From the UHGV virus genome UHGV-0177389: a stretch of 29,218 bases of DNA; one strand, given 5' to 3'. The notes beneath the pieces are model-generated. The model saw nothing but the letters and a program-made list of their open reading frames with translations, was not told the origin of the DNA and did not search any database. The DNA is from a virus. Shown here in pieces: positions 1-29,218 of this stretch (position 1 is the stretch's first letter; every line of letters starts with the position of its first letter). The translations under genes were made by a program, and so were the position numbers.

Positions 1-34
1 GACTATTGTATTACATGTAATCATTAAAAACCTA

Positions 35-349
35 ATGACAGTAAATAAAAATACAGACTTCAACGATAAAAATACAATACATCACAACAACAGCAAAACA
101 TTAATTTCTTATAGTAGCAACATCTATACGGATAAATACCTAAAATACATATCAGAAGATACAATAAAAGAAACCCGCGAAAAGTTAAAAAACATATATT
201 GTGCATCCGGCAGTTTTCACAAATTATCGCCGCAAGAGCGTTTATTCTACGAAGCAAGAAAACAACGTAAGTCAATAATATTACATTATTATGCTGATTC
301 AGGGGAGACACTCATATTTAATATTGGGGTTTCCCCTGAATCATGCTAA
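35..349 (+). CDS. hypothetical protein (104 aa), AT-rich moron-like ORF convergent with the virion gene
   Basis: ORF track 35..349 with ATG start; positions 1-360 are markedly AT-rich compared with the rest of the window; no recognisable motif. Confidence 0.35.
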   Translation: MTVNKNTDFNDKNTIHHNNSKTLISYSSNIYTDKYLKYISEDTIKETREKLKNIYCASGSFHKLSPQERLFYEARKQRKSIILHYYADSGETLIFNIGVSPESC

Positions 350-360
350 AGGTGTTTAAC

Positions 361-3300
361 TCACCGCATCACCGGATCCACCTGGTTTATTAGTGGCGCA
401 ATCCAGAACAGGTTATTGCCGGGTATCAGGGTTCGGACATTATGCACAATACGATCACCGGCATCACCATTCAACACTCCTGCGGTCACATCAATGATGC
501 TATCCGCAAGACCAAATGACGGTCCGAATAGAGATCCTACGAATCCACGACTGGCATACCTAGACTGTGTGCCAGTGCCAAATAAAGCCCCCAGCCCAAC
601 AGCACCACCAGTAGCCTTTTCAGCCATATTGTTATATTCCATCAATGGCCCAAGAATACCGGATCTATCTATACCCTCAAGCACCAGCTTCTCTGGTGAC
701 CAGTCAACATTTTTCCCTTTCGATGCTTCTTTAAGCGCATAGACCAGTGAGCCAAGAGCAATCTGAAATGCAGTGCCATAATAAAATTGCGCAGTTCCTT
801 CCTGTAACCCACCAAGTAGCGCACGGTTGTATGAAGCCGTTGTGAATGATTTAAACTGAAATATCGTTCGCCCCATTGGAGTACTCGCCCATAAAGGTGT
901 GTCACCAATACCGGGGGTAATGATAGTGTTATTAACGTCTTTCAGAACCGCTGACTGGAATACTCCGGCAACGTACTGATCGTCCCATTTATCAAAGTTA
1001 CCAATGTGCCATCCATCAATTACCTCACCATGTTTCTCGAACTCACTGCGAATACGCGCAGCCATATTGTCGTTGATACCGAGTTTTGCCATGCGACGTG
1101 CAGAAAACGCACCAGACAAAATACCGTCTGACGTGAGCATTCCGTTCATGGATTTGTTTATGTCATTAAATCGATCCATGAGTGTCAGCTTGCCGAAGGC
1201 ATCAGTAATTCGCTCCATTCCTGCTTCGACTGCTGTTGTCCTGGAAGAACTGTCAACAAGATCACCAATTGCACGAGAACGTGAATGTAGTACAGTTTCC
1301 AATCCAATCCCCATCTTCAACATCTCTTCTTTGCTGGCCTTAAATGCCGGTGATTGGGATATCTGAGAAGCATAGCCTTTCATGGAGTTACGGAAACCAT
1401 TAACCATAACCCCTCTGGCCAGATCTGGAATAGCTGATACTGTCATTCCACCGAGTTTTGTCGTGAAGTTCACATCCCGCAGAAAAGCGCCAGCACGAAC
1501 AAAAAACGAAGACGGGTCATCAGGCATACCATATGTACCAACAAGACGATCGCGTAATGCTGTTATGTCTCTGAGATCATTTGCTCTTGATTTTGAAAGT
1601 CTGGACTGTTCTTTCCGTAATTCCTTTTCGTACTTTCGCATTAATGAATCGAGTTTACCCTGAGGAACAACTTCACCATTGCTCTCATAACGTGCTTTCA
1701 GATTTGCCACACTTTCGTCATATTTTGCCTTTATTTTTTCAGGCACTTCCCGTAACAGACTGTCATATTCGTCCTCAATTAATTGCAGACGCTCTGTCAT
1801 AGTTCGTTTGCCAAATGTTCTCGTCAACTCAATTTCTGCTGCCGCTTCACGGATATGACGTTGTAGAACGTAATTCACATCACTTTCGAGATAATCCCTG
1901 ATAAGACTATCAGGCACATTTAATGTTCTTTCTTTCGTACTACCTGCGGCTTTTACAGAAAATACGCTGACAAAATCCTGTGGAACCTTAGCACCAGTAA
2001 TTTTATTAATTACGATATCCGCTGCAATTTCAGCATCCTCAGGATCCAGTGTTTTATTGCCTCTCGACCACCAGTCAACCAAAATACGTCGAAATTTATC
2101 GCGTTCACTGATTATTTTTCCAACTTTATATATACGTGGGAAATAGCTTGCCTGGCCTAATGCTTTCAGTTCTTCATCTGGCGGCAATAAACCAAGCTTT
2201 TGCATTTCAACCTTCACCCGATTTAATACAGTTCGCATCGCCTGCGCCGTTTCCTGAACAACAGGATTAGCATGCACATCACCGCTTCGCATAGCATTCC
2301 CAACCTGCTGACGAAATGAATCAAAACTCATGTCACCACCATCAGCTTTATACTTTGCGTATGCCTGTTTATTTCCGACAACAACAGCAGCTTCTTCACG
2401 CTGCCATCCACGTGTACGGGTTTCTACAGCTACCGGTGTTTCAATCCCCCTTTCATTTCCTTTAAGGGTGAAATTATTTTCGGCTAACTCCAGCGTTGTT
2501 TTTCGCACTGTCTTGGACGGAGACTCCATTAACCTTGTCAAAGGAGTAAGATAGCTCCCTGCTTTCCATGCAGCCTTTCCAACCACCCCACCGGAAACAG
2601 GGGTTAAATCATCCAGAGTCGCTGTATCAATTTTCATAGCACCAACACTACCACCATCAGAAAGCGAAGCGGCAGCCCTGTCAGTCGCTGATGTAATGCT
2701 CATATTATCAAGAGCATCAGCAACCTCACGCGTGGCTGCAGCCCGGACGGATGGCGAAAGCGCAACACCAGCACTGGCAAACACGCCGCTCATCATCGCA
2801 CCCGCTGCAATGTGAGCGGCACTTTCACCCCATGAGCGTGTTATTTGCTGATTATTCAGCACAACCTCGCTTAATGCTGTACCGGCTGCACCAATCGCAA
2901 TCTGTGAGCCAATACGCGCCAGTGCCCCTCCTTGAGCACCGGGGATAAACATTGACGCAACAGTAACCGGATCCATTCCCGCAGCAATACTGGCAAGGGT
3001 TCCAACTACGCCAGCATCAGACAATAAACGTCTGTCTTCATTTTCATCATCTATCTGCTGCTTAATCCACGCCGTTTCCTCTGGCGATCGGGAATCTGCA
3101 AATTTCGCCCCCCAGTATTCATAACCGTGCAACTCATTTTTATCAGCATATGGGTTATAACCTTCGACCGGTTCAAACTGTCTGGCTGGTCGGAAAAAAC
3201 CAGCCAGAATATTGTTCTGTCGCATTGCAGCCCCCCATACGGAAGGCTCCGGTGGCAATGGCTCAGGATTAGCCCCTTCCGGAAGGGCAACATCAAACCC

Positions 3301-3375
3301 AGTTTGTTCCGGCAAAACATTACCTGACGGGATCAGTCCGTTATTAAGATCTTCAGCTTGTGCATAAACTGGCAT
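361..3375 (-). CDS. large internal virion / DNA-ejection protein (1004 aa), T7 gp16-like by position
   Basis: ORF track; ATG at 3375 overlaps the stop of the upstream gene; last and largest gene of the tail/core module; Gly/Ala-rich segments. Confidence 0.55.
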   Translation of the reverse strand: MPVYAQAEDLNNGLIPSGNVLPEQTGFDVALPEGANPEPLPPEPSVWGAAMRQNNILAGFFRPARQFEPVEGYNPYADKNELHGYEYWGAKFADSRSPEETAWIKQQIDDENEDRRLLSDAGVVGTLASIAAGMDPVTVASMFIPGAQGGALARIGSQIAIGAAGTALSEVVLNNQQITRSWGESAAHIAAGAMMSGVFASAGVALSPSVRAAATREVADALDNMSITSATDRAAASLSDGGSVGAMKIDTATLDDLTPVSGGVVGKAAWKAGSYLTPLTRLMESPSKTVRKTTLELAENNFTLKGNERGIETPVAVETRTRGWQREEAAVVVGNKQAYAKYKADGGDMSFDSFRQQVGNAMRSGDVHANPVVQETAQAMRTVLNRVKVEMQKLGLLPPDEELKALGQASYFPRIYKVGKIISERDKFRRILVDWWSRGNKTLDPEDAEIAADIVINKITGAKVPQDFVSVFSVKAAGSTKERTLNVPDSLIRDYLESDVNYVLQRHIREAAAEIELTRTFGKRTMTERLQLIEDEYDSLLREVPEKIKAKYDESVANLKARYESNGEVVPQGKLDSLMRKYEKELRKEQSRLSKSRANDLRDITALRDRLVGTYGMPDDPSSFFVRAGAFLRDVNFTTKLGGMTVSAIPDLARGVMVNGFRNSMKGYASQISQSPAFKASKEEMLKMGIGLETVLHSRSRAIGDLVDSSSRTTAVEAGMERITDAFGKLTLMDRFNDINKSMNGMLTSDGILSGAFSARRMAKLGINDNMAARIRSEFEKHGEVIDGWHIGNFDKWDDQYVAGVFQSAVLKDVNNTIITPGIGDTPLWASTPMGRTIFQFKSFTTASYNRALLGGLQEGTAQFYYGTAFQIALGSLVYALKEASKGKNVDWSPEKLVLEGIDRSGILGPLMEYNNMAEKATGGAVGLGALFGTGTQSRYASRGFVGSLFGPSFGLADSIIDVTAGVLNGDAGDRIVHNVRTLIPGNNLFWIAPLINQVDPVMR

Positions 3376-6092
3376 TATTTAGATCCCCACGAAAAGTAAT
3401 CTTTAAATTTGTCCATACGTTCGTTATGCAGGCGCTGATACTGCTCATCCAGAGCGCGATGCTTGTCTTTGAAGTTTCGTATAGCCTGTCCACGCATAAT
3501 TTCTTCCTGCTCGTACTGCTCCCGTTCCTGCTGCATTTTCTTATAAGGTTCCCAATCTTCTAGTGATGGTTCCCAACGCATAGGACGCCCATGTTTGTTA
3601 TAAAACGGCTGGACCCGATCGATGCCATTTTCATCCTTAGTTCTTACCATAATGGCGTAATCACCATTACGAGGTGTTAACACGTCAGGGGTTATGAATA
3701 ATTCTCCATTAATACGACTCTCAGGGGTTTTTGTCTCAACTACAGGAGCATTACCTGACGTGATCCCAAGCAACGTCGGACTGGTTGTTATAATCTCTTT
3801 GCGCTCACCGTACATCAGCCGTTCTTTTTCAGCTTTCCACTGCGCCGCCTGCCAGCCTGACGGCCCATATTGATAAAGCGCCTCCGGTGCATATTTCATA
3901 AACTGCGCTTCTCCGTTAACCTCGCTGATACTCCAGGTGCGGGCTATCTGCTGGTTGGTCATTTGCTTCGCTACGTCAGCGTTACCACCAGCAACGCGGT
4001 AGTTAATGTCATACAGCGTCTGATAGTCATTACGGAATCTAGCTGCTTCCGGCGTCTGGTCATCCGCAGACGGATCCCAACGGAACCACTGCGCCATATT
4101 GCTGACAGCAGAATTCATCGCCTTGCTGCGATTATTTTTGTACTCTTTTGAACTCTGCGTTGATGCCAATTGAGCTTTAAGAGCATCGGTCTGGTTGTAC
4201 GTCAGGTTCTGCGCCTGCTCGATAGCCGCATCAGCAGACATGCCAGAATCTGTTAGTTGCTTAACAGTCAGATAAAAACCCTGCATATCCTTCGGCATAT
4301 TTCCAATAGATGCATTGTCTGTTTCATATAACCGACTAAACAAATTCGCTGCATTTTTAACCACTTCCTGATTGCTGGATCTGGATACTGCTGAAAGCTG
4401 CGTGATGACCTGCGAAGGCATGATGCCAGTCTGAGCCACAAGCCGAACAACCCCATCATGAGTGGAGGCATCATTAATACGAAAGTTCTGCGCCATTTCT
4501 GTGTAATCAGCAGCTTTCTGCATTGATTTGTTGCTTGGGTCTAATTTTTCACCTATTGTCAGCGCCTCATTGAATCTGCGTGAATCACGTTGCGCCTGAA
4601 TTGCTTCATTTGATCGCTGAAGCAATGCAGACAATTTTCCGTAAGCATCGAGTTTTAACGCATAGTGAGGATCGTTAACCTCAGGCTTCACTTTCTGCAT
4701 TTCTTCTTGCTGCTGAGAAGGAGGTAAATACTGAATTGCCTGGAATATTCTCGCGTTATCAATCGCTATATCCAGTTGATTGATTATTTTATCTGCATTT
4801 TTTCCATACCCCCTGATGATAGTCTCCTGAGCCGGTATATAATCTGGAACCTCACCGTTATATAGCTGGGCCATGGTGTTATTAATAGCTGGCTCAAGCT
4901 GTTCTAATATTAACTTCCTTTGCTTTTCTATCTGACTATTAGCAAGGTTATCTATTTGATAAATAGTCAGCGGATCCATTCCAGTTTTATTTTTTCTATA
5001 TCGGGAAAGCCACCCTTGTGTTTCTGATGGAAGATTTCGGATAAATTCTTCTTCTGATATTTCACCTTTACGTGGATCACCGACTTTGGCGATCAGTTTA
5101 TCCACGTTACCCATCCCCCAGTTATATGCTGCTCCGGTCAATATTTCGGAGCCGTACTTACCATACAGTTGATTTACATAGTCACTGGCGAGCATTTCAT
5201 GCTGTTGTTCGTCCGTAGGGTTGTATTTAACGCCACGCTTGGCCGCCAGTTCTTTCCCTGTGCCCGGCATTAACTGGTATTTCCCCTGGGCTCTCTCTCC
5301 AGAAGATGTTATCGGTCCTTCAAGAAGACTACCATCAGGATTAAAATGTCGATCACCTGATTCAACAAGGCGTATGGCACGCATGTCCATGCCTCCAGAA
5401 TCATTTTTCTGAAACAGACCATTTAGCCATCCTTCTGGATTGGCAGCGGCATAATTCTTCGCCCGCATTTCTGTGGCACGGCGATCATCACTTTCTATTT
5501 CTTCCAGAATGCGTTCTTGTGACCATCCCCTGGCAGCTCCATATCTGGCAATGGCTACCATTCTGGAATTTCTGGCTAAAGTGGCAGTTTGCGGGTCATT
5601 CCAGGCATCCGCTTCATTTTGTATCCATAATTTTCTCGTTGCCTGATATTGCTCATCTTCATAGGCATTTGTCTGCCCTATCTCATGTCTGAGAACTCCA
5701 GTACTGAACTGAATTTTCTGTGTTCTGGCTTGTTGCAAAAACATATTTCTTGCTGCTTCATCAGTCAATGAAGCAGCTATTTCTTCCACATCCTGATCAA
5801 ATCCAGATATGTACTCTTGCCCCTTACCAATCGCATTTTTGCCTTGTTGTGCATAAAAACCGGTTTGAGGGTTATAAAGACGTTCATTGCTGCGCTGATT
5901 AAGCTGAAGGATGGCATCCTGAGACAATGCAACATTCGCTTTCTGCCTGGCTTCACCATATGCCACCGCATACTGATCTGCGACATTCGCCAGCACCTGA
6001 CCTGCTTGAGGAACATCGAAGGTCTGAAAACCACCGGTTTGCACACCACGACTTTGCACCTGGCGTCCGGATACTGTTGGTACGACTGGCAT
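3375..6092 (-). CDS. internal virion protein with soluble lytic transglycosylase (SLT) domain
   Basis: ORF track 3375..6167 trimmed to ATG at 6092, which has GGAGGA 5 nt upstream and overlaps the upstream stop; SLT-like motifs ES...GKYQLM...AAYNWG. Confidence 0.7.
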   Translation of the reverse strand: MPVVPTVSGRQVQSRGVQTGGFQTFDVPQAGQVLANVADQYAVAYGEARQKANVALSQDAILQLNQRSNERLYNPQTGFYAQQGKNAIGKGQEYISGFDQDVEEIAASLTDEAARNMFLQQARTQKIQFSTGVLRHEIGQTNAYEDEQYQATRKLWIQNEADAWNDPQTATLARNSRMVAIARYGAARGWSQERILEEIESDDRRATEMRAKNYAAANPEGWLNGLFQKNDSGGMDMRAIRLVESGDRHFNPDGSLLEGPITSSGERAQGKYQLMPGTGKELAAKRGVKYNPTDEQQHEMLASDYVNQLYGKYGSEILTGAAYNWGMGNVDKLIAKVGDPRKGEISEEEFIRNLPSETQGWLSRYRKNKTGMDPLTIYQIDNLANSQIEKQRKLILEQLEPAINNTMAQLYNGEVPDYIPAQETIIRGYGKNADKIINQLDIAIDNARIFQAIQYLPPSQQQEEMQKVKPEVNDPHYALKLDAYGKLSALLQRSNEAIQAQRDSRRFNEALTIGEKLDPSNKSMQKAADYTEMAQNFRINDASTHDGVVRLVAQTGIMPSQVITQLSAVSRSSNQEVVKNAANLFSRLYETDNASIGNMPKDMQGFYLTVKQLTDSGMSADAAIEQAQNLTYNQTDALKAQLASTQSSKEYKNNRSKAMNSAVSNMAQWFRWDPSADDQTPEAARFRNDYQTLYDINYRVAGGNADVAKQMTNQQIARTWSISEVNGEAQFMKYAPEALYQYGPSGWQAAQWKAEKERLMYGERKEIITTSPTLLGITSGNAPVVETKTPESRINGELFITPDVLTPRNGDYAIMVRTKDENGIDRVQPFYNKHGRPMRWEPSLEDWEPYKKMQQEREQYEQEEIMRGQAIRNFKDKHRALDEQYQRLHNERMDKFKDYFSWGSK

Positions 6093-6637
6093 TATAATCC
6101 TCCGGGTAATCTGGTTCCTGCTGCTGCCCCGATTGGCGCAGGGGTGCTTTGAGTAAACGGACTCCACGTCCCACCAAACATCTGGTACGCACCGTATGCC
6201 TTCAGAGGCGCAGTGAGCAATGTTGTTGCTGATCCCACATTCCCCTGTTTACGGGCTGAACTGGCTTCTGCTTTATAGTTGGCAGCCTGAACCTGATAAC
6301 CGTAAGCCTCGCGTTGCGCGTTATTCACCGTCGTCAGAGAATCAAGAGCGCCAAACTGGGCAGTGTCGCCAAATATATCCAGCGCGTTACCTGTAGATAA
6401 ATCAGCGCCGGTAGCCCCCATTGTCGCCGCCTGTGTACCAAGCCGCTGTCGGGTCTCTCTGCGCCGTTGCTCAGCTTCAGCGTTACCTCTGTTTATTGCA
6501 TCATTTGCCTGAGCAGTGGCTATATCTGCGTTCGCTTCTGCAACCTTCGAGGCATACTTTCCCTGTTGGTACTGGGTGTATGCCTGAATGCCACTCATGG
6601 CGAGCATTGCGCCACCAGCAATAACCGGATCGCACAT
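6092..6637 (-). CDS. internal core protein (181 aa), T7 gp14-like by position
   Basis: ORF track; ATG overlaps upstream stop; GGAGAG upstream; Ala/Gln-rich small protein between tail and large core genes. Confidence 0.45.
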   Translation of the reverse strand: MCDPVIAGGAMLAMSGIQAYTQYQQGKYASKVAEANADIATAQANDAINRGNAEAEQRRRETRQRLGTQAATMGATGADLSTGNALDIFGDTAQFGALDSLTTVNNAQREAYGYQVQAANYKAEASSARKQGNVGSATTLLTAPLKAYGAYQMFGGTWSPFTQSTPAPIGAAAGTRLPGGL

Positions 6638-7101
6638 TATTTTCTCTCCATGTGAAATCTGTGGAAATTAAGACCAAGAGCACCATAAGGCGCGGCTTCT
6701 TCAAGCCTGAATCCAAGCCAGTGCAGCCATGCTTTGGCAACATGGTTTCGCTCGTCGACATAGTTTTCCAGGCGCGGATAAACTGCCAGCATCTGCTGCA
6801 ATACAGGTCGGCAGTGGCGAAGAAATGTCCTCTGATATTTTTCAATACGGCTGGTTCCGACCAGCCAGGGCGTACCATTGCCACCGATCATTGACGCCGG
6901 AGATACGCCAAACATGGTTACCAGTTCTCCGTTCGCGAACCCTGACCAGGCCATAGTCGCAGTGCGCAGACCAACACGCAGCGCATCTTTGGTAGTCATC
7001 AGCGATACCGCATACAGTTCGTCAATATCAGCCTGACGAACATCCGGCAAAATCATCTGAAGATGCTCTTCGGTAGCGGGAATAATTTGAACATCGATCA
7101 T
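6637..7101 (-). CDS. hypothetical virion protein (154 aa), T7 gp13-like by position
   Basis: ORF track; ATGA start/stop overlap with the tail tubular B-like gene. Confidence 0.4.
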   Translation of the reverse strand: MIDVQIIPATEEHLQMILPDVRQADIDELYAVSLMTTKDALRVGLRTATMAWSGFANGELVTMFGVSPASMIGGNGTPWLVGTSRIEKYQRTFLRHCRPVLQQMLAVYPRLENYVDERNHVAKAWLHWLGFRLEEAAPYGALGLNFHRFHMERK

Positions 7102-9572
7102 CAGAATCCCCCAACAGTAAGGCGAGGAATAACGGCAAGAACAGACAGCGGCAACGGATCAAGCTGACGGATTTTTACACGTCCGTTTTTGCCCCAGTTA
7201 CTGTCCAGTTTCACTTCTACTTTTCCGGTAGCATCATCAACAGGATCATCGTAGAACTCGAATTCACGCTGTGGATATTCGTACCATTTACCGCCGGGCG
7301 TAGTCGCCCAGATGCCGCGACTGGCATTCACAACCAGAGTAACGGACGGGATCACCTGTTTTTTGTCCAGCAGCGTTTCCTGTCCGTTAATGTTGATATC
7401 CAGTGTTTCGAATTCAGCAGTTATTGGCAGGCCGATGTGCACAACAGCTCCCGGTGATTCCAGCGTGACGGCACCTCCGGAAACCACTTTCTGTGGCTCC
7501 ACGTTCGCATCAGAGAGAATGTTTACGGTCTGGCCTTCAAGATGAGACAGGCCTCCAAATGTCCGGCGCGCCATCTGCCAGTTCGTGGTGGCCACATTCC
7601 TGAGGGATGGCGGGACGTTCCTGTTAGCGCGAACCACTACAGCGGTATTGCTGGTTACAGAAATAATGTCGCAACGTAATTCTTTTGACACTTCATCGCC
7701 AGTATCAGGATCAGTTCCGACATAAGGGAACTGTAGTTGCGCGCCGACATCACTACTGGTGAAGTACGCACCACCAGAAACACTGATTGTATATTCCGCG
7801 CGATAATCCCATTCGCCAGAACCACCAGTGATGGTCATCGTTCTGTCAGACGTATTTCTTCCATCATAGCTAAGGCCAGAATCAACAAAGAAAGCATCTT
7901 CATCGCTGGTAAATAAACGGCTGGACAGTCGCTCGATGTATCTCACTGTTTGCCCGTTAACGGTTCGGTTAACGACGAAATACACCGCATCTTCATTTCC
8001 TTCGCTGATACTGCATGTGCTTTCATATTTTCCGGTACTGGATTGTGGTGCCCATGCAAAAACCTGCTGATCACGCAAATAGGTCATCACCAGTAATTTA
8101 CCGTCATCACGAATGCAGAAGGCGCTGGAGTAAGGGACAATAGAGAAGCACCAGTCAACAATGCTGTGCTTCTGAAAAAGATGATTGGCAAGGATGGTCA
8201 GGTCGTTCCCCTGATAGCCGTCAACATCGAATGAGTAGGCCAGATCACGGACAACACTGCCTTTCTCCTGGACGAACAGAGCAATATTCGCCACGGCAAT
8301 TGGTGGGACATTGCTCGAGCCATTTGATCCCTGAGAGCTGAATGCAAATGATGATGGGGTTAACACTTTGTTCTGGTCGCCGGTGATGACGTACTCACCT
8401 CCGGAAGTCAGTGCCACCAGCGAACCGACATCAATCAGGTGGCGGATCTCATTAACCTGACGCCCGGCATAGGTGTAGATAATTCTGTCGTTATCCTGCG
8501 TAGGATTGCTTTTGCCAAAATCCTTATAATCCCCGGTACGGCTGGCCCAGATAGTCTGAGGAAACGCAGTCGATGCGGCGAAGTAAAGACGTTGTTGATA
8601 ATAAACAACAGTGCCAGGATAACCATTAACACTGTTCCAGGCATATTTAGCCCATTTATAGCTGGCATTATCCTCGCCAACGACCTGCGAAGGGATATAG
8701 GAAATCACCTCGGCAGTTGCAGTAGTGCCGTTTACAGCAGTGATACGGGCAATGCCAAACCCACTGTGCAGATACTCCCACTCAATGCCAGTATCATCAT
8801 CACCGGATCCGCCCCAGCCATCCCATGATGTGCCTTCTGTATGCGAAGGGCGCAAAGTACCAGTTTTGCCTGCTGTAACGGCGCGATAGTAGTTACTGTC
8901 TGCACGGCGAATATCGCCAATCGACGTACTCTTACTGGTTTCCCATACCGGCACTGAATCCACTGCTGGCTGTTCCAGATAGAACAATTTGCCTACCTGC
9001 TCCGCGCCAAAAATAGAGGCGCTTGCCGTTAACGTAATTGTCCCGGTGCTGGCGCTGGCATAAACCGTCACTGACTCGTCAATATTGATATCTTCAAATG
9101 GCCCGTTCTTCGTTACCACATCAACCAGTTGCCAGTTGTCATGCGCATAGCGACGCAACTCTTTCGGCGGGTATGCCGGGTGAACCAGCGTAAGCACGTC
9201 GGCGCTTTGCGTGAATTTAATTCGGAACAGATCGGCTTCAGTATATGGCGTGGCAATTTCATAAATAACATTGCTGCTGTTCAGCACCAACGCACCATCT
9301 TTGATAACGCGCATGTACTGGTGTCCGAACTCCAGAGCATAAGTCTGAACCGTCGAGAACTGGAACGGGATCAGGCGGCATTTCCGATTTGGGTATTTGG
9401 CGGCACCGACAAAACGCGTACCAGGTCGATTCTCAACGCCGCCATACTGCCGCACGATAAAGTTATCGCACTTGCGCAATGCCACCTGGTACTTCGCCAT
9501 GTCGATACGACCGTACAACGACGGTCCAATCTCACCACCGGCAAAGCTGGGCTGGATCCAACTGATAGCCAT
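7101..9572 (-). CDS. tail tubular protein B-like (nozzle), 823 aa
   Basis: ORF track; size and position immediately after the gp11-like adaptor; start overlaps upstream stop. Confidence 0.5.
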   Translation of the reverse strand: MAISWIQPSFAGGEIGPSLYGRIDMAKYQVALRKCDNFIVRQYGGVENRPGTRFVGAAKYPNRKCRLIPFQFSTVQTYALEFGHQYMRVIKDGALVLNSSNVIYEIATPYTEADLFRIKFTQSADVLTLVHPAYPPKELRRYAHDNWQLVDVVTKNGPFEDINIDESVTVYASASTGTITLTASASIFGAEQVGKLFYLEQPAVDSVPVWETSKSTSIGDIRRADSNYYRAVTAGKTGTLRPSHTEGTSWDGWGGSGDDDTGIEWEYLHSGFGIARITAVNGTTATAEVISYIPSQVVGEDNASYKWAKYAWNSVNGYPGTVVYYQQRLYFAASTAFPQTIWASRTGDYKDFGKSNPTQDNDRIIYTYAGRQVNEIRHLIDVGSLVALTSGGEYVITGDQNKVLTPSSFAFSSQGSNGSSNVPPIAVANIALFVQEKGSVVRDLAYSFDVDGYQGNDLTILANHLFQKHSIVDWCFSIVPYSSAFCIRDDGKLLVMTYLRDQQVFAWAPQSSTGKYESTCSISEGNEDAVYFVVNRTVNGQTVRYIERLSSRLFTSDEDAFFVDSGLSYDGRNTSDRTMTITGGSGEWDYRAEYTISVSGGAYFTSSDVGAQLQFPYVGTDPDTGDEVSKELRCDIISVTSNTAVVVRANRNVPPSLRNVATTNWQMARRTFGGLSHLEGQTVNILSDANVEPQKVVSGGAVTLESPGAVVHIGLPITAEFETLDININGQETLLDKKQVIPSVTLVVNASRGIWATTPGGKWYEYPQREFEFYDDPVDDATGKVEVKLDSNWGKNGRVKIRQLDPLPLSVLAVIPRLTVGGF

Positions 9573-10177
9573 CAGGACAACCTCGCAATGGTAAACTCGT
9601 CAACCGGTGGCAGTGGTTCCTGTGATTCATTCTGGCTATGCGAGCCAGCACTAAGAATCACGCGATTGTACATATTGAGGGCAAACGTACCGAGGTCTGC
9701 ATTCCCAGTCAGCGCCATGTTAATAGCTGCCGCAAGACGCCAGGCCAACGCCTCCATAAAAATGGCATCAAACATGTTCACATCTGTAACGCGAGATACA
9801 TACTTGAGCCATGCCTGCGGCTGGTCTGTGTAGATCAACTTTCCTGTTCCGTTGGTGTCTGCACCAACTTCGTACTGAACGCGCATTGCTGCTGTTGGAT
9901 TGCGTACACCAGGAAGCATAATTTCAGTAATGCGCAGACAATCGGACGGGTACTGGTACGCATATTCCCAGTCAGGCGGTGGATTGTTCGTATCTGCAAG
10001 CGCCACGCGTTTGGTAGCAAAGTTCCAGTCAAAATCAGAAAGCACAGCATCACGGCAGGCCTCAAAGTGCAGCGAACATTCCCCCGCTTCCTTGCTGGCT
10101 TCCGTCAGGCTGTTAATGCTGCGGCTATTGCCAATATTGGACAGCGCACGATTGCAGATCTCTACTACAGAGGCCAT
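9572..10177 (-). CDS. tail tubular protein A-like (adaptor), 201 aa
   Basis: ORF track; N-terminus resembles recalled T7 gp11 (ALSNIG...SLTE, DFDWNF); GGGGTGA RBS; followed by an about 800-aa gene. Confidence 0.55.
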   Translation of the reverse strand: MASVVEICNRALSNIGNSRSINSLTEASKEAGECSLHFEACRDAVLSDFDWNFATKRVALADTNNPPPDWEYAYQYPSDCLRITEIMLPGVRNPTAAMRVQYEVGADTNGTGKLIYTDQPQAWLKYVSRVTDVNMFDAIFMEALAWRLAAAINMALTGNADLGTFALNMYNRVILSAGSHSQNESQEPLPPVDEFTIARLS

Positions 10178-10500
10178 TACTCACCCCCATTGCCGTACAG
10201 GGTTTCAGCCGCTGATTTTTCTACATCCCCGGAAACAGGAGCGATCGCCATATCAGTGATCTGCAGATCGGCGCTGCGATTAACACCATCGTCAGTTTCT
10301 CTGGCAGACAGGCCTCGAATAACAGCCTTTGCAGTTATCATCACTTCTGTTCCGACGCCCTGAGGTTGCGCCTTCAGCTTATTCAATGTGTCGTTATTAA
10401 GAGTGATGCACAGCCCCCACGGGTATTCATCGCGAGTTCTGGTTTCTCCGCTCTCATCCTGGTAGCTGTCAGTGCCGGTTTTGAGGTTTACGAGTTCCAT
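10177..10500 (-). CDS. hypothetical protein (107 aa)
   Basis: ORF track 10177..10506 trimmed to ATG at 10500 with AGGAG 5 nt upstream. Confidence 0.45.
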   Translation of the reverse strand: MELVNLKTGTDSYQDESGETRTRDEYPWGLCITLNNDTLNKLKAQPQGVGTEVMITAKAVIRGLSARETDDGVNRSADLQITDMAIAPVSGDVEKSAAETLYGNGGE

Positions 10501-10550
10501 ATACACTCCTGCAATAAAGGGGCCGAAGCCCCTTGTCTGATCCGCGAGGC

Positions 10551-10886
10551 TTACACGCCCAGTTCTTTACGCTTATCTGCGATCTTCTCGCGGAGCGTTT
10601 CGGCTTTGGCGTTATGGTGTGGCTTCTCGTTAAAGAGCAATTCGTACTCTTCACGGAGCTTATCCAGTTCACCATCATCTGACACATCGTTGATGATTTT
10701 GGTGCTGGTTGCTGCCATTGACACCTTTCCTGCAATTTTTGCTTTTGCCTGTCTGGCTGCATCGTTAACAGGTTCCAGTGCGCTACCGGGCTCACCTTCG
10801 TATTCGATTTCTGCCCCCTCCGGCCACAGAGTGTTATGGATATGAGAGAGGCGCAGAACGCGGTATCTTGGTTTCTCACCTGACAT
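10551..10886 (-). CDS. hypothetical protein (111 aa)
   Basis: ORF track 10551..10895 trimmed to ATG at 10886 with AAGGTGA RBS. Confidence 0.45.
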   Translation of the reverse strand: MSGEKPRYRVLRLSHIHNTLWPEGAEIEYEGEPGSALEPVNDAARQAKAKIAGKVSMAATSTKIINDVSDDGELDKLREEYELLFNEKPHHNAKAETLREKIADKRKELGV

Positions 10887-10896
10887 CGATATCACC

Positions 10897-11334
10897 TTAA
10901 CCAGTTACTTTTGAGCGGATCGGATACGGCGTATTGGCATCAACATCAAGACTGATACCAGCAGTGAATTCGCCAGCCGTTAGTGGGCCAGTTGCGACGG
11001 AGTAGTTAACACGCAGATATCGCTGAACACCGGCAGGCACCTTTGCAGAAACAACTCGTTTACCTGCTGTCAGGGCGGTCTTTGCCAGTGCGCCACTATC
11101 ATAAATAGTGGTCCATGAGCTGTTATTCTCACTCGTCTGCAACTGGATGTTTACAGTTGCATCACCGCTTGCCGCGGCGGCTGTGTTAACCAGCGCCCAA
11201 AACTCAAGCGGGTAACCCACGCCGATATCACGACGTTTTCCGTCAATTGGACCGAGATCGATTACGTCAGTAGAAGCCGCGGTATTCGTAACCGCCTGAG
11301 CTTCGGAGAACATCAACAGTTTGTCGGTGATCAT
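10897..11334 (-). CDS. hypothetical virion protein (145 aa), possible capsid decoration protein
   Basis: ORF track; GGAGAAAG RBS; immediately downstream of the major capsid gene; Thr/Ala/Ser-rich. Confidence 0.45.
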   Translation of the reverse strand: MITDKLLMFSEAQAVTNTAASTDVIDLGPIDGKRRDIGVGYPLEFWALVNTAAAASGDATVNIQLQTSENNSSWTTIYDSGALAKTALTAGKRVVSAKVPAGVQRYLRVNYSVATGPLTAGEFTAGISLDVDANTPYPIRSKVTG

Positions 11335-11349
11335 CTTCTTTCTCCATTA

Positions 11350-11369
11350 GTGGGTCTGTTACGACCCAC
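11350..11369 (-). other. stem-loop downstream of the capsid gene (GTGGGTC/GACCCAC), no U-tract
   Basis: 7-bp inverted repeat with 6-nt loop seen in sequence, 17 nt after the capsid stop; possible RNA stability or partial termination element. Confidence 0.3.
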
Positions 11370-11385
11370 AGGTTAATAACAGGCG

Positions 11386-12372
11386 TTACACCACGCGGGC
11401 TTCTGTTTCCAGAAGCGCATCAGTTTCACGGATTGGTACACCACGGAATGAAGTCCACCACTCGCCTTCTGTCTCTTTTACGCTGATCGCCAGAGATGTT
11501 TTCTCCAGAGATTGCAGATCAAGAGCCTGGCCTACAGTGCGGTTCATGTAGAACACCGGGCGACCCATGCCACGATTTGGAATGCGATGCAGTGCTTTAA
11601 CCATCAACTTCGCAATATTTGCGGCAGAGGAAGGTTCTGAAAGATTGCTGACATCGATGTTTGCAATGCGAACAACATAACGCCAGTCACGCAGAGCAAG
11701 TCCGTTGTCCCATTTGTAATGGGTACGGTAGCCTTCGTACTTGCCGCCATTCGCATCTTCCAGTGTCACCTGGCCTTTATCTTCCATCTGGATGCCAGCC
11801 TTCTGCCCTTTCGGGAAGATGCCATGCACGGTGTTTTCGCCCCACACCACTAACCAGATTGAGGTGTTATCTGTACCCGTGCCACCAGCATCAATGATGT
11901 TCTGAGCATTACCCGCAGACAGGCTGGAATAGCGGGAGGACAGTCCCATAAACTGCTGAGGGTTAACGCTGGAATCACCATAAAACAGCGTCTGCGCCAT
12001 CTGCTGATTCATCGCTTCAATAAATGCGCGGTCTTCAGACAGGCGGAATTCAGCGGTATTGCCGTTCAGATCAGCCAGTGACTTATCGACTTCAGCATAG
12101 GTTTCCAGCATGCCAACGGAATCGGTTACCTGCACTGTGGTTGATTTGCTTGGCTGTACGCCATAGTTCAGCAAACGCCAGGTAGCTGAAGGTAAACCAG
12201 AACGAATGGTGGTTCGGTGTCCGGTAGGAAGGTTCCCTTCGACAAAAGGCATATCCTGAAGGATCGGGTTAGTTTGACCGAGAAGCTCGATAATCTTATC
12301 GACTTTCCCGTTTGGATCGACGCGCTTACCCCAGTCAGCCAGCGTTAGCGCAGTTAAGCCTTTAACAGCCAT
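11386..12372 (-). CDS. major capsid protein
   Basis: ORF track 11386..12378; second ATG at 12372 is better spaced from the GAGAGG RBS; about 330 aa, follows the scaffold gene. Confidence 0.7.
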   Translation of the reverse strand: MAVKGLTALTLADWGKRVDPNGKVDKIIELLGQTNPILQDMPFVEGNLPTGHRTTIRSGLPSATWRLLNYGVQPSKSTTVQVTDSVGMLETYAEVDKSLADLNGNTAEFRLSEDRAFIEAMNQQMAQTLFYGDSSVNPQQFMGLSSRYSSLSAGNAQNIIDAGGTGTDNTSIWLVVWGENTVHGIFPKGQKAGIQMEDKGQVTLEDANGGKYEGYRTHYKWDNGLALRDWRYVVRIANIDVSNLSEPSSAANIAKLMVKALHRIPNRGMGRPVFYMNRTVGQALDLQSLEKTSLAISVKETEGEWWTSFRGVPIRETDALLETEARVV

Positions 12373-12386
12373 TGTCATTTCCTCTC

Positions 12387-13082
12387 TTATTTGCCATAGA
12401 GCACTTCGGCCGCACTACGCTGGCCTTCATTACCACCGGTGACCATGCCATCTTCAGACATCGCCTTTCCGATTTTCACGAACGTTTTGACCAGATCAGG
12501 GTGATTACCCAGCCCGGTGGTGTTCAGATATTCTTTGAGTTCAGGTGTCCCGAACTGGTCAAGCGCACGCTGTGCGGCGCTAAGGTTAGAAATCAACTTG
12601 TCGCCACCGATTTCTTTGTCAGCTTTTACATCCGCAGCCCACTGCTCGGTTGTTTTCTGCCAGGCTTCTGCCTGGCGCTGCTGAACACCTGCCAGAATCT
12701 TCGGATAAGCATCAACCAGCTTTTGCGCTTGCTCGTTGGTCAGGTTAAGTTCTCGCGCCACAGGCTCGAATTCCTTCAACGCTTCTGTATCCAGCTCTAC
12801 GCCTTCGGCAGCCTGAAACTCGTACTTCTCAGGCGCACCCTCTGGTTTATTGCCGTCCTTTTTTTCATCCTGCTTATCGTTTTCAGGCTTTTTGTCATCA
12901 GCAGGTTTATCGCCATCAGCAACAGGTTGTGGCTTATCACCTTCCTGTTGTGATGGATCACCAACTGGAGCAGGGTTATCACCTGCAGGCGCTGACGGTT
13001 CTGACGCAGCCGGAGCTGCTCCACCATCGACTGGTTGCTCATTGCAAAGACGGCGATACAGCAAACGCTCAAATAAATTCAT
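12387..13082 (-). CDS. scaffolding protein
   Basis: ORF track 12387..13088 (GTG) trimmed to ATG at 13082 with AGGAG 5 nt upstream; acidic, Pro/Ala/Asp/Lys-rich N-terminal half; lies between portal and capsid genes. Confidence 0.55.
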   Translation of the reverse strand: MNLFERLLYRRLCNEQPVDGGAAPAASEPSAPAGDNPAPVGDPSQQEGDKPQPVADGDKPADDKKPENDKQDEKKDGNKPEGAPEKYEFQAAEGVELDTEALKEFEPVARELNLTNEQAQKLVDAYPKILAGVQQRQAEAWQKTTEQWAADVKADKEIGGDKLISNLSAAQRALDQFGTPELKEYLNTTGLGNHPDLVKTFVKIGKAMSEDGMVTGGNEGQRSAAEVLYGK

Positions 13083-13084
13083 GA

Positions 13085-13381
13085 TCACTCCTGTTCACTG
13101 GCCTCTTTGGCCATCTTCAAATACTGTTCAGGGCAATGCGCCATAACGCGCTGAAACAGTTCCAGCGCCAGATTGCGTTGCCCCTCATTAAATGCCATTG
13201 CCATAGCGTCCATCGGTGAGATAGCGGAAAACACACGGCCTTTCTCCAGCACCGACCAGACAACGCGACGCCCCTGTTCACTGCTCATGACAAAGCGAAT
13301 GTCATCAATTTCACGCTGCGCCATGTCACGTTGCTTACGGGCGTTTTCTTCTTTCAGTTGATCGTCTTCGTAATCTGTCAT
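13085..13381 (-). CDS. hypothetical protein (98 aa)
   Basis: ORF track; ATGA overlap with the portal stop. Confidence 0.45.
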   Translation of the reverse strand: MTDYEDDQLKEENARKQRDMAQREIDDIRFVMSSEQGRRVVWSVLEKGRVFSAISPMDAMAMAFNEGQRNLALELFQRVMAHCPEQYLKMAKEASEQE

Positions 13382-15057
13382 TGTGATTGCCCACCCTGAC
13401 CACTAACTGCATTCGCCATAGCTGACAAAACACTCGGATCCGAAGTTTTAGCTTCGCTTAGCGTCTTGGCACCCTGTGCCGCCGCCATTCCCATCGCCAT
13501 CATTTGTTGCTGCTGTTGCTGCTGTGCCCGTTGCTGGCGAGCCTGCTCAACCTGTTCCTGCGGAACAATGACGGTTGGAGACACTCCGGACATATCAGCG
13601 AATGCATCGATCGCCTGATCAACATTGAGTTTGTCGAGAGCTTCTGGTTTCGCTTGCGCAAGTTGACCAATGAAGTTGACCGTAGACGCCAGACTGGACA
13701 GGCCGATAGACTTCTGCGCCTGAGCCATGACGGAAATGTATTCGACCTTCAGGGGCATACCTTCCATCGCGTCAGGCGGTGGCGGCAGCATGTTTTTACG
13801 CACCATCATCGAGAAAGAGCGGTCAATGAGAGGATTAAGACATTCGTCGTTCAGACGCTCCAGAACCGGCCCCAACATCAGAAGTTTTTCTTCTTTCATT
13901 TCGATCACCGCTTCAACAGGCATCGAGCGGGTATTGATGTTCTGCAACATCATGAACAGATCGACAAAGTAGGCGCTGTTAATGATTTGACGGGTGTCCT
14001 GAATGTCTGCCACCAAATCTGCTGTACTGGGGTTAACCAGATAAGCAGGCCTGAAACCATCCTGACCAGTAATCTGATCGATATACGTGATGTCGCCAGG
14101 AAGAAGGGAGGCACGCTGATTCTTGAGGGAAGTCGGAGCAACCATCGGCGGATTGGTGGCTTTATCAATCAACTCCGACTTGCGCTTCTGGAGAAGCTGC
14201 AATGCCTTAACAGGTCCAAGCGCCAGCATACCCGGGCATGATGATCCATAAACATCTTCACCGTTAACTTCCCAGCGCGGAGCCATAATTGGAAACTCAT
14301 CGAATCCGGACTCACGCAACAACTTGTCGTTATCGCCACCAACCTCGTAATAAACCGATTTGAATGGCTTGTTCTTGCTATCCAGCTTCGATGTATCGCG
14401 GTCAATGTTCGGGTAAACCGAATGCATCACTTCAATCCACTTCTCGTAGGTGCCGCTTTCCCACATGCTTTTTACGGATTCGCTGACGTTATTTAGCCCG
14501 AACTCCTGAACAAGCTGACGAACAGTCATAGAGAACTTGCGAAAACAGGTGTCCACACTGCCACGAGGTGAGTTAGCCAGGTAGTAACTGCCTATCGGGA
14601 ATGGCATTGTGCGAATGATGTCCTCGTCATCCTCCAGCACTGCCATTGCACCAGTGCTGTATGTGCCGAGGCTTCCGTATAACTGCGGCAGCGACTGATA
14701 GAGATTCGACTTATTGAACATATCGTTCATACGGTTCTGCACCGCCTCAAGCCACAACTTAACAGGGCCATAATCCATCATTTCAGGATCTGGCGTAGCC
14801 AGGCGAAACCACGGACGCGCGGGGCTTGTGATGCCTGACATCATGCCGCTGGCGAGAGTGCGCGCCGCCATAGTCCCGGTCGAATCAATAATGCGTGTAT
14901 TGCGTCGATCGTTACGGTTGACCTCAGAAGTCAGAAAGCGGGAACCACGCGGGTTGATGTAATCACTCAACTCGCGCCAGTGCGGCTCGAACGACTGACG
15001 CTCGCTTTCAAGTTGTGCGAACTGTTTGTTCAATCGCTCTTTAGTTGTTTCCGCCAT
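13378..15057 (-). CDS. portal protein (559 aa)
   Basis: ORF track; GGAG RBS 8 nt upstream; size and position between terminase and scaffold/capsid; poly-Gln/Ala C-terminus. Confidence 0.75.
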   Translation of the reverse strand: MAETTKERLNKQFAQLESERQSFEPHWRELSDYINPRGSRFLTSEVNRNDRRNTRIIDSTGTMAARTLASGMMSGITSPARPWFRLATPDPEMMDYGPVKLWLEAVQNRMNDMFNKSNLYQSLPQLYGSLGTYSTGAMAVLEDDEDIIRTMPFPIGSYYLANSPRGSVDTCFRKFSMTVRQLVQEFGLNNVSESVKSMWESGTYEKWIEVMHSVYPNIDRDTSKLDSKNKPFKSVYYEVGGDNDKLLRESGFDEFPIMAPRWEVNGEDVYGSSCPGMLALGPVKALQLLQKRKSELIDKATNPPMVAPTSLKNQRASLLPGDITYIDQITGQDGFRPAYLVNPSTADLVADIQDTRQIINSAYFVDLFMMLQNINTRSMPVEAVIEMKEEKLLMLGPVLERLNDECLNPLIDRSFSMMVRKNMLPPPPDAMEGMPLKVEYISVMAQAQKSIGLSSLASTVNFIGQLAQAKPEALDKLNVDQAIDAFADMSGVSPTVIVPQEQVEQARQQRAQQQQQQQMMAMGMAAAQGAKTLSEAKTSDPSVLSAMANAVSGQGGQSQ

Positions 15058-15071
15058 TTCAATGACTCCGG

Positions 15072-15278
15072 TTACTGACCAAGCAGCGTTTTACCGCTGG
15101 TATTAGCGGTTGATGTGTCGCCCTGAGAACCGGTAAGCAGCGTAGAACTACGACCAGCAGCAGCGCGACGGCGACGAGTTTCTTCGTCGCGGGCATCAAC
15201 AACGGCGGCATCCTGCTCCTGTGGTGCTGCCTGAACTTCTGGTGTTGCAGGCACTGATGGTGAGCTACCCATGCACAT
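15072..15278 (-). CDS. small hypothetical protein (68 aa), low complexity
   Basis: ORF track; start context GGAGTCATTGATATG nearly identical to the portal start context GGAGTCATTGAAATG. Confidence 0.35.
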   Translation of the reverse strand: MCMGSSPSVPATPEVQAAPQEQDAAVVDARDEETRRRRAAAGRSSTLLTGSQGDTSTANTSGKTLLGQ

Positions 15279-15346
15279 ATCAATGACTCCGTACGCAATT
15301 AAATTATTACCAATTTAACCACATATGATTTATTTATCGTAGATGG

Positions 15347-15383
15347 TTGACATTTAATGCACGAATTATTACCCTTCAGGTAA
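15347..15383 (+). promoter_or_regulatory. TTGACA -35-like hexamer followed by a perfect TTACC-N5-GGTAA operator-type palindrome (15369-15383)
   Basis: Seen in sequence; the palindrome matches the immunity-region operators; strand of the promoter is uncertain. Confidence 0.35.
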
Positions 15384-15705
15384 GTAAATAGTTCATTCCG
15401 GTTATTAACCTGACTGGCTTGTCGTTAAATTGAACAGGTGGAGTGAGCTTTTATTTTGAGCAGTACGGCGTATGGCACATGCGCCGATAGCGGTCTGGAT
15501 ACGTTTAAGGGGCACCCTCCCTTGCTCGGGCAAACGAACCAGGTAGCCGGAATGTGCAAGTCGAGCGGTTTTATTCCGCGCACGGGGATTCACCATCCCG
15601 GCGATTCGGTGTGACGCCTCGGAAGAGACGAGGGTGCAACGATGAGAGCATTTATGGAGCCGCGACAAAGTGTGGCGCCTTAACAGGCTAAGTGCTCTCA
15701 GCGTT

Positions 15706-15782
15706 GTGGCATTAGCTCAGTTGGACAGAGCAACCGCCTTCTAAGCGGTTGGTCGCAGGTTCGAATCCTGCATGCCACGCCA
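15706..15782 (+). tRNA. tRNA-Arg (anticodon UCU)
   Basis: Manual cloverleaf: 7-bp acceptor stem GTGGCAT/ATGCCAC, D arm GCTC...GAGC, anticodon stem ACCGC/GCGGT with loop CTTCTAA (anticodon TCT), T arm GCAGG-TTCGAAT-CCTGC, encoded CCA. Confidence 0.9.
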
Positions 15783-15825
15783 GAATCACGCCTAAGGACC
15801 GTGATGCCAGAAGTTCCAGGGGCTT

Positions 15826-15867
15826 GGCGGTGATGGTTTCCCTTGAAGGACTATCACCGCCCTTTTT
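15826..15867 (+). terminator. intrinsic terminator candidate downstream of the tRNA
   Basis: 9-bp stem GGCGGTGAT/ATCACCGCC followed by TTTTT. Confidence 0.55.
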
Positions 15868-15945
15868 ACAGCAGGACGCCATTGCGATGACTTCATGCTG
15901 TAAACCAGTACAGCCACGGAAGGCATAACTCATTGCTTCCAGTTC

Positions 15946-15969
15946 GCCCGGTTCGCCGGGCATTTTTTT
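15946..15969 (+). terminator. intrinsic terminator candidate (GCCCGG-TTCG-CCGGGC plus T7 run)
   Basis: 6-bp GC stem with TTCG tetraloop followed by ATTTTTTT, ending about 16 nt before the ATG at 15986. Confidence 0.6.
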
Positions 15970-15985
15970 AAGGTGAGATTAGACT

Positions 15986-16357
15986 ATGAGTGACAAAGAC
16001 ATTGAATCTGAAATTCAGGCTAAAGGTTTAGCCGCGCCGCGCGTTACGCCAGACCATATCGAGAGCATTATTGCTCAGGAGGCATATTTCACAGCAGAAG
16101 ATGGTGTCTTTGGCGTAGCCATAAAAGCGAAACATACTGGCGGAGAGGTAAACTACCAGCCGCACGAATCACTTTCTCTGCTGACGTTCTGCGTTCTGGT
16201 GCTGCGCAACGGCTTCACCGTCACCGGAGAGAGCGCCTGTGCAAGCCCGGAAAACTTTGATGCGGAAATTGGTCGGAAGATTGCCCGGCAGAATGCTGTA
16301 AACAAAATCTGGATGCTTGAAGGTTACTTGCTGAAGCAGAAGTTAAGCGAGCAATAA
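15986..16357 (+). CDS. hypothetical protein (123 aa), opposite-strand moron inside the morphogenesis module
   Basis: ORF track; ATG preceded by AAGGTGAGA; followed by a palindrome and a terminator; function unknown. Confidence 0.55.
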   Translation: MSDKDIESEIQAKGLAAPRVTPDHIESIIAQEAYFTAEDGVFGVAIKAKHTGGEVNYQPHESLSLLTFCVLVLRNGFTVTGESACASPENFDAEIGRKIARQNAVNKIWMLEGYLLKQKLSEQ

Positions 16358-16361
16358 CACC

Positions 16362-16373
16362 GTGACATGTCAC
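16362..16373. repeat. perfect 12-bp palindrome GTGACATGTCAC, copy 1 (14-bp identity CGTGACATGTCACA with copy 2)
   Basis: Seen in sequence; lies between the 123-aa ORF stop and the terminase large subunit stop. Confidence 0.6.
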
Positions 16374-16377
16374 AAAC

Positions 16378-16404
16378 AGCCAGCCGATGAGCTGGCTTTG
16401 TTTT
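16378..16404 (+). terminator. intrinsic terminator candidate
   Basis: Stem AGCCAGC/GCTGGCT with 6-nt loop followed by TTGTTTT. Confidence 0.6.
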
Positions 16405-16447
16405 ATCCTCACCAGAGGATATCTCCGTCATTATCCCCGCTAACGGA

Positions 16448-17923
16448 TTAAGCATAGGGATCGTAATCTGTAATGGCCTTGCCTTGCTGGTTCTGCTGCC
16501 CGGGAATTCGCAGACGCTTAGACACAGGGAACGCAAACGTCAGCAGTAGCGCATCGCCTTTACCCGGCGAACGCCCAAGCCGCTCCTTGATATCTTCCTT
16601 CGGTTCGATAACGATTTTACCGTCCACTCGAACTTTGTACTCTGCCGCCGACAGGTCGTCTGCTGTTTCCTGGTCATCCAGCATCCCGCCCAGCCTCAGC
16701 CATGTCTTGCATGAGTTGAACATCTCCCCACGCTTGTTGAGCATCTGCGGGTCAGTAGACGCGCCACCGAACGGAACAAGTTGCCATGTACGACCCCAGC
16801 CGTCACCGATTGACTTCAGACCAGTTCCGTAACCGAAGTCGATGAACACTGCGTCAGCCTGGTACTGGTCTTCAAAGTCAGCGATACGCTTCGCCATTAT
16901 CAGATCGTCAGTGGTCTTGTTGCCAGTCCACAGCACCTTACTGTGCAGCCCCTGCCGCAGGTATATCACAGCGTCATCAACTCCGGAGTATGCCGGGTCA
17001 ACGCCGATTATCACCGGAGCATGTGCAACCTGCGCAGCGGTTACCACCCGTTTCATTGCCTCATCAGTAAGACCGGTAGGGATAAACTGCAATTCAGATG
17101 CATCAGGGAATATGCCGCGCACACGGATTTTAACGAAGTCGCTGTCTTCCCCGTAGTCATCAACCCATTTCTGCAACTGCTGTTTGTTAGTACCTTCCAC
17201 CGTCCGGCTGTCAATCTGCGCAGTTTTCCAGCGGTGTTTGTATTTGCGGAAACATTCGCGAAAACGCCCGGTATTACGTGTAGGGTTTCCGAACGCCACC
17301 CAGATAATCTCAGTGTCTTCGTCCGTAAGCGCACCCTCAGCAACTTCCCACACCAGATCCGCAATGTTCGACGCTTCATCGAATACCACGATGATGCGTT
17401 TGCGCTCGTTGTGTAGTCCGGCGAATGCCTCAGTGTTGTGCTCAGACCAGGGGATTGCGTCAGCTCGCCACCGCTTGTCGTGCCCAGGATCATTGCTGTA
17501 CATCGCAGTAGCGGTACAGGTAAACCAGTCTTTCGTGATAGCAAGGTTCGACCACTTGATAATTTCCGGCCAGGTCTTCGTTCGTAGCTGGTTGTCGGTG
17601 TTGGCGGTCACCACGACCTTACAATCCTCGCAAGTGGACATGCCCCAGTTGATCAGCATTGAGATGAATGCGGATTTACCAATACCGTGACCAGAAGCGC
17701 GTGCCAGCATAAGCGGCTGATAGCGCGTCTCTGGATTCTGCAGGTGATCACGTATCTCTCGGAACGCATCAGCCTGCCACTGACGTGGGCCGGTAGCATG
17801 TGCCAGTTCAGTCCCCTCTTCCCCCCACGGGAACGCATAGAGGGCATAGCCAAGCGGATCGTGAGTGAACCCTGCAATATCCTCGATCAACTGCTCTTCA
17901 GGAGATAACGCTGTATCTGTCAC
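16448..17923 (-). CDS. terminase large subunit
   Basis: ORF track (GTG start overlapping the terS stop); Walker A-like GHGIGKS and Walker B-like IIVVFDEAS; 491 aa, upstream of portal. Confidence 0.85.
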   Translation of the reverse strand: MTDTALSPEEQLIEDIAGFTHDPLGYALYAFPWGEEGTELAHATGPRQWQADAFREIRDHLQNPETRYQPLMLARASGHGIGKSAFISMLINWGMSTCEDCKVVVTANTDNQLRTKTWPEIIKWSNLAITKDWFTCTATAMYSNDPGHDKRWRADAIPWSEHNTEAFAGLHNERKRIIVVFDEASNIADLVWEVAEGALTDEDTEIIWVAFGNPTRNTGRFRECFRKYKHRWKTAQIDSRTVEGTNKQQLQKWVDDYGEDSDFVKIRVRGIFPDASELQFIPTGLTDEAMKRVVTAAQVAHAPVIIGVDPAYSGVDDAVIYLRQGLHSKVLWTGNKTTDDLIMAKRIADFEDQYQADAVFIDFGYGTGLKSIGDGWGRTWQLVPFGGASTDPQMLNKRGEMFNSCKTWLRLGGMLDDQETADDLSAAEYKVRVDGKIVIEPKEDIKERLGRSPGKGDALLLTFAFPVSKRLRIPGQQNQQGKAITDYDPYA

Positions 17924-18513
17924 TGATTACCATCCTGACGTTCTTTGAGTCGCTTCCTGGCTGCCGCTATGCGATCAGCAATTGTCACATTCACATTAAC
18001 ATCCAGGCGTTCTTTGAATGCATTGACGTCGACGTGCTTACCAATCAGTTCGAGGTTCTTCACCTTGTCAGGCCATTTAATTTTTTTGAGAATTGTCTCT
18101 ATCGAATCCTCGTTCATGTTCATGATGGTCGATGACAGATCAAAGCCACTAAGCGTAGTGCGCCAGATTTTCGGCCACTCGCGGATTGGCTTAAGGCTCC
18201 CATCGTCATTGAGGATATCAATCACGTCCATCTGGTCGATCTCCACCAGGCGCATGAGAACGTAATCGGCACTGACGCGCATTCGTTTGTTGCGCTCCTC
18301 CATCAACTCGGCAATCCGTTTTTGAATGCGTTCATCGCGCATCATGACACTGGCTTTAACTGCCGCTGTATTTGGGGAGAATCCTGCGTTAATCGCTGCC
18401 TGAGTCTGGTTTTCAGGCGTTTTGATGTATGACTGGCAATAAGCCTCCTGCATTGCGGTTAGTGGCTTAAATTGCGTTGATTTGCGTTTATAGGTTTTAG
18501 GTTCAGCAGGCAT
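17920..18513 (-). CDS. terminase small subunit
   Basis: ORF track 17920..18594 starts at TTG and its N-terminal extension covers a terminator hairpin; trimmed to ATG at 18513 (GGTGG 5 nt upstream; ATG at 18516 is the alternative); basic N-terminus; immediately upstream of terL. Confidence 0.6.
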   Translation of the reverse strand: MPAEPKTYKRKSTQFKPLTAMQEAYCQSYIKTPENQTQAAINAGFSPNTAAVKASVMMRDERIQKRIAELMEERNKRMRVSADYVLMRLVEIDQMDVIDILNDDGSLKPIREWPKIWRTTLSGFDLSSTIMNMNEDSIETILKKIKWPDKVKNLELIGKHVDVNAFKERLDVNVNVTIADRIAAARKRLKERQDGNQ

Positions 18514-18557
18514 CATAACCACCGTGGTAATAGTTACCGTTGTGGTAATAGTACCAT

Positions 18558-18585
18558 GCAAAATAAAGCCGCCATAGTTGGCGGC
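18558..18585 (-). terminator. intrinsic terminator candidate immediately upstream of terS
   Basis: 7-bp stem GCCGCCA/TGGCGGC with 4-nt loop, followed on the minus strand by TTTATTTT. Confidence 0.55.
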
Positions 18586-18626
18586 AGTATTCAAAACCCA
18601 TCAAATTCATCATGCATAATCTACTC

Positions 18627-18638
18627 GTGACATGTCAC
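18627..18638. repeat. perfect 12-bp palindrome GTGACATGTCAC, copy 2
   Basis: Seen in sequence; overlaps the stop of the 115-aa ORF, about 115 nt upstream of the terS start. Confidence 0.6.
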
Positions 18639-18982
18639 ACTATTAATTTCGTTTCATGCCAGCCTTTAGTCACCCAGCATTGCGAGTCACCATTACACGG
18701 GCATGAATTAACGGGAACTCTCTCGCCGCACTTACCGCAAAGTTTTCTGCTGATCGATTTTATACGCCCGCGCACACGTGCATCATCCTGGCGGATCAGC
18801 AGCGCGATGTACTCGGCCATTTCATAGGGATCGCGACCAGGGCGCCGGGCGGCGCAGTTCCGCGCCAGCATTTCCTGCTCCTGCTTATCCAGCACCAGTT
18901 CAATTTTGCGCTCACCGGCGGCGGACTGCCGAGCGCGCTGCGCGGCTTTGCGTTCTGCGGGGGATTTAGCCACGAATCGCAC
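18635..18982 (-). CDS. hypothetical Arg/Ala-rich protein (115 aa) with Cys-rich C-terminus
   Basis: ORF track (GTG start; start uncertain); C-terminal CGKCG...CPCNGDSQC suggests a zinc ribbon; last ORF before terS. Confidence 0.35.
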   Translation of the reverse strand: MRFVAKSPAERKAAQRARQSAAGERKIELVLDKQEQEMLARNCAARRPGRDPYEMAEYIALLIRQDDARVRGRIKSISRKLCGKCGERVPVNSCPCNGDSQCWVTKGWHETKLIV

Positions 18983-19088
18983 TCCACGCCAGATTGATTA
19001 ATGACTCCCAGGTAATATAAACCCGGATACCAGCAACCAGGCCGAAACCAATCACCATGGCATAAAGCAGAGCGTTGCACTTGTTCAT
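18966..19088 (-). CDS. small hydrophobic protein (40 aa), putative membrane peptide
   Basis: Manual translation MNKCNALLYAMVIGFGLVAGIRVYITWESLINLAWSAIRG; ATG overlaps the upstream stop (ATGA) with GGAGGTGA 7 nt upstream; below the ORF-track size cut-off. Confidence 0.4.
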   Translation of the reverse strand: MNKCNALLYAMVIGFGLVAGIRVYITWESLINLAWSAIRG

Positions 19089-19855
19089 CACTTCACCTCC
19101 TGCGGCGGTTCTGGTAGCGGCATCCAGTGGGTTACTTTCGATGCCGGTTCTTCCCCATCGTCAGTAACTGCCCACCATTTGTTTCTCGACCAATCGTAAT
19201 ACCCTTCGAAGGTATCGCACTCAGTCCAGCCGTAAGACTTACCCCAACACCAAACATACTGTTTATCGTTCGGCATTCGCTCACTACAGCTTATCCAACC
19301 ATCCGGAGTTGCCGGAGTTGGTCCATCGAATTCGGGCATGTCAGGACCTTTTCTGATAGCTTTAGCCAGCTCCAGCGGGTCATCGTAAAGCCAGTCGCCA
19401 GTTTGTGGGTGATTTGCTTCTGCAAGCTGCGCAGCCCATTCAAGACCATCTTTTTGACCTTGGAGATAATCAAGCGGCAACTCTTCATGATTACTTGCAG
19501 GTTCGGCACTATGAAGCATGGCAGCGCGGCAGGCGTTCCAGCCTCTTACCTCTGCAATAGCGGCAACCGCATCAACCGCGTACATGCTAAGAGGATTAGG
19601 AATTGGTTTTTCTTCCGGTACTACTGGCGCTGGAGGGGTGGCGTAGAGTGGAACTCCTCCCCCTCCACCAGAAAATTCATTGCGAGCGTTATACTCACGA
19701 CCATCTGCGTCATCACGCATCCACGCCACCGGCTCTGCTTCCAGCGATGCCAGAGCAATTTCATAAGCACGGCGCTCAATATTGTCTCGCACGTCCAGGC
19801 TGCCGATTCGCTCTTTGATTTCTTTAATCAGTTCTTTGTCGGTAAAAGTGGTCAT
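19088..19855 (-). CDS. DUF551-type prophage protein (255 aa)
   Basis: ORF track; Trp-rich C-terminal region (WISCSERMPNDKQYVWCWGK...WMPLPEPP) recalled as typical of DUF551; GGAGAG RBS. Confidence 0.6.
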   Translation of the reverse strand: MTTFTDKELIKEIKERIGSLDVRDNIERRAYEIALASLEAEPVAWMRDDADGREYNARNEFSGGGGGVPLYATPPAPVVPEEKPIPNPLSMYAVDAVAAIAEVRGWNACRAAMLHSAEPASNHEELPLDYLQGQKDGLEWAAQLAEANHPQTGDWLYDDPLELAKAIRKGPDMPEFDGPTPATPDGWISCSERMPNDKQYVWCWGKSYGWTECDTFEGYYDWSRNKWWAVTDDGEEPASKVTHWMPLPEPPQEVK

Positions 19856-19856
19856 G

Positions 19857-20675
19857 TCACTCTCCTTTGATGCGAATGCCAGCGTCAGACATCATATGCA
19901 GATACTCAACTGCATCCTGAACCCATTGACCGCCAATCCCGTAATAGCGATGCGTAATGATGTCGATAGTTACTAACGGGTCTTGTTCGATTAACTTCCG
20001 CAGAAACTCTTCCAGGTCACCAGTGCAGTGCTTGATGACAGGAGTTTTCCCAGGATGGCGAACAACAAGAAACTGATTTCCGACTTCACGGACTTCGTTG
20101 CTTTTCAGTTCTGCAATGCGCTTCTCTGAGGCTTCCAGCTTCTCTCGCATATCGTCAACGTACTCGACCAGAGAACCGCCAGCAGGAATTTCGCACTCCT
20201 CGACCAGTTGGAAGTAGATATCAGCTGCGGCCCGTGTGTTGCTATGCCTAGCGTCGCCCATCTCACCTTCACGAAGAGCATCGCGTTCGGCGGTAAGATT
20301 GGCTATTTTGCTGTCTTTGCCTTCCAGCTCAACGCGCAGCTTCCCTACCGTTAGCGCAATATCCTCGTTCTCCTGGTCGCGGCGTTTGATGTATTGCTGG
20401 TTTCTTTCCCGTTCATCCAGTAATGCCAAGACGGTAGCCGGATTAGCTGCGGCGATGAATTCAGCATTGGCCTGCTGTTCCATTTGGAAATCTTCATCGA
20501 AACCGCTTTCAGGATGCGCTCCTTCAATTCTGCAAATGGGAAGATATCCAACAACGTCACGATGAATTAGCGCATCATCACAATCAAATCGGCTCTCTCC
20601 ATATTCGAGCGACCATACACCACACGTTGCTTTTTCTGCCTTGGCACGCAGTGCCTGATAGTCAATCTTGCTCAT
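19857..20675 (-). CDS. Ea22/ead-like prophage protein (272 aa), probable
   Basis: ORF track; N-terminus MSKIDYQALRAKAEKAT recalled as Ea22-like; central coiled-coil-like region. Confidence 0.5.
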   Translation of the reverse strand: MSKIDYQALRAKAEKATCGVWSLEYGESRFDCDDALIHRDVVGYLPICRIEGAHPESGFDEDFQMEQQANAEFIAAANPATVLALLDERERNQQYIKRRDQENEDIALTVGKLRVELEGKDSKIANLTAERDALREGEMGDARHSNTRAAADIYFQLVEECEIPAGGSLVEYVDDMREKLEASEKRIAELKSNEVREVGNQFLVVRHPGKTPVIKHCTGDLEEFLRKLIEQDPLVTIDIITHRYYGIGGQWVQDAVEYLHMMSDAGIRIKGE

Positions 20676-20676
20676 G

Positions 20677-20976
20677 TCACATCACCCTGAATCCGTTGCA
20701 TTTACGTAAAAAATCGCAGATATAGCCCTTCATTTTTTCATGCCAATCCCGATCATTCCCATTGCACCAACCATCAGGTGGAGTCCAGTTTTCTATCAGA
20801 GCAGCCATTTTCTTTGCTTTCGCCGGAGTAGCTGTTGCGGTATCGCAGTAATGACGAGTGTCAACAAACTTATCCATGCCATCGATATCAAGTACGCAAA
20901 ACCATGTGTGATTCGGCATTTCAACAGATGGTATTTGTTGCCCACGTCGACGTTTATCAATAAGACATACAGTCAT
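20677..20976 (-). CDS. hypothetical protein (99 aa)
   Basis: ORF track; AAGGTGG RBS; ATGA overlap with the upstream gene. Confidence 0.45.
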   Translation of the reverse strand: MTVCLIDKRRRGQQIPSVEMPNHTWFCVLDIDGMDKFVDTRHYCDTATATPAKAKKMAALIENWTPPDGWCNGNDRDWHEKMKGYICDFLRKCNGFRVM

Positions 20977-21518
20977 GGTTCCACCTTCTCTATTTGCTTA
21001 AGACCGTCTCTCACTGCATTAAGTACGCGTTCCAGATACTGGTATTTCGGGTTTGGTATCGTTGGCCAGTTGGCATACCACGGCTCATCACCAAAGAGAT
21101 TCAGTAGTTTGTTACCGACGCCGAAACAGCAGCAGCTTTCTTTTACGTCATCGGCGTTTTCCGCCTCGTACCACATTTCGCGAGCCAGTACGGCGTCGAT
21201 TTCTCTCTCTCTTCGTAACTTTATGATTTCTGACTTCACGAAAAGCAGATTTGCATCGTTGTCATCGTCGACCGTGCTTCGCAGTTGAGGGTCGAAATTG
21301 TCGATTAGATAGTCGTTGCTGACTCGCTTAATGAACGTCTGCACATCATCACCGCCCATAGCAAACCAAGCCGCAGTCCACGCTTTTCCGTAGCAGGTGA
21401 TGGTGATTCTTCCCTTTCCAGGTTCATAGTTTTCAATCATCACTCGAACCGGATCTAGTCTCTCTGCACCGGTTATAACGAATGACAACACATCAATCTT
21501 TTCAACCGTTACACTCAC
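20973..21518 (-). CDS. hypothetical protein (181 aa)
   Basis: ORF track 20973..21551 trimmed to GTG at 21518, which overlaps the upstream stop with GGAGG upstream; acidic, contains CCC. Confidence 0.45.
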   Translation of the reverse strand: MSVTVEKIDVLSFVITGAERLDPVRVMIENYEPGKGRITITCYGKAWTAAWFAMGGDDVQTFIKRVSNDYLIDNFDPQLRSTVDDDNDANLLFVKSEIIKLRREREIDAVLAREMWYEAENADDVKESCCCFGVGNKLLNLFGDEPWYANWPTIPNPKYQYLERVLNAVRDGLKQIEKVEP

Positions 21519-21994
21519 TGGTTGCCTCCTTTGCGAAGCTGTTCCGCACAATGCAGCAGGGCGTCCGTCGCATATTTAAGCCTCACTAGCTCACCATCAT
21601 CCATTCCCGCGAGATTCGCGTGTTTAACGAACGCCGAGCAAAGGTCATTAAACGCCTGCGCACGTACTTCAGCCAGGAAAGCATCGGTGGCTGGAGTTTC
21701 GATATCGTTAATTTCAGGAAGAATCTCTTCCCATGTAGCGATATCGCCATTCAAATGCCATCCGGCAATTCCACTGGAGTTATCCGCAACACTCCGAACG
21801 GCTTCAATAGTTTCATGCATTGCCGCACTCTCCGCCGCCAGCGCATTAGCACGCACCAGTTGCACTTCCAGTTGCGTTGCCAAATCGCTGATCAGCTTTG
21901 CCACACTGCGCATATCAACGGCACCACATTCTGCTTTCAGTTCCGAAGCCATCTCATGCCCGGCGGCAACTAACCCTTTGATATTACTTTCCAT
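21515..21994 (-). CDS. hypothetical protein (159 aa), possibly Ea22/ead-like
   Basis: ORF track; GAGGG RBS; segment TDAFLAEVRAQ recalled from Ea22-like proteins. Confidence 0.45.
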   Translation of the reverse strand: MESNIKGLVAAGHEMASELKAECGAVDMRSVAKLISDLATQLEVQLVRANALAAESAAMHETIEAVRSVADNSSGIAGWHLNGDIATWEEILPEINDIETPATDAFLAEVRAQAFNDLCSAFVKHANLAGMDDGELVRLKYATDALLHCAEQLRKGGNQ

Positions 21995-22055
21995 CTTTAC
22001 CCTCGCTTATCCACATAACTTATTGATTACATTGATAACTAAATAGATCGTCGAT

Positions 22056-22403
22056 TCAGAACTCTTCGATGTTCCAGCCACCACCTGCTTTCTTTGGTTT
22101 AACCGTTACCCCGATGATTCGGAACGGATACTGATCTGCGGCGACTTTGGTTTTCACTCTGGCGTCATCGGTCCAGAATCCCCCTTTCACTTCGTGCAGC
22201 TCCATCTCGCCGGTGGCGAGCATCACAGCGAAATCGGGCGTATAGAACGTGTTATTAGCTAACCGCAGCTTGATACCCTCGAATCGATACCAGGCGATTT
22301 CCCCTGCACGTTTACGCAGCTCAAGGTGCTGGCAATACGCAGATTCTGTTTTGTTCATCTGGCCTGTTTTGAGTCGACCAAGAGCCTGTATCTGTTTTCT
22401 CAT
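22056..22403 (-). CDS. putative PD-(D/E)xK nuclease-fold protein (115 aa, DUF1064-like)
   Basis: ORF track; AAGGGG RBS; candidate motif TPDF...ELHEVKGG; first gene after the internal operator-flanked promoter. Confidence 0.45.
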   Translation of the reverse strand: MRKQIQALGRLKTGQMNKTESAYCQHLELRKRAGEIAWYRFEGIKLRLANNTFYTPDFAVMLATGEMELHEVKGGFWTDDARVKTKVAADQYPFRIIGVTVKPKKAGGGWNIEEF

Positions 22404-22406
22404 GAT

Positions 22407-22483
22407 TTACCCCTTAGGTAATTAAAAACCACATAAGACATGAAATCAATAGAGATTAGAACATTTTATTACCTTCCAGGTAA
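22407..22483 (-). promoter_or_regulatory. internal promoter flanked by two TTACC-N5-GGTAA operators
   Basis: Minus strand reads operator (22469-22483), 19 nt, -35 TTGATT (22444-22449), 17 nt, -10 TTTAAT (22421-22426), operator (22407-22421), AAGGGG RBS, ATG at 22403. Confidence 0.5.
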
Positions 22484-22496
22484 TCATATAGACGTA

Positions 22497-22515
22497 AAAA
22501 AATGCGCTATCGCGC
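22497..22515 (-). terminator. weak intrinsic terminator candidate after the P-like gene
   Basis: 4-bp GC stem with 4-nt loop followed on the minus strand by ATTTTTTT; stem is short. Confidence 0.3.
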
Positions 22516-22520
22516 TGGTA

Positions 22521-23306
22521 TTACTTGATAAATCCTGCCGCCTTTCCCCGCCTGTATTCCTCCATCAGCCACTGCGCCGGTGTTATTCCCCCAAGGGTGG
22601 CGGCGTTAGGCATGCACCCGAAACTTCGCCCTGGTGGATGGTAAACGTCTCTCCCTGTGTCCGGAGGCGTACTCATGGGCTCTGGCTTTGCCTGTATGCT
22701 GATCACCGGATCGGGTATCTGCTGTCCGGAAGCCACCTTTTTCGCCCAATCATCGAGCAGCCTGCGTGCGTGTTTCTCAACCTCAATCTCGCTAAGCTGG
22801 CGCTGATACATTGCACGGCGGGTATCACATACGACCCAGTACATAACCGGATGTCGCCACGGGAATCTTTCGGGACCACCAGGATATAAACTTTTTTCCT
22901 TGCTGTACCGGTGAAACTCCGCCATCACATCGTCAATGGTGACGCCAAGAACCATCTTGCTGTCTTTGCACCACTTGATAAATTGCCCTGGAGACGGCCA
23001 GAACGGAGATTCACTGGCGCGGGCGTGGCGCATACCAGCAGAAACCTGTTCACGGGTTCGGATCCCCCCTTCGGCAAACGCAGCAATCCACTGCTGTTTT
23101 GCAGCAACTTCCTGCTCTGGCGTCTTCAGGTTGGTTACCACTGCCGCCGGAAACAGTTGTTTCAGCTGTTTAAAAAGGGCATCAACAAGCCTCTCTGCTG
23201 ACATGTTCACCACATTGTCATTGTTGACGTACTGATGCTCATAACCTGACATGCGAGAAAGGGCTTCTCCGTCACGGTTTTGTATCGCGGTAAAAACGTT
23301 GTTCAC
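22521..23306 (-). CDS. replication protein P-like (helicase loader)
   Basis: ORF track 22521..23321; GTG at 23306 preferred because GGAGGA lies 6 nt upstream and it overlaps the O-like stop; core W(I/V)xAFxExGI...GMRxAR...PFxPSPGQFxxWC matches recalled lambda P. Confidence 0.7.
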   Translation of the reverse strand: MNNVFTAIQNRDGEALSRMSGYEHQYVNNDNVVNMSAERLVDALFKQLKQLFPAAVVTNLKTPEQEVAAKQQWIAAFAEGGIRTREQVSAGMRHARASESPFWPSPGQFIKWCKDSKMVLGVTIDDVMAEFHRYSKEKSLYPGGPERFPWRHPVMYWVVCDTRRAMYQRQLSEIEVEKHARRLLDDWAKKVASGQQIPDPVISIQAKPEPMSTPPDTGRDVYHPPGRSFGCMPNAATLGGITPAQWLMEEYRRGKAAGFIK

Positions 23307-24118
23307 AAGAAATCCTCCCATGCTTCAGGGCTGTTCCAGTGCGGAACGTTGTTATCAGGTAATGTTGATTGCTTCTGTCTGCTAATCTGCAGCCGCCTTG
23401 CCAGCTTCTGCTCCCACTGTGCCTGATGGTATGCCTTACCCTCAGCCATCCAGTAAATTCTGAACTCTGCAAGTTCCTGTGCCGTTGGCAGACTGTCCAG
23501 GTAGATCCCCTGCAATGAGCTTTTCCGAAGAAAGTCATCTGATGGCTGCCATTGTTCATGCATGACAAATTTGCCTAATTGCCCTGGCCCACCAGGAGGA
23601 ACAAAGTTATTCATCACGGCGTTGTTTGCTCCGGGGTCATGAGGCACAGAATCCCCGCTTTTTGTCCTGCTCTCCCTCTCTTGGTTAAATGACTGGTTAT
23701 ATGACTGGTTCTGGATCCCGTTTTTGGGATCATTCAACATCCCGTTTTTGGGATCATTCAACATCCCGTTTTTGGGTATATTCCCGTTTTCGGTAACATT
23801 ACCGTTTTCGGGTTCATTGCCCCCCTCCCGGTTGCCTTTAATGTTCCCGTTTTTGGTTATATTAAGAGAGAAAACCCGCACTCTTTTTGTCGCTCCCTTT
23901 CTCTCTCCGGTATCTGAAATAAGCCCCATTTTCATGAGCGATATAAGCCCGGCCTGCACGGTTTTTTTATTCAGGCAAGTGTCTTTAACGAGGCGTTCTA
24001 TGCTGGGGTAGCAGAGGTTATATTCATCGGCTCTGTCAGCCATCGAGAGCAGTATGAGCTTTAATGATGAGCTACCTGGATCTGTCTCCCAGGCCCAATC
24101 TGTTGCATGTCTGCTCAT
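23303..24118 (-). CDS. replication initiator O-like protein
   Basis: ORF track; GGAG RBS; directly upstream of and overlapping the P-like gene; iteron array inside the coding sequence encodes an Asn/Gly-rich repetitive linker, as in lambda O. Confidence 0.65.
   Translation of the reverse strand: MSRHATDWAWETDPGSSSLKLILLSMADRADEYNLCYPSIERLVKDTCLNKKTVQAGLISLMKMGLISDTGERKGATKRVRVFSLNITKNGNIKGNREGGNEPENGNVTENGNIPKNGMLNDPKNGMLNDPKNGIQNQSYNQSFNQERESRTKSGDSVPHDPGANNAVMNNFVPPGGPGQLGKFVMHEQWQPSDDFLRKSSLQGIYLDSLPTAQELAEFRIYWMAEGKAYHQAQWEQKLARRLQISRQKQSTLPDNNVPHWNSPEAWEDFL
23712..23862. repeat. iteron array, putative origin of replication inside the O-like gene
   Basis: At least six direct repeats with core CCCGTTTT(T)GG; the first three are 24-bp units starting at 23717, 23741 and 23765. 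Confidence 0.65.
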
Positions 24119-24133
24119 GATTAATCTCCGCTA

Positions 24134-24334
24134 TCAGCTTGAATGTTGTGGGGAGGAATTAATCATGATCTGCTTAATCTCTGCCCTGATACGACGGTTT
24201 GATTCCATGGTGCACTCAACACAGTGTCCGTTGTAAACCCAGCGTTCACTGTCATGTCCGTGCTTACATGTTTTTCCGGTGTAGTAGCGTTTAAGTCCGC
24301 GCTTTGCGGCATCAATACGTGTAATGATTTCCAT
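24134..24334 (-). CDS. small putative zinc-binding protein (66 aa) at the cII position
   Basis: ORF track 24134..24397 (TTG start) trimmed to ATG at 24334; motif CKHGH...CVEC; stop overlaps region just upstream of the O-like start. Confidence 0.4.
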   Translation of the reverse strand: MEIITRIDAAKRGLKRYYTGKTCKHGHDSERWVYNGHCVECTMESNRRIRAEIKQIMINSSPQHSS

Positions 24335-24414
24335 GGTAAGCCCTGTTATTAGTATTGGGATTACGGTCATTTTGTGCTGACACAAAAAAAATATCAACCA
24401 TATTTGGTTTTTTA

Positions 24415-24429
24415 TTACCTTTGAGGTAC
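24415..24429. promoter_or_regulatory. imperfect operator-like site TTACC-TTTGA-GGTAC with downstream -35-like TTGATA
   Basis: Seen in sequence; on the minus strand reads site, 18 nt, TTGATA, 17 nt, CAAAAT (weak -10). Confidence 0.3.
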
Positions 24430-24440
24430 GAATAGATATG

Positions 24441-24462
24441 AAAAGACCGCCGGGTGGCGGTC
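24441..24462 (-). terminator. intrinsic terminator candidate after the cro-like gene (tR1-like position)
   Basis: 7-bp stem GACCGCC/GGCGGTC followed on the minus strand by TTTTCATATCTATT, about 23 nt after the cro-like stop. Confidence 0.5.
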
Positions 24463-24484
24463 TACAGAGGGTTGTAGCTGGATA

Positions 24485-24715
24485 TCATGAGTAGAAGAAG
24501 TATGCCAGTTCTGCTTTTGAGCGCAGCCATTGTCTTGTTTTACAGGCTTTAAAAAGCCCATTCATCAATACTTTACCTGGCATTTTGCGCTTACCTGTTA
24601 AGTGAGTCTGGATATAGTGACTCGTCGTTCCGGCTTCCTGTGCGAAGGCTTCACGCTCATCCGGAGTAAGTGCAAGCCAGTGCTTTTTGAAATCGAAATG
24701 TCCGTTATCGCTCAT
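24485..24715 (-). CDS. Cro-like HTH DNA-binding protein (76 aa)
   Basis: ORF track; divergent from the repressor gene across an operator-containing intergenic region; HTH-like segment AGTTSHYIQTHLTGKR. Confidence 0.55.
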   Translation of the reverse strand: MSDNGHFDFKKHWLALTPDEREAFAQEAGTTSHYIQTHLTGKRKMPGKVLMNGLFKACKTRQWLRSKAELAYFFYS

Positions 24716-24751
24716 AGCTATTGCCTGATATTTATTTCAGATAATAAATAT

Positions 24752-24814
24752 TCACCCATAAGGTAACAAAAATCAAGGATAGTTACCCATGAGGTGCATT
24801 TACCTGTTGGGTAA
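24752..24814. promoter_or_regulatory. right operator region: three TTACC-N5-GGTAA-type sites plus cro-like promoter
   Basis: Sites at 24752-24766 (TCACC-CATAA-GGTAA), 24783-24797 (TTACC-CATGA-GGTGC) and 24800-24814 (perfect); minus-strand -35 TTGATT (24771-24776) and -10 GAATAT (24748-24753), 17-nt spacer. Confidence 0.55.
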
Positions 24815-24869
24815 TATTGCTTTAAATTGAATCATCTACTGATTCATATATGAGGCGATTTTCCAGAAA

Positions 24870-25454
24870 ATGAAAAGTATCCAGGACGTCCGCAGGCAAA
24901 ATCTCAACGACTTGATCGACCGTGAATTCAATGGTGTTCAGACGCGGATGGCTGAAAAACTTGGAACTCAGGCAAATCTGGTAAACCGCTGGGCTCTTGG
25001 TAAGAAGGTTATCGGCGATCAGGTTGCGCGAAAAATTGAAGCTGCCGCCAATAAACCCCGTAACTGGCTTGATATCGATCGCTCGCTTTCTCAGGAAGGT
25101 TTTCAGCCTGTCGGCCCAAGCGACATTGGCCAGCTGGCGGCTCACAACCTGGAACGCTGGATGAGCGAAAGCCGCGACCTTTCAACACAGGGAAAACTTC
25201 ACCGCGCATCCGGCGTAGCCCAGGTGACAATCAGCCGCCTGTTAAACAATGAGGTCAGCGTTTCCATTTCCACCCTGGAGAATGTTGCATCCGCATTCGG
25301 GCGTCACGGCTATGAATTACTGATTCACCCGCACGACCCTGCGACCATCAACTATGATCGCTCGCGCTACGCATTGTTACCCGAAACCGAGAAAGCAAAG
25401 ATCGAAAGTTACATTGAATTTGTCATCAACCAGAACGAAAAAAACAAACAATAA
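24870..25454 (+). CDS. prophage repressor (194 aa) with two predicted HTH segments and no recognisable S24 peptidase domain
   Basis: ORF track; HTH-like TRMAEKLGTQANLVNRW and ASGVAQVTISRLLNNE; divergent from the cro-like gene; operators on both sides. Confidence 0.6.
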   Translation: MKSIQDVRRQNLNDLIDREFNGVQTRMAEKLGTQANLVNRWALGKKVIGDQVARKIEAAANKPRNWLDIDRSLSQEGFQPVGPSDIGQLAAHNLERWMSESRDLSTQGKLHRASGVAQVTISRLLNNEVSVSISTLENVASAFGRHGYELLIHPHDPATINYDRSRYALLPETEKAKIESYIEFVINQNEKNKQ

Positions 25455-25475
25455 AACCATATTTTTCAGTAAGTA

Positions 25476-25499
25476 AGCCGCCTTATGGCGGCTTTTTTA
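25476..25499 (+). terminator. intrinsic terminator after the repressor gene
   Basis: 7-bp stem AGCCGCC/GGCGGCT with 4-nt loop followed by TTTTTTA, 22 nt after the stop. Confidence 0.65.
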
Positions 25500-25511
25500 T
25501 TGCCTATTCGA

Positions 25512-25588
25512 TTACCTAACGGGTAATTTTTTTAACTCATATCTATTGACATCAAACCATATACGCATAATTATTACCTCAACGGTAA
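25512..25588 (+). promoter_or_regulatory. left operator region: two perfect TTACC-N5-GGTAA sites flanking a promoter
   Basis: Sites at 25512-25526 and 25574-25588; -35 TTGACA at 25546-25551; -10-like AATTAT about 17 nt downstream; precedes the plus-strand early operon. Confidence 0.55.
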
Positions 25589-25607
25589 CAGACCGAGGTA
25601 ACAAGTT

Positions 25608-25760
25608 ATGCAGTGGAAAATCATCAACGGTTGGTACTGCGTTACTGCATGCGGATTCATGAGCTGGAAGTTCCGCACCTTACAGGAAGGCATTAAGTGG
25701 GCTTTCGTCAGCAAAGAAGCTCGCGATGTGGCCAACGATAACGAGATATGGGAGGGCTGA
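25608..25760 (+). CDS. small Trp/Cys-containing protein (50 aa), first ORF after the left promoter
   Basis: Manual translation MQWKIINGWYCVTACGFMSWKFRTLQEGIKWAFVSKEARDVANDNEIWEG; GAGGTAAC upstream of ATG; below the ORF-track size cut-off. Confidence 0.35.
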   Translation: MQWKIINGWYCVTACGFMSWKFRTLQEGIKWAFVSKEARDVANDNEIWEG

Positions 25761-25762
25761 TA

Positions 25763-26062
25763 ATGAACGTTAATCAGCAGAAAAATCTTCAAAAAATCAT
25801 GCTGGCATTCGACAAGGACTACCGTCTGTCAGAACAGCTATATGACCGACAAGTTGAACTGATTGAGAGTATCCGGCTTCATCAACTGGCATCAACTTTC
25901 GACGTTGTAACAGTTAAAGGCGTTCGCCAGGAAGTACTGGAGGCTGCTAAAGACAGCCCTGAGTTCGAAGAACTGATGGATGCCTATCGGCGAGAGGCAA
26001 TGGCAATTATCGCCCGCTGGGATCTGGCGGATCAGCTTGATGGACAGAGGGACGCGGCATGA
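25763..26062 (+). CDS. hypothetical protein (99 aa)
   Basis: ORF track 25748..26062 trimmed to ATG at 25763 with GGAGGG 6 nt upstream; ATGA overlap with the next gene. Confidence 0.45.
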   Translation: MNVNQQKNLQKIMLAFDKDYRLSEQLYDRQVELIESIRLHQLASTFDVVTVKGVRQEVLEAAKDSPEFEELMDAYRREAMAIIARWDLADQLDGQRDAA

Positions 26063-26880
26063 AACCGGGAATTTATTTCGACATCAGCAACGAAGACTAC
26101 CACGCCGGTGACGGCGTGAGTAAGTCGCAACTGGACATGGTTGCCAAGAATCCGGCGCTTCTTAAATGGGTTCAGGCAGCACCAGAAGACGAAGAGAAAA
26201 AGTCTGCACTGGATATGGGAACCGCATTGCACTGTCTGCTTCTGGAGCCTGGAGAGTTCGACAAACGCTTCATTGTTTCACCGAAATTCGATCGTCGGAC
26301 GAAACAAGGTAAAGCTGACGAAGAGGAATTTCTTCGTGATGTGGCGGATATGGGGATTACGGTACTTGATGCCGAGCAGTGGCGGAAACTGGAGCTGATG
26401 CGTGATAGCGCAATGGCTCACCCGGCGGCACGCTGGATGCTGGAAGCACCTGGTTACTGCGAAGCATCAATGTACTGGAACGATGAAGAGACGGGGGAGT
26501 TGTGCCGAATTCGTCCAGACAAATGGCTGAACGAGCACAACGTGATCGTCGACGTGAAAAAGGTTGCAGATATGGACCGTTTTGCACGCCACATCGAGGA
26601 ATTCCGCTACCACGTGCAGGACGCAATGTACCGCGAAGGCGCAATGAGGGTTACTGGTCAGCCGCATGGTTTTTTCTTTCTTGCCGTGAGCGAAAGCATT
26701 GATTGTGGTCGGTATCCGGTACGCGTGTTCGAGCTGGATGCGCAGGATGTCGATGCCGGGCACGCTCTGTTCCGCCGGGATCTGAATACCTATCACGAAT
26801 GCCGCATCAATGATGAATGGGGCGGTGTGGAAATCATTAAACGCCCTGAGTGGGCACGCAAACAGGATATGTACATATGA
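26059..26880 (+). CDS. RecE-type PD-(D/E)xK exonuclease (273 aa), probable
   Basis: ORF track; candidate motifs VDVKK and QDAMYREG (QxxxY); immediately upstream of and overlapping the RecT-like gene. Confidence 0.55.
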   Translation: MKPGIYFDISNEDYHAGDGVSKSQLDMVAKNPALLKWVQAAPEDEEKKSALDMGTALHCLLLEPGEFDKRFIVSPKFDRRTKQGKADEEEFLRDVADMGITVLDAEQWRKLELMRDSAMAHPAARWMLEAPGYCEASMYWNDEETGELCRIRPDKWLNEHNVIVDVKKVADMDRFARHIEEFRYHVQDAMYREGAMRVTGQPHGFFFLAVSESIDCGRYPVRVFELDAQDVDAGHALFRRDLNTYHECRINDEWGGVEIIKRPEWARKQDMYI

Positions 26881-27818
26881 GCAACGACATCGCAAACATC
26901 AACGCACCAGTAGACACAGCAATCGCTGGAACTGCTGCAACTATTTTCAGCCCAGACGGCTTGAACCAACTGATGAAATTCGCCGAGGTAATGGCGCAAA
27001 GCCGCGTAACGGTACCGGCGCACCTCGCCGGGAAACCAGCTGATTGCATGGCCGTGGCAATGCAGGCTGCGCAGTGGGGAATGAACCCGTTTGCCGTGGC
27101 TCAGAAAACCCATGTTGTGAACGGCACGCTAGGTTATGAAGCCCAATTAGTAAACGCAGTTATCTCAACGATGTCGCCAACAAAAGATCGCATCAACTAC
27201 GAGTGGTTCGGGCCGTGGGAACGCGTGATCGGTAAGTTTGTTGAGAAAACATCCAAAAACGGCAATCCATATATCGCACCAGGCTGGACTCTAAAAGACG
27301 AAGAAGGCTGCGGTGTTCGCGTATGGGCAACCATGAAGGGCGAGGATCAACCTCGAGTGCTTGAGTTAATGCTGTCTCAAGCACAGGTAAGAAACTCCAC
27401 ACTTTGGGCCAGTGATCCGAAACAACAACTCGCATACCTTGCGACAAAACGCTGGTCTCGCCTGCACTGTCCTGACGTAATCATGGGCGTCTACACCCCA
27501 GACGAATTACAGGAAACGGCACCGCGCGTTGAGCGAGACATTACTCCGCAAACGACCACTGCTGCGGGAATGAACAGTCTGATCAACGCTAAACCAGCGA
27601 AAAAGCCTGATGAGCAAACGCGTAAATCGGACAGCCGTGATCCAGAAGAAATGCTGATGGCCTTTACCAGCGCAGCGATGAATTACAGCACTGTCTCCGA
27701 ACTGGATAAGGCTTACAAATACATTGCACAAAAACTTTCAGATGATGACGAACTGCTGGCAAAAGCCACCGACGTTTACAGCGTTCGTCGGGAAGAATTA
27801 AACGAAACATCTATGTAA
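26877..27818 (+). CDS. RecT/Red-beta family single-strand annealing protein, probable
   Basis: ORF track 26850..27818 trimmed to ATG at 26877 (ATGA overlap with the exonuclease stop); segment AQWGMNPF resembles recalled lambda Bet QYGLNPW. Confidence 0.6.
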   Translation: MSNDIANINAPVDTAIAGTAATIFSPDGLNQLMKFAEVMAQSRVTVPAHLAGKPADCMAVAMQAAQWGMNPFAVAQKTHVVNGTLGYEAQLVNAVISTMSPTKDRINYEWFGPWERVIGKFVEKTSKNGNPYIAPGWTLKDEEGCGVRVWATMKGEDQPRVLELMLSQAQVRNSTLWASDPKQQLAYLATKRWSRLHCPDVIMGVYTPDELQETAPRVERDITPQTTTAAGMNSLINAKPAKKPDEQTRKSDSRDPEEMLMAFTSAAMNYSTVSELDKAYKYIAQKLSDDDELLAKATDVYSVRREELNETSM

Positions 27819-27826
27819 CCACCACC

Positions 27827-27845
27827 GCGGCGCCACGCGCGCCGC
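27827..27845. other. GC-rich hairpin (GCGGCGC/GCGCCGC) between the RecT-like and AlpA-like genes, no U-tract
   Basis: 7-bp inverted repeat seen in sequence; not followed by a T run. Confidence 0.3.
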
Positions 27846-27867
27846 ACTGCAACCAAGAGAGGTATTT

Positions 27868-28116
27868 ATGAAAGGTGCATTAGGTAAGAAGGAACTCCTG
27901 GCGGTGGTTCCACTGTCATGGAGCACTATCGACCGTATGGAGCGCGCAGGGGAATTTCCTAAACGCTGGTATATCACCGATAAACGCTGCGCATGGAACC
28001 GTGATGAAGTTGAGCGTTGGCTTGATGAACGTCAGGCAGCAAGCCCGGCAGAGTTCCAGGGTAAAAAACCTCCTGTTCAGCAACGTGTATATCGTCCCGT
28101 GAGCAACGCGGCATGA
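27868..28116 (+). CDS. AlpA-family HTH regulator / excisionase-like protein (82 aa)
   Basis: ORF track; AGAGAGG RBS; segment LSWSTIDRMERAGEFPK...WNRDEVERWL fits the recalled AlpA pattern. Confidence 0.6.
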   Translation: MKGALGKKELLAVVPLSWSTIDRMERAGEFPKRWYITDKRCAWNRDEVERWLDERQAASPAEFQGKKPPVQQRVYRPVSNAA

Positions 28117-28225
28117 GTGTGCTGCTAAGGCACTGGAGCAAATGGTCAGGATGGTACTTATTCCTGGCCTCTGTTTCAGCATGGCTTTATCTGCTGGCAT
28201 TAATTTTCAGAGAGGGTTGGATTAA

Positions 28226-28525
28226 GTGAGAAAGTTAAGCCGACTTGAAAAATATCACATGAACAAGGTTTCAATGCGCAGTCCGTCAAAGATTGTCGCC
28301 GTTACTCCTGCGGCGATAGAGATCGAAAAACGCGCGATTGAAAGAGAGAAAAAAGGGCAGTTCCGCATTGCCGCTCACCTTTGGCTTCAGTGTATGGATG
28401 TTGCTTCTGGTGATGTTGAGCGTGCAAGGATCGCGGTTCGCAGGGACCAATGTATCACAAAAGGTAACGGCCTTCGCCGTGGCGACTATAGCGGCATAGG
28501 ATGTTGTGGGGTGGTTTATGACTAA
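28226..28525 (+). CDS. ANR-family-like small regulator (99 aa), tentative
   Basis: ORF track (GTG start with GAGGG 9 nt upstream); segment FRIAAHLWLQCMDVA...RARIAVRRDQC resembles the recalled ANR pattern. Confidence 0.4.
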   Translation: MRKLSRLEKYHMNKVSMRSPSKIVAVTPAAIEIEKRAIEREKKGQFRIAAHLWLQCMDVASGDVERARIAVRRDQCITKGNGLRRGDYSGIGCCGVVYD

Positions 28526-29168
28526 GAAATACACACTAATCTATGCAGATCCACCCTGGGTATACCGGGACAAAGCCGCAGATGGTAATCGCGGTGCCGG
28601 TTTTAAATATCCGGTTATGAGTGTGCTGGATATCTGCCGCCTTCCTGTGTGGGATTTGGCCGATGAAAACTGTCTGTTGGCCATGTGGTGGGTGCCAACA
28701 CAACCACTCGAAGCACTAAAAGTTGTTGAGGCCTGGGGATTCCGTCTGATGACCATGAAGGGATTCACGTGGATAAAATGTGGTAGTCGACAACCAGATA
28801 AACTGGTTATGGGTATGGGTCACATGACTCGCGCCAATAGTGAAGATTGCCTGTTTGCAGTAAAGGGAAAACTACCTACGCGCATTAATGCAGGGATCGT
28901 TCAGTCATTTACCGCACCGCGGCTTGAGCATTCAAGAAAACCAGATATCGTTCGTGAAAAACTTGTGCAATTGTTAGGCGATGTTTCTCGCATTGAACTG
29001 TTCGCCCGCCAGTCGTCTCATGGTTTCGATGTTTGGGGTAATCAGTGCGAAGACCCGGCAGTGCAACTACACCCTGGATACGCGTTGGATATTGCCAGAT
29101 TAACAAATGCATTCAGCAATGCTCCGCTGTCACCAACAGACAACCAGGGGCGGGAGCGTGCAGCATGA
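28518..29168 (+). CDS. MT-A70 family DNA N6-adenine methyltransferase (orphan)
   Basis: ORF track 28506..29168 (GTG) trimmed to ATG at 28518; catalytic DPPW in LIYADPPWVY; no adjacent restriction endonuclease seen. Confidence 0.75.
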   Translation: MTKKYTLIYADPPWVYRDKAADGNRGAGFKYPVMSVLDICRLPVWDLADENCLLAMWWVPTQPLEALKVVEAWGFRLMTMKGFTWIKCGSRQPDKLVMGMGHMTRANSEDCLFAVKGKLPTRINAGIVQSFTAPRLEHSRKPDIVREKLVQLLGDVSRIELFARQSSHGFDVWGNQCEDPAVQLHPGYALDIARLTNAFSNAPLSPTDNQGRERAA

Positions 29169-29218
29169 ACAGGGCATCACCAGCAGATTTAAGGAAATGC
29201 CTTGAAACTGCAAACATG
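29165..29218 (+). CDS. 5-prime end of an unidentified ORF running off the window
   Basis: ATG at 29165 overlaps the methyltransferase stop (ATGA); only 18 codons visible. Confidence 0.25.
   Translation, partial: MNRASPADLRKCLETANM

What the first reader, a model, noticed from the sequence alone, without database searches (positions are those of the whole stretch)
25608..26062. Two small unknown ORFs are the first genes transcribed from the left promoter
Promoter-proximal early-left positions in lambdoid phages usually encode host-takeover, anti-restriction or anti-recombination functions. The 50-aa Trp/Cys-containing ORF and the 99-aa ORF have good RBSs but no family I can recognise.
Basis: inference. 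Interest (0 to 1): 0.45.

Follow-up and report, generated by a model that had tools for sequence, protein, structure and literature searches.

The report
Gam-like gene plus orphan peptide gene
The first two genes of the early-left operon of this phiV10/epsilon15-type E. coli prophage are real and conserved: the 99-residue one is a previously unrecognised distant relative of phage lambda's Gam (an inhibitor of the host nuclease RecBCD) sitting in front of the phage recombination genes, and the 50-residue one is a highly conserved small protein whose job remains unknown.

Summary
The window is a phiV10/epsilon15-like (Uetakevirus) prophage. After the repressor gene come a terminator, a TTGACA-17-AATTAT promoter flanked by two repressor-operator-like sites, then ORF50 (25608-25760) and ORF99 (25763-26062). 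ORF99 overlaps a RecE-type exonuclease gene by ATGA, and that gene overlaps recT the same way.

Both ORFs are catalogued families of unknown function (phrog_898, phrog_856) and match nothing in Pfam. They occur together in all 36 phage records that carry either one, and the region is in 563 of 5426 complete E. coli genomes.

ORF99 is most likely a divergent Gam-like nuclease inhibitor:
- Lambda Gam is the top hit of its family profile against all PDB sequences (E 0.09).
- Profile-profile comparison with Gam gives 67-81% probability; none of 300 shuffles reached the observed score.
- One family member hits Pfam Gam (E 0.004).
- Length, acidity, all-helical prediction and position directly upstream of the recombination genes match GamS.
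- This position holds across two phage backbones and two unrelated exonuclease types.

Formal Pfam membership is not met and activity is untested.

ORF50 has no detectable relative. In one lambdoid relative a KilR homologue occupies its position (kil-gam-exo-recT), which suggests a host-directed peptide but does not show it.

Verdict: a new member of a known kind plus one orphan gene, of moderate interest.

The parts
24870..25454 (+). Prophage repressor gene with two HTH domains (same as phiV10 p40). Context only: it ends just before the left promoter.
   Evidence: Pfam HTH_3 and phrog_8. phiV10 annotation. The identical protein of phage ZX5 blocks lytic growth when over-expressed (PMC9782041).
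25475..25494 (+). Intrinsic terminator hairpin (8 bp, 6 GC) followed by TTTTATT. It separates repressor transcription from the left operon.
   Evidence: Annotated as a terminator in phiV10.
25511..25527 (.). Operator-like inverted repeat ATTACCTAACGGGTAAT, upstream of the -35 hexamer.
   Evidence: 0 mismatches; 10 sites in the window against 0.76 expected. The same motif is annotated as a repressor-binding site in epsilon15.
25546..25574 (+). Putative early-left promoter: TTGACA, 17 nt, AATTAT.
   Evidence: 10 of 12. The layout is conserved in relatives L006, L009, L010 and in epsilon15. The transcription start was not measured.
25573..25589 (.). Operator-like inverted repeat ATTACCTCAACGGTAAC, overlapping the -10 hexamer and the expected transcription start.
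25608..25760 (+). ORF50 (same as phiV10 p39, epsilon15 gp37, phrog_898). A 50-aa protein with a near-invariant N-terminal 25 residues and a variable tail. Function unknown.
25763..26062 (+). ORF99 (same as phiV10 p38, epsilon15 gp36, phrog_856). An acidic, all-helical 99-aa protein, a distant relative of lambda Gam and a putative RecBCD/host-nuclease inhibitor. Its stop overlaps the exonuclease start (ATGA).
26059..26880 (+). RecE-type PD-(D/E)XK exonuclease (DUF3799, phrog_412 exonuclease VIII).
26877..27818 (+). RecT single-strand annealing protein. Its ATG overlaps the exonuclease stop (ATGA).

Best explanation
When the repressor is lost, RNA polymerase starts at the operator-flanked promoter at 25546-25574 and transcribes one translationally linked block: ORF50, ORF99, exonuclease, RecT.

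ORF99 is a divergent Gam-like protein. By analogy with lambda GamS it would be a small acidic helical dimer that occupies the DNA-end binding site of RecBCD. That would protect the linear or rolling-circle phage DNA and leave ends to the phage's own exonuclease/RecT pair.

ORF50 is a separate, very strongly constrained small protein made first from the same transcript. Its most likely role is to bind a conserved host target, in the way Kil-type peptides encoded at this position in other phages do. This is not shown.

Shown here: the gene structure, conservation and coding status, the operon layout, and the statistical similarity of the ORF99 family to Gam.
Inferred: homology to Gam implies the same fold and target.
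Untested: dimerisation, RecBCD binding, any activity of ORF50, and the transcription start.
For: Operon layout.

Coding status: dN/dS; frame integrity against the antisense frame; PHROG families.

Similarity of ORF99 to Gam:
- An unbiased hmmsearch of the ORF99 family profile against 177,635 PDB sequences puts lambda Gam (5mbv, 2uuz) first, at E 0.09 over ORF99 29-87 and GamS 31-90. The next hits are near E 1 and unrelated.
- hhalign against an alignment of 95 Gam homologues gives probability 80.9%, E 1.2e-5, score 33.7. With a differently composed 24-sequence alignment it gives 66.8% in the same register.
- None of 150 column shuffles (mean 11.5, max 23.5) and none of 150 seven-column block shuffles (mean 15.9, max 26.1) reach 33.7. 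The reversed alignment scores 16.6.
- Among 32 small early-left proteins of lambda, P22 and Rac, only Gam stands out (13% against 1% or less).
- One family member hits Pfam Gam PF06064 at E 0.0042, the best Pfam hit of any member, and phrog_259 'gam-like' at E 0.016. That member is probably P0086, which scores 22 bits against a local Gam HMM.
- The Gam HMM ranks ORF99-family ORFs directly after Gam itself among 1703 ORF segments from these loci.

Shared properties: 99 aa against 98 aa for GamS; collinear global alignment; a shared Pro at the helix break; pI 4.5-5.2 against 5.0; an all-helical AlphaFold model.

Context:
- ORF99 is always directly upstream of the recombination module. That module carries a DUF3799 exonuclease, a YqaJ exonuclease or RecT directly, in two different phage backbones.
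- This mirrors lambda kil-gam-bet-exo.
- There is no canonical Gam elsewhere in the window.

Gam mechanism: PMC5218532.
Against: - The window protein itself does not hit Pfam Gam, even at E up to 10.
- Its individual score against a Gam HMM is weak (8.5 bits, E 0.22 among 1703 segments).
- The shallow alignment A1 gives only 11.8%.
- The confidently aligned part is the C-terminal two-thirds. The N-terminal helix, which in Gam plugs the RecB channel, shows no clear similarity.
- The AlphaFold model is of low confidence (pLDDT 65.7), and Foldseek found no match in the PDB or BFVD. There is therefore no structural confirmation.
- The Gam alignment used was shallow (71% identity or more to lambda Gam).
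- For ORF50 there is no positive functional evidence at all. The model was useless (pLDDT 53.8) and there was no profile hit.
Confidence: 0.55

Rival explanations
1. ORF99 shares ancestry or fold with Gam but does not inhibit RecBCD. It could be an accessory of the phage recombination module, for example a cofactor or chaperone of the exonuclease/RecT pair in the manner of P22 Arf. Or it could block another end-processing or defence nuclease such as SbcCD.
For: Its strict adjacency and ATGA coupling to the exonuclease or RecT gene fit any module-associated role. The N-terminal helix that gives Gam its RecB-channel plug is not conserved.
Against: It is kept with two unrelated exonuclease families (DUF3799 and YqaJ), and in one case directly before RecT. 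That argues against a specific exonuclease partner. Acidity and size match a DNA-mimic inhibitor. No similarity to Arf, Abc1 or Abc2 was found.
Confidence: 0.2
2. The similarity to Gam is a coincidence between two short acidic helical proteins. ORF99 does something unrelated, such as regulation or anti-defence against another system.
For: Single-sequence and Pfam-level scores are below significance. No structural match was found. Helical proteins give inflated profile scores.
Against: Shuffles that keep composition and local helical blocks never reach the observed score (0 of 300). The same register is found by hmmsearch, by hhalign with two alignments, and by Pfam. The match is to the one protein expected at this operon position.
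Confidence: 0.13
3. ORF50 is a Kil-type inhibitor of host cell division (or a similar host-takeover peptide), made first on induction. It is functionally analogous to lambda Kil or Rac KilR but unrelated in sequence.
For: - Lambda has kil directly upstream of gam.
- In a lambdoid relative (L177) a KilR homologue (PF27398) sits directly upstream of the ORF99 homologue, and ORF50 is absent.
- Its size (50 aa) is close to lambda Kil (47 aa).
- The N-terminal 25 residues are nearly invariant across genera, whereas the neighbouring genes are 40-55% identical. That fits a conserved host target.
Against: There is no sequence or profile similarity to lambda Kil, P22 Kil or KilR (probability 0.3% or less). 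Positional analogy is weak evidence. A 320-344-aa gene is often inserted between ORF50 and ORF99, so the pair is not a tight unit.
Confidence: 0.25
4. ORF50 is not a protein gene. The conserved sequence would be an RNA or DNA element, or the real gene would be the minus-strand ORF annotated in phage Tyrion.
For: Tyrion RefSeq annotates a 70-aa minus-strand CDS here and omits ORF50. The antisense frame shares wobble positions with ORF50, so dN/dS alone cannot separate the two.
Against: The sense ORF is always 49-50 codons with ATG and a GAGG-type Shine-Dalgarno sequence. The antisense frame ranges from 22 to 203 codons stop-to-stop, uses TTG or GTG starts and has no Shine-Dalgarno sequence. Third-position changes are saturated while amino acids are kept. 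Orientation matches the promoter and the operon.
Confidence: 0.03

Closest known systems
Lambda Gam (GamS; Pfam PF06064, phrog_259; PDB 2UUZ, 5MBV)
   Same: About 98-99 aa, acidic (pI about 5) and all-helical. Encoded in the repressor-controlled early-left operon directly upstream of the phage annealing-protein and exonuclease genes. Profile-level similarity over about 57 columns, including the motif [VP]EF[QE]E..M.....R......IA.
   Different: Below Pfam thresholds. Classed as a separate PHROG of unknown function. The N-terminal helix is not recognisably similar. Partnered with RecE-type or YqaJ-type exonuclease plus RecT rather than Red-beta/Exo. No long GamL form. Activity untested.
phiV10 p38/p39 and epsilon15 gp36/gp37 (hypothetical proteins)
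   Same: These are orthologues: ORF99 is 98% identical to its phiV10 counterpart and ORF50 is 100% identical. The epsilon15 proteins are 50% and 79% identical. Position and order are the same.
   Different: None of substance. Those records give no function, even where HHpred notes were added for the neighbouring genes.
Lambda Kil, Rac KilR (PF27398) and P22 Kil, small FtsZ-directed peptides of early-left operons
   Same: ORF50 has the size and the operon position (just upstream of the Gam-like gene) that kil has in lambda and that a KilR homologue has in locus L177.
   Different: No detectable sequence relationship. No evidence of toxicity or of a division block.
P22 Abc2/Abc1 and other phage RecBCD modulators
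   Same: Small proteins encoded next to the phage recombinase that deal with RecBCD (PMC9836394 abstract).
   Different: No similarity to ORF99 (1% or less). Abc genes lie downstream of erf, not upstream of an exonuclease.

Membership tests
Lambda Gam family (Pfam PF06064 / phrog_259) | Match to the curated family HMM at or above its threshold | tested here: not met
   The window ORF99 has no Pfam hit, even at E up to 10. One of 14 family members hits PF06064 at E 0.0042. phrog_259 hits one member at E 0.016.
Lambda Gam family (Pfam PF06064 / phrog_259) | Remote (profile-level) homology to Gam | tested here: met
   Top PDB hit, E 0.09. hhalign 80.9% and 66.8%. None of 300 shuffles reaches the score. 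One family member, P0086, scores 22 bits against a local Gam HMM. ORF99-family ORFs rank directly after Gam among 1703 segments.
Lambda Gam family (Pfam PF06064 / phrog_259) | Small (about 98 aa), acidic, all-alpha protein | tested here: met
   99 aa, net charge -6, pI 4.7; all family members have pI 4.5-5.2; GamS has pI 5.0. The AlphaFold model is all-helical but of low confidence.
Lambda Gam family (Pfam PF06064 / phrog_259) | Fold superposes on the GamS structure | tested here: inconclusive
   Foldseek of the pLDDT-65.7 model gave no hits at all in the PDB or BFVD. The model is too uncertain to count for or against.
Lambda Gam family (Pfam PF06064 / phrog_259) | Homodimer whose N-terminal helix enters the RecB 3'-ssDNA channel, with an acidic surface that mimics duplex DNA (PMC5218532) | not testable with these tools
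   No multimer prediction was available. The N-terminal 30 residues align to Gam only in global mode, without confidence.
Lambda Gam family (Pfam PF06064 / phrog_259) | Gene in the early-left operon directly upstream of the annealing-protein/exonuclease genes | tested here: met
   Window; lambda; 14 related loci.
Lambda Gam family (Pfam PF06064 / phrog_259) | Inhibits RecBCD nuclease | not testable with these tools
   Needs biochemistry or genetics.
Kil-type division inhibitors (lambda Kil, KilR PF27398), considered for ORF50 | Sequence or profile similarity | tested here: not met
   hhalign probability 0.3% or less against lambda Kil, P22 Kil and KilR. No Pfam hit.
Kil-type division inhibitors (lambda Kil, KilR PF27398), considered for ORF50 | Blocks FtsZ ring or cell division when expressed | not testable with these tools
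   Only positional analogy is available.
Lambda CIII (FtsH inhibitor), considered for ORF50 | Sequence or profile similarity to CIII/C3 | tested here: not met
   hhalign 0.5% and 0.3%. No Pfam hit at E up to 10.
DUF1391 / YdaF (Rac early-left small protein), considered for ORF50 | Sequence or profile similarity | tested here: not met
   hhalign probability 0.2%. An apparent motif resemblance seen by eye was not supported.
P22 Abc2 anti-RecBCD, considered for ORF99 | Sequence or profile similarity | tested here: not met
   hhalign 0.8%.

The most novel reading that the evidence does not exclude
ORF50 is a new kind of host-directed micro-protein. It is the first product made on induction of a prophage family carried by about one in ten sequenced E. 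coli. Its 25-residue invariant core (MQWK.ING.Y.VT.CGLMSWKF) would hit a conserved enterobacterial target by a mechanism unrelated to Kil, CIII, Ral or any known anti-defence protein. It might act together with the Gam-like protein.
Probability: 0.3. Interest if true: 0.6.

Novelty: new member of a known kind. Interest (0 to 1): 0.38.

Why it matters
RecBCD inhibitors decide whether linear phage DNA survives. They are used in recombineering, they potentiate quinolones (PMC5218532), and they are the trigger sensed by several defence systems (for example the Gabija and OLD preprints listed).

If phrog_856 is a Gam-like family, a 'hypothetical protein' present in about 10% of complete E. coli genomes and in Salmonella, Klebsiella and Enterobacter Uetakevirus prophages gains a testable function. 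It would also show that Gam-type inhibitors travel with RecE/YqaJ-RecT modules, not only with lambda Red. And it would offer a natural 'gam-exo-recT' cassette for recombineering.

ORF50 is a well-defined, very conserved orphan at the most promoter-proximal position, which makes it a good candidate for a simple expression screen.

Tried and rejected
- Pfam, NCBIfam, PADLOC and PHROGs at default thresholds gave only the two unknown-function PHROGs.
- AlphaFold2 of ORF99 (pLDDT 65.7) with Foldseek against the PDB and BFVD gave zero hits. AlphaFold2 of ORF50 gave pLDDT 53.8 and was not searched further.
- An exhaustive HMMER search with the ORF99 profile against 1.84 billion representatives found only 32 proteins, all of the same small family. 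No annotated relative was reached that way.
- ORF50 looked by eye like Rac YdaF/DUF1391 (S..F[KR]T......W) and like the lambda CIII N-terminus (MQ[YW].I..GW). hhalign rejected both.
- ORF50's CxxxC as a metal or disulfide motif was rejected, because a divergent homologue has Leu at the first Cys.
- ORF99 as a split-off N-terminal part of long RecE was rejected: no similarity to the 866-aa Rac RecE.
- No similarity was found between either ORF and RacC, YdaE, KilR, YdaG, RcbA, RalR, Ral, N, Ea10, Arf, Abc1, Abc2, gene 17 or other early-left proteins.
- A first attempt at search for related loci with the most diverse alignment failed for lack of a conserved stretch.
- Scans of viral contigs returned only near-identical loci and added nothing on context.
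- Literature searches for the accession numbers and for Uetakevirus plus Gam found nothing relevant.
- The SPC32H repressor/operator papers are not in the library.

Full report
**What the window is.** The region 25400-26200 is 100% identical to Escherichia phage EC.W1-9 and 98.3% identical to phiV10 (genus Uetakevirus, epsilon15-like podoviruses). The same stretch is present in 563 of 5426 complete E. coli genomes, almost always on the chromosome, so it is a common prophage. In phiV10 the two ORFs are p39 and p38, said to be 'similar to epsilon15 gp37 and gp36'. Both are hypothetical.

**Anatomy.** All features below are on the + strand.
- A two-HTH repressor gene lies at 24870-25454. The identical protein of phage ZX5 blocks lytic growth when over-expressed (PMC9782041).
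- An intrinsic terminator follows at 25475-25494 plus a T-run.
- The promoter-like site TTGACA-17-AATTAT lies at 25546-25574.
- ORF50 runs from 25608 to 25760, with GAGG 8 nt before the ATG.
- ORF99 runs from 25763 to 26062, with GGGAGGG 6 nt before the ATG and 2 nt after the ORF50 stop.
- A RecE-type PD-(D/E)XK exonuclease gene (26059-26880) overlaps ORF99 by ATGA.
- recT (26877-27818) overlaps the exonuclease gene by ATGA.
- Then come AlpA-like, PerC-like and Dam-like genes.

The promoter is bracketed by two copies of the inverted repeat ATTACC-N5-GGTAAT, at 25511-25527 and 25573-25589. The motif occurs 10 times in the window against 0.76 expected, and another copy lies in the divergent cro-side promoter region. 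In epsilon15 the same motif at the same positions is annotated as repressor-binding sites. The transcription start itself is inferred, not measured.

**Are they genes?** Yes.
- Both match PHROG families over their full length: phrog_898 at E 2e-38 and phrog_856 at E 6e-55. Both families have unknown function.
- Homologues occur in Escherichia, Salmonella, Klebsiella, Citrobacter, Enterobacter, Kluyvera, Erwinia and Scandinavium.
- dN/dS is 0.01-0.2 for ORF50 codons 1-25 and 0.1-0.4 for ORF99, with synonymous sites saturated.
- One caveat was checked. The antisense frame over ORF50 shares wobble positions, and phage Tyrion's record annotates a minus-strand CDS there. In nine diverse loci, however, the sense ORF is always 49-50 codons with ATG and a Shine-Dalgarno sequence. 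The antisense frame is interrupted or of very variable length, with TTG or GTG starts.
- In the phage collection the two genes occur in exactly the same 36 records.

**What ORF99 is.** Standard libraries give nothing. An exhaustive HMMER search finds only 32 representatives, all about 100 aa. Using those to build a diverse alignment (A3) opened a lead.
- Among 32 small early-left proteins of lambda, P22 and Rac compared by hhalign, only lambda Gam stood out (13% against 1% or less).
- The unbiased test agrees. The A3 profile searched against all 177,635 distinct PDB sequences returns lambda Gam (5MBV, 2UUZ) as the top hit, at E 0.09, covering ORF99 29-87 and GamS 31-90. The next hits are near E 1 and unrelated.
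- Against an alignment of 95 Gam homologues, hhalign gives probability 80.9%, E 1.2e-5 and score 33.7. An independently composed 24-sequence family alignment gives 66.8% in the same register.
- None of 150 column shuffles and none of 150 seven-column block shuffles of the Gam alignment reach that score (maxima 23.5 and 26.1). The reversed alignment scores 16.6.
- One family member hits Pfam Gam at E 0.0042, the best Pfam hit of any member, and phrog_259 'gam-like host nuclease inhibitor' at E 0.016. That member is probably P0086, which is 45% identical to the window protein and scores 22 bits against a local Gam HMM.
- That Gam HMM, run over 1703 ORF segments from the window and 20 loci, ranks ORF99-family ORFs right after Gam itself.
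- The two proteins have the same length (99 against 98 aa for GamS). They align collinearly end to end, share a Pro at the helix break, and are similarly acidic.
- The AlphaFold model is all-helical but of low confidence, and Foldseek returned nothing. Structure therefore neither confirms nor contradicts the link.

**Context supports a role tied to the recombination module.** In every locus examined, the ORF99 homologue sits immediately upstream of the recombination genes, usually with an overlapping stop and start.
- The exonuclease is the RecE/DUF3799 type in the window, phiV10 and several metagenomic relatives.
- It is the unrelated YqaJ/lambda-Exo type in epsilon15, a Klebsiella pneumoniae prophage, an Erwinia prophage and L179.
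- In the most divergent member, a RecT gene follows directly.
- One homologue (P0089, locus L177) lies in a different, lambdoid backbone with an S24-type CI repressor, YdaS/YdaT, Rep_O and lambda-P. There ORF50 is absent, and a KilR homologue sits directly upstream, giving kilR, ORF99-like, exo, recT. This reproduces lambda's kil-gam-bet-exo order.
- No canonical Gam is found elsewhere in the window.

**Mechanism proposed for ORF99.** By analogy with GamS, it would be a dimer whose acidic surface mimics duplex DNA and whose N-terminal helix fills the RecB 3'-tail channel (PMC5218532). ORF99 would then block RecBCD at DNA ends, protecting phage DNA and leaving ends to the phage exonuclease and RecT. 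The homology is statistically supported but remote. The N-terminal helix is the least similar part. Formal Pfam membership is not met, and nothing about binding or activity could be tested. I put Gam-type homology at about 0.65-0.7 and RecBCD inhibition at about 0.55.

**ORF50.** The N-terminal 25 residues (MQWKIINGWYCVTACG[FL]MSWKFRTL) are almost invariant across genera, whereas the neighbouring genes are only 40-55% identical. The tail is variable.
- A divergent homologue shows that the first Cys is dispensable, so there is no CxxxC requirement.
- No relative was found in Pfam, PHROGs other than its own family, the PDB or PADLOC, or among 32 early-left proteins.
- The model was unusable.
- It is separable from ORF99. 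A 320-344-aa gene of unknown function (phrog_1376) or an acidic 101-aa gene (phrog_7311) is often inserted between them.
- The only functional hint is positional. A kil-type gene occupies the equivalent slot in lambda and in L177. I rate a Kil-like or other host-directed role at about 0.25-0.3 and otherwise leave it open.

**Verdict.** The 99-aa gene is best read as a new, divergent member of the Gam kind of host-nuclease inhibitor, so far annotated everywhere as hypothetical. The 50-aa gene is a genuine, strongly constrained orphan. Interest is moderate: nothing here is categorically new, but there are two cheap and decisive experiments, a RecBCD-inhibition test for ORF99 and an expression phenotype for ORF50.

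Noticed in passing
L010 (Enterobacter phage Tyrion, NC_031077) 3405-3617, minus strand; equivalent to window 25574-25792, minus strand: Tyrion's record annotates a 70-aa minus-strand CDS over the ORF50 region and omits ORF50. The antisense frame shares wobble positions with ORF50 but is not conserved as an ORF in 9 loci, so this is probably a strand miscall.
   Followed up: yes
window 26859-26861 (A-run about 20 nt before the exonuclease stop); L001 (phiV10) 4660-6420: phiV10's annotated 586-aa 'RecE-RecT fusion' differs from the window by a single extra A in this run. The window and most relatives have separate exonuclease and recT genes with an ATGA overlap. The fusion is either a real frameshift variant or a sequencing error.
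   Followed up: partly
window 22406-22422, 22468-22484, 18515-18531, 18533-18549, 24799-24815, 24414-24430, 15368-15384, 6094-6110: Further copies of the operator-like motif ATTACC-N5-GGTAAT, including two pairs outside the immunity region (near the replication genes and near 18.5 kb). They suggest additional repressor-controlled promoters, for example for an antirepressor.
   Followed up: no
L009 3659-4693; L014 3980-4993; L176 264-1244; L178 4034-4993; L180 1603-2628; L007 4699-5004: The junction between ORF50 and ORF99 is an insertion hot spot. Many relatives carry a 320-344-aa gene (phrog_1376; unknown function, no Pfam or PADLOC hit). One carries a very acidic 101-aa gene (phrog_7311). 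These are candidates for accessory or anti-defence functions.
   Followed up: partly
L010 3954-4091: Tyrion has an extra 45-aa ORF between the ORF99 homologue and the exonuclease gene, so the ATGA coupling of ORF99 to the exonuclease is not universal.
   Followed up: no
L008 (epsilon15) 3330-3500: The epsilon15, Klebsiella and Scandinavium versions of the left control region carry an extra leader of about 60 nt, with a hairpin and a third operator directly before the gp37 Shine-Dalgarno sequence. The window version lacks this. It may be an additional layer of control of ORF50 expression.
   Followed up: partly
window 24134-24397, minus strand: Downstream of the cro-like gene lies an 87-aa ORF with a Cys/His-rich segment (KTCKHGHDSERWVYNGHCVEC), a possible zinc-binding protein. 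It corresponds to phiV10 p42 / epsilon15 gp40, both hypothetical.
   Followed up: no
window 28113-28229: A 38-aa ORF with one predicted transmembrane helix lies between the AlpA-like and PerC-like genes. It is conserved in relatives and annotated 'membrane protein' in phiV10 and epsilon15.
   Followed up: no
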